A stretch of 61,200 nucleotides of DNA from Chloroflexota bacterium (GCA_021814145.1 JAKAIY010000003.1:1-61200), one strand, 5' to 3'; shown: positions 1 to 61,200, counted from the stretch's first letter. Numbers and translations are program-made. Notes: generated by a model not told the origin, from the sequence alone.

Positions 1-97
1 TCCTCCTCGAACGGGTTCTTCATCTACCCGATGAGAATCACCTGCTGGCCGATCTCGTCAACCGACCTCAAATCCCCACACTCAATTGGACACTATC
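1..97 (+). mobile_element. Probable right end of an IS256-family insertion sequence (partial, window edge)
   Basis: Ends ...CCCACACTCAATTGGACACTATC, which resembles IS256-family terminal repeats. Frame 3 is open from the window edge (LLERVLHLPDENHLLADLVNRPQIPTLNWTL), possibly a transposase tail. It abuts a 5'-truncated GNAT gene at 97/98. Confidence 0.5.
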
Positions 98-313
98 GTG
101 CGCCTGCTCACTGATTTCGCGTTCGAGCGGCTCGCGGCGAACCGCGTCTTTATCCAGTGCGACGCGCGCAACACCCGCAGCGCGGCGGTAGCCGGGCGCC
201 TGGGATTCGCGCGCGAGGCGCCGCTGCGCAACGACCGGCGGGCCGTGGACGGGACACTGCGCAATACGCTCGTCTTCTCGCGCATCCCGGACGACCCGCG
301 CTGGCCGCGCTAG
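98..313 (+). pseudogene. C-terminal remnant of a RimJ/RimL-type GNAT N-acetyltransferase
   Basis: VRLLTDFAFERLAANRVFIQCDARNTRSAAVAGRLGF...EAPLRN is the typical C-terminal half of the family. The upstream acetyl-CoA-binding motif is missing. Confidence 0.7.
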
Positions 314-618
314 AGTTCCTGCGCGCTCACGTCAGAGCCGCGCCCGCGCCCGAAGAGGAAGCCCACCAGCAGCGCGCCAAGAGCTATGCCCATCGAGCAG
401 GCCAGGAAAGAGCCGAAGAACCACGAGACGGCGTCAATCGTAATGTCACTCTGCTTGACAAAATACCAGAGGCCGAACGCGGTGAGCGCCGCGCCGATCA
501 GCCCGCCTAGCAGCCCCAGAAAATGGAAGCCGGGGCGGCTGACGAGCCAGGCTACAAACAAGCCGCCTGGCAACGAGAGCACGGCGGCGATAATCAGAAT
601 CAGCAGGTCGAGCGGCAT
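310..618 (-). CDS. Small Gly-rich membrane protein (about 3 TM helices, 102 aa)
   Basis: ATG at 618 with GGAGG RBS; hydrophobic MPLDLLILIIAAVLSLPGGLFVAWLV... Confidence 0.75.
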   Translation of the reverse strand: MPLDLLILIIAAVLSLPGGLFVAWLVSRPGFHFLGLLGGLIGAALTAFGLWYFVKQSDITIDAVSWFFGSFLACSMGIALGALLVGFLFGRGRGSDVSAQEL

Positions 619-677
619 GAATGCGCCTCCTGATGGGCGGAAATGGATACCGGCTCTGGCGCCGCGCTGGCGCCAGC

Positions 678-782
678 TTACAGAATAGCCCGTAAAGCCG
701 CTGTGCCTTGAGGCCATGCGGATGAACGGGCTTGCATAGGCTTGAGCCAAAAGCCTGTTGCGATTGTCTGGGCGCTTGCCAT
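678..782 (-). CDS. Candidate 34-aa small protein (MASAQTIATGFWLKPMQARSSAWPQGTAALRAIL)
   Basis: AAGGAG RBS (791-796, minus strand) 8 nt before ATG; below the ORF-track cutoff; no recognisable motif. Confidence 0.3.
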   Translation of the reverse strand: MASAQTIATGFWLKPMQARSSAWPQGTAALRAIL

Positions 783-1171
783 ATGGTAGGCTCCTTAGAG
801 CGACGGTCGCTTTATGAGATGCTCTTTTCAGACCATCTCGCCGTTGTCAGGATAGTTCGGGTCGGGCAGACCCGTCGCGTAAAGCAGTTCCGGTAGCATC
901 AGCGCCTATCCCGCTTATGATGTTTCCCCCCGGTCGCGAGAATCCGCTAAGACTTTAGCCTATGCGGAGTGTCAACTGAGGATATCGTTGCTTATTGTAC
1001 TACAGGCGCTCCCGCGCGCAAACAGGCGGCGTCGCCGGCGCAGGGCGGCTTGAACGTCGTTGACATACGGCGAGCGCGGGCGTTCGACAGCCTGCTACCC
1101 TCCGCTGTTGGCGCTGCCCCGCTCGCATGCGTGGGCGCGGCACGGGAGAACATCCGAAGAGGCGAGAGGGT

Positions 1172-2170
1172 ATGAGCGATCTGCGGGTGGCGCTGCTGCA
1201 GATGGCGCCGGCAGGCGCGGACCAGCAGGCGAACGCGGAGAAGGCCGCGCGTTTCTGCCGCCAGGCGCGGGCGATGGGAGCCGACATCGCCCTCTTCCCC
1301 GAGATGTGGAACATCGGATATGAGGGATACGCTGATGAGCGGGATGGCGGGCCGGGGGGCGATCTCTGGCGCGCTCCCGGGCTCTGGGCTGAAGGCGAGA
1401 CTTCGCTGTGGGAGGCCACCCGCGAGGCGCGCGAACGCTGGCAGGCGCAGGCGACGCCCCGCGACGGGGCCTGGGTGGGCGGCTTCCGGGCGCTGGCGCG
1501 CGAGCTGGAGATGGCGATTGGCGTGACCTATCTGGAGCAGTGGCCTGGCGCGCCGCGCAACACGGTCTCGCTGATTGACCGTCATGGCGAGGAGTCGCTC
1601 ACCTACGCCAAGGTCCATACCTGCGACTTTGGCCTGAATGAGGCCGCGCTCACGCCTGGCGACGGATTCCCCGTAGCGGCGCTCGATACCGCGCTGGGAC
1701 CCGTGCGGGTTGGCGCGATGATCTGCTTCGACCGCGAGTTCCCGGAGAGCGCGCGACTGCTAGCGCTGGATGGCGCCTAGCTGGTCCTGATCCCCAACGC
1801 CTGTGAGATGGAGCGTCACCGGATCAGGCAGGTCGCGACGCGCGCGGTCGAAAACATGGTGGCCGTGGCGCTGGCCAACTACGCCGCGCCCAAGGAGAAT
1901 GGTCACTCCATCGCCTTCGACCCCATCGCTTTCGATGAGAACGGCTCACGCGAGACGCTGGTGATCGAGGCGGGCGAGGCTGAGGGCGTCTATCTGGCGA
2001 CCTTCGATCTCGACGCCATCCGCGCCTATCGCCAGCGTGAAGCCTGGGGTGACGCCTTCCGCCGCCCGTGGGCCTACGCCGCGCTGACCAGGACGAAGGT
2101 CGCGGCGCCGTTCCTGCGGGTCAACGAGCGCGGCGAGCCATACCCGCGCAAACGGACCTCCGGGCGTTAA
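1172..2170 (+). pseudogene. Carbon-nitrogen hydrolase (nitrilase superfamily) interrupted by an in-frame TAG at 1778-1780
   Basis: E-K-C triad motifs FPEMW, YAKVH and ICFDREFPE. The same frame continues after TAG as LVLIPNACEMERH... to TAA at 2170. Confidence 0.8.
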
Positions 2171-2321
2171 TCGCCGGATGTTGTGGCGCCTGGCTGGCAT
2201 TGCTCGTCTCAAGGTACAGGACTTGCGGTTATGACACCCACGCAATACCCTGTATCGTAGGGGATGTCTGGTCCGGACGATCAGCCCGGCGACCTCCGGC
2301 GACACCACGGAAAGCCTGCGC

Positions 2322-3176
2322 ATGGTCCTCACCCCTGACTTACACACACCGCCGACAAATTGGGAGCATACCGCCTTGTTTAGCGAGCGCAATCTGTATG
2401 GCGATCAGCCGGCGCGCCGTGTCCTTCGCTTTGGGCAGCGCGTCACTGGCGCCGATATTCCCGCCGCCCCCGAGCGTGTGCGCGGCGTGGCGAATGGCCC
2501 GTTGGGCCGGCTGCGCGGCGCGCGGCTCCAGGCGCGTGGCCAGGTGGCCTGGCTGCGCCTGGGCGTCAGCGATCTGGGCCGGGAGCTGCGCACCGTCCCG
2601 CTCAACGCCACGCAGGGACCCGCTCCCACGCCTGACACGCTGGAGCTGCGCGGCGGCATGCGCGTGCGCTGCCACGAGGGCTACGTGGGCAAGCTGGCGG
2701 GTCTGGTGATTGATCCCACGCAGGGGTTGGTGACGGACCTGATCGTGAAGATTCGCGGTGACGCGATGGCTGATGTCCAGCTTCCCAGCGACCCGCTGTT
2801 CAAGCTGGGGCCAGCGCAAGGCGCCGAGGCGCTCGTGGCGCCCGCCTGGGCGGTTTCCACGACGCGCGTGGAGAGCGCGCTTCCTTTTCTCCGCGACCGT
2901 CTGATTCTGACGCTGGACGCGTCGGTTGAGCAGGTCGCGTCGGCGGCGCGGCTGCGCCGAGATGGACAGGTGGCGGGCGATATCTGGCGGCTGCTGGGCG
3001 AAAATCCCGCCATCGCGCCCTATGTGGGCCGCTTGCGCGTCGAAGTGCGTGATGGCGATGTCACCTTGCGCGGCGCGCTGCCCACGCCGCGGCACCGCGC
3101 CTCCGCCGAGCAGGACATCTGGCATGTCCCCGGCGTTTTCGCGCTCCACAACGAAGTCACCATCACCGGCGACTGA
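2322..3176 (+). CDS. PRC-barrel plus C-terminal BON domain protein
   Basis: PRC-like LRGGMRVRCHEGYVGKLAGLVIDP...VTDLIV; BON-like LRVEVRDGDVTLRG...VPGVFALHNEV. Confidence 0.75.
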   Translation: MVLTPDLHTPPTNWEHTALFSERNLYGDQPARRVLRFGQRVTGADIPAAPERVRGVANGPLGRLRGARLQARGQVAWLRLGVSDLGRELRTVPLNATQGPAPTPDTLELRGGMRVRCHEGYVGKLAGLVIDPTQGLVTDLIVKIRGDAMADVQLPSDPLFKLGPAQGAEALVAPAWAVSTTRVESALPFLRDRLILTLDASVEQVASAARLRRDGQVAGDIWRLLGENPAIAPYVGRLRVEVRDGDVTLRGALPTPRHRASAEQDIWHVPGVFALHNEVTITGD

Positions 3177-3182
3177 AGCCTT

Positions 3183-3935
3183 TCACGAGCGCCCGTACAC
3201 CGGAATGCTCGCGCCGCTAATCAGCCCGGCGTCATCCGAGGCGAGGAACGCGATCACACGCGCGATCTCTTCCGGGCGGGGCCAGCGGGCGAAGTTGGCG
3301 TTGGGCATCGAGGCGCGATTGGCGGGCGTGTCTATGATCCCCGGCAGCAAGGCGTTGACGGTGATCCCGCGCTCCACCACCTCCTCGGACTGCGCCTCAG
3401 TCAGGGTGATGACGCTCGCCTTGGCGATGGCGTAGGCGGCGGCGTTCTTGCGCCCGCTGACCGCCGCGCGCGACGCGATATTGATGATCCGCCCGAACTG
3501 GTTGCGCTCCATCGCCCGCGCGGCGTGCTTGGAGAACAGGAACGTTGTCTTCAGGTTCAGCTCCAGCATGCGGTCGAGCGTCTGCGTGTCGAGCGCCGTG
3601 ACAGGCTGTCCGGCGGCGTACCCCCCGATGATATTCACCAGGATGTCGAGCCGCCCCGCGCGCTGGACGAGGTCGCTCACCAGCGCGGCGACCGCGTTCT
3701 CGTCGCGCGCGTCGGCCACCGCCGCGCTCAGCCGTTCCCCATCCTCGCCCGCCTGCGCTTTCAGCCGCTCCAGCGCGTCGGGCCGCTCGCGGCTTGCGAC
3801 CGCCAGCACGCTGGCGCCGCTTTCCAATAGCGCCAGCGTCGTCGCTGGCCCCAGGCCACCAAAAGCGCCCGTCACCAGCGCCACCCGTCCCGCAAGGTCA
3901 TACCTGTTTTGCCGCCAGAGCGGCGCGCTGCTCAT
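3183..3935 (-). CDS. SDR-family NAD(P)-dependent oxidoreductase
   Basis: VALVTGAFGGLG Rossmann motif, YAIAK catalytic YxxxK, PGIIDT. Confidence 0.92.
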   Translation of the reverse strand: MSSAPLWRQNRYDLAGRVALVTGAFGGLGPATTLALLESGASVLAVASRERPDALERLKAQAGEDGERLSAAVADARDENAVAALVSDLVQRAGRLDILVNIIGGYAAGQPVTALDTQTLDRMLELNLKTTFLFSKHAARAMERNQFGRIINIASRAAVSGRKNAAAYAIAKASVITLTEAQSEEVVERGITVNALLPGIIDTPANRASMPNANFARWPRPEEIARVIAFLASDDAGLISGASIPVYGRS

Positions 3936-3961
3936 CTCATTCCGCTCCTCTACGCGCTCAA

Positions 3962-5557
3962 TTACCCCCGCATGTGGCGGAGATGGTGAAAAAGGCTCTG
4001 GTTGCGCACGCTGTAGCGGACGCGCGATATGGTCACGCCCGCATCCGCCAGGCCATGCGCCAGCGCCACGGAAGCCTGGCGCGTCTCCTCCGCCAGCGTA
4101 GCGGCGCCCGCTGAGGCCAGCCGGAGCGCCGCTGTGTCCAGCGCCGCGCACGCCTCCTCCACATCGTCGCTGGCAAGGCGCTCAGCGAGCGTCTGGAGGC
4201 GATACGCGGTCAGCAACTCCAGCGCCAGCCGGGCATCGGGCGCGAGCGCGGGTGGAGTGGCGCCGCTGGCCTGTGGCGCGCGAAGCGGCGCGCTGTCGCG
4301 GATCACGCGCCCCCCATCCACCTGGGGCGCCCAGTACGAGGAATGGATGGTTCCCAGCTCCAGTGATCCGTTCACGCTGACGCTGAGGGTGGATGGCTCC
4401 AGCAGCGTCTCCCAGAGCGCCACGCCGCCGCACGCTTCCGCTCCACCAGCCAGCGTCCCCAGCTCAACCCCCACCGGCGCGCCAGGCGTATGCGGGCCTT
4501 CGAAGGCGTACGACAGCTCGGGAGCGATCCGCGCGGCGCGCAGGACGCTGACCCCCGGCGCTGGCTCCAGCGTCAGCCGCAGGCGTGAGGCGAGCGTGGC
4601 GCGCAACCGCTCGACCAGCCAGGTCAAGATGCGTGTCAGGCGAGATGGATCATCCACGAAAGCGCACACCCCGCCCGTGACGCTGGCGAACTGGTCGAAC
4701 AGGTCGCGGTCCCAGTCAGGCCCAACCCCTAGCGCGACAATCTGGACGCCAAGCTGGCGCGCGCGCTCCGCGAGATCCAGGGTGCCCGCCCTTTCCTCAT
4801 CGGCAGGCGCGCTATTCATGATGAGCGCGAACGCGGAGACGCCCGTGGGCGTGATATGGGCGGCGCTCCGCTCTAGCGCCAGGCCCAGCGCGCTAGAGAG
4901 CCGCGCGGGGCCACGCGGCGCCATAGGCTCCAGCGCCTGCCCAACATCCCGGCGGCCCGCGACGGATTCGCCATCGAGCGCGACGCTGGCCTGCTCATCG
5001 AACGTAACGAGCGTGAGCCGGTCTTCGGGGCGCAGCAGAGCGCCGAGGGCGTCGAGCGCGCGCCGCGTCTCCATCAGCGCCTGATCGCGCAGAGTCATGG
5101 AGCGGGCTATCATCACCGCCAGATTCAGTGGCGCGGCGGGCGACGCGATGGGCTGGCCGGCGGGGCTGAGCTCGGCGAGCGCGTAGTAGCGCTCTGGCTC
5201 CTTCAAGGGAGCGGATATGGCGGAGGCTGGCGTGACGCTGAGGCGCAGCGGTGAGGCGCTCGCGTCTCCGCGCGCTCCCCGCGCGAACGGGATGGTGGCC
5301 GTCCCTGGCAGGACGCTCGCCACAGGCGGCGGAGCTTTCGTGATGGCCTGTCGCCACTGCGCGTCATATCCGGCCCGCAGGGCAGATGTCATCAGGACAC
5401 GATACGCCTCATCGAGCAGGCGTAGCCGCTCGGCGGCGGCGGACCCTGGGCGCGCGTCCGGCTGAAGCTGGATGGTGAGTGTCTGGTACGCCTGGCGAAT
5501 TTCTTCCTGAGTAGCGGTAGGGGAGACCCCCATCAAGGCATAGAAATCTGCCAGCAT
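3962..5557 (-). CDS. J-like domain plus von Willebrand A domain protein, both motifs degenerate
   Basis: DFYALMGVSPTATQEEIRQAY...LQPD...EAYRVL...RAGYD (J fold); PLNLAVMIARS...DRLTLVTFD...IVALGVGPDWD (YfbK-like vWA). Confidence 0.8.
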   Translation of the reverse strand: MLADFYALMGVSPTATQEEIRQAYQTLTIQLQPDARPGSAAAERLRLLDEAYRVLMTSALRAGYDAQWRQAITKAPPPVASVLPGTATIPFARGARGDASASPLRLSVTPASAISAPLKEPERYYALAELSPAGQPIASPAAPLNLAVMIARSMTLRDQALMETRRALDALGALLRPEDRLTLVTFDEQASVALDGESVAGRRDVGQALEPMAPRGPARLSSALGLALERSAAHITPTGVSAFALIMNSAPADEERAGTLDLAERARQLGVQIVALGVGPDWDRDLFDQFASVTGGVCAFVDDPSRLTRILTWLVERLRATLASRLRLTLEPAPGVSVLRAARIAPELSYAFEGPHTPGAPVGVELGTLAGGAEACGGVALWETLLEPSTLSVSVNGSLELGTIHSSYWAPQVDGGRVIRDSAPLRAPQASGATPPALAPDARLALELLTAYRLQTLAERLASDDVEEACAALDTAALRLASAGAATLAEETRQASVALAHGLADAGVTISRVRYSVRNQSLFHHLRHMRG

Positions 5558-5641
5558 TTCACCTGTCGCTCCCTTCGCGTATCCGTGACGTAATTCCCCA
5601 TATCCCAATCCGTCCCCTCTGTCTGGATGATACGCCAGGCG

Positions 5642-7837
5642 TTACTCTGCGCTGGCGCCCGCTTCGTCCGGCTTCGTCTCGCCGGCCTCTGGCTCCTCAT
5701 CGTCCAGCTCATCCGTTGGCGCTTCATCGTCCAGCTCATCCGTGACCATCTCGCCGGCCTCTGGCGCGTCCGCGCCCGCCTCTTCCGTGGCCGTCTCGTC
5801 CACAGGCGCTTCGCTGTCCGCCGCCGGGCTCGCCGCTGGCCCGTCGTCCGCGCTATCTGGCGTGGCTTCTGGCGTGGCGCCGCCGAAAGGCTGGTCAACG
5901 GGAAGCGCGCTCACGAACAGGACCACCGCCGTGCTGTTATCGTGGCCGCCATTGGCGTTCGCGCGCGCGACCAGCGCAGCCGCGCAAGAGTCGGGGTCCG
6001 TCGCTTCGCCCAGCGCCTGCCCGATCCCCTCTGACGTCACCTCGTCCCACAGGCCGTCGCTACAGATGACGAGGCGGTCGCCTGGCGCCAGAACGAATTG
6101 CAGCATATCCGGCGTCGCGTCATCTTCCTGACCGATCGAGCGGTAGAGCACACTGCGCGGCATCATAAAGCTGGGGTCTTCGAGCGCTGGGTGCCGCATC
6201 GCCTCGAGCCGCGCGAGAAGCGAGTGGTCTTCAGTCAGCTGGATGAGCTGGCCGTCGCGCAGCAGATAAGCCCGGCTATCGCCCAGATGCGCCAGCGCCG
6301 CGCGCGCGCCCGCGATCGCCAGCGCGGTGACGGTCGAGCCAGTGGTGGCGTTCAGGCGCGTGGCGAAGGAGCGCGTGCGCCGGTTGGCCTCTTTCACCGC
6401 TTGCTCCAGCGCCTGTGTCAGCGGGACTTGCGGGGCGGTGGCCGCGTCATCAGCGGCGGCGGTGAAGATCGCCTGCGCGGGCCAGACGGTCTGTGGCTCA
6501 ATGAAGCGCCGCGCCAGCTCGGTGGTGACGGTGCGCACGACGAAACGGCTGGCGATTTCACCGTGCGACTCGCCCCCCATGCCGTCCGCGACCAGGAAGA
6601 CGCCGAGCGGCGCGTCGGCGGCGGCGTCATCATGAATATCGAAGAGCGCCGCGCCCCAGGCGTCCTGGTTCTCCGAGCGTATCCGGCCAATGCTGGTCGC
6701 GGCCCCTGAGCTGATGCGCAGCCGCACCGCGCGGACATCCGCGCCCATGCGCGCGCCCGCCACCAAGAGCGTCTGGAGCGCCAGCGTGCTAGCTTCCACG
6801 ACTTCGTCAATCGTGGCGAAGCCGCCCGTCTCGCCCCGCGCGGCGATCTCGCGCAGGCTGCGCTGCGCGCTGGAGTCGCGGTCCCACAGCGTCACATCGT
6901 CCGCTCCACCCAGCGACCCCACCGTGCGCGCCAGGAAGTTGGCGTCGCGGGCGTAGAGCGCCTGCCCTTCTTCGGGATCGGTAACGGGCGTGGCGTCCTC
7001 GACACCTGTCAGATAGACGCGCCCATCGTAGAGCGTCACCCGATCCGGCGAGACGTGCAGATGCGCTAGCTCGCCGCGATGCAGCGCCGCCAGGGCGTTC
7101 GCGAGTTGCGAGCAGGCTGTCAGCGCGTCCACTGGTCGCAGCCTTTCGCCCACCCCCAGCGGTGGCGCGGGCTCGTTGGACCCCTCGCCGGAGCCGGGCA
7201 GCTCGACGCTGATCAGGAACGTGCGCTTCCCCTCACGCGCGAACGCCACAGGCGCCAGCAATCCTGGCTCGCGCACGCCCGCGGCCACCACACGCTCCAG
7301 GCGCTCGGCGTCGCTCGCGGGGACCTCGCGCGCGATGTAGCGCCAGGGCGGCGTTTCCGCGGCGGGCTCCTCGTCCGCTGGCTCGCTGGCCGCCGGAGGG
7401 ATGGCCAGGTAGACTGGCGTCTCGTTCTCGACCCGCAGCACGCGCTCGATGGTATATCCCGCCAGCGTCGCGCCAGGCTCCAGTGGCGCGCTCTCCTGAG
7501 CTTCGTCCGCTTCGTCCGCTTCGTCCGCTTCGGCGGTAGCCGGTTCCTCCTGGCTGGGAACCAGACCAGCCACAGCCTGCGGCGTTATCCGCGACTTCAG
7601 CGGCGCGGTCACGGCCAGCCCATCCCGCTCATCCTGCGCGCTCCGCTCATCCACGTCCAGTGGCCGGGTATCATATGATGTCCCGTTCGCTGGCTCTTCC
7701 GGGCGCTCGGGCTCCTTGCTCGCGGAGGTATCGGATGGCTCACTCGCGGGCGACGCGGCCCCCCCGGACAGGGAAGCGCTGGCAGGTTCTACGTCGGGAG
7801 CTGAAGCGCGCTCGTCATCCACGTCCATTGGATCCAT
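5642..7837 (-). CDS. PP2C/PPM Ser/Thr phosphatase with N-terminal pseudokinase domain and acidic tails
   Basis: PP2C motifs RSENQD, VADGMGG, HLGDSRAY, ICSDGLWD, GHDN; kinase-like N-terminal region lacks the catalytic motifs. Start position uncertain. Confidence 0.85.
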   Translation of the reverse strand: MDPMDVDDERASAPDVEPASASLSGGAASPASEPSDTSASKEPERPEEPANGTSYDTRPLDVDERSAQDERDGLAVTAPLKSRITPQAVAGLVPSQEEPATAEADEADEADEAQESAPLEPGATLAGYTIERVLRVENETPVYLAIPPAASEPADEEPAAETPPWRYIAREVPASDAERLERVVAAGVREPGLLAPVAFAREGKRTFLISVELPGSGEGSNEPAPPLGVGERLRPVDALTACSQLANALAALHRGELAHLHVSPDRVTLYDGRVYLTGVEDATPVTDPEEGQALYARDANFLARTVGSLGGADDVTLWDRDSSAQRSLREIAARGETGGFATIDEVVEASTLALQTLLVAGARMGADVRAVRLRISSGAATSIGRIRSENQDAWGAALFDIHDDAAADAPLGVFLVADGMGGESHGEIASRFVVRTVTTELARRFIEPQTVWPAQAIFTAAADDAATAPQVPLTQALEQAVKEANRRTRSFATRLNATTGSTVTALAIAGARAALAHLGDSRAYLLRDGQLIQLTEDHSLLARLEAMRHPALEDPSFMMPRSVLYRSIGQEDDATPDMLQFVLAPGDRLVICSDGLWDEVTSEGIGQALGEATDPDSCAAALVARANANGGHDNSTAVVLFVSALPVDQPFGGATPEATPDSADDGPAASPAADSEAPVDETATEEAGADAPEAGEMVTDELDDEAPTDELDDEEPEAGETKPDEAGASAE

Positions 7838-8008
7838 ATTTGATGCTTTCTCCGCTTTCGCTACACGATGCGTACGGCTCCCGCGAGAGTCAGTCAGGGC
7901 GCCGCGCCTTTGCGGCGCCCCCGCGCGCTCCCACACGCCGCCACTTCCACATCATCCCATCAACTGCGCCTCATCCGCCACCACGTCCACCCCTTTCGCT
8001 CGATAGTC

Positions 8009-10138
8009 CTAACTGCCCTGGGGTGTGGCGGCCCGCAGCGCATAGACCTGGCGGTCGGCGCTGCCGACATAGACAACGCCCTGGTCCACAACTGGCGAGC
8101 CGGGAACGATTCCGTCTGACATGAAGCGCCAGCGCAGATTGCCAGTGGCCGCGTCAAGCCCGTAAATGGAGCGGTCTATGCAGCCGAAATAGACGACGCC
8201 GCCCGCGACGAATGGCGTCGAGTTGATCTGGTGGCCCGCGCGATAGCGCCACTGGCGGCGCCCAGTGCGCTTGCTGAGGCAATAGAGGTGGTTATCGGTC
8301 GAGCCAATGTACAGATTATCACCCACGATCACCGGGGACGAGAGCACGAACTTTTCCGTGCGCTCCTCCCATGCGCGCCAGCCGGATTTGGCTTCCAGAC
8401 AGTAAACCGTGAAGTCTGAGGAGCCGATGTACACGTAGTCGCCATCTACCCACGGCGTGGAGATAATGCCGGCGTTTGTGCGGAACGACCACTTTTTCTC
8501 GCCGCTCTGCGCGTCCACCGCGTACACATAGTCATCGCGTGAGCCAAAGAAGATCATGCCATTCGCATGCGCCGCCGATGAGATCACCTCGCGGAAGGTC
8601 GCGTAGCGCCAGAGCTGCTGGCCGGTGCGCGGGTCCAGCGCATACATCGAGCCGTCGTCCGAGCCAACATAGAGGCGATCGTTGAAGATGCGTGGTGACG
8701 AGCGCACATAGCGCGAGGTGGGGAAGCGCCAGGCCAGCACGCCAGTCTGCGCGTTGAGCGCGTAGACCGCCGCGTCCTCAGAGCCGACAATCACCAAGTC
8801 GCGCCAGAGCGCGGGCCGCGCGCAGATCCCATCCCCAGTCGCGAACTTCCACTTCAGTTCGCCGCTGCGGCGGTCGAGGGCGTAGAGGTATTTGTCATAT
8901 GAGCCGATGTAGAGCGTATCAGCGGAGAGCAGTGGCGTCGAGCGCACCTCATCGCCTGTCATGAACGTCCACAGGACATCCGGGCCAGTGTGGAGCGAGC
9001 CAGTCGGGCCAAGGGGAGGCGCCCACGTGGAGCGCGGGTGGCCGGTTGGGCGCACGGCGCGGAAGACGCCGGTGTCATCCACAGGGGCCAGCCCCAGCGC
9101 GCTCTCGATGGCGCGCGCCAGCTCCTCGCAGGTCTGGTAGCGGTCTTCCTTCTCGATGGCGACGGCCTTCATGATGACGGCCTCCATCGCCTCGGAAATC
9201 GCGGGATTCAGCTTGCGCGGCGGGCGCTCGACGAAGGAGAAGGGCGCGTTCGTACGCGGATCGCTGCGGGTCAGCAGGTGGTGCATCGTCGCGCCGATGG
9301 AGTAGATATCGGAGCGCGGCTCGGCCTGCCGCATATACTGCTCTTTGGCGGCGTAGCCATTCGTGCCGACATTGGTGTTTTCCTGACCTTCCTGGAAGGC
9401 TTTGGCGATGCCGAAGTCAATCAGGATGATCCGCTCCTCTGGAGTAATGATGATATTGTTGGGCTTGAGGTCCCGAAAGATCACTGGCGGGCGCTGGCGG
9501 TGGAGATACGACACGATCTGGCAGAGCTGAAGCATCCAGTCCCCAACCTGCTCCTGCGTCAGGAAGCCGGTGGTGCGGTTGAGCCGCTGCTCCAGGTTTT
9601 CGCCCTCGATGAACTCGAGGACGATATAGGCGCGACGCCCTTCGACGAAGGTATCGAACACCTCAGGGATGCTGTCATGGTTCAGATCGAGCATCACCTG
9701 CACTTCACGGGTGTAATTGACCAGCCCCGCCTCCGGGTCGCCCATCTGCGGGATCATCTCCTTGATCGCGCGCACGCGGTTCAGGCGCGTATCAATTCCC
9801 CGGTAGACGTGGCCCATTCCGCCCTTGCCGAGGATCGCTTCGATCAGGTAGCGTCCCTCTTGCAGCCGTGTGCCAGGGGCCAGCTGATACTGGAAGCGGT
9901 CGTGAAAGTTGGCGGTATCTTCGGCGCTCTGGTCTGACCGACCCGGGCGGATCGGCTGCGCGGGCTGGAAAGCCGGCCCACCCGACTGGATGGCCGTCCC
10001 GGGCGTGAAGGGCTGGCTGGGCACACTCCCTCCGCGCGCGTCGTCGGGCAGAAAGCCCGAGTTTCCGCGGGGATCCCGCGGAGCGCGCGGATCGGGCGGA
10101 TTACCACTCTGATCTCCGGGAAACCTGTTCATGCGCAT
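8009..10138 (-). CDS. Hanks-type Ser/Thr protein kinase with C-terminal PQQ/BamB-like beta-propeller repeats
   Basis: GKGGMG, AIKE, FRDLKPNN, LIDFG; about 8 repeats of YxGSxD..YALD..G...W; no TM segment seen. Confidence 0.92.
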   Translation of the reverse strand: MRMNRFPGDQSGNPPDPRAPRDPRGNSGFLPDDARGGSVPSQPFTPGTAIQSGGPAFQPAQPIRPGRSDQSAEDTANFHDRFQYQLAPGTRLQEGRYLIEAILGKGGMGHVYRGIDTRLNRVRAIKEMIPQMGDPEAGLVNYTREVQVMLDLNHDSIPEVFDTFVEGRRAYIVLEFIEGENLEQRLNRTTGFLTQEQVGDWMLQLCQIVSYLHRQRPPVIFRDLKPNNIIITPEERIILIDFGIAKAFQEGQENTNVGTNGYAAKEQYMRQAEPRSDIYSIGATMHHLLTRSDPRTNAPFSFVERPPRKLNPAISEAMEAVIMKAVAIEKEDRYQTCEELARAIESALGLAPVDDTGVFRAVRPTGHPRSTWAPPLGPTGSLHTGPDVLWTFMTGDEVRSTPLLSADTLYIGSYDKYLYALDRRSGELKWKFATGDGICARPALWRDLVIVGSEDAAVYALNAQTGVLAWRFPTSRYVRSSPRIFNDRLYVGSDDGSMYALDPRTGQQLWRYATFREVISSAAHANGMIFFGSRDDYVYAVDAQSGEKKWSFRTNAGIISTPWVDGDYVYIGSSDFTVYCLEAKSGWRAWEERTEKFVLSSPVIVGDNLYIGSTDNHLYCLSKRTGRRQWRYRAGHQINSTPFVAGGVVYFGCIDRSIYGLDAATGNLRWRFMSDGIVPGSPVVDQGVVYVGSADRQVYALRAATPQGS

Positions 10139-10366
10139 TTCTCCCTTGCCACGCGGGATAGTTGAGCCATTCAGCAAGCGTCCCGCGCTTATCCTGTGGA
10201 TTATGGGACGCCCAATTCAAGGATCCATTCTTCAAGCGACATCACAACGCATCGCGACATCAACGCATTCCATAAGGTTTAGAACGTACCTGTAGCTGTT
10301 GTGTTCGCGTGTGACGCCCGCTGGCTGGCTCGCCAGGGTTCCATTCTATCACGCGGCGCCCTGTCG

Positions 10367-11863
10367 CTACAGTGTATTGGGCGGCAATTGGCTGAGCGCG
10401 GCGCGCGCCTGGGCCGCGTATGGGCCATCAGGCTGAAGGGCGAGCGCCGTGCGCAGGTCCTCGGCGGCGGGAATGGTATCGCCAGACACAGCGGCGTAGC
10501 GGCCCAGGTAGAGCCACGGACCGGGATCGGTGGGATCGAGCTGGCGCGCGAGCTGGAATACGCTCTGGGCAAAGCCTGTCTGGCCGAGCGCGTTATAGAT
10601 CAGCCCTTGCAGGTAGACCAGCCGCTCGTTCTGGGGGAAGCGGAGGATGCCGTCGCGCGCGGCCTGTAACGCGGTTCCATCATCCATGCCAAGCCCTTGC
10701 GCCAGATAGAACCTGACGAGCGTGATGGTGGCGTCGGGACTGTCGCTCTCCTGGGCGGCGTTCTGGTAGGAGAGCTCGGCGACCAGGTACTGGCCCGAGG
10801 CGAGCGCGGCGTCGCCCGCGGCGCTCCAGAGCGTGGGGTTATGCGCGTCGTTGAGCAGCCCCGTCTGAAAGTACTCCAGCGCGAGGGCCGCTTTCCCGTC
10901 GTGAAGCGCTACCTGCCCGGCGGCATAGTAGGCGAAGGGCAATACCGGCGCCTCAGCCAGCCCGGCGGCGATCTGCGGGCGGGCCGCGGCGCGCTCGCCC
11001 AGAATCCAGAGGGTATAGCCATAGTAGGCGTGGGCGGCGCCATCGCCAGGGGCGAGCGCGACGGCGCGCTGGAATGGTCCCAGCGCCAGCGCGGGCAGCC
11101 CCAGCGAGAGCAGCGCGTGCCCAATGCCTTCCCAGTCAACCGCGAAGCTGGGTGTCCGCTGATCGAACAGGAAAACGCCCGTGTCGCGCAACTGGAGAGC
11201 GAGGCTGGATGTGGAGCCCGCCACCCTGGCGAGATGCGCCTGCGCGATGGCCGCGTCCCCGCGCGCGAGCGCCAGCAACCCCAGATGCGCCGACGCCAGC
11301 TCGCCCAGCGCCCCGTCAGGCGAGATTCGCGCCCAGTCGCTGGCGGCGGCGTCGAGCAGTCCCAGGCGCTCGTCGCGCTCCGCCAGCCGCGCCCAGGCTT
11401 CCGACAGGCCAAGCCGCGCCGCCTGCCGCCACGCGGCGGCGCCATCGCCCGCGCGGCCGGCCGCGGCGAGGGCGTCGCCCAGCGCCAGCCAGGCGTCCGC
11501 GTCATCAGAGGCCAGCGTGACGCATGCCTGGTACGCCGCCACAGCCGCCGTGAATTCTCGCTGGAGGGCGAGCGTCGCGCCAGCCGCGCAGGCGGGACGC
11601 GGGTCGCCTGGGACCTCCGCGCGCGCCTCGGCGTAGAGCGCGAGCGCGCGGTCATAGCGATAGACGGCGCGCTGCTCCGTCGCGGCGTTGAGCAGCGCCG
11701 TGACGCCGGGCCGCTGGGGAGCCAGCGCCACGACCAGCGCCAGCGCCACCAGCGCCAGCGCCACCAGCGATTCCGCGCGGTGGCGCGATGGTTCTCCGCT
11801 GGCCGTGGGCGAGCCTTTCCGCCAGGCGGCGGCTGAGGCGGTCTCTGGTGTATATGAGCGCAT
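10367..11863 (-). CDS. Tetratricopeptide repeat protein with N-terminal membrane anchor
   Basis: LVALALVALALVVALAP anchor followed by multiple TPR-like helices (e.g. AWLALGDALAAAG, PWLYLGRY). Confidence 0.8.
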   Translation of the reverse strand: MRSYTPETASAAAWRKGSPTASGEPSRHRAESLVALALVALALVVALAPQRPGVTALLNAATEQRAVYRYDRALALYAEARAEVPGDPRPACAAGATLALQREFTAAVAAYQACVTLASDDADAWLALGDALAAAGRAGDGAAAWRQAARLGLSEAWARLAERDERLGLLDAAASDWARISPDGALGELASAHLGLLALARGDAAIAQAHLARVAGSTSSLALQLRDTGVFLFDQRTPSFAVDWEGIGHALLSLGLPALALGPFQRAVALAPGDGAAHAYYGYTLWILGERAAARPQIAAGLAEAPVLPFAYYAAGQVALHDGKAALALEYFQTGLLNDAHNPTLWSAAGDAALASGQYLVAELSYQNAAQESDSPDATITLVRFYLAQGLGMDDGTALQAARDGILRFPQNERLVYLQGLIYNALGQTGFAQSVFQLARQLDPTDPGPWLYLGRYAAVSGDTIPAAEDLRTALALQPDGPYAAQARAALSQLPPNTL

Positions 11864-12124
11864 TGATACGCCTTATTCTACTCGCGCGTTATCCAACATA
11901 GGGCGTTAGGGTAGACGCATAACCACTTCGCCCCATGAACGTTTACTAACTGGTAGATGCCCTCTACAATACCACTGAGCCAGCCAGGCCTCTTTTCATG
12001 ATGAACACGCTGCGCCGTCATCATGTTCAGAGCGCGCCAAGGCGCCGGGGTTCGGACGGGCGAGAACAAGCGGTCTCAGCCATCGCAGCGATCATAACCC
12101 GACACCTCGGGTAAAGGAGGAATT

Positions 12125-12898
12125 GTGGGACCAGTGGGTGGGGCGGCAAACGCCAGCCAGGGAATGCGCTGGCGCGTTGGAACGCGGGGGATAGGGCCGG
12201 CGCGCGGCCAGTCGCTGGTAGAGTTCGCGTTGGTGTTGCCGCTGTTCCTCATGCTCATCTTCGCCGTCGTGGAATTTTCCCTCATCAACACGGCGATTGG
12301 CGCCTATAACTATGCCGCGAAAGACGCCGCGCGCCTCGGCGCGATCCTTGGCCCGGCGCCGACGACCCCGGGCGCTGATCAGCAGATGCTGGCGCTCATC
12401 CTCTCGCATGTGAGCGCCATCCCTGCCGCTACGCCCTATGAAGTGATTATTTTCCAGGCCACGGAATCGGGGACATATTCCACCTCCGCTCTACAGGACC
12501 AGTACTTTTATAACGCGAATGGCACCTGGACAGCTGGGACGCTAACCTGGCAGCCGGGTAATTCTTCCTGTGGCGGCCCCACTGGCTGCCGGAATGACTC
12601 GCTCGTCTCGCAGGACTATCTCGGAGTCCTGATCATCTATCACTACACCTATGTGACCGCGCTCCTGAGCTCTCTTGGCGCGACGATCACGTTACAGGCG
12701 CTTTCCGTGCAGCGCATCGAACCGCAGCAAATTTATCACCGGCCCGCGCCGGAGACAGGGGCGTCCATCGCCGCGCTCAATCCGCCCGGTCCGCGACAGC
12801 CCCTGTTGGTCCTTGCCGCGCTCATGCCACTGTGGGCCTTCACGACGCGGCGCGTGTATCGAATGGGCCGCATGAACGGAAAGGAGGGGCAGGGATGA
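12125..12898 (+). CDS. tadE: TadE-like pseudopilin
   Basis: Prepilin motif RGQSLVEFALVLPLFLMLIFAVVEF, then AAKDAARLG; AAAGGAGG RBS before GTG. Confidence 0.85.
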   Translation: MGPVGGAANASQGMRWRVGTRGIGPARGQSLVEFALVLPLFLMLIFAVVEFSLINTAIGAYNYAAKDAARLGAILGPAPTTPGADQQMLALILSHVSAIPAATPYEVIIFQATESGTYSTSALQDQYFYNANGTWTAGTLTWQPGNSSCGGPTGCRNDSLVSQDYLGVLIIYHYTYVTALLSSLGATITLQALSVQRIEPQQIYHRPAPETGASIAALNPPGPRQPLLVLAALMPLWAFTTRRVYRMGRMNGKEGQG

Positions 12899-13527
12899 AA
12901 AACCCGCGCACGGGACTCTGCCGCGTCAGCCGTGGCCAGGCGCTGATCGAGCTGGCGCTCTTCTTCCCGCTGTTGATGTTCATGGTCATCGGCGCGACGG
13001 ATATCGCCGGGCTGCTCGACGATCACCTCAGCATTGTCTACGCTGCCCGGACGGGCGCGCGTGTCGGCTCGGTGATGGGGGACAATCAATACGCCGACTG
13101 CGCGGTCATTGGCGCTGTGCGGGCGGCCCTGGCCAATAATCCCAACATCACGTTGAACCAGATCACCATTTATGACGCCCAGCCAGATGGGATAGATCCT
13201 GTCTATTACAACGGCAATCTCAACGCTCCGCTCGAGGACGTCTATCCTGGCTCAGCGAGCTGTATCTCCTCAAGCCCGAACAGCGGGACGATCAGCGTGG
13301 CTCCAACAACGTACAACTGGCCGCCGAATGGTGGCGGCAGCCTTAACACTCCACCGCGCGACGTGACGCCTTTCACGGAATCGTCCATCGGCGTAAAGCT
13401 TGATTACACCTACACGTTCTCGTTCACGCCGTTCGGAGGCGGCTCGTTCGTTTCGAGTGATTACGTGGTCATGCCGCTCGAAGTCATCATCATTGATAAC
13501 GCGACACCGACGCCAACGCCACAGTGA
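12895..13527 (+). CDS. tadE: TadE/TadF-like pseudopilin
   Basis: RGQALIELALFFPLLMFMVIG, then AARTGARVG; ATGA overlap with the upstream gene. Confidence 0.85.
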   Translation: MKNPRTGLCRVSRGQALIELALFFPLLMFMVIGATDIAGLLDDHLSIVYAARTGARVGSVMGDNQYADCAVIGAVRAALANNPNITLNQITIYDAQPDGIDPVYYNGNLNAPLEDVYPGSASCISSSPNSGTISVAPTTYNWPPNGGGSLNTPPRDVTPFTESSIGVKLDYTYTFSFTPFGGGSFVSSDYVVMPLEVIIIDNATPTPTPQ

Positions 13528-13642
13528 TGAGCCTGGAGACAAGCGTGCGATATTTTCGCGTGGAGATCATCAGGGCGCCGCTGGGCGGCATGGCGTCGTC
13601 GCCAGACACGAAACGCGACTCGACATACGGGGAGAAAGCGGG

Positions 13643-15859
13643 ATGTGGCAATCAGTTACCAGCCGGCGGCTGGCCCGCTCACTGGCGCGGGCCAGCGCGC
13701 GGGCGGCGCGTAGGCCTGACCGCGCGACGAGACGTCGCGATCGTGGGCAGACCCTGGTCATCTTCGTACTGGTCTTCACCGCGCTGATCGGCTTCCTTGG
13801 CCTCGCGATTGACACCGCGCGCGTCTACGACCTCTACGCGCGAATGCAGCGCGCGGCGGAGGCGGGCGCGCTGGCGGGCGTGATCTACATGCCAACCTAC
13901 TACACAAACACCCTTCCCTCGTCTCCATACGATAACGCGATCTGCCGCGCGCTGCAGGAAACCTCGAAGGATGGCTTCGGCACGTACTGCGACCCGTCCA
14001 CCCTCTCACCCATACCAGCTACCCCATGTCCAACACCGCAGTCTACTATCGAGATCGCAGTCTGCCCGACCAGCCAGCCGCATCAACTCCAGGTCTTTAT
14101 CACTGAGAGCATTAATCTCACCTTCCTCAGCGCGCTTGGCCTGGGAGGGCTTACGCTGACTGTCAGCGCCACGGCGGACTACATCCCGCCGGTGAATGTG
14201 GGCGTAGACCCCACCAACCCTGGCGGCACAGGCACCTGGGGCACGTTCGGCTCGTGTGGCTACGCGGCCTCATCGGCATGCTCGACAGGTGTGCGCAACT
14301 GGGCGGGCAATATCAATGGCCCCGGTGAGCTTAAAGAGCAGGGCGACCCGCTGGTGACCTGCGAAGAAGGGTCCTCCGGCCTCGATCCCGCGAACGCGAG
14401 CAATTATGGCTCGATTGACACAAACGCGGCTTCGACCATCAGCCCTCCCTCAACGACACCGTATACCACCTATACCGGCTTGCCGACCAATCACCCGCAA
14501 TACACTGACTACACCGCGACGAGTGGCGACGGCGGACAAGTGCCCGCGAATTGCGCCAACTCTGATCAGTCGATCGCTCTCACCGGGCCAGCCTATATGG
14601 GTGGGCCACAGCACGTCGGCTATGCCTTCTACGTCAACATTCCGGCTAATGACCCTGGCGAAGATCTGTGGGTCTGGAACGCTCCGTTCTCTCCCAACTC
14701 AGGGAACAGCTGCAATGGGCGTACAGGTGGTCAGAACCAGACGTCATACGACGTGTTCTACTTCTATAACTGCAAGGGCAGCAGCCATTCCCCTTACTAC
14801 TTCTATCCGGGGACGGCTTCAGGCCTGCCCTGCAACTCGACGGTCCTCGCCCCGAGTTCCCTGCCGAACAATAATCCCTACCAGTGCGAAGACCCCAACC
14901 TGTACTTCACCGTCAGCTACACGATTTACTCGATAGCGGATAGCGCTGATCCCGCCCCGATCAGTGGCCAGCCCGTGACGACGTTCACCGCGTTGCCCTA
15001 TGAGGTCAACGATATCTCCAACTGCGACTGGCAGCCACACTCCAGCTTCTACAGCTCTCCCACTGCCCCAGGCGGATGTGTGGCTTCCGACTGCATTGCC
15101 AAGTGGTGCCCGGTAGCCAATAGAATTGGCGATACCGGCTCGCTCTGGTCAGGCGTCAAGCTTGGCCCGGGAAAATACCGCGTCATGGTCGTCGCCGCGG
15201 ACTATGGTGATCCCTCAAACTTCAACATGGGCTGGGGTGGCCATTCGTACAGTCTGCGATTGTGTCCCGACGGAACGACGCAGGGCAATGTGCCGGGCTG
15301 CACTCCCTATAATGGGGCCTACGTCGCTGGGTGGTCGCTCACTGACGCGCTGTTCGCCTTCCCTGGCAACGGCAAAGGCAATGGCTCCTCGCAGACCACG
15401 GAGTACCCACTCGGGTACATCGGGCAGGAATACGCTGGAGAAACAATAAACGTCCAGCTCTACGACCCAGGCGACCTCAATGGCACGAACAGCAGCGCCA
15501 AGGGCTACACTATCTACGCCGTGGCGCCGCCGCTCGCGCCGGGAGCCTCCACGAGCGATCCCTGCCTCATTTCGAGCTCCGATCTCGCCCTGGCAGGCTT
15601 CTCATCGAGCAGTTACTTCTTCCCGTATCATGAGCGCCCCGCCGCATTCTCCAGTGCGCTCACCGGCCTGGAGGGCTCTTATAACGGCGACCTCCTCTAC
15701 AACGGCCTCTGGACTAGCATCCAAGTCACAATGCCGAGCACCTACACCGGCGGCGACTGGACGCTCTGCGCCATCGCGCCGCAAACCAACGACAGCGATG
15801 TGGTCGGCGTTATGGTTGACTCGCTGAACGCCAGCCCGGTCCACCTGACTGGCGCCTGA
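13643..15859 (+). CDS. tadG: TadG-like pilus protein with a large Cys/Ser/Thr/Pro-rich extracellular domain
   Basis: RGQTLVIFVLVFTALIGFLGLAID...MQRAAEAGALAG (Tad N-terminal domain). Confidence 0.8.
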   Translation: MWQSVTSRRLARSLARASARAARRPDRATRRRDRGQTLVIFVLVFTALIGFLGLAIDTARVYDLYARMQRAAEAGALAGVIYMPTYYTNTLPSSPYDNAICRALQETSKDGFGTYCDPSTLSPIPATPCPTPQSTIEIAVCPTSQPHQLQVFITESINLTFLSALGLGGLTLTVSATADYIPPVNVGVDPTNPGGTGTWGTFGSCGYAASSACSTGVRNWAGNINGPGELKEQGDPLVTCEEGSSGLDPANASNYGSIDTNAASTISPPSTTPYTTYTGLPTNHPQYTDYTATSGDGGQVPANCANSDQSIALTGPAYMGGPQHVGYAFYVNIPANDPGEDLWVWNAPFSPNSGNSCNGRTGGQNQTSYDVFYFYNCKGSSHSPYYFYPGTASGLPCNSTVLAPSSLPNNNPYQCEDPNLYFTVSYTIYSIADSADPAPISGQPVTTFTALPYEVNDISNCDWQPHSSFYSSPTAPGGCVASDCIAKWCPVANRIGDTGSLWSGVKLGPGKYRVMVVAADYGDPSNFNMGWGGHSYSLRLCPDGTTQGNVPGCTPYNGAYVAGWSLTDALFAFPGNGKGNGSSQTTEYPLGYIGQEYAGETINVQLYDPGDLNGTNSSAKGYTIYAVAPPLAPGASTSDPCLISSSDLALAGFSSSSYFFPYHERPAAFSSALTGLEGSYNGDLLYNGLWTSIQVTMPSTYTGGDWTLCAIAPQTNDSDVVGVMVDSLNASPVHLTGA

Positions 15860-16026
15860 TTCAGCATAGCGCCGCTTGCCCGCTCGACGCGCCCGCGCCG
15901 GGCGGGATACACTATCCTTGGCCTCATGCCCCGTCCCCGCCGCTTCTGGTGCGGAAGCGGCGGGGACGCGCCGCGCCAGTGGGGCGCGCGTATCGCTGGG
16001 TGAGGCCTCACGTGATTCAGGACCCT

Positions 16027-17088
16027 ATGCGAATCAGCGATTTCGACTATATCCTGCCTCCCGAGCGTATCGCGCAGACGCCTGTCGAGCCGCGCGACAG
16101 CGCCCGGATGCTCGTCGTCCACCGCGCAACGGGCGCGCTGGAGCACCGTGTCTTCCGCGACATCGTGGAGTATCTGCGTCCCGGCGACCTGCTGGTGGCC
16201 AACCAGAGCCGGGTGCTGCCCGCGCGCCTGCTGGGCTCCAAGGAGGGCAGCGGTGGGCGCGTCGAGCTGCTGCTGCTGGCGGCGCGCGCTGACCTTGGCC
16301 CCGACCGCTGGGAGGCGCTTGCGCGGCCCGGCAAGCGCATCCATGCCGGTCAGCGGCTGGCCTTCGGCGACGGCGCGCTCATCGCGGAGATCGAGGGTGA
16401 GACTGCCTCCGGTGAGCGCATCGTGCGGCTGGTCCCGCGCGAGGGGACCGTGGCGGAGGTGGTGGAGCGCGTGGGCGCTACGCCCCTGCCACCCTACATC
16501 CATGAGAAGCTGGCTGATCCGGAGCGCTATCAGACCGTCTACGCGCGCGAGCCTGGCTCCGCCGCCGCGCCCACCGCTGGCCTGCACTTCACCCGCGAGC
16601 TGCTGGAGCGCGTCGAGGCGCTGGGCGTCGGCGTCGCCTACGTGACGCTGCACATCGGCCTGGATACCTTCCGTCCGGTGGAGAAGGACGACCTCAGCGA
16701 CCATGTGATGCACAGCGAGTGGATCGAGGTCAACGAGGAGACCGCGCGGCGTGTCAACGCCACCCGCGCGGCGGGCGGGCGCATCATCGCCGTCGGCACC
16801 ACCTCCACGCGCACGCTGGAGGCTGTGGCGGCGCTGGCGGCGGAGCGCGGCGCCCCCGCGGGCGAGGTCATCATCCCCTACCAAGGCCGCACCGCGCTGT
16901 TCATCACCCCAGGCTACCAGTTCCGCGCGGTGGACGCGCTCATCACCAACTTCCATCTGCCCCGCTCGACCCTGCTGGCGCTGGTCAGCGCCTTCGCCGG
17001 GCGCGAGCTCATCTTGCGCGCCTACGCCGAGGCCATCGCGCGGGAATACCGCTTCTACAGCTTCGGCGACGCGACGCTGCTGCTCTGA
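16027..17088 (+). CDS. queA: S-adenosylmethionine:tRNA ribosyltransferase-isomerase
   Basis: DFDYILPPERIAQTP, PLPPYI, YQTVYA, AAPTAGLHF, TNFHLPRST, YRFYSFGDA. Confidence 0.97.
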   Translation: MRISDFDYILPPERIAQTPVEPRDSARMLVVHRATGALEHRVFRDIVEYLRPGDLLVANQSRVLPARLLGSKEGSGGRVELLLLAARADLGPDRWEALARPGKRIHAGQRLAFGDGALIAEIEGETASGERIVRLVPREGTVAEVVERVGATPLPPYIHEKLADPERYQTVYAREPGSAAAPTAGLHFTRELLERVEALGVGVAYVTLHIGLDTFRPVEKDDLSDHVMHSEWIEVNEETARRVNATRAAGGRIIAVGTTSTRTLEAVAALAAERGAPAGEVIIPYQGRTALFITPGYQFRAVDALITNFHLPRSTLLALVSAFAGRELILRAYAEAIAREYRFYSFGDATLLL

Positions 17089-17266
17089 GGCCGCTCGTCC
17101 CGTACGCCATTCATCCGATACCCCGGCGCGCCGGGCCGCGCTACACTCGGCAAGAGGCTTGCGACTTCCCGGCGCCGTGGAGCGTATACCCTACGACAGA
17201 CGCGCGCTTTCCACACACCACAGGTCGCACGGAAGCGGCGGCCACCAGAAGAGGCGCTCACCAGAC

Positions 17267-18022
17267 ATGCATGTCATCCTTGATCTGGTCACTACCTACG
17301 GCTACATCATCGTGCTGCTGGTCGTCATGGCCGAGAGCGCGGGCGCGCCGGTGCCTGGCGAGACATCGCTGCTGCTGGCGGGCGCGCTGGCGGGCGCGGG
17401 CCAGCTCTGGCTGCCCGGCGTCATCCTGGCCGCCGCCACGGGCGCCATCCTTGGCGATACCGCCGGCTACTGGATTGGTCGCCGCTATGGCATACCTTTG
17501 CTGCGGAAGCACGGACGTCTCTTCCGCTTCGATGAACTGAAGCTGCGCCGCGCGGAGGCGTTCTTCGCCCGCCACGGCGACAAGACCGTCTTTCTGGGCC
17601 GCTTCGTCCCGATAGGGCGCATCTTCAGCGCCGTCCTCGCGGGCGTCAGCCACATGGAATACCGACGCTTCCTGCTCTGGAACGCGACCGGCGGCATCGT
17701 CTGGGCCAGCCTGATGGGGACGCTGGGCTTCCTCTTTGGCAAACAGCTTCCGCTCATCGAAACCATCGTCCAGCGGTTCGGCTTTGGCCTGCTGGGCGTG
17801 ATCGTCCTGGCCGTGCTGGTCCGCGCGCTCATCGCCCGCCGCGCGGCCTGGGCTCCCGCGCTGCGCCGCGCCACACGCGCGCTAACAGAGCGCGCCAGCG
17901 CCCTGCGCGGCTTCATCGTCCGCCCGCTCACACCACCGCTGGCCTGGTCTCCCCGCGCATACGTGATTGGCGGCGGCGCGCTGCTGGCGATTGGCGGCGC
18001 CATCGCCATGCTGCTGATGTAG
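17267..18022 (+). CDS. DedA-family membrane protein
   Basis: ESAGAPVPGET, GDTAGYWIGR, FLGRFVP motifs. Confidence 0.92.
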   Translation: MHVILDLVTTYGYIIVLLVVMAESAGAPVPGETSLLLAGALAGAGQLWLPGVILAAATGAILGDTAGYWIGRRYGIPLLRKHGRLFRFDELKLRRAEAFFARHGDKTVFLGRFVPIGRIFSAVLAGVSHMEYRRFLLWNATGGIVWASLMGTLGFLFGKQLPLIETIVQRFGFGLLGVIVLAVLVRALIARRAAWAPALRRATRALTERASALRGFIVRPLTPPLAWSPRAYVIGGGALLAIGGAIAMLLM

Positions 18023-18041
18023 CGGCCCGGCGCGCCTCCGC

Positions 18042-19289
18042 TCACTCGTCCGAAACGCCGGCGCAGGCGCGCATCAGCCGCACCTCGTCCAGCAGCAGGC
18101 GGGGCAGCAGGAAGCGCGAGCGCACCCACTCCTGGCCGTGTTTCGCCAGCTCAGTCGCGTACCGCCGCTCCCGCAGGAGCTTCAGCAGCGCCGCGGCGCA
18201 CTCCTCAACGCTCTCCACCAGCAGGCCTCCGGTTCCTCCCGCCATCTGCATCGGGATGCCGCCTGCCCGGCCAGCCACCACGGGCGTTCCTTTCCAGAGC
18301 GCCTCGGATATCACCAGGCCAAAGCCCTCACGCACCGACTTCTGGATGATGACATCCGAGAGGCGCTGGAACGCGTTGACCTCGATATTGCCCACGCCCG
18401 TGAAGTTCGAGAAGACGTGCACCAGAGGATCATTCTGGCTCACATCAACCAGTTGGTGGTAGATATCCCAGCCTTCCGGGTCATCCAGCGCCATCGAGCC
18501 AACCAGCGCCAGCTGCAGGTTCGGGATCTGCTCCCGCACGAGCCGGTACGCGGCGATCACCCCGAACGGGTCCTTCCAGGGGTCAAACCGCGCGACCTGC
18601 GTCACCAGCGGGCTATCAAGCTCAACGCCGATCCAGTTGATGATCTGGCGCGCCACCTTCTCCTGCAAGGGGATGTTTTTCGGGCTGAGCGGATCAATCG
18701 CCGGGGGTATCGCCTCAACCCGCGCGATGGGCAGGCCTGGCGGCACAAACTCTCGCATGGTAAAGACAGCGGCGTCGTATCCCTCAAGATATCCGCGCAC
18801 GATCTCCCAGACCTGCGGATTCGGAGCCGACGTGTCAATGTGGCAGCGCCAGATCCAGCGCGCCTGGTCCCTGCCATGCAGCGCGCGCAGCGCGACGGGC
18901 TGCGGGTCATGCACGAAGACGATATCGCTCTCCGTCTCCAGCCGCGCCGCGTTTTCCCGGCTCGTCATCTCATACGCGGCTTCTTCTTCCAGGGTAATGC
19001 CGAGATCGCTGCCCTGCAGGCCGTTGTGGATCGCCTTCGTAGCGCTGAAGAAGCGCTGGTCTCCGCTGATAACCTCCCACTCCGTGCGCATGCCCAGATC
19101 GTTCATGAGCGGCACGAGCGAGCGCAGCAGTTCCGAGACGCCTCCGCCATACGGCGTCGCGTTCAGGTGCAATACACGCAGGCCGCGCAGCGGCTTCGCG
19201 GCCTCGCGGAGCTCCTCGATGGTCTCGTCGGGCACAATTCCCCGATAGGCCCGCAGCGAGCGTGTCCCGACGTCAACTTTGTGTAGCAT
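18042..19289 (-). CDS. treT: GT4 glycosyltransferase, TreT-like trehalose glycosyltransferring synthase
   Basis: [59 protein letters not shown]. Confidence 0.85.
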
Positions 19290-19323
19290 TGTCGCTCCCG
19301 CCTCTCACGTCGCGCTCTTCCCC

Positions 19324-20727
19324 TCAGCCCATGAGCCGCTCTACCGCCCCGAGATACACCTCACTGAACGACGGGAACTGCTCGAACATGTCATGCAGCA
19401 CGGTGAGAGGCGTTTCAGCGCGGATGGCGAACAGGGCGTGCTGGATCCAGTCACCAGCGTTCGGGGCCACCGCCCAGGCCCCAATCAGCGTGCCGCGCCC
19501 GCGGTCCGCGTGCAGCGTCAGCTTCCCGTCCACGCCCCTGCGCTCGGCCAGGGGGATCCCGGATTGGGCGTAGGGCGCGGCGGTGTCTGGGCGCATTGGC
19601 TCCTCAGAGAGATCAACCGTGACTGAGGCGACATCAATGCCTTGTTCGCGCGCCTGGGCCAGCGTCAGGCCCGTCGCCGCGACCAGTGGATCAGTGAACG
19701 TGATCCGGGGGACCGAGATATAGGACGCCGGATGCGGATGGCCCAGGATATCGTCAGCGGCGATGCGTGCCTGATACTGCGCCATGTGGATGTACGACCC
19801 GGAGCCGGTCACATCACCCACCGCCCAGATGCCCGCCGCCGCCCGGCAGTAGGGGTCTACGCGGATGCCCTGCCCGACCATCTGGATTCCCATGCGCTCA
19901 AGCCCCAGGCCCGCCACACGCGGCGTGCGCCCCATCGCCACCACCAGCGCCTGTCCCCGGACATGTCTCCCGTCATCCAGCGTGACTTCCCGCGTTTCCT
20001 CCGGGCCCGGCTCGACTTTCCGCGCGCTCCGCCCCAGGAGGACCCGCACCGCGCTCTGATGCAGATGCTCGGCCATCAACTCGCCTACCTCCGGGTCCTC
20101 CTGGGGTATCAGGCGCTTCGTTGACGCTACCAGCGTCACCTCGGAGCTGTACATGCGGAACATCTGCGCCAGCTCGATCGCATGCGTCCCCATGCCAGTC
20201 AGAATCACCACATGCTGCGGCAGCGAGCTGAACGATATCGCTTCGCGCGCGGTCCAGAAGCCCGAGTCCACCAGCCCCTCAATCGCGGGAACGTATGGGT
20301 CCGAGCCTGTCGCGATGACGATGCGCTCCGTCTCCAGCGTCTGGTCGCCAACCGCGACCCGCCCTGGCCCCGTAATGGTCGCCGCGCCCAGATATATGCC
20401 CATCCCCTCATGCCGCAGGTACTCGACCTGCGCTTCATTCGCTAGCTGTTCGAGCGATTCACCCTGGATGGCCGCTTCGCCCGCCTCATCCGCCGCGCCC
20501 GTCAGCGACGGTGACTTGGCCCCCGCCGCTTCCCGCATGCGCCACAGCAGATTCGCCGGTCCGAGCAACGTCGCCGACGGGATGGAGGCCCAGCGCGCCG
20601 TCTCGCCGCCGATGCGCTCCCGTTCGATCATCGCCACCCGCATTCCGCCGTCGCGTAGCCGGCGCGCGCAAGTGCCGCCGCCAATGCCAGAGCCGATAAT
20701 GATCGCGTCATAGCGCTGATTTGTCAT
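19324..20727 (-). CDS. Class I pyridine nucleotide-disulfide oxidoreductase-like flavoprotein lacking the redox cysteines
   Basis: IIGSGIGG FAD motif, IATGS, IWAVGDVTG and a dimerisation domain; the CxxxxC site reads ETARWASIPS. Confidence 0.85.
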   Translation of the reverse strand: MTNQRYDAIIIGSGIGGGTCARRLRDGGMRVAMIERERIGGETARWASIPSATLLGPANLLWRMREAAGAKSPSLTGAADEAGEAAIQGESLEQLANEAQVEYLRHEGMGIYLGAATITGPGRVAVGDQTLETERIVIATGSDPYVPAIEGLVDSGFWTAREAISFSSLPQHVVILTGMGTHAIELAQMFRMYSSEVTLVASTKRLIPQEDPEVGELMAEHLHQSAVRVLLGRSARKVEPGPEETREVTLDDGRHVRGQALVVAMGRTPRVAGLGLERMGIQMVGQGIRVDPYCRAAAGIWAVGDVTGSGSYIHMAQYQARIAADDILGHPHPASYISVPRITFTDPLVAATGLTLAQAREQGIDVASVTVDLSEEPMRPDTAAPYAQSGIPLAERRGVDGKLTLHADRGRGTLIGAWAVAPNAGDWIQHALFAIRAETPLTVLHDMFEQFPSFSEVYLGAVERLMG

Positions 20728-20959
20728 GCTCCGTCCCTCCCGTCAACGATTCTCGCGTGTTACCCAGAGCATGTCACTCACATTCGGCGCCATCTCTCCG
20801 CCTGCCCCCGCTCACGCTTACTGCTGAGTCTTGCCTATGAGGCGTTTGTGATGTCATGAGCCCTTCAGGTGATAGAGGGCTGATATGCGCTGGCTATTGT
20901 GCGGGATGAAGACGGAGCTGAGGCCCTTCGGGTAGCCGCGTGGGCAGAGGGGGAAAGTC

Positions 20960-21457
20960 ATGAACGCATTGGTGGTCTACGATTCGCAATACGGCAATAC
21001 AGAACGCGTCGCTCAGGCCATCGCGGAGGCCCTGCGCGCCTTTGGCCGGGCGCGGACGGTCCGCTCGGGCGTCGCTCCGCTTGTCGAGCTGGATGAGGTG
21101 GACACGCTCATTCTGGGGTGTCCCACGCAAGGCTGGCGGCCGACCCAGACGATGCGGGATTTCCTGGAGAATACTCCCGCCGAATCGCTGCGCCGCCTGG
21201 CTGTCGTCTGCTTCGACACGCGCCTCCATAAGCCGCGCTGGCTCACAGGCTCCGCCGCCGCAGTGCTGGCCAGGAAGCTCAAGCAGGCGGGCGTCCGGTC
21301 GCTCATGCCGCCAGAGAGCTTTTTCGTCGTCGCCACGGAAGGCCCGCTGGAGCCCGGTGAGCTGGAGCGCGCCGCCGCCTGGGCTCGCGCCATCGCCAGC
21401 GAGGTGGCGCGGGCCCACCCCATCACGTCTGGCGGAACGCCACTCGCTCCAGCTTAA
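20960..21457 (+). CDS. Flavodoxin-family protein
   Basis: VVYDSQYGNTERVA FMN-binding loop, LILGCPT, FDTR. Confidence 0.9.
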   Translation: MNALVVYDSQYGNTERVAQAIAEALRAFGRARTVRSGVAPLVELDEVDTLILGCPTQGWRPTQTMRDFLENTPAESLRRLAVVCFDTRLHKPRWLTGSAAAVLARKLKQAGVRSLMPPESFFVVATEGPLEPGELERAAAWARAIASEVARAHPITSGGTPLAPA

Positions 21458-21701
21458 GCGCGGGCGAACCGCCGCCAGCGTGGTGGCCTGGGCCGCCGGG
21501 CGGCGCCTCACAACCTTCCAGACTCTGACGGGGCGGTATCTGAAGATGGATGTTCGCCTGTAACGCTTGGCGTCTCTTTTGCTGACGCTCATAGTCGGTG
21601 GCGTCTCCATACAGTCGCGCCAACCGCGTTCCAGCCGGATGCGGAGCCGCGTCTGGCGGTTCCTCCCGCTGGAAGCGCCAGGCCTGAAAGGCAGGAAAAA
21701 C

Positions 21702-22070
21702 ATGACCCAGGCGGCTTCCAAGCTCTCGCAACGCACACCCCAGGAGGTCTTCGAGCACCATGTTCAGGCGCTGGGCGCTGAAGACCTGGAAGGCATCCTT
21801 CTGGACTACCCCGAGACGGCTCGCGTCATTACGCCAGCCGGCGTGGCGCAGGGCAAAGACGCGATCCGCGAGGTGTTTACCAGGCTGATCCACGACGTTC
21901 CCAAGGCGAAGTGGGAGCTCAAGACCACCTTCACGGGTGACATCCTCTTCCTGGAGTGGACGGCTGATTCCGCTCAGGCGAACATCCCCGATGGCGTGGA
22001 CACCTTCATCTTCAAGGATGGCATGATCGCGGTCCAAACCATCCGCTACACAGCGGTCCCCAAGAAATAG
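21702..22070 (+). CDS. SnoaL-like / NTF2-fold protein
   Basis: VFEHHVQALGAEDLEGILLDY...GKDAIREVF...GVDTFIFKDGMIAVQT; AGGA RBS. Confidence 0.85.
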   Translation: MTQAASKLSQRTPQEVFEHHVQALGAEDLEGILLDYPETARVITPAGVAQGKDAIREVFTRLIHDVPKAKWELKTTFTGDILFLEWTADSAQANIPDGVDTFIFKDGMIAVQTIRYTAVPKK

Positions 22071-22346
22071 CGCCTGCGGATATGCCGTGAAAACGATCAA
22101 GAGCGCCGCCAGCCCTTGCTCATTGATAGCAAGGACTGGCGGCGCCCGCATGCTGTGGAATGCTCCCGCTCGTTATCCAGGGACGCGCGCCGCTCTTTTC
22201 GTGAGCCGCCAATCCGTCTCCGCGCCTTGCGACCCGGGAGTGTATACGGTATAGTACCTCTATTGGGGTATGGTGGGAGGCGCGCATTGAGGGGGACGCT
22301 CTTATCGCCGCCGGTCGCGTCCCGGGCGTACGCCACAAGACACCAT

Positions 22347-22420
22347 TCGGGCGTGGCCAAGCGGTAAGGCAGCGGACTTTGGATCCGCGATCCCAGGTTC
22401 GAATCCTGGCGCCCGAGCCA
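22347..22420 (+). tRNA. tRNA-Gln (anticodon TTG)
   Basis: Acceptor stem TCGGGCG/CGCCCGA, D-arm GCCAAGCGGTAAGGC, anticodon arm GCGGA-CTTTGGA-TCCGC, T-loop TTCGAAT, encoded CCA. Confidence 0.97.
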
Positions 22421-22575
22421 GGCGTCAGCCATCCGGCGCGCACTTCCGCTTCATCCGTTCATGAAGCAGGCGCGAGGGATCATACGCGCGGCGCCACGCG
22501 CGTCTGCCCGCAAGCGGGAACGCATCCCGCTCACGCATGGGCGGCGCGCGGACAAGAGGAGCGTTCAGCACATCT

Positions 22576-24117
22576 ATGCGACCTGTTGGGGTCATTATCC
22601 TCGCGGCGGGCAAGGGCACACGGATGCGGTCACGCCTGCCGAAAGTCGCGCACTCCGTCGCGGGGCGCGCCATGCTGGAGCATGCCTTGCGCGCCGCCGC
22701 CGGGGCCGTCACCCCTGCCGTCAGCCAGGACGACCCATCCGCCGGCGATGATGGGAGTGATCACCGTCATCGCCAGCCATCACCTGGCGGCCCCTTCGCC
22801 GTCGTCGTCGGCCATGAGGCTGAGGCCGTCCGCGCCGCCGTCCGCTGGGAGCCACCCCGAGGCTCCCTTATCTACTACGTCATCCAGGAACAGCAACTTG
22901 GCACCGGTCACGCTGTCCGTATCGCCCAGGAGGCCATGACCGCTGGCGCCTCGTCGCCAGAGACGATCCTCGTCACCTATGGTGACACGCCGCTGACCCG
23001 GCCTGAGACGCTTCGCCGCCTGCTGCTGGAGCATGAGCGCGCCGCCGCGACCCTCACCTTCCTCACTGGCCTGACCAATGAGCCGGGGGAGTATGGCCGC
23101 GTGCTGCGTGACGGCGCGGGCCGCGTGACGGGCATCGTCGAAGCGCGGCACGCCACACCAGAGCAGGCCGCCATCCGCGAGGTCAACTCTGGCGTCTACG
23201 CCTTTGACGCCGCCTGGCTCTGGTCGCGGCTCAACCTGCTCACGCCTCACCCCAACGGGGAGTATTACCTCACCGACCTGGCGGATATCGCCGTCGCGGA
23301 GGGCCAGACCGTCGCCACGCTCAATGTCGCGATGGAGGAGACGATGGGAGTCAACGACCGCGTCGCCCTGGCGGAGGCCGAGCGGATCATGCGCCAGCGC
23401 ATCCTGCGCGAGCATATGCTCGGCGGCGTCACCATCGAGGACCCCGCCACGACCTATATCGAGGCCAGCGTCACTATCGGGCAGGATACCGTCATCAGGC
23501 CGGGCTGCGCGCTGCGCGGGGCCACCACCATCGGCGCGGGCTGCGAGATCGGCCCGCAGAGCGTCATCCGCGATAGCCAGATTGGCGATGAGTGCCAGGT
23601 CTACGCTTCGTGGGTGGAAGAGGCGGTGATGGAGCGCGGCTCGCGCATCGGCCCGATGAGCCACCTGCGCGCTGGCGCGCGGCTCATGCCCGGCGCGTTC
23701 CTTGGCAATTTCGCTGAGGTCAAGAACAGCGTCATTGGGGAAGGGGTGGACATGCACCACTTCAGCTATATTGGTGACGCCACCGTCGGCGCGCATACCA
23801 ACATTGGCGCCGGGGCGATCACGATGAACTATGACGGCCAGCGCAAGAGCCACACCGAGATCGGCGAGCGCGTCTTTATCGGCTGCGATACGCTGCTGCG
23901 CGCTCCGGTCACGGTTGGGAATGGCGCGAGCACCGGGGGCGGCGCGGTTGTCACGCGCGATGTGCCGCCGGGCGCGCTGGTCGTCGGCATGCCCGCGCGA
24001 ATGGCGCGGCGCGTGCGGTCAGTACGACCAGATCAGGCGAATGACGCGGGGGAGGAGACAGGCGGAGATCAGGCGGATAAGCCGCCATCCGCTCGCCCCG
24101 GCGCGGAGAGGGAGTAG
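22576..24117 (+). CDS. glmU: Bifunctional UDP-GlcNAc pyrophosphorylase / glucosamine-1-phosphate acetyltransferase
   Basis: ILAAGKGTRMRSRLPK, QLGTGHAV, EYYLTD, hexapeptide repeats, SYIGDA, NIGAG. Confidence 0.96.
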   Translation: MRPVGVIILAAGKGTRMRSRLPKVAHSVAGRAMLEHALRAAAGAVTPAVSQDDPSAGDDGSDHRHRQPSPGGPFAVVVGHEAEAVRAAVRWEPPRGSLIYYVIQEQQLGTGHAVRIAQEAMTAGASSPETILVTYGDTPLTRPETLRRLLLEHERAAATLTFLTGLTNEPGEYGRVLRDGAGRVTGIVEARHATPEQAAIREVNSGVYAFDAAWLWSRLNLLTPHPNGEYYLTDLADIAVAEGQTVATLNVAMEETMGVNDRVALAEAERIMRQRILREHMLGGVTIEDPATTYIEASVTIGQDTVIRPGCALRGATTIGAGCEIGPQSVIRDSQIGDECQVYASWVEEAVMERGSRIGPMSHLRAGARLMPGAFLGNFAEVKNSVIGEGVDMHHFSYIGDATVGAHTNIGAGAITMNYDGQRKSHTEIGERVFIGCDTLLRAPVTVGNGASTGGGAVVTRDVPPGALVVGMPARMARRVRSVRPDQANDAGEETGGDQADKPPSARPGAERE

Positions 24118-24124
24118 ACAGGCA

Positions 24125-25633
24125 TTGGAAAGTGACAGTATCGGCGCGCTCAGTCTCGTTCTGGCCCAGACTCTGCACAGTTTCACGGGCTATGACTGGG
24201 CGCTGCTCGTCGGTCTGATTGTCGCGTTGATCATCGCGGGCGCTTCCGCCGCCGCGGAAACCGCGCTCACTTCCGTCAGTCGCATTCGCATCCGCAATCT
24301 GGCGGAGGAGGGTGATCGCAGAGCGCAGCGCATCCGCAGGGCGCTGGAGCGGCCCGACCAGTTCCTGTCCACCATACTGGTCGTCGGTAATATCGCTGTG
24401 ATCACCGCCTCTACCCTGGCGACGATCATCGCCGTGAGCCTCGACTTCTCCTTCGCCGAGGTCATTTCTACGGTCCTGCTTTCGCTGATCGTGCTGATCT
24501 TCTGTGAGATCACCCCCAAGACGTGGGCGGTGCAGTCACCAGAACGCGCGGCCCGCGCGCTGATTGGTCCGCTGGAGCTCTTCTCCGCCATCCTGCGGCC
24601 TATCGTGGTCGGCCTCACCACGTTCACTTCCAGCATGCTCCGTGTCCTTGGCGTTGAGGCGCGCTTGCGCGGCCCGTTCATGACTGAGGAAGAACTGCGG
24701 CTGATGGTGGAGGTTGGCGAGGAAGAAGGCGTGCTCGAAGAGGTAGAGCGCGCGATGATCCACCACGTCTTCGATCTGGCGGATACCTCCGCGCATGAAG
24801 TGATGGTGCCGCGCATAGACATGGTAACCGTTGAGGCCGATGACACGATTGACACCGCCATGCAATTCATCACGCAGGGTGGCTTCTCGCGCATTCCGGT
24901 GTTTGATGATACGATCAATGACATTATCGGGGTGCTCTACGCCAAGGACCTGCTACGGGTGATCGCCAGCGGCCAGCGCCCCGAGAAGATCCGCCAGCTT
25001 CCGTTGCGCAGCGCCTACTTCGTTCCTGAGACGAAGCGCCTGGATGACCTGCTGCACGAGATGCGGATGCAGCGCGTCCATATGGCGATTGTCGTAGATG
25101 AGTACGGCGCGGTGTCTGGTCTGGTGACGATCGAGGATGTCGTCGAGGAGATCGTCGGCGACATCAAGGACGAGTACGATAAAGAAGAGCAGATCTTCGA
25201 GCGCGTCAGCGATAACGAGTTCCTGGTAGACGCCAAGATCAGCGTGTACGAACTCAACGAGCTGATTGACGCCGAGCTGCCGGCGGAGGACTACGACACG
25301 CTGGGCGGCTTCGTCTATTCCGAGCTGGACAAGATCCCGACTGTCGGCGATGTGGTGACGCACGATGATCTGACGATCACGGTGCTGGCCTCCAAGGGCC
25401 GCCGCGTGACCAAGGTGAAGATCGTGCGCGAGCGGCCAGAGACCGAGTCTACTCTCGCCACCCAGTCCAGGACGCGCCCGCGTGGGCGTGAGGCCAGAGA
25501 GGCGAAAGAGGGCCATGAATCGCGGGAAATCCGGGAAACAAAAGAGAACAGAGAGGGACACGAGGCCAGTGATCGCGTGGCTTCCGCGTCAGAGCGGCAC
25601 GGCGGACGCGGGCTGTGGCGGCAAGACGCTTGA
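24125..25633 (+). CDS. Hemolysin-family CNNM-CBS-CorC protein
   Basis: AAETALTS, EITPK, VMVPRIDM, FSRIPV, VVDEYG, TIEDVVEEIVG, TLGG; probable TTG start. Confidence 0.92.
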   Translation: MESDSIGALSLVLAQTLHSFTGYDWALLVGLIVALIIAGASAAAETALTSVSRIRIRNLAEEGDRRAQRIRRALERPDQFLSTILVVGNIAVITASTLATIIAVSLDFSFAEVISTVLLSLIVLIFCEITPKTWAVQSPERAARALIGPLELFSAILRPIVVGLTTFTSSMLRVLGVEARLRGPFMTEEELRLMVEVGEEEGVLEEVERAMIHHVFDLADTSAHEVMVPRIDMVTVEADDTIDTAMQFITQGGFSRIPVFDDTINDIIGVLYAKDLLRVIASGQRPEKIRQLPLRSAYFVPETKRLDDLLHEMRMQRVHMAIVVDEYGAVSGLVTIEDVVEEIVGDIKDEYDKEEQIFERVSDNEFLVDAKISVYELNELIDAELPAEDYDTLGGFVYSELDKIPTVGDVVTHDDLTITVLASKGRRVTKVKIVRERPETESTLATQSRTRPRGREAREAKEGHESREIRETKENREGHEASDRVASASERHGGRGLWRQDA

Positions 25634-25663
25634 TAGCCTATTCGGGTGAGTTCTGTAGCCATA

Positions 25664-25693
25664 TTGACAAGTTGCGCACAAGAAAGTTACTCT
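25664..25693 (+). promoter_or_regulatory. Putative sigma70 promoter reading into the csrA upstream region
   Basis: TTGACA (25664-25669), 18-nt spacer, TACTCT (25688-25693). Confidence 0.45.
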
Positions 25694-26465
25694 CACCCCA
25701 TACGCAACGTATCCACATACACATGGGGCGCCAGGGGTACGCTGCCCAGGCGCGCTTTGTGAATCCGTCCAAGGCGACCACGCGAGCAGGAAATCGCGTC
25801 CAGACGCGCCGCCCTGAAAGCGACAATCGCTCCCACGTGTTCCAGCGCGCCCAGTTCCGGCGGCGGCCCATGCGCTCCTGTGACGCCGGCGCGCCATCCC
25901 TGCGCAATGGCGCGCCGGAACGAGCGTGACTACACATAGCAGTGAACATGTGTGGCTGAGCGCGGACGGAGGCGGTTGAGTACGCGACGGGCGCGCGAGC
26001 GCTAAGGAGGTCGCCCAGCGGATGTGGAGGAGACGGAGGTAGGCGCCTGGCTGATACTTCAGCGCCCGCCCGCCGTTTTAGCCTGTAGATGGGTGTGACT
26101 GATCAGCGGCGCGCAGGGGAAACCCGAATGTCTTTCCATCGCATGATCCAGCGAGTAGCGTCATCGGTGAGACTGAGTGGGCCATATTGTCCCAATGGCG
26201 TCACTCAGGAAAGGCGAGGGCGTTCCAGTCATACGACCTGCCGCCGCGTATCGGGTAACCACGCATCTGGCCCAACGTATTAATTCAGCATCATCCGGGA
26301 ACATCCAGAAAGGTCCCGGCGTATCCGGCGGAGACCACTCCGCGCGCCTGACGGATACGCGCCCAACGCATTACTGAAAGTATCCTTGATGTCCGGTTGC
26401 GAACGCGGATGACGCGGCGCGAGGGCGCAGCCTTTGCCAGGCTGCGTTCCACCCCCCCTGCTACA

Positions 26466-26600
26466 CGTCAGGGAGGACGCGGGTCAGTACTCGACGCAAG
26501 CGCGGCGGCGGCGAAGCCCTTCACAGGAAATGGGGAGAGGGCGGGTCCGCAGGGATTGCCGACCAGGCGTCGGCCTGTGCCGTAAACGCCTGACAGAGGA
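26466..26600 (+). promoter_or_regulatory. Putative CsrA autoregulatory sites (GGA motifs) in the csrA 5' UTR
   Basis: CGTC-AGGGAG-GACG hairpin, ACAGGA (26523), GGTC.GCA-GGGAT-TGC.GACC hairpin, and AGAGGA overlapping the SD. Confidence 0.55.
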
Positions 26601-26612
26601 GGGGTTTGTACT

Positions 26613-27155
26613 ATGCTCGTGCTACGCAGAAAAGCCGGAGAAGCCATCGTGCTCAATGGCGCCATCACGATCTACGTGCTGGCGGTCGAAGGGGAGCGTG
26701 TCAAGCTGGGAATCAGCGCGCCACCTGAAGTGGTGATCGTCCGCTCGGAGCTCCTGGAGGGTCCGGGTGGAGTCGGTGGCCCGGTGGGTGGCCCGGCGAG
26801 CGGCCCCCTGGGCGGGCCGATGGGCGGTCCGTCGCTGCCTCCGGGCGGATCGGGGACCAGTTATCCGCGCCCACCACGGTCGCCCAGCCAGCCCGAGCGC
26901 TCCTGGCGCGAGCCTGAGCGCTCCTGGCGCGAACCGGAGCCACCCACGCGGCCGCGTCCGCCCGCGCCACCCGCGCCGTCCCGGCGTGAGCCGGATGAAG
27001 AGGGCGGCGGGCCGGGCTTCAGCGGGCTATCGCGCTATACGCCGCGCAGCCGCTACGACGCCTACAGTCCCTATGGCGGTGGTCAGGGAGACTATGACGA
27101 TTCGGCGCCTGGCGCGGGTGACGATCAGAGCCCGTTGCGCCGCCCTGGCCGGTAG
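26613..27155 (+). CDS. csrA: Carbon storage regulator CsrA/RsmA with a long low-complexity C-terminal extension
   Basis: MLVLRRKAGEAIVLNGAITIYVLAVEGERVKLGISAPPEVVIVRSEL matches the CsrA fold; GAGGAGG RBS. Confidence 0.9.
   Translation: MLVLRRKAGEAIVLNGAITIYVLAVEGERVKLGISAPPEVVIVRSELLEGPGGVGGPVGGPASGPLGGPMGGPSLPPGGSGTSYPRPPRSPSQPERSWREPERSWREPEPPTRPRPPAPPAPSRREPDEEGGGPGFSGLSRYTPRSRYDAYSPYGGGQGDYDDSAPGAGDDQSPLRRPGR
26890..26940 (+). repeat. 21-bp tandem repeat (about 2.4 copies) encoding PERSWRE
   Basis: AGCCCGAGCGCTCCTGGCGCG / AGCCTGAGCGCTCCTGGCGCG / AACCGGAGC. Confidence 0.85.
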
Positions 27156-27168
27156 GGCGCGGGCCTCA

Positions 27169-27203
27169 CGCCCCTCTCCCCGCAGGGAGAGGGGCGGTTT
27201 TTT
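27169..27203 (+). terminator. Intrinsic terminator after csrA
   Basis: 12-bp perfect stem CGCCCCTCTCCC-cgca-GGGAGAGGGGCG followed by GTTTTTT. Confidence 0.9.
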
Positions 27204-27425
27204 GTTGGACGTTGAGGAGAGAAACCGCTGGCTTAAGGGCGCGGAGGATGGCGTGGTGTGTGGCTGCGGCTTCCTTCGGAGGAGCAAGGCCCCAGAAGCG
27301 CTCTTCGAGCTGTTCTGGGCGCCGCTCCGGCCCAATCTTCCTGAGCTGATCGGCCAGTCACGCGGAGCGCAGCCGCGAGTGATCGCGCTCGCGCCTCCTG
27401 GCGCGGGTCACGTCCCGCTGAAACG

Positions 27426-27653
27426 TTACGCGTGCGCCGCGCGCGACTTTCGCCGCTGGAGGCGGCGCTCCCTGGGACGGTCTTGCAGGGTAGTGGAGCA
27501 TGTTCCGCAGATCGGCAACAACCGCCAGAGGCCGCGCGTCTGGGGATCGGGCTCCAGCAGACCATTGGTGGTGGTCGCGACGCAGCCGGTCATGCCGCAG
27601 TTAAGCGGTTCGGCCAGGCGTATTCTGCTCAGCTCGAAGGGCGAGCTTCCCAT
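27426..27653 (-). CDS. 75-aa hypothetical protein with four cysteines (possible zinc ribbon)
   Basis: AAAGGAG RBS; CGMTGC and CGTC motifs; basic C-terminus. Confidence 0.6.
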   Translation of the reverse strand: MGSSPFELSRIRLAEPLNCGMTGCVATTTNGLLEPDPQTRGLWRLLPICGTCSTTLQDRPRERRLQRRKSRAAHA

Positions 27654-27768
27654 GACTGTTTCTCCTTTCCCTTGTTCGCGACGCTCCCCGTCCGCGCCAT
27701 TTCTCACCCCCCGGGGGTCTCTTCCTGACGAAGAGCCTGCGCTCCCCAGGTGGTGAATGGCGTCTGAT

Positions 27769-28059
27769 CTAGCGTGCGCCGTCGAGCGGCTTGCCGGTCT
27801 GCTCGGCGGCATCAACGATCTCCGCGATCTCGCTTATCATCCGCGCCTCGCGATGGGCGGCCAGCTTGCGCTCCACAGCGCGCTGGGCGGCCAGCAGATC
27901 CTTGGCGGCGGCCAGGCTGGCGACGCGCACGAGCATGATGTCGCCATCGGGCAGGACGACACGGGTATGCGTTGGGAAGCGGTCCACCAGTCCACTGTTC
28001 TTCGCCTCTCGCTCCGCCTGGGCCTTGCGCCATGCGTACGTGTCACTTGTGATGCTCAT
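27769..28059 (-). CDS. 96-aa hypothetical protein
   Basis: AAGGAG RBS before ATG; protein-like sequence MSITSDTYAWRKAQAERE... Confidence 0.65.
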   Translation of the reverse strand: MSITSDTYAWRKAQAEREAKNSGLVDRFPTHTRVVLPDGDIMLVRVASLAAAKDLLAAQRAVERKLAAHREARMISEIAEIVDAAEQTGKPLDGAR

Positions 28060-28171
28060 GGTCGTTTTCTCCTTCTCATCCCGGAAACGGGCCGCCATTT
28101 CCAGGGCTTCTATCGCCCACGCGCCACATCTGGCGTCTCGGGGGGCTGCCGAACGGTTTTCCCCGCTCACG

Positions 28172-28201
28172 ATGATACTATAATATTCACTTATGTGGCA
28201 A
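28172..28201 (-). promoter_or_regulatory. Putative sigma70 promoter in an AT-rich patch driving the two small ORFs
   Basis: Minus strand TTGCCA-N18-TATCAT; 28170-28255 is strongly AT-rich relative to the window. Confidence 0.5.
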
Positions 28202-28292
28202 GTGTGTATTTTAGATTAAAGTTTCCTAATGAATGAAAATTCATGTGGAAGAGCTGGCCCACCCTGACGAAAGCAGGCGCCTGGCAAACAAT

Positions 28293-28348
28293 GAGCGGCG
28301 CGTGATACACCGGAAGCCCTATACTCCCTGATGTATCACGCGCCGCTC
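28293..28348 (-). terminator. Hairpin or terminator downstream of the aldehyde dehydrogenase gene
   Basis: Perfect 17-bp inverted repeat GAGCGGCGCGTGATACA / TGTATCACGCGCCGCTC, followed on the minus strand by ATTGTTT. Confidence 0.6.
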
Positions 28349-28383
28349 GCCTGTGTCTCTGGCCTGGGCGCCCGTATGACGCG

Positions 28384-29877
28384 CTAGCGCAGGCTGATCC
28401 AGGCGGTCTTGACCTGCGTATAGGCGTCGAGGACGGCGTGGCCCATCTCACGGCCATAGCCGCTCTGGCGGTAGCCGCCGAACGGCGCGGCGGCGTCAAA
28501 CTGGTTGTAGGTGTTGACCCAGATCACGCCGGATTTCAGCAGCGCTACCAGCTTGTGCGCCTTCTTGACGTCGGCTGTCCAGACGCCCGCCGCCAGGCCG
28601 TAGATGGACTGGTTGGCGCGCGCGGCCACCTCCTCGATCTCCTCGAAAGGCATCGCCACCACGACTGGCCCGAAGATTTCCTCGCGGGCGACGGTCATCT
28701 CGTCGCGCACCTGGTCGAGAATCGTCGGGCGCAGGAAGTAGCCACTGGCCAGGTCGCCGCCGAGCCGCTCACCGCCCGCGCGCGTAATGGCGCCCTCGCG
28801 CTGACCGCTCTCGATGTAGCCAGCCACGCGGTCCAGCTGCTCCTGCGAGATGATCGGCCCGACCTCGGTCGCTGGGTCCACGCCCGCGCCTACCCGCATC
28901 GCGTCAGCCGCTTTCGCCAGCTGCTCCATGGTCTGGTCGTAGATGTCGCGGTGGACAAAGAGGCGGCTGCCCGCCGTGCAGATCTGGCCGGAGTTAAAGT
29001 AGATAGCGGTCAGCGCGCCGCGCACCGCCCACTTCAGGTCGGCGTCGGGGAAGATGATGTTGGGTGATTTGCCGCCGAGCTCCAGCGTGACCTTCTTCAG
29101 GTTGCCCGCGCTGGCCATGAGCACCTTTTTGCCGACCTCGGTCGAGCCGGTGAAGGCGATCTTGTCCACATCGAGATGCTCCGCCAGCGCCGCGCCCGCC
29201 GTATGGCCGTAGCCCGGAACGATGTTCACCACGCCATCCGGGAAGCCCGCTTCGCAGATCAGCTCGCCCAGGCGCAGCGCCGTCAGCGGCGTCTGCTCGG
29301 CGGGCTTGAGGATAACGGTGTTGCCAGCGGCCAGCGCGGGCGCCAGCTTCCACGAAGCCATCTGCATCGGGAAGTTCCACGGGATGATCTGGCCAACGAC
29401 GCCCAGCGGCTCGCGCAGGGTATAGGTGAACATGTTGGGGATGGAGACCGGAACCGTCTCGCCCTCGATCTTCGTCGCCCAGCCCGCGAAATAACGGAAA
29501 TGGTCCGCCGTCAGCGGCACATCGCTGCCCTTGGAATAGCGGATCGGCTTGCCGTTGTCGAGCGTCTCCAGCATCGCCAGCTCGTCGGCGTGCTCCTCGA
29601 TCAGCTCGGCGACGCGCCAGAGCAGCCGGCCGCGCTGCGAGGGCGTCATCTTCGCCCACGGGCCGCTCTCGAAGGCCGCGCGCGCCGCCTTGACCGCGCG
29701 ATCAATGTCCTCCCTGTCGCCCTCGGCCACCCGCGCCAGGACCTCGCCTGTCGCGGGGTTGAGCGTCTCGAAGGTCTTGCCGCTGGCCGCATCCACCCAT
29801 TGGCCGCCGATGAGCATGCGCACCGGCTGCCGCTGGAGAAACGCGCTCACCACAGTCTCACTTGCGCTGGTCGTCAT
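28384..29877 (-). CDS. NAD-dependent aldehyde dehydrogenase (possibly phenylacetaldehyde-type)
   Basis: IIPWNFP, FTGSTEVG, LELGGKSP, NSGQICTAG (catalytic Cys), EEIFGPV. Substrate inferred from context only. Confidence 0.93.
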   Translation of the reverse strand: MTTSASETVVSAFLQRQPVRMLIGGQWVDAASGKTFETLNPATGEVLARVAEGDREDIDRAVKAARAAFESGPWAKMTPSQRGRLLWRVAELIEEHADELAMLETLDNGKPIRYSKGSDVPLTADHFRYFAGWATKIEGETVPVSIPNMFTYTLREPLGVVGQIIPWNFPMQMASWKLAPALAAGNTVILKPAEQTPLTALRLGELICEAGFPDGVVNIVPGYGHTAGAALAEHLDVDKIAFTGSTEVGKKVLMASAGNLKKVTLELGGKSPNIIFPDADLKWAVRGALTAIYFNSGQICTAGSRLFVHRDIYDQTMEQLAKAADAMRVGAGVDPATEVGPIISQEQLDRVAGYIESGQREGAITRAGGERLGGDLASGYFLRPTILDQVRDEMTVAREEIFGPVVVAMPFEEIEEVAARANQSIYGLAAGVWTADVKKAHKLVALLKSGVIWVNTYNQFDAAAPFGGYRQSGYGREMGHAVLDAYTQVKTAWISLR

Positions 29878-29973
29878 GGTTCCCCGCTCTCCTGATTAGT
29901 TCTCGATTCTCTCGCCCGCGAGAGGCGATCTCCGGGCCACCGCAAAAACCCCTCCCGCGCCCGCCGCCGCGCG

Positions 29974-30618
29974 TTATCGCGACTCGCCCGCGCGCAGGTA
30001 CGCCAGGATCGCGCGCTTGCACATCTCGCGGTAGGTCACATGGGAAGATTGCCAGTCGCGCTCCAGCAGCCACTGAATGAACATGCCGTCAATCAGCGCG
30101 CGCATCGCCGCCGCCGCGATATGCGGGTCGCGTGCGAAGAACGCCCCTTCCCGCATGCCTTGCGCGGCGATATCAGCGTACATGTCATTGACCGTATCGT
30201 GGAAGGTCGCCGCCACGGCGCTGAACGCCTCCACGCGCGCGGCCTGTCCGATCAGGTCGGTGTAGACCAGGTAGAAGCGCCGGTTGAGCTCAGGCTGCGC
30301 GAAGATCGTGTCGAGCATCACCCCGACTTTCGCCTCCGCTGTCTCGATAGGGTCAATCGCCCGGCGAATGCGCGCCGCGACCGTATCGAGCGCCCATTGC
30401 AAGGTCGCCAGCACCAGGCTCTCTTTGGTCTTGAAGTGATAGAGCAGCAGCGCCTTGCTCACCCCGGCGTCGTCCGCGACATCCTGCAGCGCGAAGCGTA
30501 TCCCGCCTTTCAGCCCCATGATCTTGTAGGCGCTGCGCAGGATTTGCAGCTGTTTCGGGGCCAGGCGCTCCGCCGGGGCGGTTGTGGCGCCCGCGCCCGC
30601 GTTACTGGAATCCGGCAT
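29974..30618 (-). CDS. TetR/AcrR-family regulator divergent from the paa-like operon
   Basis: HTH LQDVADDAGVSKALLLYHFKTKESL; alternative start at 30681. Confidence 0.9.
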   Translation of the reverse strand: MPDSSNAGAGATTAPAERLAPKQLQILRSAYKIMGLKGGIRFALQDVADDAGVSKALLLYHFKTKESLVLATLQWALDTVAARIRRAIDPIETAEAKVGVMLDTIFAQPELNRRFYLVYTDLIGQAARVEAFSAVAATFHDTVNDMYADIAAQGMREGAFFARDPHIAAAAMRALIDGMFIQWLLERDWQSSHVTYREMCKRAILAYLRAGESR

Positions 30619-30683
30619 CTCGCTCTCCTCGCCGCTGGCTCCGCTATCGCCGCGCCGCTCCGCGGCAGCCACATCATACACTA

Positions 30684-30707
30684 CTGATTGACCGCGCGGT
30701 CAGTCAG
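30684..30707. promoter_or_regulatory. Putative TetR operator 1
   Basis: Near-perfect palindrome CTGATTGACCGCGCGGTCAGTCAG. Confidence 0.7.
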
Positions 30708-30822
30708 CGGGGCTGGCGCATGGTCGCTGGGCGCCGCCTGGCGGCTGAAATCGCGGCCACATGCCAAGAAGCGCCAGGCCAGGCCGCGCGATTCCTGGGC
30801 TCTGGATCAGCCAGCCTGCCGC

Positions 30823-30852
30823 TTGACATCCGTTGACGTGATGCCATACACT
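30823..30852 (+). promoter_or_regulatory. Putative sigma70 promoter of the paa-like operon
   Basis: TTGACA-N18-TACACT directly upstream of operator 2. Confidence 0.6.
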
Positions 30853-30858
30853 TTTGTC

Positions 30859-30880
30859 ACTGACTGTGCGGACAGTCAGT
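30859..30880. promoter_or_regulatory. Putative TetR operator 2
   Basis: ACTGACTGT-gcgg-ACAGTCAGT; aligns with operator 1 as TGACYGYGCGGWCAGTCAG. Confidence 0.7.
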
Positions 30881-31003
30881 AAGCCCGCGCGGTGAGATTC
30901 ATCTCCGGCGTACACTGCGGGAAACCCACGAGGATGCTACCGTCCCGCGCCTGAGTCCCCGCCGGAGCGCCTGCCGGGAACACATAGTCAGGAGGCTCAC
31001 GCC

Positions 31004-31951
31004 GTGAACGCGCCGTTGTTGACTGATGCCGCCGTCCTCCAGCGCATCCAGGAACACAAGCTGATCGAGAATCTCGACCACATGAGCGCGACATATCTGG
31101 AGGGCATCAAGCGCATCCTGACCGTCTCCGCTGATACGGAGTACGTCTCCGCGCCGGCTTACATGCACGCCGCGCGCTTCGCCCCCAACATCAACTCCTT
31201 TGGCTCCGCGATCGCCATCGTGCAGGATGAGCTGGGGCATGCGCACATCGCTTACCGCCTGCTGCGCGACCTTGGCGTGGATACCGAGGAGCTGATCTAT
31301 AGCCGCGACCCGCTGAAGTGGAAGTATCCTTACGCCTTTGATGTGCCGCTGGACAGCTTCTATGAGCTGATTGTCGCTAACGCCTTCTATGACCGCGCCG
31401 GCTATACCCTGCTCGGTGACGTCTACAGTAGCACGACGTTCGGCCCCTGGAAGCGCGCGCTGACCAAGGTGGACAAGGAGGAGACCTTCCATCTGCGCCA
31501 CGGCGAGCAGTGGATGCGCAAGCTGGCCCCCGACCCCGCCGAGCACGAGCGCCTGCAAGCGGCGATTGACTGGATGTTCCTGCTGACGGTTGAGTGGTTC
31601 GGGCTGCCTGATAACCTCAAGAAGCACACCGAGCAACTGGGCTTTGGCTTTAAAGGCAAGAGTAACGACGAGCTGCGCCAGACATGGATGAGCACCGCGG
31701 CGCCGCTCTGCCAGGAGCTGGGCTTCACCATCCCCGTACACTACGACGATGGCGCCGGGAAATGGGTGATTGACTGCGCGTTCCCGGCGGCCTTCGACGC
31801 CCAGCGCAAGCGCTGGCTGCTTGAGGATGGCGCGATCAGCTGGGATGACGTCATGGTCCGCTGGAAGCGCCGGGGCCCCAAGAACGACGAGTTCGTTGAG
31901 CGCATGCAGCGCGGCCATCGTGAGCTTGCCCGGCTGATGGGAGTCGCCTGA
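31004..31951 (+). CDS. paaA: PaaA-like diiron aryl-CoA epoxidase catalytic subunit
   Basis: Ferritin-like ligand motifs ADTE, QDELGH, YDRAG, KEETFH; LQAAIDWMF; KSNDELRQ. Confidence 0.75.
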   Translation: MNAPLLTDAAVLQRIQEHKLIENLDHMSATYLEGIKRILTVSADTEYVSAPAYMHAARFAPNINSFGSAIAIVQDELGHAHIAYRLLRDLGVDTEELIYSRDPLKWKYPYAFDVPLDSFYELIVANAFYDRAGYTLLGDVYSSTTFGPWKRALTKVDKEETFHLRHGEQWMRKLAPDPAEHERLQAAIDWMFLLTVEWFGLPDNLKKHTEQLGFGFKGKSNDELRQTWMSTAAPLCQELGFTIPVHYDDGAGKWVIDCAFPAAFDAQRKRWLLEDGAISWDDVMVRWKRRGPKNDEFVERMQRGHRELARLMGVA

Positions 31952-32304
31952 TGTACGCCACACCCGCTTCCGGCGCGCTTTCCAGTGGCGCCGATTACCC
32001 ACACGATCCGCTCTGGGACGCACTGCGCGACGTGCCTGACCCGGAGCTGGGCGTCTCGCTCGTGGATATGGGCATGATCGTGGAGGCGCTGCGCGAAGGC
32101 CCTCATGCGACCGTGCGCCTGACCTACACGGCGATGGGCTGCCCCGGCGCCGAGATGATCGAGAGTGATGTGCGCGAGCGGCTGCTGCGCGTGCCGGGCG
32201 TTGAGACGGTGGAGATCGAGGTGGTCTGGGATCCCGTCTGGACGACGGCGCGCCTGACCGGCGATGGTCGTGACGCGCTCTTGCTGTTGGGGGTGGCGTT
32301 ATGA
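31951..32304 (+). CDS. paaD: DUF59 / PaaD N-terminal metal-sulfur cluster assembly factor
   Basis: VPDPELGVSLVDMG, TAMGCP, WDPVWT. Confidence 0.8.
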   Translation: MYATPASGALSSGADYPHDPLWDALRDVPDPELGVSLVDMGMIVEALREGPHATVRLTYTAMGCPGAEMIESDVRERLLRVPGVETVEIEVVWDPVWTTARLTGDGRDALLLLGVAL

Positions 32305-32582
32305 GCTATTTCGGTGACTCCAGCGCGCTCGATGAGTCCGCGAAAGCCCCCGAAGCTGCTGTGGAAGGGCAGGCGGCGCGGCGCCTCCATCTCATCGCTG
32401 AACGCGTCTGGATAGTGCTCGCGCGCCGGGGCTACGAGGAGCCACTGCGCCAGGTGGGCACAGTCGAGGCGGACGACGCGGAGCTGGCGCGTGTCTACGC
32501 CCGCAGCATCTACGACGAGTTCGCCTGGGTCGAGATGGTGGTTGTCCCGCGCGACGCGGCGCTCACCGTCATCGCCTCGTAA
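32301..32582 (+). CDS. paaB: PaaB-like small subunit
   Basis: PLRQVGTVEADDAELARVYARSIY...MVVVPR resembles the PaaB motif HVGSVHAxDxExA..AR..Y. Confidence 0.65.
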   Translation: MSYFGDSSALDESAKAPEAAVEGQAARRLHLIAERVWIVLARRGYEEPLRQVGTVEADDAELARVYARSIYDEFAWVEMVVVPRDAALTVIAS

Positions 32583-32606
32583 GCGTCTCAAAAGGAGCGA
32601 CCAGCG

Positions 32607-33386
32607 ATGACCAGCAAGACCTTCTCACCCGCCGCGAAAGACGCCCTCTTCTCCCTGATCGCGCGGATGGCGGACAACAAGTACTTCCTGGGGCGCAACT
32701 ACGCTGAGTGGTGCAGCGGCGCGCCAAACCTGGAATCCGCCGTGGCCGCCGCCGCGATGGCCCAGGACGAGCTCGGCCACGCCCGCGCCCTCTATCCCTT
32801 GCTCAAGACACTCGCGCCCCTCGCCGGACCGGAGATTGAGCCGGAGACCCGCACCGAATTCCTGCGTCTGTCACTGCTTGACCAGCCGTTTGATAGCTGG
32901 GTTAGCCTCGTCGCGGCGAATTTCCTGACTGATAACGCCCTTACCGTTATCTTCGAGGCCGCCCAGACTTCCACCTATGAGCCGCTCGCGGGCCGCAGCC
33001 GCAAGGCGCTCCAGGAGGAGCAGCTGCACGCCATCCACGGAGACGCCTGGGTGCGCCAGCTCGCCCGGGATGGCGCCACGCTCCGCGAAGCGTGCGAGGC
33101 CGCCTTGCGCGCCAACTGGGATGAGACGCTCCTCTGGTTCGGCCCCACCGGCGCGCCAGACCCGCTCTCCGACGAAGGCATCCTCGACGCGGACCCCGAT
33201 TCGCTGCGCGCGCGCTTCCTGGCGAGAGTCGGGCCGCGAATTACCGCCGAGCGTCTCGATCTCCCCGTGAGCGCCGTCGGGACGGAGTTCGAGCTGACCG
33301 CCCCACTGCCGTGGGAGCGCTGGGACGGCGCCAGCTACCGTCTGCGGCCCGCCGCCGCTACGGCGAAAAAGGCGGCCCGGCGATGA
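32607..33386 (+). CDS. paaC: PaaC-like structural subunit
   Basis: MADNKYFLG..YAEWCSGAPNLE...AQDELGHAR; KALQEEQLH. Confidence 0.8.
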   Translation: MTSKTFSPAAKDALFSLIARMADNKYFLGRNYAEWCSGAPNLESAVAAAAMAQDELGHARALYPLLKTLAPLAGPEIEPETRTEFLRLSLLDQPFDSWVSLVAANFLTDNALTVIFEAAQTSTYEPLAGRSRKALQEEQLHAIHGDAWVRQLARDGATLREACEAALRANWDETLLWFGPTGAPDPLSDEGILDADPDSLRARFLARVGPRITAERLDLPVSAVGTEFELTAPLPWERWDGASYRLRPAAATAKKAARR

Positions 33387-33595
33387 GCGAGCGCGAGCGG
33401 ACAGACACGCCATCTGAAGGCGCTACGCCATCCGGGCGCCGCGTTGTGCTTTGCCCGTTCTGCCACTCCAGCGACACCGAGCGGCTGGCGCTCTTTGGCT
33501 CACAGCTCTCCACAGCCCAATACTACTGCCGCGCCTGCCACACCCCCTTCGAGTATGTCCGGCGGCAGGATGAGCGCGGCGACGAGTGGGGCTAG
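33383..33595 (+). CDS. Stand-alone PaaD-type C-terminal zinc ribbon
   Basis: CPFCHSSDTE..ALFGS...YYCRACHTPFEY matches the PaaD C-terminal CPxC...FGS...CxxCxEPF; ATGA overlap with paaC. Confidence 0.75.
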   Translation: MSERERTDTPSEGATPSGRRVVLCPFCHSSDTERLALFGSQLSTAQYYCRACHTPFEYVRRQDERGDEWG

Positions 33596-33644
33596 CGCGC
33601 CGGCGGACTTCGTAGCGGAACTCGCCGCGGGCTCGCCAGGCGCC

Positions 33645-34142
33645 CTATGGCAGGGGGATGAGCTCTGCCGTGGGCCGGCCATCGGTGATGGTGAGCAGCG
33701 CGATCGTGCAAGCGGGCTGCCTGCGCCGGTCGGTGGCGCTGCCTGGATTGAGCAGCAGCAGGCCGTCGCGGTCTTCGATGAACGGAATGTGGCTGTGGCC
33801 ATAGATGACCACGCGGGCGTCGGGGAACTCGCGGCGAGCGGCGGCGCGGCGCGTGGCGCGGTCGCCAAGGATGTGGACCATGCCGATGAGGCAGCCGCCA
33901 ACGGTGATCTGGCGCTTGATGGGCAGCGCGCTGATGATCCCGGCGTCCTCGTTGTTGCCCTGGACGGCCTCGACGGGGGCGTAGGCTTCGAGTTGGTCGA
34001 GCGCGGCGCGCGTGGAGAGGTCGCCAGCGTGCAGGATCAGCTCGACATCCTCGAAGTGGCGCAGGGCGGCGTCGGGGATGCGCGCTGCCCTGCGTGGCAG
34101 GTGGGTATCGGCGATGACGCCTATGCGATGGATGTCGGGCAT
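33645..34142 (-). CDS. YfcE/MJ0936-family metallophosphoesterase
   Basis: IADTH, HAGD, VQGNN, YGHSH, NPGS. Confidence 0.92.
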   Translation of the reverse strand: MPDIHRIGVIADTHLPRRAARIPDAALRHFEDVELILHAGDLSTRAALDQLEAYAPVEAVQGNNEDAGIISALPIKRQITVGGCLIGMVHILGDRATRRAAARREFPDARVVIYGHSHIPFIEDRDGLLLLNPGSATDRRRQPACTIALLTITDGRPTAELIPLP

Positions 34143-34158
34143 GGGCCGAGCGGGGCCG

Positions 34159-34590
34159 CTAGCTGTTGGAAGCGGCGGCGATGGCCGACTTCTTGGCGAG
34201 GTCGCCAGCGAAGCGGTTGACGATCAGGATCACGACAATCGCGATAACCGTGACCGCGACGGCGTAAACGATCTTGACCTCAGTTGGGGTGAGGGTGAAC
34301 GTCCCCACCTTATTGCTCACCAGCCCATTCAGAAGCGCCTGAATGGCGTCGTTCCAGGCAAGGGCGGCGATGAAGCTGAAGGCGGAGGTGACGAGGCTGA
34401 CAATGGTGGCGATGACGACGGTCGTGGCCGCCTGGGCTTCAGCGCGGGCGATGGCCTGCGCCTTCATCAGCTTCTCGACCGCCGCGGTGTCCATCATCCG
34501 GCGCGGGTCGAGATTGCGCGGGTCCACACCCGATGGTATGCCAAAATGCTTCCGCTGCTCGGCCTCTTGGCGCTGCTGGTCGTCGCTCAT
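34159..34590 (-). CDS. Small membrane protein (DUF5654-like)
   Basis: LVTSAFSFIAALAWNDAIQAL ... YAVAVTVIA. Confidence 0.7.
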   Translation of the reverse strand: MSDDQQRQEAEQRKHFGIPSGVDPRNLDPRRMMDTAAVEKLMKAQAIARAEAQAATTVVIATIVSLVTSAFSFIAALAWNDAIQALLNGLVSNKVGTFTLTPTEVKIVYAVAVTVIAIVVILIVNRFAGDLAKKSAIAAASNS

Positions 34591-34765
34591 TCCAGACCCT
34601 CCACACTCGTCTTCTGGCGCTTGCCACCGCTCAGCGGCTACCTAAACCGTTTTGTCGCGCTGGCGTCCCCCATCGGCCCAGGCCTGATTGGGGAGCTATA
34701 CGCAGTCTACAAGATTCAGGTGGCTTGTCAAGGCGCATGGGACGGTCCGCGCGGGGTCGCGCGCG

Positions 34766-35587
34766 TTATTCCACATCGCCCCAGGTGACGGTGAGCAGCT
34801 GCCCGTCATCGAGCCGCAGGAGCAGCGCGCCGTCGCTGTTGACATCCACCGCGAAACCTTCCAGCGCATCAGTCCGCTGGGGCGTCTGGTGGATAGTCGC
34901 GCGGCGCCCGAGGGTGATGAGCCGCGCGCGCCAGCGGTCGCGCACAGCGTTCTGGGCGGCGGGTCCGCCGGTTGAGAGCTGGCGGTAGAGGTCATCGAGG
35001 CGGCTGATTAGCGCGATGGCCAGCGGCTCGCGCGGGATGGGAGCGCCCGCCTCAGCGGCTAGCGTTGTGGCGCGGGCGGCAAGCTCAGGGTCACTCGCGA
35101 GAGAGCCATTGACATTGAGGCCCATGCCCACGACGGCGGCTCCGTCGCCGGTCTCGATGAGAATGCCGCAGACCTTGCGCCCGTTGATCAGGACATCATT
35201 GGGCCACTTGATTCCCACGCGCAGGGGGGTAGTGGCCTCGATGGCTTCGGTAACGGCAAGCGCGCTGGCCATCATCAGATAGTGCGCCGGGAAGGTGGGG
35301 CGCAGAAGCAGCGAGAGGATCAGTTGCTGATTGGGCAGCGGCTTCCAGACGCGGCCAATCCGCCCGCGCCCCGCCGTCTGGTGGTCGGTAACGACAAGCG
35401 CGCCCTCAGCGGCTCCGGCGCGCGCCAGGGCGCTGGCGTAGGTGTTAGTGGAGTCCACGGCAGGGAAGTAGATGAGCGGGTTACCAAGGGCGAGACCGCT
35501 CAGCCCGTGGCGCAGCTCATCTACGCGGAGCGGGGCGTCATCGCTGGCGCCGGCAGCGCCCGCGTTGGGTGGATCGGGCCGGGACAT
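34766..35587 (-). CDS. birA: Biotin--[acetyl-CoA carboxylase] ligase without HTH (class I)
   Basis: DSTN, QTAGRGRIGRVW, KWPNDV, KVCGIL, GMGLN; no N-terminal winged HTH. Confidence 0.93.
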   Translation of the reverse strand: MSRPDPPNAGAAGASDDAPLRVDELRHGLSGLALGNPLIYFPAVDSTNTYASALARAGAAEGALVVTDHQTAGRGRIGRVWKPLPNQQLILSLLLRPTFPAHYLMMASALAVTEAIEATTPLRVGIKWPNDVLINGRKVCGILIETGDGAAVVGMGLNVNGSLASDPELAARATTLAAEAGAPIPREPLAIALISRLDDLYRQLSTGGPAAQNAVRDRWRARLITLGRRATIHQTPQRTDALEGFAVDVNSDGALLLRLDDGQLLTVTWGDVE

Positions 35588-35630
35588 GTGGAGCCTCCAC
35601 GCGGGGATAGGAGTGAGACAGCTCAGGATG

Positions 35631-35659
35631 AAAAAAAGCCGGGGCGATAGCCACCCGGC
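35631..35659 (-). terminator. Intrinsic terminator upstream of birA
   Basis: Minus strand GCCGGGTGGC-tatc-GCCCCGGC followed by T7. Confidence 0.85.
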
Positions 35660-35788
35660 CATCACCCCGGTCGAACCGCGCGGGCGGGATACTCTCCCAC
35701 CAAAGCGAGCGGTTAATCCGCACCCGGCGCAAGCGCCGGTCGAGGATGTGGGATACTTGCGACGCCTCCACGAAAGGAGGTGATGTCA

Positions 35789-35863
35789 CTAGCGGACCCG
35801 CTCCCTCGGAGAATCGGTGCGGAGAGCAGTCAAACCGCCTGCGCGGCTGGAACATTCACTCAC
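35789..35863 (-). CDS. Candidate 24-aa peptide MSECSSRAGGLTALRTDSPRERVR
   Basis: AAAGGAGGTGAT SD 5 nt before GTG; ends in tandem TAG TGA. Confidence 0.45.
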   Translation of the reverse strand: MSECSSRAGGLTALRTDSPRERVR

Positions 35864-35891
35864 TGCACATCACCTCCTTTCGTTGGCTAGG

Positions 35892-35921
35892 ATGATAGCA
35901 CGCGACGCAAAGGCGCGTCAA
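35892..35921 (-). promoter_or_regulatory. Sigma70 promoter with extended -10
   Basis: Minus strand TTGACG-N18-TATCAT with TGn (TGCTATCAT). Confidence 0.7.
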
Positions 35922-36173
35922 GCGGCGCGAGCGATTGACCCAGGGGCGGCGTCAACGCCAGGTGGGCGCGGCGGCTGGCGGCTAAACCCGCGCCTCAAGG
36001 GCCACACAGCCCGCAGGCCTGCCTTCATGGACCGCATTTTGCGAGTGATGGGGCGCCAGGGCATATAAATTTGGGGGCAAACAGGCGCGCCAATAAGGAA
36101 ATCGTCCGGCTCCTGATACGATGCGACGCCTCACTGACCATCCCAGCTTCTTCGCGCGGTTTGGAAACGCCTG

Positions 36174-36215
36174 TTGACAAACTAATGACAATAGTTTATA
36201 ACTACTGATGTTAGT
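36174..36215 (+). promoter_or_regulatory. Promoter overlapped by two tandem operators for the downstream TetR
   Basis: TTGACA-N17-TATAAC; palindromes AAACTA-N7-TAGTTT (36179-36197) and ACTA-N7-TAGT (36201-36215). Confidence 0.75.
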
Positions 36216-36246
36216 AATGAGCGCGAGAGCGCGGCAGGAGGAGACA

Positions 36247-37116
36247 ATGGTGGAAACGCGGTATCTGACGCTCCCAGAGGGACGCGTCGCGTACGATGAC
36301 CAGGGGGCCGGGCCGGTTGTGATCTGCATGCCAGGAATTGGCGACATACGGGCGGAATATCGCCTGCTCACGCCACAGCTGCTCGCGGCGGGCTTCCGGG
36401 TCGTGACGATGGACCCACGCGGGCAGGGGGAGACCAGCGCCCGCTGGCCCGACTATTCCGTCGCGGCGATCGCGGGGGACGCGCTGGCGCTGGCGCGTGA
36501 GCTGCGCGCGGGTCCAGTGTATCTGATAGGGAATTCACGCGCGGGCGGCGTGGCGGCGTGGGCCGCCGCCGAGGCCCCGGAGCTGGTGGCGGGCGTCGTG
36601 ATGATCGCGCCTTTCGCGCGCGACAGCGCCACGCCGCGCTGGCAGGCGCGCCTGCTCCATCTGGGCATGTACACGCCACTCTTCAGCGGGCCGTGGGGGC
36701 CAGTGGTGTGGCGGCGCTACATGGCGACGCTTTATCCAACCGGCAAGCCAGACGATCTCGCGCCTTATCTGGCGCGCGTCGAGGCGACCATGCGCGAGCC
36801 GGGACGCATGCGCGCGCTGCTGGCGATATTCGCGCCCGCGGAAGTCTCGTATAATGAGCGCTTGAGCCGTGTAACCGCGCCCTCGCTTATTATCTTCGGG
36901 ACGAATGACCGGGACTTCGCTGAGCCAGAGACGGAGGCGCGCGCACTGGCCAGCGCGCTGGGTGGGCCTACGCGCGTAGAGTTGATCGCAGGCGCTGGCC
37001 ACTATCCACACGCTGAGATGGCTGAGCGAACAGGGGCGCTGATTACCGCGTTCCTCAAGGAGTTGCGCGATCAGCGGCGCGCGGCGAGCGCGACGGAGGT
37101 GGCGTATGGCGCTTGA
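36247..37116 (+). CDS. Alpha/beta fold hydrolase
   Basis: MPGIGD, DPRGQGET, GNSRAG nucleophile elbow, GAGHYPH. Confidence 0.9.
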   Translation: MVETRYLTLPEGRVAYDDQGAGPVVICMPGIGDIRAEYRLLTPQLLAAGFRVVTMDPRGQGETSARWPDYSVAAIAGDALALARELRAGPVYLIGNSRAGGVAAWAAAEAPELVAGVVMIAPFARDSATPRWQARLLHLGMYTPLFSGPWGPVVWRRYMATLYPTGKPDDLAPYLARVEATMREPGRMRALLAIFAPAEVSYNERLSRVTAPSLIIFGTNDRDFAEPETEARALASALGGPTRVELIAGAGHYPHAEMAERTGALITAFLKELRDQRRAASATEVAYGA

Positions 37117-37759
37117 GGCGCCGGATGACTCATCCCGCGCGGAGAATGGCTCTTCCGCGCCGGACGAGCGACGGCGGCGGGCTGGGCTTGACGACCGGGT
37201 CATCCTGCGCGCGGCGGGCGAGATCGCTGACCGCGAGGGGCTGGAGCGGCTGAGCCTGGCGCGGCTGGCGGAGCGGCTGGGGGTGCGCCCGCCATCGCTC
37301 TACAATCACATCGCGGGCCTGGACGGCGTGCGGCGCGGGCTGGCGCTGGAGGGCGCGCGCGCGCTGGCCGGGCGGCTGGCGCGCGCGGCGGTTGGCAAGC
37401 CGGGGCCGGATGGCGTTCGCGCGATTGGGATGGCGTATCGCGCCTACGCCCGCGAGCATCCCGGCCTCTACGCCGCGTTGCAGCGCGCCCCAGCGCCGGA
37501 TGACGCCGCGATGATCGCCGCCGCCGCGGATATCATCGCCATCCTGCGCGCCGCGCTGGCTCCCTGGCGCCTGGATGAAGTGGCGCAGGTCCACGCCATT
37601 CGCGCGCTGCGCAGCCTGGCGCACGGCTTTGTCTCACTGGAGGCTGCTGGCGGATTCGGCATGCCGTATGACCTGGAGGAAAGCTACGACTACGCGCTGG
37701 AACTGTTCATCAGGGGGCTGCCGGGCGGCGGAGGGCTCACCACAAGCGTGAGCGCGTGA
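37106..37759 (+). CDS. TetR-family regulator with WHG-type C-terminal domain
   Basis: LSLARLAERLGVRPPSLYNH; RSLAHGFVSLE. Confidence 0.9.
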   Translation: MALEAPDDSSRAENGSSAPDERRRRAGLDDRVILRAAGEIADREGLERLSLARLAERLGVRPPSLYNHIAGLDGVRRGLALEGARALAGRLARAAVGKPGPDGVRAIGMAYRAYAREHPGLYAALQRAPAPDDAAMIAAAADIIAILRAALAPWRLDEVAQVHAIRALRSLAHGFVSLEAAGGFGMPYDLEESYDYALELFIRGLPGGGGLTTSVSA

Positions 37760-38256
37760 CAGGCGTGAACAGGGCCTTTCGATAGTTGACCGGTCGGTGT
37801 GACTGGCCGCGTGAGGGCAGCAGCGATCGGGGCAGGCTTGTAACACACCTTTAGAAAAACCTGAGCGAGGTACCCGCCGAGCGGTTCGCCTGACCCGCGA
37901 TTGGCGGGCCGTCTGGTGGCAGGAGAGACACGAGATAATCCCTCCCATGCCCGCTCCTTTACCATCTGACCGCCATCTTAGTCACTCCCGCGGCGGCTAT
38001 GCTATACTGGCGGCAAGTCATGTGGCCGCGTATTCCCCGGCGCGACGACCATCGCCCAAAGCTCCCGCTTGCGTTGGCGTGAGCATGAGGTGTGACGTAT
38101 GCTCCTGGTGCGCGGTCGCGCGATGCGCCTGGGATGCGCCCGGTGGGTGTGGCGCGGGGAGACGCACAAGAAGAATCAGCTCCCGCCAGGCGCGATGGCT
38201 GTTCTCCGCATGAAGCCGCCGCGAGACCGCGAGACTACGATAAGAGGGAGCAGCGC

Positions 38257-41200
38257 ATGGGCAGATATTCATCCGGCGATGACTGGGATCCCGGCTGGGA
38301 AGATGACCGGGAGGAGCAGGGAAGCCGGGGCTCGTCGCCAGATAACGCCCGGCGCTCGCGCGCGCGCATGAGCGCGTCTCAAATCAATTCGGCGCTGCGC
38401 GAGGCGCAGCAGCTCCAGCAGGAAGAGCGGATCGGCGAGGCGGTCGCGATCTGTGAGGAACTGCTGGAGAGCGGTGTAGACCGCTCGGATGTGCATTACT
38501 TTCTCGGCTGGCTTTATCAGGAAGCGGACCGCTGGGAAGACGCGGCGAGCCAGTTCGAGCGCCTGCTCGACGATCCGGAATATTCGCTGTCGTGCTTTTA
38601 CGCGCTGGGCCAGTGCGCCCGGGCGCTGGGCGAGATCGCCGAGGCGGCGCAGTACTTCGACCAGGCGGTGGACCGGGTGAATCTGGACGCCCTGGAGCAG
38701 AATGAGTCTGATCAGCTGCTCCAGCTCTGCCAGGAAGCGGCTGAGGCGCACCGCGATATGAATGATATCGAGGGCGCGCAGACGATCTTCTCGGCGCTGC
38801 TGGGATATCTGCGCAGCCAGGGATGGCAGCGGCAGGTGAGCGAAGTGGAGCGGATGCAGCGCGAGACGCTCGGCTCCACGCCTCCCGCTCCGCGCCGCAA
38901 CCGCACGACGGGCTCGGTTGCGCGCCAGTTCAGCGAGGGCATTCCGCGGCGGCAGGCGGCCAGTGAGATGGGCGGAACGGGTGGCCCGGCGGGCGCGGCG
39001 AATCTGATGAGCGCCTCGCGCCCTGGCAGCGCGCCAGAAATCCCCCCCACGCCCGCCAGCGCCCCTGCCTGGGAGGGTGTGGGAGATGGCGCGGGAATGG
39101 GGACGGGCGGTATAGCCCCTGCTCAGGCCGCGCCGGAGCCGCCCGTCGCGCCCGCCACGCCAGTGACCCCGCCACCGGCGACCCCGGTGACGCCTGTCGC
39201 TCCTGCCATGCCCGCCGCGCCGTCGCCTGATATGACCGATCCGTTCGGCATGGGCGCCGGCATGATGACTGGCGGCATGGGCGCCGGCATGATGACTGGC
39301 GGCATGGGCGGCGCGTTTGGCGACGATAACGGGCTGGCGCGGGTGCTGGGCGCTCCGCCACCCTACGGCGGGGCTGCGCGGCCCGTGATTACCGGCGGGA
39401 TGATCAACGACCTCACGGGCGCGGCGCCAGGCGACCAGCTGGCGCAGATCATGACGAGCATCGCCGGGCCACAGGCGGGACTGCGGGCCAGCCTGGAGTT
39501 CCTCGCTCCCGCCCAACGCGCGCAGGTGACGCACAGCATCCAGGAGATCCAGAACTTCATCGGCCACGGGCTGCTGACGGCGGCGGTCGAGGAGTGCATG
39601 CGCGTCATGGAGCTCGCGCCGCAGTACCTCGATATCCATGTGCTGCTGGGTGAAATCTACGTCCGGCAAGGCAAGATCGAGCAGGCGGTCGCCAAGTATG
39701 TGATCCTGGCCGAGCAGTATCTGCTCTCAGGCCGGGTGGATGACGCCATCGCCACCTACCGCCGTATCCTGCAGCTGGAGCCGAACAACCTGCCGTACCG
39801 CGTGAAGCTGATCGAGCAGCTCTCGCGTCAGGGGCGGCTGGAGGAGGCGCTGAACGAGCGCATGGCCGCGGCGGAGGCGTATCTGCGCGCGGGCCACGCC
39901 GAACGGGCGGCGCAGGAGTACGAGCAGGCGCTGCTGGCCTGGCCAGCGAACATCCAGGTGCGGCTGTCTTACGCCAACGCGCTGATGAAGGCTGGGCGCG
40001 CTGTCCAGGCGGTCGCGGAATACCAGCGCATCCTGCAGACTGATCCCGGTGTGACGATGGCGCTGGCCCGCTGGCAGATCGCGCTGGCGACGGGCGTGGG
40101 TATCTCGCCAGGGATGAGCGCGCCGGGGGCCGGCACAGGCAAGATGGCGACGCTGGAGACGCTGGGGCGCCTGCTGCGGGCGCTGCGGGCGGAGAATTTC
40201 CGCGGCTACGATGAGATCGTCCGCGAGTATGTGATGGCGCTGGACCAGAACCTGGGCAACGCCGATCTGCGCTACGCGCTGGGCGAGATTCACCTGGCCG
40301 CCGGACGGCAGCAGGAGGCGGCGACGGCCTTCCAGCAGATTGTTTCGGCGCCGGGATACGAGGTTCTGGCGCGCTACGCCCTGGGGCAGGTATACCTGCT
40401 GGCGGGCGAGCAGGTGGGCGCGGCGCAGGCGGTGCGCGAGCTGGAGGAGGCGGCGGCGGTCGTGCGGCGGTCGCCGCCAGAGCCGGTGGTGTGGGCGGCG
40501 CGCCCGCGCTCGGATAGCGAGGAGCGGCTGGCGCCAGAGATCGAGATTTCGACACTGCTGGCGCGGGCCTACCAGCTTTCGGGCCAGGTGGCGAAGATGC
40601 AGTCGGCGCTGGAATCGGTCAGCCAGAACCGCACGCGCAGCGACGAGATATACACCCTGATCGCCGAAGTGGCGGCGCGGCGGCCTGACCGCGCGGGCCA
40701 GCTCCAGGAGTACGCCCAGATTGTGCGGCAGTTCCGCGCCAACCGGCAGGTGGAGAACGCGGTGCTGATCCTGCGCGAGATGCAGCGGCTCGCCCCCGAT
40801 GACCCCGCCGTGCGCAGCGAGCTGGCGGACATTCAACTGAGCCGGGGCCAGCTGGACGAGGGCGCGTCTGAGCTGCGGGCGCTGGCGGATATCTATATCC
40901 GCCGGGGCGCGCTGGCCGAGGCGTCGCAGGTCTACCAGCGGCTGGCCGAAATCGCCTGGGACTCGGGCAGCCACGAGGAGGCGCTGGGCCAGCTCCGTCA
41001 GGCGATCCAGTTCGCCACGGAGGATATGGCGCTGCGGCATCAGTTCGTCCAGTATTGCCTGGAGATGGGGCGCGGCGCTGACGCCGTGGAGCAACAGACG
41101 GTCATCGCGCGCTACTACTTCGCCAGCCGCCAGTCGCGCGAGGCGGTCGCCGCGCTCCAGCAGCTGATCGCGATGGACAAGACGAATTTCGAGGCGTACG

Positions 41201-41343
41201 ACCTGCTTGGCCAGACGTACTACTCCGTTGGCGAATACGAGCAGGCGGCGCGCGTCTATCGCAACCTCGCCCGCGTGGACCCCACCAACCAGCTTGCCCG
41301 CGTGCGCCTGCAGGAGCTGGCGTCGGTCCGCTCGCAGATGTAG
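38257..41343 (+). CDS. Large (about 1028 aa) TPR-repeat protein with a central Pro/Gly/Met-rich linker
   Basis: Many TPR units (VHYFLGWLY, CFYALGQC, IHVLLGEIY, AYDLLGQTYY). Confidence 0.85.
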   Translation: MGRYSSGDDWDPGWEDDREEQGSRGSSPDNARRSRARMSASQINSALREAQQLQQEERIGEAVAICEELLESGVDRSDVHYFLGWLYQEADRWEDAASQFERLLDDPEYSLSCFYALGQCARALGEIAEAAQYFDQAVDRVNLDALEQNESDQLLQLCQEAAEAHRDMNDIEGAQTIFSALLGYLRSQGWQRQVSEVERMQRETLGSTPPAPRRNRTTGSVARQFSEGIPRRQAASEMGGTGGPAGAANLMSASRPGSAPEIPPTPASAPAWEGVGDGAGMGTGGIAPAQAAPEPPVAPATPVTPPPATPVTPVAPAMPAAPSPDMTDPFGMGAGMMTGGMGAGMMTGGMGGAFGDDNGLARVLGAPPPYGGAARPVITGGMINDLTGAAPGDQLAQIMTSIAGPQAGLRASLEFLAPAQRAQVTHSIQEIQNFIGHGLLTAAVEECMRVMELAPQYLDIHVLLGEIYVRQGKIEQAVAKYVILAEQYLLSGRVDDAIATYRRILQLEPNNLPYRVKLIEQLSRQGRLEEALNERMAAAEAYLRAGHAERAAQEYEQALLAWPANIQVRLSYANALMKAGRAVQAVAEYQRILQTDPGVTMALARWQIALATGVGISPGMSAPGAGTGKMATLETLGRLLRALRAENFRGYDEIVREYVMALDQNLGNADLRYALGEIHLAAGRQQEAATAFQQIVSAPGYEVLARYALGQVYLLAGEQVGAAQAVRELEEAAAVVRRSPPEPVVWAARPRSDSEERLAPEIEISTLLARAYQLSGQVAKMQSALESVSQNRTRSDEIYTLIAEVAARRPDRAGQLQEYAQIVRQFRANRQVENAVLILREMQRLAPDDPAVRSELADIQLSRGQLDEGASELRALADIYIRRGALAEASQVYQRLAEIAWDSGSHEEALGQLRQAIQFATEDMALRHQFVQYCLEMGRGADAVEQQTVIARYYFASRQSREAVAALQQLIAMDKTNFEAYDLLGQTYYSVGEYEQAARVYRNLARVDPTNQLARVRLQELASVRSQM
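39247..39310 (+). repeat. 27-bp perfect tandem repeat (about 2.4 copies) encoding GMGAGMMTG
   Basis: GGCATGGGCGCCGGCATGATGACTGGC twice, plus a partial third copy. Confidence 0.9.
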
Positions 41344-41400
41344 CGCGGGCGGACCGTATGGCCGGCTGGCCCTGCGCCGCGCCCGCAGGCACCTGGCCGG

Positions 41401-42351
41401 CTAATACGCGACGAAGGTGTACGTGCCGGAGTAGGTCTTGCCGTTGATGGTGGTGGTAGCGGTGAGGAAGACCGGTGTCCCCTGCCCCGCGCCGTATCGT
41501 AGCTGGGCGGAGGCCATGCCATAGGCGTTGGTGGTCAGCGGACCCAGGCGCGGCCCGCTGCCGCCACCCACTTGCGTCTGGATGTAGACACGGGCCTGGG
41601 CGACCGGCTCGGTGTTATCGGAGACGCGGACGAAGACGGTGACAGAGCCGCCAGCGGGCATGGTATTGGAAGTCCACACGCCAACGGTATAGGTCATGGG
41701 GCCAGGAGTGGGGGAGCCGTCGCTATTGTTGAGCGGCGAAATGATGACGCTGCCCGGCGTGGACTCCTGCTGGGTGGTGTTGACGGCGGCGGCGCTGGCG
41801 AAGACACTGGAAACTTGCCGGGCGACGGAGATGCCCAGGTTGCCCACGATGACGGCGATGATGACGCCGGCCACCAGGAGCGCCACCGGAACCGCGCGCC
41901 GCCGCCAGTAGCCAGGTCGCCGCGCGCGCTCGCGCCAGTGGAACGGCATGGCGTCCGCCAGCCAGTTATGGATGCGCTCGTAGGTATTCGGTTCGATGAG
42001 CCAGGAGGCCAGCAAGCGCACCGGGTCCGTCTCAGAGCTGACCGGGCGCTCTGGCCTGGTCTTTGTTGACGTGTCCTTTGGCGGCCTGGGCTGCGAGGCG
42101 CGCGGCGTGGGAGGCTCCTCAGGCGCGCGGGGCGCGGAGCCAGCGGACATGCGCGACGCCTCGGGGCTGGCGGTCGCTTCTGAGCGGATGCTGTTCAATC
42201 GCTCATCGAGCGGAGCGTTGAATTGCCGCTGGCTCGATCCGCCGCGTGGCCGTTGCTGGGAACGCTTGCCGCGGGATCTGTTTCCTCCGCTCTGACCGGA
42301 CTTCCTTGCGCTGGCGCGTTGACCGCGCGGACCAGAACTTCGGGGTTCCAC
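41401..42351 (-). CDS. Single-pass membrane protein with disordered N-terminus and Ig-like C-terminal domain
   Basis: Arg/Ser-rich N-terminus, TM AVPVALLVAGVIIAVIVG, beta-rich C-terminus. Confidence 0.65.
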   Translation of the reverse strand: MEPRSSGPRGQRASARKSGQSGGNRSRGKRSQQRPRGGSSQRQFNAPLDERLNSIRSEATASPEASRMSAGSAPRAPEEPPTPRASQPRPPKDTSTKTRPERPVSSETDPVRLLASWLIEPNTYERIHNWLADAMPFHWRERARRPGYWRRRAVPVALLVAGVIIAVIVGNLGISVARQVSSVFASAAAVNTTQQESTPGSVIISPLNNSDGSPTPGPMTYTVGVWTSNTMPAGGSVTVFVRVSDNTEPVAQARVYIQTQVGGGSGPRLGPLTTNAYGMASAQLRYGAGQGTPVFLTATTTINGKTYSGTYTFVAY

Positions 42352-42811
42352 TGGGTGGCCTCCAGGAGGAATATTGAGAAGCCCGGCGCGCCAGGTAGCT
42401 AGCGCGCGAGCGCGAACAGTGATCGCTTGACAGGTAGATGGATCGCGCTGGCGAAACCGAAGCCTGCCTGGCGCGGACTGGATGCGCCGGCGCCGCGCGA
42501 GGCTGGATCATCCCTCTGGCTCATTGAAAGGGAAGCGCCGCGGCCATTGCGGCGCCGGGGCTGGACACCAGCAAACGCCTGCTGGCGTCGTGGTGATGGC
42601 TGGTCGTAGAAGCGGGCGGACTCAGGCGCGCGGCCTGACCTGAGGGGGCGGCGATTTCCCCTCGCTCGCTCCATTCCTCCCTCATCATGTTACGCGTTCG
42701 GGCCGGTTATGGTCACAGCCAGCCCGAGAGGCCCACATCGCGCTCCGTCGCGCTTCGCCAGCGACTCGCAGGCAGCGGTTCTTCGCGCGGGAGCGTCCCC
42801 GCGGACGCGGT

Positions 42812-43807
42812 CTACTCCGCGTCTCCGGCGCCATGTTGCTCGCGTCTGCGGCGCAGAAACGTCTCGACATCAAAAATCGCCTCTTCCGGGCTGGGCAGCT
42901 CACCCACGCGCGGAATGTTGTGGACGCCGGAGAGATCAGGCGCGAAGCGTCCGCCCGCGCCGGACTCGCCGGCGTCTGTCGCGTCAGTCTCTTTCGCGCC
43001 AGGTTTGGTGTCGCTGAGGCGCTGCTCCAGGGTATGGACATATGCGGTGACTTCCGGGTCGGCGGCCACCAGGCTGGAGACCCGGCTGGTGAAGCGGCGG
43101 GCGGCGCGGGCAAGGTCCCGCAGGTTCAGGTCGAAGTCGTAAATCTGGTCAACACGGCGCAGCAGGGCCTCGGCGACGGGCAGATTGGGCGCGGCGGCGA
43201 CGTAGTGCGGCGTGGCGGCCCAGAGGCTGGTGGTCGCGATGCCATCACGGCGGGCGATGTCCTGTACGGCGGTAAGGATGCCGGTAGGGCCGGAGTAGCT
43301 GGCGCGCTCGACGCCCAGGAGGTCCATACGGCGCAGCGTGGCGGCGCGGCTGCTGGCGCCAGTGACATGGACGGGCGCGGTATGGGGCGCTTCGGCAGAG
43401 AAGGCGCCGAGGAGGGTTATCTCATCAACGCCAAGCTGGTGGCAAAGCTCGGTCATCTCGCGGGCGAAGGTCTTCCAGCGCAGGTGCGGCTCCTCGCCGA
43501 GGAAGAGCACGACATCGCGCGTCTCGCTCTCCGCGTCTCCGCGCGCGGCGTGATAAACATAGAACCGGTTGCCAGGCCAGCTGAGACGGCGCACCACGCC
43601 GCCCGAGATATGGGCTGTGGGCCGTATCTCGGTGAAATCGTAGAAGATGTCGGGGTCAATCTCGGCGAATGGCTCCGCGTCCCACTGGTTGATGAGGAAC
43701 TTGATCGCCCAGGTCGCGGCGCTGGCGGCGTCGTTCCATCCGGCGAAGGCTCCGATGAGGATTGGCCGCGTGAGTTGCTGCGGCCGGGAGACATGCGCGT
43801 GTTCCAT
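42812..43807 (-). CDS. PAC2 (proteasome assembly chaperone)-family protein
   Basis: AFAGWNDAA, FYDFTEIRP, GEEPHLRW, YSGPTGI, LWAATPHY. Confidence 0.88.
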   Translation of the reverse strand: MEHAHVSRPQQLTRPILIGAFAGWNDAASAATWAIKFLINQWDAEPFAEIDPDIFYDFTEIRPTAHISGGVVRRLSWPGNRFYVYHAARGDAESETRDVVLFLGEEPHLRWKTFAREMTELCHQLGVDEITLLGAFSAEAPHTAPVHVTGASSRAATLRRMDLLGVERASYSGPTGILTAVQDIARRDGIATTSLWAATPHYVAAAPNLPVAEALLRRVDQIYDFDLNLRDLARAARRFTSRVSSLVAADPEVTAYVHTLEQRLSDTKPGAKETDATDAGESGAGGRFAPDLSGVHNIPRVGELPSPEEAIFDVETFLRRRREQHGAGDAE

Positions 43808-44264
43808 ACTGCAGCGCCGCCTCTCTAGGCTCTCTGACAGCGTGAAGATGCTCACGGCGGTGCGCCCATCCCCCTGGATGGGCGCTCGTCACTGGCCCCT
43901 GTACGCCGCGTCCGCTAGAGGTAGTATAGCACCCGGCGCCCACCATGCGCGTCAAATTAGGAGTAGAAAAAACCGGGCGAAGCGGGAGTCGCGGGAATGC
44001 CAGCGGTCCTTAAGGAAGGGGCTGGAATGCGGCGCGATGCGTGGAGAACGCGCGGCGCCACCCGGCCTGAAGCGCTCCGACGGCGAGGCGGAAAAGGCGG
44101 AAAAGCGGGCCGGCCGGACGGTGTGAGGCAGGTGTGAAACCCGGCGCTCAATTCTTGCGCTGGCTGTGACGCGCTTGCTGTAAGGTAGAAGCACGGGGAG
44201 TAGGACGCTCATCAAGGGGCGTTTCCACTTGTCCCCGTATTGGGGGGGGAAGGAAGGTAGCGAT

Positions 44265-44633
44265 ATGTTGAGCTATTGGTTCCCCGCGCCCATTTCGTAT
44301 TGGTGGCCACTGCTGTTCGCTGTCGGGTTCGCCGTCATCGCCGTCATCGCCGTCTATGCGACGCTCAGGCGGCGTGAAGAGGAGCCAGACGCGAATACCA
44401 TCGCGGCATTGTACGGAATTGGTTTCGGGCTGGCCGCGGTGAGCGAGTTCATGATGTACCTGGACGTCGCGTTTGGGTTGTCGCTCGCCACAGCCTTCAC
44501 GATGGCCACTGGTGTCGTGACGTTCTTCGTGATCGCGGCGCTGGTGGTCGCTGTGCTTGCGATTGGCGCCGCGGCGGTGATGCAGTTCAGGGAAGAGGGC
44601 TCGTACCGGGCTACGCATGGGTACGCCCACTAA
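44265..44633 (+). CDS. Small membrane protein (about 3 TM helices)
   Basis: Three hydrophobic segments; GGAAGG RBS. Confidence 0.7.
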   Translation: MLSYWFPAPISYWWPLLFAVGFAVIAVIAVYATLRRREEEPDANTIAALYGIGFGLAAVSEFMMYLDVAFGLSLATAFTMATGVVTFFVIAALVVAVLAIGAAAVMQFREEGSYRATHGYAH

Positions 44634-44657
44634 CGAGCGTGGCGGCGCCATCAACCA

Positions 44658-44690
44658 GAGGGCCAGCCCTGGCGCTGGCCCTCTCTTTGT
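44658..44690 (+). terminator. Probable terminator between convergent genes
   Basis: AGAGGGCCAGC-cctggc-GCTGGCCCTCT followed by CTTTGT. Confidence 0.65.
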
Positions 44691-44720
44691 CGTCGGATGG
44701 CCCGGTGGCGGCGGGGAAAA

Positions 44721-46355
44721 TCATCCGCCCGCGTGTACGGCGAATTGGGACGAGTCGTAGACGGTGATGGGGTACGTCTGGATCATACCACTATTGTTTG
44801 GCTGCGCGCCTTCCACGATGAGGTACGGGCCAACGACTTGTGAGACGGCGATTTGCGATAGGACGAGCCGCTCTTCAGTCAGGTCCCAGAAGTAGCCAGA
44901 GCCGAGCGCGATGAGCCGCGTATTGAGCGGCCCGTTGCTCCCAGGTCCACCACCCCCAGAAATGCCGCCGATTGGCCAGCGCGCGAGGAAAGTGAATTGG
45001 CCACCGGACGCGAAGGCGTTATCCAGCCGGTAGAGTTCGCCATAGGTCACGTTGACGGGCTGGCCCTGCGCGTTCACGCCGTTGAGATTCACGCTCCTTA
45101 TGGCATAGAGCGCGCCTCCAACCATCTCTACAGAATAGTCGAACCCAAACATGGAGGCTGCGGTTTGCGTCTGCCCAGCAACCCGCGCGGTGACAGGAGT
45201 GTTTACCCCTGTCGTCAGATCAAGAATGTTGAGCGTTGAGGCTGGCTGCCGCTCGCCCGGCGTCGCAATTGGCGTTTCGGTATAGATCAGGTATGGATAC
45301 TGGAAATCAACCAACCGTTCCTGTGGTTCGATAGTATCAGCGCTGGCTGGCTGCGATCCAATTGGCAGCGTCAGCGTCACCTGATGGGTAGCGAGATTGG
45401 CTACCCAAACCTGACCTTCCATCGTCACAAAGGCCACGTGATCAGCGCTTGTCATATCCGACTGGTCACCGCCATAAGGGACGAGACCATTAGGACCTGG
45501 AGGGCCAGGGTCAATTTCCCAAGTCTTGCCAGTCGCGCGGTCGAGTGACCAGATGGTGGTATGGCAGGGGCCGCAGGTTGCGCCGGGCGCGGTGTCGTAG
45601 TAATAGACGATGTACTGGCTGTCTATCATGGACATGCGGCCAGTTGGACTGAGGCGAGTAATGGCGCCCGTCGCGGTGGCATAGAGCGCCAGCGGCGGCT
45701 GGTTCTGCGCAAGCCCCGCTGTCGCCGCCGCTATACTCAAGAGATTGCCGCCTACCGCGCTCAGATCGCCGGAAAACACCTGCGGAAAGAACGCGGAGCC
45801 TCCATTGGGCGCAATGGTGAAGCGCTTCACCGGCGTCACCGTTCCCCACGCGACACTGGCGGGAACAGCCTGCGTGTAGGGAGGAATGACCACCGTCGCG
45901 GGCGTCGCGGTCGGGTAGATCGGCTTCAGGCTCGTCGGCGACGCGATGCCAGTGGTCGGAGTGGGGCCGTTCGCCGGCTGGCGTCCGATGCTCGCGAAGA
46001 CATAGACGAAGAGCAGGATCAGCGCCGCCACTGGGGCCAGCGCCGCCAGCCCGGCCCACACACGCCGCCCGCCGCCCATGCTCCAGATGCGCCGCCCGCC
46101 GCGTGTGCGCCCAGACCGGCTCGCCAGCCGCGCATGCACGCCATCGAGAATGCGGTCGCCGGGATCAAGCTCGCGCTGGGCGCGCAGCGCTCCCGCCAGC
46201 GCTTCGAAGTCCGCCATGCGCGCCTGGCAGGCGGCGCAGCCCGCGATGTGCGCCCGCAGCTTCTCCGCTTCGGCAGCGGGCAACGCCTCGTCGCGCAGCG
46301 CGGAGAGCTGGTCGAGCGCCACGTCCTCGGCGCAGGTCAACGTCTCATGCGTCAT
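44721..46355 (-). CDS. Zinc-binding (zf-HC2/ZAS) transmembrane anti-sigma factor with a large extracellular domain
   Basis: HIAGCAAC (HxxxCxxC), a TM helix, a Thr/Pro linker and a beta-rich ectodomain; ATGA overlap with the sigma gene. Confidence 0.85.
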   Translation of the reverse strand: MTHETLTCAEDVALDQLSALRDEALPAAEAEKLRAHIAGCAACQARMADFEALAGALRAQRELDPGDRILDGVHARLASRSGRTRGGRRIWSMGGGRRVWAGLAALAPVAALILLFVYVFASIGRQPANGPTPTTGIASPTSLKPIYPTATPATVVIPPYTQAVPASVAWGTVTPVKRFTIAPNGGSAFFPQVFSGDLSAVGGNLLSIAAATAGLAQNQPPLALYATATGAITRLSPTGRMSMIDSQYIVYYYDTAPGATCGPCHTTIWSLDRATGKTWEIDPGPPGPNGLVPYGGDQSDMTSADHVAFVTMEGQVWVANLATHQVTLTLPIGSQPASADTIEPQERLVDFQYPYLIYTETPIATPGERQPASTLNILDLTTGVNTPVTARVAGQTQTAASMFGFDYSVEMVGGALYAIRSVNLNGVNAQGQPVNVTYGELYRLDNAFASGGQFTFLARWPIGGISGGGGPGSNGPLNTRLIALGSGYFWDLTEERLVLSQIAVSQVVGPYLIVEGAQPNNSGMIQTYPITVYDSSQFAVHAGG

Positions 46356-47008
46356 GCGTTGTCTCCTTCCTCACGCAGGTACAGCTCGCGGAACTGCTCG
46401 CGCGCCCGGCTGAGCGTCATGCGCGCCGCCGTTCCCGAGACGCCCAGCGCCTGCGCCACCTCGGCGCAGCTCAGGCCGTAGACCTCGCGCAGGCAGAGCG
46501 CGGCCCGCCGCTGGGGCGTCAGCCGCAGGAGCGTCGCGCGCACCTGATCGCGCTCCGCCAGCCGCCCCGCCGGGTCGCTCATCTCCGGCCCGCGCTCGGT
46601 GAGGAAGGCCACTTCACCCGACCGTGTCTTGCGGCGAGCAAGCGCACTGAGCCCCAGGTTCGTCGCGACGCGAAAGAGCCAGCCGCGCGGGCTCTCATAG
46701 CCGCGCACCTGGTTGAACCGCTGCCAGGCGCGCAGGAACACCTCCTGCGTCAGGTCGTAGGCGTTCTGCTCATCTCCAGTCAGGCGCCAGAGGTAGTTGA
46801 GGATCGCGCGCTCATGCTCACGCACGAAGGCGTCATAGTCTCCTGTGGAGTCGGATTGCCTGATGGCCGGCGCCGCGCGGCGCTCGCGCTCACCCCCTGG
46901 CGGCGGCGCGCCCGCATCCACCAGCGTGAGGAGCCACGCCAGCCCGCGCGGCCAGCCATGCGCCCCTGTGAGCGCCTTCACTGGCCCCCATTTCCACGCC
47001 TGCGCCAT
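46352..47008 (-). CDS. ECF RNA polymerase sigma factor
   Basis: Region 2 AYDLTQEVFLRAW...WLFRVATN; region 4 GLSCAEVAQALG...LSRAR. Start uncertain. Confidence 0.92.
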   Translation of the reverse strand: MAQAWKWGPVKALTGAHGWPRGLAWLLTLVDAGAPPPGGERERRAAPAIRQSDSTGDYDAFVREHERAILNYLWRLTGDEQNAYDLTQEVFLRAWQRFNQVRGYESPRGWLFRVATNLGLSALARRKTRSGEVAFLTERGPEMSDPAGRLAERDQVRATLLRLTPQRRAALCLREVYGLSCAEVAQALGVSGTAARMTLSRAREQFRELYLREEGDNA

Positions 47009-47323
47009 CAGCAAACCCGCTTTCTATCTTCCTCGCGCCAGCCATCTTCCGCCCGTCTCCCAGCGCATACACCTAACACTCGCCATACGCCGCGGATGTA
47101 ACATCACGCGCTCCCCGCCATTTATGGCCGCGTCCCTTTCCCGGAGCCGCTTACGGGCCGCGTTCCGCCCATGTGCTATACTGCCCGCGAACATGTGAGA
47201 CTGCTCAATGGCGCGCAGCCGCGGACCGCCTCCGCGACGCGCCCGCCTCCAGCGCGAGCGTCCCGGCGTCAGGATTGCGGGGCGGCGCGCGGGAGTCCTC
47301 TGGGGAGGCGAGGGAGTGACCAT

Positions 47324-47902
47324 ATGACAACACGTATTATCATCGCCGAGGATGACTCGGTGATTCGCATGGATTTGCGCGAGGAGCTGCAACGCCAGGG
47401 GTATCTGGTCGTGGGTGACGTGGGTGACGGGCAGAGCGCCGTCAACCTCGCGCGCGAGCTGCGGCCCGATCTGGTGCTGATGGACATCCGCATGCCGGAG
47501 ATGGACGGCATCGAGGCGGCGCGCATCCTGACCAGCGAGCGTCTCGCTCCGGCTGTGCTGCTGACCGCGTTCAGCGATGACGAGCTGATCGAGCGCGCGC
47601 GTGAAGCGGGAGTGGTCGCCTACATTACCAAGCCCTGGAAGCAGAGCGACCTCAAGCCGGCGATTGAGATCGCCCTCTCGCGCTTCCAGGAATTCCGCGA
47701 GATGGAGTCGCAGGTCAAGACGCTCGAAGACCAGCTCGCTACCCGCAAGGTGGTTGAGAAGGCCAAGGGCGTGCTGATGACCAAGCTCAACCTCACTGAG
47801 CAGGAAGCCTTCCGCCGCATCCAGAAACTCAGCATGAACAACCGCAAGTCCATGCGTGAGGTGGCTGAGGCGATCCTGCTGGCCGAAGAGCTGGGCGGCT
47901 AG
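47324..47902 (+). CDS. REC-ANTAR response regulator (PdtaR-like)
   Basis: IAEDD, LMDIRMP, TAF, KP; ANTAR motif RKVVEKAKGVLM...EAFRRIQKLSMNNRKSM. Confidence 0.93.
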   Translation: MTTRIIIAEDDSVIRMDLREELQRQGYLVVGDVGDGQSAVNLARELRPDLVLMDIRMPEMDGIEAARILTSERLAPAVLLTAFSDDELIERAREAGVVAYITKPWKQSDLKPAIEIALSRFQEFREMESQVKTLEDQLATRKVVEKAKGVLMTKLNLTEQEAFRRIQKLSMNNRKSMREVAEAILLAEELGG

Positions 47903-47963
47903 GCGTCCCCAGCTTCGCCGCCCTGGCGCGGCATGAGTTTCAGATACCAGGCGGGACTGTTCT

Positions 47964-48920
47964 ATGTCATCCACCACCCCTACGCCGGAAGGCGCTGTGG
48001 GCGCGACGGCGCATGTCGTCGGTGTCCGCTTCCGCCCGACCAGCCGCATCCACTATTATGACCCCGCTGGCTTCGACCTGAAGCCCGGCCAGTGGGTGAT
48101 CGTCGAGACGGCCAAGGGGGTCGAGTGTGGCCGTGTCGTTATCGCGCCCCGGCAGGTGGAGGCCGCCGAGCTGGGCGGCGAGCCGCTCAAGCCCGTCAAG
48201 CGCGTCGCCACGGAGGATGACTTACGACAGATGCTAGACTTCAAGACGCGCGAGAAGGCGGCGCTGCGGCGCTGCGCCGAGCGTGTCGAGTCGCACGGGC
48301 TGCCGATGAAGCTGGTCGAGGCGGAATACACCTTCGATGGCGCCCGGCTGACCTTCTACTTCGCCGCTGAGGAACGGGTAGACTTCCGCGCGCTGGTGCG
48401 CGACCTCGCCGCGCAGTTCCACACGCGCATCGAGCTGCGCCAGATCGGCGCGCGCGACCACGCCAAGCTGCTCGGCGGCGTCGGCAGGTGCGGCAAGACG
48501 CTCTGCTGTAGCTCCTGGCTGACGGAGTTCAATGTCGTCTCGATCAAGATGGCCAAGGAGCAGGGATTGCCGCTCAACGCCAACAAAATCTCCGGCCTCT
48601 GCGGGCGGCTGCTCTGTTGCCTGGCCTATGAGAACGACGACTACATCGCCGCCAAGGCCGAGATGCCCGATTACAACGAGATTGTCTCCACTCCGAGCGG
48701 GCCAGGGCGCGTTGTCGGCATCAACGTCCCGCGCGAGTCCGTGGAGGTGATGCTGCAGAGCGGCGCGGTCATCACCGTCCCCGTGCGCGAGATCGAGGGC
48801 TACCAGCGCCAGCCCGACCCGCCCGCGCGCCCTGGCTCTGGCGGCTGCGGCAAGCCCAACTGCCGCCACGGCCAGCATGGAGCCCGGCCCACCACCCCCG
48901 ACCGCAGCGAACTGAACTGA
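47964..48920 (+). CDS. ricT: PSP1-domain / RicT (YaaT) Fe-S protein
   Basis: RVDFRALVRDLA, RIELRQIGARD, GRCGKTLCC, KISGLCGRLLCCLAYE. Confidence 0.9.
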   Translation: MSSTTPTPEGAVGATAHVVGVRFRPTSRIHYYDPAGFDLKPGQWVIVETAKGVECGRVVIAPRQVEAAELGGEPLKPVKRVATEDDLRQMLDFKTREKAALRRCAERVESHGLPMKLVEAEYTFDGARLTFYFAAEERVDFRALVRDLAAQFHTRIELRQIGARDHAKLLGGVGRCGKTLCCSSWLTEFNVVSIKMAKEQGLPLNANKISGLCGRLLCCLAYENDDYIAAKAEMPDYNEIVSTPSGPGRVVGINVPRESVEVMLQSGAVITVPVREIEGYQRQPDPPARPGSGGCGKPNCRHGQHGARPTTPDRSELN

Positions 48921-49272
48921 TGATCGCGGGAACTTGCGCCGGCATTGGTGAATCGCGCATGGTCCCGTCGCGGGAGGTATGCTCTCGCCATCCCCCAACA
49001 GCCCAGGTAGTCCCGCCAGAGCCGCCCAGCGGCCTTGCGCTTTGCGCGTCGCCACAGCGCCTTTTTGCGCGCCTTCATGCCCCAGGCGGCCATGCTGGCG
49101 AACATCAGGAGCCATAGCGTGACCACCCCACCGAGCGCGATGGCGGCGCCACTCCGGGTGGGCGGAACGGGACGAAGAGCGCCTGTTCATGGCCGTGGCA
49201 TGCCCTCTGCTAGAGGATCGTGAGGGGCTTGCCAATATCGCGCGGCTGGCTCCCATCAGGAAGGAAACCGTG

Positions 49273-49701
49273 ATGCGAGATGTTTGTCTGGATGATTTAA
49301 TCGAGATACGAGAAGTCAGCGGATTTGAGCGTCTGGAGCTTCGTGACCAGACGAGCTGGATAGACCTGACCATCGAGCCAGGCGAGCGCGAAGCGCTCAT
49401 GATCGCGGGGCCGCCGGAGACCCGCGCCCGGATCAGGAGCGAAGTCCGGGCGGGTACGCTCACGATTGCGCTGGAGGAACGCTTCGCGCAAAAGCTGCGC
49501 AACGCCCTCATCACCAGTCGGTCGCGGCGGAGCGTCCGGTATCACCTGACCGCGAGGCGGCTCACGACCGTGACTGTGTTCGGCGCGGCCCCTATGGTCC
49601 ACGTCAACGTCAACGCCTTTGGCGCGGAGAAGCCAGCGATCACCTACGTCGGAGCGGCGCCTTGCGGCATGCCCATGCCGTCCATAACCTCCCTGACATA
49701 G
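49273..49701 (+). CDS. Hypothetical protein, DUF2807/GIN-like fragment
   Basis: REVSGFERLEL...LTIEPGEREALMI...SEVRAGTLTI resembles the DUF2807 N-terminus; AAGGA RBS. Confidence 0.5.
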   Translation: MRDVCLDDLIEIREVSGFERLELRDQTSWIDLTIEPGEREALMIAGPPETRARIRSEVRAGTLTIALEERFAQKLRNALITSRSRRSVRYHLTARRLTTVTVFGAAPMVHVNVNAFGAEKPAITYVGAAPCGMPMPSITSLT

Positions 49702-49799
49702 CTGGGCAGCCGTGAAAGCCGCTCCCGCCCAGCGTCCTCCGCCACAGCGCCGTCACGCTGAAACAGGCGTGTATTGGGGCGATCCGGCCCGCTCGCCCG

Positions 49800-51479
49800 C
49801 TACGAGGCCGTTGAGGGCGCGGAGGAAGGCTCGGCGCTCTCCGCACGGGCGGGGATCAGGCTCATGGCGTACTCCGCCAGGGCCGCGATGGTCAGGCTGG
49901 GGTTGATGCCTGGATTGCCCGGCACAATTGAGCCATCAACAACGTACAGGCCCGGATAGTGATGCGCCTGGAAATCGAGCCCTACGACGCCTTCCTCCGC
50001 GCTGGCGCCAAACGGGCATCCGCCGAGCATGTGCGCGCTGACGGGGCTGCCCAGAACCCCTTCGGTAATCGAGCCGAGCGGAAACCCGTCCACCTGGCGG
50101 GCGAAGCTACGCGCGACGGCATGCGCGGGCGAGGGCGAAACGGCCTGCGCGTCAGGAGAGCTGGACGAAGCGGAGACCAGGCCCCGGCGAAACAGTGTCC
50201 AGGGCGAGCGCCCCAGCCGCATATGGATGTGGACATCAATGGAGCGCATCACCAGCAGGATGGTCGTGTGACGCGCCCAGTCCCGCCCGAAGTAGACGCT
50301 CGCGTACCGCACGGGATGGCGCAGCAATGCGCCGAGCGACCGCAGCAGCCGGACCGGGGCGGGTCCTTCAGGCACGAGCGGCCAGGCCAGCAACCGCATC
50401 AGGGAGGAGCCAGCCGGATAGCGCACCGGCTCGACCGACGTCACCTCGTCCGGCCGGAAAAGGGAGGTAATGGCCACCCCTGTAGAATAGTCCGTATGCT
50501 GATGACGGCTCACCACCCCCAGCAGTGACTCGCCATTGGCGCGCACCCGCTCGCCCAGCCGCGGCGATAGCTTCGGGAGGGAATGGGTGAGGTCACGGCA
50601 GCGCAACAGCAGGCGCAGCGTGCCGAGAGTTCCGGCGGCGACGATCACGTTGCGGGCGCGGAGAGGATAGGAGCGTTTCCCCACCCAAGCCGTCGAGCGG
50701 CGGGCCAGCACCTCATAGCGCGCGCCATCCGGCTCGTGGTCTGACAGCGGGCGGATATCACGCGCCTCGCTCTCTGGCTGGACCAGCGCGCCGAGCCGCT
50801 CCGCCAGGTACAGGTAGTTCTTGTCGAGCGAATTCTTGGCGTTATGGCGGCAGCCCACCATGCAGCCGCCACAGCTCAGGCAGGCGTTGCGCGCGGGGCC
50901 AGCGCCCGCGAAGTAGGGGTCCGGCGCTTCCTCGCCAGGCCGGTCCGGGTCGCCAAAATAGACGCCGACATCGGCGCGCGTAAAAGTCGGGGCGCGGCCC
51001 AGCTCGCCAGCGACAGCGCGCATGGCGGTGTCCGCTGGCGTGGGGCGCGGATTAGGCGTGACGCCGAGCATGCGCCGGGCGGTCGCGAAATGGGGCCGCA
51101 AGAGGGTGCGCCAGTCCGCGTGCTGGCTCCAGTCCCCGGTCGCGAAGAACTCCGCCGCCGGCTCCATCAGGACATTGGCGTAGCCAAGACTGCCGCCGCC
51201 CACGCCGCTGCCGTGCAGGGCAAGGACATCGCGGAAAGGGCTGATCTGCAGAATGCCAAAGCAGCGCAGCGCCGGAGCCCACAAGTATTTGCGGAGCCGC
51301 CAGTTCGTGCGGGCGAAGTCCCGCGCGGTGTAGCGCTTGCCGCGCTCCAGCGTGAGCACACGGTAGCCTTTCTCCGCCAGTCGCAGCGCGGAGACGCTGC
51401 CGCCAAAGCCGGAGCCAATGATGATGTAATCGAATGGGCCGCCGTGGTCTGGGTCAGCCGGGGATGCGCGCCGGGCCAT
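49800..51479 (-). CDS. GMC oxidoreductase, cholesterol oxidase ChoD-like
   Basis: IGSGFGGSVSALRLAEKGY, GVGGGSLGYAN, CLSCGGCMVGC, AHMLGG, NPSLTI. Confidence 0.88.
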   Translation of the reverse strand: MARRASPADPDHGGPFDYIIIGSGFGGSVSALRLAEKGYRVLTLERGKRYTARDFARTNWRLRKYLWAPALRCFGILQISPFRDVLALHGSGVGGGSLGYANVLMEPAAEFFATGDWSQHADWRTLLRPHFATARRMLGVTPNPRPTPADTAMRAVAGELGRAPTFTRADVGVYFGDPDRPGEEAPDPYFAGAGPARNACLSCGGCMVGCRHNAKNSLDKNYLYLAERLGALVQPESEARDIRPLSDHEPDGARYEVLARRSTAWVGKRSYPLRARNVIVAAGTLGTLRLLLRCRDLTHSLPKLSPRLGERVRANGESLLGVVSRHQHTDYSTGVAITSLFRPDEVTSVEPVRYPAGSSLMRLLAWPLVPEGPAPVRLLRSLGALLRHPVRYASVYFGRDWARHTTILLVMRSIDVHIHMRLGRSPWTLFRRGLVSASSSSPDAQAVSPSPAHAVARSFARQVDGFPLGSITEGVLGSPVSAHMLGGCPFGASAEEGVVGLDFQAHHYPGLYVVDGSIVPGNPGINPSLTIAALAEYAMSLIPARAESAEPSSAPSTAS

Positions 51480-51756
51480 GCGTGTCTCCTGTCTCGCTGG
51501 CGCGGCGCCCGTCGGGGTGGCGCTCGCTGGCGATCCGCGCAATCGCGTGACACGGTTATTGTGCCACGCGCGCCGCTTGTCCCTGGTCACAGATACGTCA
51601 CAGGCGGGGAAGAAGCGCGCCAGGCGGCGCAAGCCCAAAACGCGCGCGCCCATGATCTGGATATGGCTGAGGCGCCCAGGGTGGCGCCAAAGTCGCGCAC
51701 AACGGCGCATGGCGGCTCAAGCCGCGCCCGCGCAGAGAGATGGGAGGCGTAGCTTC

Positions 51757-53097
51757 ATGGACGGCACACTGCTGTTCGAGGGCGCCATCATACTGGCGCT
51801 GATCCTGTTCAATGGCGTCTTCGCCGCCTCAGAGATCGCCGTGGTATCCGCCCGGCGGAGCCGCCTGGAGCAGCGCGCCCAGGCGGGCCAGCGTGGCGCC
51901 CGTCAGGCGCTCGATCTCGTCGAGCATCCCGACCGCTTCCTTGCCACCGTGCAGGTTGGCATCACGCTCATCAGCACGCTCGCTTCCGCGTTCGGCGGCG
52001 CCCGCCTGAGCGCCGCGCTGGCGGGCGCGCTGCAGCAAATACCCGCCATCGCGCCCTGGGCCGGTGGCGTCGCGTTCGCCATCGTCGTCCTGCTGATCAC
52101 CTACTTCTCACTCGTTCTCGGCGAGCTGATTCCCAAGCACATCGCGCTCAGCCACGCTGACGGCATCGCCACGCGCGTCTCCCCAGCGATGAACGCGCTC
52201 GCACGGGCCGCCCGCCCGGTGGTCGCCCTGCTCACCGGCTCCGTCAACCTCGGCCTCCGCATACTTGGCCAGGCGGGCGCCCGCGCCGCGCCGCTCACCG
52301 AGGAGGATATCGTCTACCTGATCCATGAAGGCGCCATCGGTGGCGCGGTCGAAGAGCAGGAGGAGCGGCTCATCCGCCGGGTCTTCCGCTTCACCGACCG
52401 CCGGGTAGAGCAGATCATGACCCCGCGCGCGGATATCGTCGCCATTGACATCGAAGAGCCCCTCGACGCTATCCGCGAGCGCTTCCTCACCTCCGGCCAC
52501 AGCCGTTTGCCCGTCTATGAGGACTCGCTCGACGAGGTGCGCGGCGTGCTCTTTGCCCACGACCTGCTGCGCGAGCGGCCCGCCGGGGAGCCACTGGATA
52601 TTCGCGCGCTGCTGCGCCCCGCGCTCTTCGTCACCGAGCGCCAGCACATTGACGACCTGCTCGCCACTTTCCAGCGCGAGGGCGCGCAGGTCGCGTTCGC
52701 TGTGGATGAATACGGGCAGATTTCCGGCCTCGTGACCCTCCAGGATGTGCTCGAAGAGCTGGTCGGCGAGATCAAGAGCGAGTATGGCGAGGAGGGAGGG
52801 GCCATTCGCCGCCTGGATGATGGCTCCTGGATGGTGAATGGCGGGACGGACTGGGAAACTGTTCACGAACAGGTGGGCTTGCCGGAGATCCCGCCTGATG
52901 AGGTGGATGAATACACCACCATCGGCGGCCTCATCCTCACCCGCCTCGGGCGCATTCCCAGCGAGGGCGACACCGTGAGCGACGGCGATTTTACGCTCGA
53001 AGTCGTGGATATGGATGGCCGTCGCATAGACAAGGTGCGCATCCAGCGCATCCCGTCAGCGGAGAAAATGGCGGGGGCCGAGACGGAGGAGCGCTGA
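51757..53097 (+). CDS. Hemolysin-family CNNM-CBS-CorC protein (second copy)
   Basis: NGVFAASEIAVVS, GELIPK, IMTPR, HSRLPV, VDEYG, VDMDGRRIDKV. Confidence 0.92.
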   Translation: MDGTLLFEGAIILALILFNGVFAASEIAVVSARRSRLEQRAQAGQRGARQALDLVEHPDRFLATVQVGITLISTLASAFGGARLSAALAGALQQIPAIAPWAGGVAFAIVVLLITYFSLVLGELIPKHIALSHADGIATRVSPAMNALARAARPVVALLTGSVNLGLRILGQAGARAAPLTEEDIVYLIHEGAIGGAVEEQEERLIRRVFRFTDRRVEQIMTPRADIVAIDIEEPLDAIRERFLTSGHSRLPVYEDSLDEVRGVLFAHDLLRERPAGEPLDIRALLRPALFVTERQHIDDLLATFQREGAQVAFAVDEYGQISGLVTLQDVLEELVGEIKSEYGEEGGAIRRLDDGSWMVNGGTDWETVHEQVGLPEIPPDEVDEYTTIGGLILTRLGRIPSEGDTVSDGDFTLEVVDMDGRRIDKVRIQRIPSAEKMAGAETEER

Positions 53098-53215
53098 GCG
53101 GGGCCACGCCACATGGCTCAGCTCAGCGCCCCAGCCCGGCGGATGGCCGGCGAAACACGTTCCCAGGCTCTCGCGCCGGAGCGCGCATGCGTGATAAGGC
53201 CGGAAGCCTCCCGCC

Positions 53216-54535
53216 TCAGAACATCTCTTCGCCCCAGAGCAGCTCGACCTTGCCGAAGGCGACGGTGTCGCCAGGCTGGACGCCAGCGTCTTCGAGCGCC
53301 TGGAGAACGCCCAGCTTGCGCAGCTGCGCCTCCATCCGCTCCATACCCTCCACACTCGCGGGGTTGGTCATCGCTACCAGGCGCTCGATGCGCTTGCCCC
53401 GCACGCGGAAGCCCCCCGGCATGCGCTCGATGGTGTAGGTGTCCTCTGGCTGGGGGCGCAGCGTTGGTCCGGTCGCGGCGACAGCCGCCATGGGCTGGCG
53501 GGCGAGCGCCTCAGCCTCGTCGCGGCGCATCTCGATCAGCCGCTGCGAGGTCAGGTTGAGCAGCTCCTGTACCCCCTCATTCGTGGCGGCGGAGATAGCG
53601 ACCGCCGGGTAGCCTTCCTCCTCGGCGCGCCGCTTGAGCGCGGGCCAGCGGTCGCGCGCCTCGGCCAGGTCCATCTTGGTCAGCACGATGATCTGCGGGC
53701 GCCCCGCCAGGCTGTGGTCATATTCCTCAAGCTCACGGTTGATGGCCTCGAACTCCTCCCACGGGTCTTTTTCCGAGATGCCGTCAATCAGGTGCAGCAG
53801 CAGGCGGCAGCGCTCGACGTGGCGCAGGAACTCGTACCCCAGGCCAACGCCTTCCGCCGCGCCCTCGATCAGGCCGGGGATGTCAGCGACCACAAAGCTA
53901 TAGTCGTCGCCGCGCGCCGGATCACCGATGATCGCCACGCCCAGGTTAGGGGTCAGCGTGGTGAAAGGATATTCAGCGATCTTGGGGCGCGCGGCGGTGA
54001 TAACCGAGAGCAGGGTAGACTTGCCCGCGTTGGGATAGCCTACCAGCCCGACATCAGCGATCAGCTTCAGCTCCAGCTCGATCTCGCGCTCTTCGCCCGG
54101 CTCGCCCAGCTGCGCCTCGCGCGGGGCCTGGTTGGTCGCGGTAGCGAAGTGGACGTTGCCCAGCCCGCCGCGCCCGCCGCGCGCCACCATCACCCGCTGC
54201 CCCGGCTCGGTCAGGTCGGCGAGCGTCTCGCCAGTCTCGGCGTCGCGCGCGACAGTGCCCGCCGGGACTTTGAGAATCAGGTCGTCGCCCGCCGCGCCGT
54301 GCATCTCCTGCCGGCCGCCGGAGCCGCCGGAAGTCGCCTTATACCGGGGGTTGTAGTGGTAGTCCACCAGCGTGTTCATGCCGCTGTCGGCTTCCAGGTA
54401 GACGCTGCCGCCGCGTCCGCCGTCGCCGCCATCCGGCCCGCCAAACGGAACATACTTCTCGCGGCGCATGTGGGACGAGCCATTGCCGCCACGCCCGGCC
54501 CGAACAATTATCTTGGCTCGATCATAGAATTGCAT
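53216..54535 (-). CDS. obgE: GTPase ObgE/CgtA
   Basis: GGPDGGDGGRGG, GYPNAGKST, YPFTTL, DIPG, TKMD and C-terminal OCT domain. Confidence 0.97.
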   Translation of the reverse strand: MQFYDRAKIIVRAGRGGNGSSHMRREKYVPFGGPDGGDGGRGGSVYLEADSGMNTLVDYHYNPRYKATSGGSGGRQEMHGAAGDDLILKVPAGTVARDAETGETLADLTEPGQRVMVARGGRGGLGNVHFATATNQAPREAQLGEPGEEREIELELKLIADVGLVGYPNAGKSTLLSVITAARPKIAEYPFTTLTPNLGVAIIGDPARGDDYSFVVADIPGLIEGAAEGVGLGYEFLRHVERCRLLLHLIDGISEKDPWEEFEAINRELEEYDHSLAGRPQIIVLTKMDLAEARDRWPALKRRAEEEGYPAVAISAATNEGVQELLNLTSQRLIEMRRDEAEALARQPMAAVAATGPTLRPQPEDTYTIERMPGGFRVRGKRIERLVAMTNPASVEGMERMEAQLRKLGVLQALEDAGVQPGDTVAFGKVELLWGEEMF

Positions 54536-54680
54536 TGTGTTTCCTTCCTCCCTCCCCCACGCGTCATTCCCGCATGGACGGCGCCGCCATACGACAACGG
54601 GGCGCGCCAGATCAGCGAACCCCGGCGTATCCACCCGCCGAAGAGCCTGATAGCCGCCCCGCGTGATGACGCATGATGTC

Positions 54681-54755
54681 TGGTGGGCCCAGCAGGGATC
54701 GAACCTGCGACGAATCGGTTATGAGCCGACTGCTCTGCCGCTGAGCTATGGGCCC
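54681..54755 (-). tRNA. tRNA with CAT anticodon, most likely tRNA-Ile2
   Basis: GGGCCCATAGCTCAG...GTCGG-CTCATAA-CCGAT...GGTTCGATCC...TGGGCCCACCA. G1-C72 is paired and the anticodon stem lacks three G-C pairs, so it is not the initiator. Confidence 0.9.
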
Positions 54756-54953
54756 GTGCGGCGATAGTGTACCACATTCAGCGCTCGCGCGGGAGGGGAA
54801 AAAGGAGCGGGCGACGCGATGGGCTATACTTGGTGGTGAGCGCGGACAGCGCCTCTGGCGGCGTTGCGCCGGCCCGCGACGGCGGGCTTTGTGGCCGTGA
54901 GGCCTTCAGGCGTGGCTTCAGCCGCCTGCCTGCCGCTCAAGGAGTCGTTTCCG

Positions 54954-55511
54954 ATGATTTACAATGTCTCCCAGTTGATGAAATCGGCCCCCGGCACGAC
55001 ACTGGATGTCGAGCTGGATAATGAGGATGGGCTGGACCTGCGCGAGGGCGAGGCGGATCTGGTGGGTCCGGTGACGGGCCAGTTGCGCATGCACCGCACA
55101 AACCAGGGCATCTACGTGGATGGAATAGTGAGAACGGCGGTGCGCCTGCAATGCACACGCTGCTTGCGCGAGTTCACCCAGGCGCTGGAGTTCCCGCTGC
55201 GTGAGGAGTTTTACCCGACGGTGGATGTCACCAGCGGCGCGCCTGTCTCTGGCCCGCACGACGCCGACGCCTTCGCCATTGACAGCCACCATCAGGTGGA
55301 CCTGCGCGAGCCGATCCGCCAGGCGCTCGTGCTGGCGCTGCCCATGAAGCCGCTGCATAGTGAAGACTGCGCCGGCCTCTGCCCCCGCTGCGGCAAGGAC
55401 CTCAACGACGGCCCGTGCGGCTGCCCGCCGGAGGAGCTCGACGAGCGCTTCACGGCGCTCCGCGCGCTCTTCCCCGACGCTGGGAACGCCGGGGACAATG
55501 AGACGCGCTAG
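54954..55511 (+). CDS. yceD: DUF177 / YceD protein
   Basis: CTRCL; LPMKPLHSEDCAGLCPRCG..LNDGPCGC. Confidence 0.9.
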   Translation: MIYNVSQLMKSAPGTTLDVELDNEDGLDLREGEADLVGPVTGQLRMHRTNQGIYVDGIVRTAVRLQCTRCLREFTQALEFPLREEFYPTVDVTSGAPVSGPHDADAFAIDSHHQVDLREPIRQALVLALPMKPLHSEDCAGLCPRCGKDLNDGPCGCPPEELDERFTALRALFPDAGNAGDNETR

Positions 55512-55841
55512 CGCGCGGACAACGCGCGCGGCGCGAGGTCGGGAACGCCACCGCCCCTGTCCTCGCGCCGCCGGTCTAGGCCGTAGCCATCCCTCACCGC
55601 CGCGGGCGCTATCCTGTAAGGATAAGCGACTTTAAAGAACAAGCGACGATTTTCAGCGGGGTGATGACCACGGCCTGGCCGCCTCTCCGCGCCCACGCCC
55701 CTGGTGGCATGACGCTTGCGCCCCTCACGGTGGGCGCGCCGCGCCCGCTTTCCAGCGCGGTCGCCGAATACGCGCAGCCGGAAAGCGCAACCGGGGGTTC
55801 CGTGCACAGATGAGCTTTGGATGAGGCTCCGGAGAGTGACC

Positions 55842-56246
55842 ATGAACTACGATGAATTCATCGGGCAGGTCCAGCACCGCGCACGCTTGAGCAGCCGCGC
55901 GCACGCGGAACGGGCCACGCGGGCCGTCCTTGAAACGCTGGCCCTGCGGCTAGCTGGCGGCGAGCCAAAGAATCTCGCGTCGCAGCTGCCGCCCGAGATC
56001 GGGCGCTATCTGCTCGAGCCGGACGCAGGCGCCGGAAAACGGTTTGGGCCACGGGAGTTCTATGATCTGGTAGCCATGCGCGAGGGTATTGACATGCCAG
56101 ACGCCGCGCACCATGTGCGCGCGGTGGCCTCGGTGCTGCGCGAGGCCGTTTCACCGGGAGAGTGGCAAAACATGCTGGCGCAATTGCCGCCAGACCTCGA
56201 CCAGTTGATGGAGTCGGGCAGCGAGGGTCAGGGACCCACACCCTAA
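55842..56246 (+). CDS. DUF2267-family protein
   Basis: MNYDEFIGQVQHRA...ATRAVLETLALRL...LASQLP...AQLP. Confidence 0.85.
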   Translation: MNYDEFIGQVQHRARLSSRAHAERATRAVLETLALRLAGGEPKNLASQLPPEIGRYLLEPDAGAGKRFGPREFYDLVAMREGIDMPDAAHHVRAVASVLREAVSPGEWQNMLAQLPPDLDQLMESGSEGQGPTP

Positions 56247-56302
56247 CGCGCTCGCGCGACGGCGAGCGCGCCGGGTCGGCGCCAGTCCGCATGGGTCGCG
56301 GA

Positions 56303-56917
56303 TCAGCGACAGGCGCGCGCCTTTTCCGTCAGCCCTGCCAGCCAGCGCGCCGTCGCGCGCGGCGAGCGCAGACGGATGAAGCGCGCCCCCGCCGCCCCAG
56401 ACAGCGTGGGGATTAGCGGATACTCCCGCTTGTGCTTCGGGCGCTGCTGGATAACCCACAGGAACAGCGACTCGCGGGTGAAAAATTGCTCCCACAGCCG
56501 CTCACGGTTGCCGCTCCACAGCTCGATCCGGGCGAAAGAGCGCCGGACAGTGCGCCGGAAGAGCCGCGCCAGGACGAATGGCAAGGGATAGTCCAGCCAG
56601 ATGAACGCCGTCGCGTGCGGCCAGACCAGATCACGCGACCGCGAATAATTTCCATCCACCACCCAGGCGTCGCCCGCCGTCACTTCCGCCACCCGCTGGC
56701 GAAAGACCTCGTCCGCCGCCATCGTCCAGTTCGGCTCCCAGAATAGCGCGTCCAGCTCGACGTGGCGCGCGTTCAGCGCGCGCGCCAGCGCCGCCGCCAG
56801 CGTCGTCTTGCCCGACCCCGACAGACCCAGCACAACGATCCGGCTCCCCAGCGCCGCCCGCGCCAGGGCGTCAGGCGGCGCTGTTTCCTCCTGGCTCTCC
56901 AGCCCAGGATGCGTCAT
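56303..56917 (-). CDS. P-loop kinase (adenylate kinase-like / FlaR family)
   Basis: GLSGSGKTT, ELDALFW, WVVDGNY, WLDYP. Confidence 0.85.
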   Translation of the reverse strand: MTHPGLESQEETAPPDALARAALGSRIVVLGLSGSGKTTLAAALARALNARHVELDALFWEPNWTMAADEVFRQRVAEVTAGDAWVVDGNYSRSRDLVWPHATAFIWLDYPLPFVLARLFRRTVRRSFARIELWSGNRERLWEQFFTRESLFLWVIQQRPKHKREYPLIPTLSGAAGARFIRLRSPRATARWLAGLTEKARACR

Positions 56918-57265
56918 GCTCTCGCTCCTTAATCAAGCATACTTCAGAAGAGACAAAGCGGCTGAGTATAGCACATCCCACTCGCCCCACGCCTGGCCTT
57001 GCGCCACAGGGGCGGCTTGCGAATGGTCGCTGTGAGGCCCGGCAGGTAAACTCGCGCCCACAGGCCGCTGGCCGCGAAGCCCGCCGGAGCGGGCTGGGAC
57101 GCGGCGGCCCGTGTCCGGCTATGAGAACCGGCGGAGACGGGGTTTTGCGGCGACGCGAGCCGCCCTGAGGCGCGAATTTATCCACCTGCCTGCTCGCGCG
57201 GAGCCGCCAGGTGATATACTGGCGCCGCGCGGCGCGCGCACTGGGATGAGCGGGAGTGTGAATTG

Positions 57266-58177
57266 ATGAGCGAGCGGCGACCTCTGCCGGGTGAGCGTGT
57301 GGACCGGCCCGTCACAACCTTCTCGATTGTCGGGCGCGATGCGGAGACAGGCGATCTGGGCATCGCCGTCCAGTCGAAGTTTCTGGCGGTAGGCGCGGTC
57401 GTGCCGTGGGCGCGGGCCGGGATTGGCGCGGTGGCGACACAGTCATGGGCCAATACGAGCTATGGCCCGCGCGGGCTGGAGGCGCTGGCGGCGGGCCGCT
57501 CCGCGCAGGAGACGCTGGACGCGCTGGTCGCGGCGGACGACCGGCCAGAGCAGCGACAGGCGGGGATCGTGGATGCGCGTGGCGGCTCAGCGACCTATAC
57601 AGGGCCGGGCTGCTTCCCCTGGGCAGGCGGCATCGCCGGGCCAAACTTCGCGGCGCAGGGGAATATCCTGGTCGGTGAGGCGACGGTGGTCGCGCTGGCG
57701 GAAACATTCCAGGCGGCGACAGGCCCCCTGTGGCGGCGGCTGCTGGCGGCGCTGGCGGCGGGTCAGGCCGCGGGCGGCGACAGCCGCGGGCAGCAGTCGG
57801 CGGCGCTGCTGGTGGTGCGCGAAGCGGGCGGCTACGGCGGCTTCAACGACCGCTTCATTGATCTGCGCGTGGATGACCATCCTCATCCAATCAGGGAGCT
57901 GGCGCGGCTGATGGACATCCACGAACTGCTCTTCTTCAAGCCCGCGCCGGAGGACATGCTGCCGCTGGACGCCGCGCTGACCGCTGAGCTCCAGGGCTTG
58001 CTCGCCCGCAGCGGCGACTACGCCGGCCCGGTGAGCGGCGCCTACGATGAGCTGACTTTCCGCGCGCTGGAGCGCTATGGCGGGCGCGAGAACCTGGAGG
58101 AGCGGCTGGCGCATGATGCCAGCGACGCGCGGATTGACCGCAAAGTGATGGAGTATCTGCGCGAGCATATCCAGTAG
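57266..58177 (+). CDS. DUF1028 Ntn-hydrolase with putative peptidoglycan-binding C-terminus
   Basis: TFSIVGRD...QSKFLAVGAVVP, GGDSRGQQSAA, DLRVDDH. Confidence 0.9.
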   Translation: MSERRPLPGERVDRPVTTFSIVGRDAETGDLGIAVQSKFLAVGAVVPWARAGIGAVATQSWANTSYGPRGLEALAAGRSAQETLDALVAADDRPEQRQAGIVDARGGSATYTGPGCFPWAGGIAGPNFAAQGNILVGEATVVALAETFQAATGPLWRRLLAALAAGQAAGGDSRGQQSAALLVVREAGGYGGFNDRFIDLRVDDHPHPIRELARLMDIHELLFFKPAPEDMLPLDAALTAELQGLLARSGDYAGPVSGAYDELTFRALERYGGRENLEERLAHDASDARIDRKVMEYLREHIQ

Positions 58178-58201
58178 CCAGGCGCGAGAGACAGGGATCA
58201 C

Positions 58202-58975
58202 ATGACGCGGTTTGTGACAGCGCCAGACGGCGTGCGCGTCGCCTATGAGGTGGAGGGCGCGGGGCCACCGCTGCTCTTCCTTCACGGCCTGTCAGGCTCC
58301 CGCGGCTACTGGCGCGAGTCCGGCTACTTCGACGCGCTGAGCGGACGTTTCACCCTGGTCGCGATGGACACGCGCGGCTTTGGCGAGAGCGGCGCGCCGG
58401 ATGATCCGGCGGCCTACACGGAGGATCGCGTGCTGGGTGACACGCTCGCCGTGATGGACGCGGTCGGCGCGGAGCGGTTTATGGTCTGGGGCCACTCCTT
58501 CGGCGCGACCATCGCGCGGCAGCTTGGCGCGACGAGTGACCGCGCCATGCGGATCATCATGGCTGGGGGCCATTTCGGCGTCATCTTTGACGCTGAGCAG
58601 GTCGCCGAGCTGGAGGCTGAGCTGGAGCCGCTGGCGGACGCGCTGGCGGCGTCAGACCTGACCGCGGCGCTGGACGCGCTGGACGCGCCGCCAGAAGAGC
58701 GCGAGGCGTCGCTGGTGTTTCCGGCGCGGACCACGCTGCTGACGGCGCGCAGCCTGGCGAGCTGGCGGCCATTCCAGCCAGCGGACCTGCGCTGCCCGGC
58801 CCTGGTCATCGCCGGGACACGCGATACGCGCGTGCTGGAGGCGCTGGAGCCGCAGCGTGAGGCGCTGCGCGCGGCGGGAGCGCGGCTGGCGGTTCTGCCC
58901 GGCCTCGATCACGGACAGCTCGTGACGGAGCGCGAGGCGGTTCTCGCGGTGGCGCTGCCATTTCTGAGCGAATAG
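58202..58975 (+). CDS. Alpha/beta fold hydrolase
   Basis: LHGLSG, DTRGFGES, GHSFG, GLDH. Confidence 0.9.
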   Translation: MTRFVTAPDGVRVAYEVEGAGPPLLFLHGLSGSRGYWRESGYFDALSGRFTLVAMDTRGFGESGAPDDPAAYTEDRVLGDTLAVMDAVGAERFMVWGHSFGATIARQLGATSDRAMRIIMAGGHFGVIFDAEQVAELEAELEPLADALAASDLTAALDALDAPPEEREASLVFPARTTLLTARSLASWRPFQPADLRCPALVIAGTRDTRVLEALEPQREALRAAGARLAVLPGLDHGQLVTEREAVLAVALPFLSE

Positions 58976-59000
58976 CAAGGTGAAAACAGGAATAGCGAAC

Positions 59001-60272
59001 ATGGCGAGCGAGCGTGACGAAGCGGCGGAACAGGAGGCGGCCATGCCCGGCGGGCGTGCGGCGCACGATGGCGAGATGGAGCCCCTGAAGGCGGGAGAGC
59101 CACTGCGCTTCCGCGTGGTTAGCCGCGACGCGCGCTCGCGGGCGCGGGCCGGGCTGCTGCTGACACCGCATGGCCTGGTACGGACGCCAGTGTTCATGCC
59201 GGTAGGGACGCACGCGACCGTGAAGGCGGTTGGGCCGGACGATCTGGAGGCGATCGGCGCGAGCGTCGTCCTCTCGAACACGTACCATCTGCTGCTGCGC
59301 CCAGGGCCGGAGCTGGTGGCGCGGTTTGGCGGGCTGCATGGCTTCATGCGCTGGCCGGGGCCGATCCTGACCGATAGCGGCGGCTTCCAGGTGTTCAGCC
59401 TGGGCAAGCTGCGCGAGGTAACGGATGCGAAAGTCACATTCCGCTCGCACCTGGACGGCGCCGAGGTGGTGATGACGCCGGAGAGCGTGATGCATACCGA
59501 GGCGCTGCTTGGGGCCGACATCATCCTGCCGTTGGATGAATGCCTGCCCTATCCCTGCGCGCCAGAGGCGGGAAAGGCGGCGACGGAGCGCACGCACCGC
59601 TGGGCCGAGCGGGCGCTGGCGGCGCGCGAGCGTCCGGGCGAGCAGGCGCTCTTCGGCATTCCCCAGGGCTCGATGGACGCGGCGCTGCGGGCGGAGAGCG
59701 CACGCTTCACCGGATCGCTGCCGTTCGATGGCTTCAGCATCGGCGGGCTTTCAGTCGGCGAGCCGAAGCCGCTGATGTGGACGATGCTGGAGGCGACCAT
59801 CCCAGAGCTGCCGGACGGCAAGCCACGCCACCTGCTGGGCGTTGGCTCGCCGGATGACCTGCTCGAAGGCATCGAGCGCGGCGTGGACATGTTCGACTGC
59901 GTGCTGCCGACGCGAACGGCGCGCACTGGCGGACTGTACACGGCAAGCGGGCGGCTCAACATCCGCTCGGCGCCGTTCCGCGAAGAGCGCGGGCCGGTAG
60001 ACCCGACGTGCGACTGCTATACCTGCCGGACGTTCAGCGCGGGCTATCTGCATCATCTGATCCGCGCGGAAGACGACGAGAGCCGGGGCGAACTGCTCTA
60101 CTACCGGCTGGCGAGCATCCACAATCTGCGCTTCCTGATCCGGCTGGTGGAAGGCGCGCGCGCGGCGATCATCGCCGGAACGTTCCCAGAGTACAAGGCC
60201 GCGTTTCTGGCGGGCTTCACGCCACCAGACCGCGAGGCGGAAGAGCGGAAGCGCCAGCGACCGCGCGGCTAA
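59001..60272 (+). CDS. tgt: tRNA-guanine(34) transglycosylase
   Basis: TPVFMPVGT, NTYHL, TDSGGFQVFSL, LDEC, GGLSVGE, DMFDCVLPTR; Zn site CDCYTC...H. Confidence 0.97.
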   Translation: MASERDEAAEQEAAMPGGRAAHDGEMEPLKAGEPLRFRVVSRDARSRARAGLLLTPHGLVRTPVFMPVGTHATVKAVGPDDLEAIGASVVLSNTYHLLLRPGPELVARFGGLHGFMRWPGPILTDSGGFQVFSLGKLREVTDAKVTFRSHLDGAEVVMTPESVMHTEALLGADIILPLDECLPYPCAPEAGKAATERTHRWAERALAARERPGEQALFGIPQGSMDAALRAESARFTGSLPFDGFSIGGLSVGEPKPLMWTMLEATIPELPDGKPRHLLGVGSPDDLLEGIERGVDMFDCVLPTRTARTGGLYTASGRLNIRSAPFREERGPVDPTCDCYTCRTFSAGYLHHLIRAEDDESRGELLYYRLASIHNLRFLIRLVEGARAAIIAGTFPEYKAAFLAGFTPPDREAEERKRQRPRG

Positions 60273-60718
60273 AAGCCATGCTCTTTGTGCGCCCACTCCC
60301 AGAAGGCGTTGGATGTCGCGATGATGGTGCTGGTGAAGTCGTCGAGCAATTCCTGGTGAATGCCCTTCTCGAGATCGAGCTGGCCTTCGAGCATGATGCG
60401 CCCATACGAGCGCCCAGCGTCTTGCCGCATGCGGAGATACGCTTTGGGCCAGCGCTTCTCGGTGTTCCATGTATTGCACATGCGGATCGCGCGCTCAACA
60501 TCCAGAGGCTGGATAATGGTCGTGGATTCAGTGTAGATCGCGTAGATCTGGCCCATATTGCCGCTTGCCATCAGCATAACCGACATCTCATTGCCGCGAT
60601 CAACATCAAAGCCAAACTGGACGATAAAGTCACCGTCACTGTCGCGCAAATAGCGCAGCCCGGTTGATTTGAGGAACTGCTCGATCATCGAGCGGTCAAA
60701 CTGGCTGACGATAGCCAT
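60269..60718 (-). CDS. YbjN-domain (sensory transduction regulator-like) protein
   Basis: YLRDSDGD, CNTWNTEKRWPKAY. Confidence 0.75.
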   Translation of the reverse strand: MAIVSQFDRSMIEQFLKSTGLRYLRDSDGDFIVQFGFDVDRGNEMSVMLMASGNMGQIYAIYTESTTIIQPLDVERAIRMCNTWNTEKRWPKAYLRMRQDAGRSYGRIMLEGQLDLEKGIHQELLDDFTSTIIATSNAFWEWAHKEHGF

Positions 60719-60962
60719 CTAGACACCCCCTCGCCCTTCTACGCACACCACGATCACGATATGGAAAGCCGCCGCGAGCCTGACGGCGCTCTCCCTCTAT
60801 AATTGAACGATAGCGTAGTAAAATGCCGCCTAATCGAGCTAACTGTAGCACTGTTATACGCCATCGCTTCCTGTTTAGCAAGAGGCGCTCTGGTGGGGCC
60901 AGATCAGGGCTTGTGAAGAGTCGCCGGCGCCGCCGGTCGCGCCGGGTGGCGTGGGCGCGCGC

Positions 60963-61200
60963 TCACGAGGTCAAGAGCTGGAGCCGCTCGCGACTCAGCA
61001 CAGCGATCCGTCCGTGCGAGCCGCTGATCGCGCCCGCCGCTTCGAGCTCCTTGAGCGCGCGGCCCACCATCTCCCGCGCGGTGCCGGCCATCGCGGCGAT
61101 CTCCTGCTGGGTGAGCCGGCGCTGTGGCTGCTCGCCGCGCTCCGCGCGTTCCTCCTGCTCGAGCAGAATCTTGGCCACCCGCGCCCGCACATGCCGGAAC
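60963..61200 (-). CDS. Crp/Fnr-family transcriptional regulator (partial, C-terminal HTH)
   Basis: LTQQEIAAMAGTAREMVGRALKELEAAGAI. Confidence 0.9.
   Translation of the reverse strand, partial: FRHVRARVAKILLEQEERAERGEQPQRRLTQQEIAAMAGTAREMVGRALKELEAAGAISGSHGRIAVLSRERLQLLTS

Follow-up and report, generated by a model that had tools for sequence, protein, structure and literature searches.

In type I toxin mRNAs of the hok, tisB and aapA1 type, long-range anti-Shine–Dalgarno (anti-SD) pairing silences a small frame, and co-transcriptional folding matters. Leader-peptide attenuators of the trp, his and ermC type place a short frame with an irrelevant product, overlapping helices and a terminator before a gene. 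[quoted passage not shown] For the B. subtilis hbs mRNA, stability is outlined as being coupled to initiating ribosomes and to an interaction between the 5′ and 3′ UTRs (PMC5737220). Here we describe an RNA element of the Chloroflexota that resembles each of these in part, found in a 61,200-nt stretch of DNA from a Chloroflexota bacterium (GCA_021814145.1 JAKAIY010000003.1:1-61200, hereafter the window). Like STAB-SD, the element has an SD complementary to the 16S 3′ end near its predicted 5′ end, in a genome that encodes RNase J (618 bits, cut-off 400); unlike STAB-SD, whose SD does not direct translation, it has a start codon 9 nt further on, a frame of fixed length and an internal anti-SD that competes for the SD. 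The short frame, the overlapping helices and the terminator before a gene are shared with leader-peptide attenuators, from which it differs in having neither antiterminator nor codon runs, in a stop codon far from the terminator and in persisting without a co-oriented downstream gene. Anti-SD pairing over a small frame and predicted co-transcriptional folding recall the type I toxin mRNAs; however, its peptide is hydrophilic and not conserved, and the element is single-copy and adjoins housekeeping genes. SD sequestration, regulatory frames and 5′ stabilisers are already known; what is new is that they occur combined, across this range of taxa, in an element missing from Rfam and from the literature searched.

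Table 1 Features of the element in the window; numbering follows the window and all features lie on the minus strand.
Feature	Position	Strand	Remark
Conserved motif at predicted RNA 5′ end, GAAAGGAGG			
−35 hexamer TTGACG	35921-35916	minus	read from sequence
Extended −10 TGcTATCAT	35900-35892	minus	18-nt spacer from −35; predicted start ~35884
5′ arm ACGAAAGGAGGTGATGT	35883-35867	minus	inverted-repeat search
13-nt SD GAAAGGAGGUGAU	35881-35869	minus	inside 5′ arm; core GGAGG 35877-35873, then spacer
24-codon ORF MSECSSRAGGLTALRTDSPRERVR + TAG	35863-35789	minus	GTG start at 35863
TGA right after the TAG of the ORF	35788-35786	minus	TAG TGA together 35791-35786
P1 5′ strand GCCGCGCAGGCGG	35847-35835	minus	ORF nt +17 to +29, codons 6-10
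In-ORF anti-SD GCACC-GA-UUCUCC	35820-35808	minus	codons 15-19; partners are GGAGG and GUGC of the 5′ end
17-nt 3′ arm ACATCACCTCCTTTCGT	35786-35770	minus	exact complement of 5′ arm
SD-mimic GGAGGCGUCGC	35769-35759	minus	local hairpin partner of 17-nt anti-SD arm
P3 domain, UCCCAC/GUGGGA around CCGGCGC-uu-GCGCCGG and GCGG-auuaa-CCGC	35753-35695	minus	
P1 3′ strand CCGCCCGCGCGG	35687-35676	minus	
Intrinsic terminator	35670-35631	minus	14-bp stem 35670-35639, U7 35637-35631
birA	35587-34766	minus	group I biotin-protein ligase; ATG at 35587, U-tract 43 nt before

The promoter, the SD at the 5′ end, the GTG-started 24-aa ORF, the TAG TGA, the exact 17-nt complement and the P3 hairpins named in the first-pass annotation can all be read at 35921-35631 (Table 1). 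The U7 terminator that it placed before birA is present too, at 43 rather than 44 nt, a gap too short to hold a separate birA promoter. The −10 ends 8 nt from the 5′ arm, which puts the predicted transcript start within ~2 nt of that arm. The inverted-repeat search found the two 17-nt arms to be 100% complementary and 80 nt apart, and the 255-nt unit as a whole folds better than 200/200 shuffles (z = −5.28). The 61.2-kb window has just one further perfect 17-nt inverted repeat within 150 nt, at 28293-28348 (GAGCGGCGCGTGATACA / TGTATCACGCGCCGCTC, 22-nt loop); it lies just 3′ of the stop of a minus-strand aldehyde-dehydrogenase-like ORF (28384-29877) and is therefore probably a terminator. Four relatives provided the 16S tail, GGATCACCTCCTTTCT, to which the 13-nt SD is complementary; the window's own assembly gave 0 matches for a 16S 3′ end. 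The earlier match of AUCACCUCCUUUC to the 3′ end of 16S rRNA is borne out, as it equals the tail of these four relatives, and 13 nt of the 17-nt anti-SD arm are identical to that tail. As had been said of this BirA (273 aa), it lacks the repressor HTH: PF03099 and PF02237 (ligase and BPL_C) are its only matches.

At gathering scores, Rfam 15 returned two tRNAs in the whole window and nothing at the element. In E-value mode, the best matches within 35300-36300 were asX1 (26.8 against 70 bits) and CC2171 (18.7 against 75 bits), with none at threshold. The likeness to the latter (RF01867, a Caulobacter sRNA) consists of the first 20 positions of the model (…GAAAGGAGGUGA) and the terminator, which align to the window unit; the score, however, is far below the gathering score and the middle of the model is unaligned, and the window unit is not a member. 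The literature searched on Ktedonobacteria and Chloroflexi RNAs, birA RNA motifs, leader peptides, anti-SD sequences and STAB-SD/RNase J does not describe the element. The main text of PMC5737381 contains no birA, smpB, Ktedonobacter, Chloroflex or uORF, and its supplements could list motifs by gene. The description of the element as undescribed thus holds for what was searched.

By BLAST the unit is present in 25 of 41 related genomes, and it is the 5′ end that is best kept, not the anti-SD arm. The pattern AAGGAGGTGNTGTN{4,5}TGAGTGAA, run on one genome per prokaryotic species, gave 50 loci, titled mostly Ktedonobacterales or Ktedonobacteria, with some 'uncultured Chloroflexia' and one Limnocylindrales. 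We retained 43 of the 50 as the family, and the rows of L020 and L056, truncated by contig ends, were dropped; the seven set aside as presumed chance matches have frames of 29-50 or more codons and are titled non-Chloroflexota (L021, L038, L040, L048, L049, L067) or Dehalococcoidia (L059). One locus titled 'Proteobacteria bacterium' (L037) holds a complete Ktedonobacteria-type element, so its bin label is probably wrong. A covariance model (R1; 19 sequences, 153 positions) matches 133 of 151 Ktedonobacteria genomes, mostly once per genome, and among these 30 of 31 high-quality genomes and 54 of 56 genera. Matches extend to other Chloroflexota families (f5 5/6, f12 10/10, f16 3/5, and others). 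A search of 401 Chloroflexota genomes for the 15-mer GAAAGGAGGTGRTGT with N3-5 and TG behind it turned up 101 that have it, against 0 for the reversed control; the motif is absent from the large families f8 (0/17), f9 (0/24), f14 (0/25) and f21 (0/25). Unpublished genomes enter the R1 class count (G077, G084, G142) and both the R1 other-family count and the 15-mer count (G187), and no conclusion depends on them. The element is single-copy in the window's genome, and the 15-mer motif has one copy in 100 of the 101 genomes and two in the remaining one. Four genomes (G052, G118, G129, G144) have two R1 matches, on different contigs or far apart on one; second copies of the element do exist. The window unit hence belongs to an RNA family, absent from Rfam and typically single-copy, that is spread over Ktedonobacteria and a number of further Chloroflexota lineages, and it forms a predicted transcription unit by itself. 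An RNA family that is near-universal in a bacterial class, was kept since before the class split and is absent from Rfam is rare.

The anatomy shared within the family was tallied on 87 unique elements, 85 of Ktedonobacteria type and two of Limnocylindrales type. A strict promoter (TTGACN, 17/18-nt spacer, TGnTAnnnT) precedes 59 of them and looser −35/−10 elements precede 25 more. In the 59, the −10 ends 13-14 nt before GGAGG, which places the SD at the extreme 5′ end of the predicted RNA. The family SD, GAAAGGAGGUG(A/G)U, has its complement in the 16S tail GGAUCACCUCCUUUCU of the four relatives; the 5′ SD motif is invariant in both the 14-row and the 84-row alignment, and the 13-nt SD is invariant across classes. 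The start codon follows GGAGG by 9 nt in 69/87 and is ATG in 52, GTG in 34 and TTG in 1. Frames have 24 codons in 71 elements, 25 in 9, 26 in 2, 22 in 2, 18 in 1 and 15 in 2, and end in TAG (46), TAA (39) or TGA (2), while the remaining two frames carry stops in 85/87 and 86/87.

A conserved SD, start codon and frame length, the interchange of GTG, ATG and TTG at the start, and the recurrence of Cys7, Gly9, His15 and Thr16 are what an ordinary small-protein gene would show, in which the 24-aa peptide is the product and the RNA structure tunes its synthesis. We nevertheless regard this as very improbable, given how the peptide evolves. When the 71 frames of 24 codons are joined in a minimum spanning tree, codon positions 1/2/3 show 249/238/219 differences, with no surplus at third positions; of 361 codon changes that involve a single base, 93 are synonymous (26%, against 23% expected). 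Judged from sequence alone, the substitutions look neutral at the peptide level, so that the peptide conservation looked for at the outset is not seen. The recurrent residues are those encoded by the helices P1 and clamp described below; where His changes to Cys or Thr to Ile, compensating bases of the 5′ leader change with them, and conservation of the ORF follows in part from RNA pairing. Frames in other classes have 13-31 codons and unrelated sequence, and the 24-aa peptide has no match in Pfam or NCBIfam. A cysteine-sensing leader was considered and rejected, the Cys codons being the GCUGC of P1 and of the stop hairpin.

Two long-range helices tie the frame to the rest of the RNA. The first, P1, pairs ORF nt +17 to +29 with a strand just upstream of the terminator and was found by RNAduplex in 43/43 elements. 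In an alignment fitted to the covariance model (A3, in which 10 of the 103 rows are reverse-strand matches), P1 is 93.5% paired, with changes on both sides in 13 of its 14 pairs, and 0/500 shuffles reach any of these measures; its sequence is wholly different in L024/L033, L032/L034 and L042. The second is an in-frame clamp, in which the SD and spacer, GGAG(GU)GGUGUG, pair with CACACC(GA)UUCC at codons 15-18 at −10 to −19 kcal/mol (RNAduplex; −12.2 kcal/mol in the window). The covariation evidence concerns the spacer part of the clamp, whereas the SD-core part (GGAG with UUCC) rests on RNAduplex and uses different columns in different families. In an ungapped-by-codon alignment of 84 sequences, the 6-bp helix between the spacer and codons 15-16 is 94.8% paired, compared with 24-67.5% for slid partners. 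Three of its six pairs show changes on both sides, in seven cells, a number reached by 0/500 shuffles. Examples are GAUGUG/CACAUC (L137), GAUGCG/UGCAUC (L138), GGUGUA/UACACC (L046) and GGUGC/GCACC (L105), and these compensatory changes alter the peptide. Covariation, proposed earlier as a check on the element, is therefore found in both helices. The clamp crosses P1, making a pseudoknot, a type of structure that lies outside the energy model used.

Sequestration of the SD, proposed for the window from its 17-nt arms, thus stands as a family-wide principle; the conserved anti-SD, however, is the stretch at codons 15-18 that covaries with the spacer between SD and start, not the 17-nt arm. Three features seldom found together meet here: the predicted RNA opens with a maximal SD, its frame keeps a fixed length while the peptide drifts, and a covarying clamp links the ribosome-binding site to the inside of the frame. 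A hairpin also spans the stop codon in the family. The P1 interior differs between families and has one or two hairpins in f12 and f35; the P3 inner hairpin covaries within the window's genus (columns 150-154/159-163), the whole domain being a short hairpin in other genera. An alternative helix that would free the SD in family f3 is invariant and thus unproven. The terminator stem covaries as well. Its probability is 0.82-1.00 in 17/17 elements under ten ribosome-mimic constraint settings, and 0.99-1.00 in the window whichever part of the ORF is forced single-stranded. In these models the terminator appears constitutive, and ribosome mimics do not open it. Neither inspection nor the ribosome-mimic constraints revealed an antiterminator in which the 3′ strand of P1 or the 5′ strand of P2 takes part.

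The 17-nt arm that gives the window its perfect SD/anti-SD duplex is a recent addition to this architecture. Many homologues keep the ORF; the arm is found in the window (L001) and in L002 and L003 only, in the latter two, by reading, with one or two positions that do not match the 5′ end. Other family members have at this site a short hairpin, often with a UUCG loop, and in L004, of the same genus and with birA next, a stretch of ~34 nt is missing. That stretch holds the anti-SD arm and its SD-mimic partner GGAGGCGUCGC, and the 17-nt clamp is the stop-codon hairpin grown by ~34 nt in the window's genome and two sister species. The window's genus has an A.C mismatch in the ancient spacer helix (11 unpaired cells at one pair), for which the new arm may compensate.

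Energies were calculated for the window RNA in both forms. The 17-nt duplex alone is worth −29.0 kcal/mol and the local hairpin −14.0 kcal/mol; the family fold reaches −131.5 kcal/mol (−128.7 with the first 33 nt held free) compared with −130.9 for the fold with the 17-bp clamp. The clamp has a probability of 0.46 in the full RNA, 0.87 without the U-tract and 0.97-0.99 in nascent prefixes of 116-180 nt. By these models the RNA is bistable, with two near-isoenergetic folds, and would close during synthesis unless the SD, or the arm starting right after the stop codon, is held. The earlier idea of a 'translate-once timer' is compatible with these calculations for the window. The proposal that a freed 17-nt arm titrates ribosome-binding sites in trans, on the other hand, cannot describe the function of the family, as the arm is confined to three species.

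Downstream of the element, birA follows on the same strand in 67 of the 87 unique elements and is missing behind 20, two of which have too little downstream sequence; the birA linkage raised earlier therefore holds for most elements and not for all. Among 40 loci sampled from f2-f4, birA is next in 38, and of the other two loci one stops at a contig end. In other lineages the next gene is a biotin ligase (f5), smpB (f12, f35, f45) or greA (f16). In five species (L006-L010), part of the window's genus, the downstream gene is convergent, so some function independent of the downstream gene must exist. Conversely, birA stands directly behind another gene, without the element, in four genomes whose element has no birA next to it (G004, G005, G010, G020). 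With neighbours this variable, the element is a module in its own right, placed in most but not all cases ahead of a housekeeping gene. In two distant elements with no birA behind them (L012 and L042), the next co-oriented ORFs share an N-terminal membrane-like stretch, …LLVGLGILARALTAA…, a sequence likeness that suggests a second recurrent neighbour.

This context bears directly on whether the unit is a classical leader-peptide attenuator of birA, in which the position of the ribosome on the 24-codon leader would select an antiterminator or the U7 terminator. A short ORF with an SD and a terminator, followed 43 nt on by a birA without promoter room, is the expected layout; birA stays behind the element even where BirA proteins are only 36-44% identical among families, and in other classes too the next gene lies close behind. 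Even so, we think an attenuator quite improbable, and the earlier proposal of a translation-sensing birA attenuator is not supported. There is no antiterminator and the stem stays closed under every ribosome-mimic constraint; in the window's genome over 100 nt separate the stop codon from the terminator downstream; regulatory codon runs are absent. Moreover, 20 of the 87 elements lack a birA behind them, five have a convergent gene, birA occurs without the element in the four genomes named above, and smpB or greA takes its place in other classes.

We instead favour, as on balance probable, a reading of the family as a translation-gated, self-sequestering mini-ORF RNA. From a near-consensus promoter the RNA would start a few nucleotides ahead of an SD with maximal complementarity to the 16S 3′ tail. 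Its 5′ bases would be contested between the 30S subunit and the in-frame anti-SD. If a ribosome arrived before transcription had reached the anti-SD, it would translate the frame and melt the clamp and P1; without an early ribosome, the RNA would close on itself. Translating a frame of fixed length would then matter, and the peptide would not. The edge of the 30S footprint lies at about +17, where P1 begins, and initiation hence need not melt P1. In the window and the two sister species the closed state is predicted to win during transcription, which would make for a sharper, essentially one-shot gate, and the 17-nt clamp of these three species may be a gate of this kind being tightened in recent evolution. 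The output is the least certain step: a ribosome or duplex at the 5′ end could shield the RNA from the 5′ exonuclease RNase J, which would set the lifetime of the RNA and of a read-through transcript carrying birA here and smpB or greA in other classes. We place modest confidence in stability or read-through dosing as the purpose. If the gate works as proposed, it is a compact natural device that turns the loading of a ribosome into a particular RNA conformation, of interest for translation-coupled RNA decay, for expression control in the little-studied Chloroflexota and for RNA design.

Some of the same observations could also describe a trans-acting sRNA, whose 5′ SD would hold a 30S subunit as a decoy or sensor, or whose freed anti-SD or loop would pair with mRNAs, translation licensing or erasing that activity. 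The element is a stand-alone gene in some species, pairs a strong predicted promoter with a constitutive terminator, occurs once per genome almost throughout the class, encodes a peptide that evolves neutrally and keeps its 13-nt SD across classes. We still rate a trans-acting sRNA as unlikely: the 17-nt arm is lineage-specific, the interior loops vary between families, and the f35 form, in which the terminal hairpin has no U-tract, resembles a plain 5′ UTR of smpB and is probably just that. Distinctly unlikely, in our view, is a further reading in which the element is a ribosome-gated housekeeping RNA switch of the Chloroflexota that senses free 30S subunits or initiation capacity, by setting the 16S tail against a built-in mimic, and signals in trans or by read-through to the maintenance and rescue genes smpB, greA and birA. 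If true, such a ribosome-sensing RNA would be for ribosomes the counterpart of what 6S RNA is for RNA polymerase.

Fold-back sequestration of the SD is typical of type I toxin mRNAs, a P1-closed multi-stem junction with a terminator resembles a riboswitch, and birA lies downstream. We nonetheless judge it extremely improbable that the element is the mRNA of a type I toxin, a riboswitch for a metabolite such as biotin, or a MITE (mobile repeat). The peptide is unconstrained and, by reading, hydrophilic, as the first-pass annotation remarked in setting it apart from type I toxins. The terminator has no competing structure, and the junction interior, which differs between families and has one hairpin in some, leaves no conserved ligand pocket. 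A MITE is at odds with the single copy, in the window's genome as in nearly all others, and with the absence of flanking repeats, and the downstream genes are unrelated to one another.

Two housekeeping RNAs were also considered and rejected as identities of the element. The 6S RNA model RF00013 gave nothing in five Ktedonobacteria genomes (G000, G019, G136, G040, G042; four of them single-contig), a result to be weighed against a control that gives a signal in no more than 5 of 14 known genomes. The fold is also unsuitable: a 6S rod would require pairing between the two ends of the RNA, and the 5′ and 3′ ends of the element are not paired. SRP RNA is located elsewhere in 5/5 genomes. Elsewhere in the window, two plus-strand ORFs at 31004-33386 look like subunits of a phenylacetyl-CoA oxygenase-type di-iron enzyme. 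The one metatranscriptome of the same study (X21) gave 0 contigs for the window, a result with no bearing on expression. The window occurs in two DNA runs (X1 and X2) that may be the source of its assembly; there, short additional contigs cover only 35860-35886, the conserved 5′ motif, at a depth of 41-55 compared with ~8 around it, which fits several related organisms in the sample sharing these bases.
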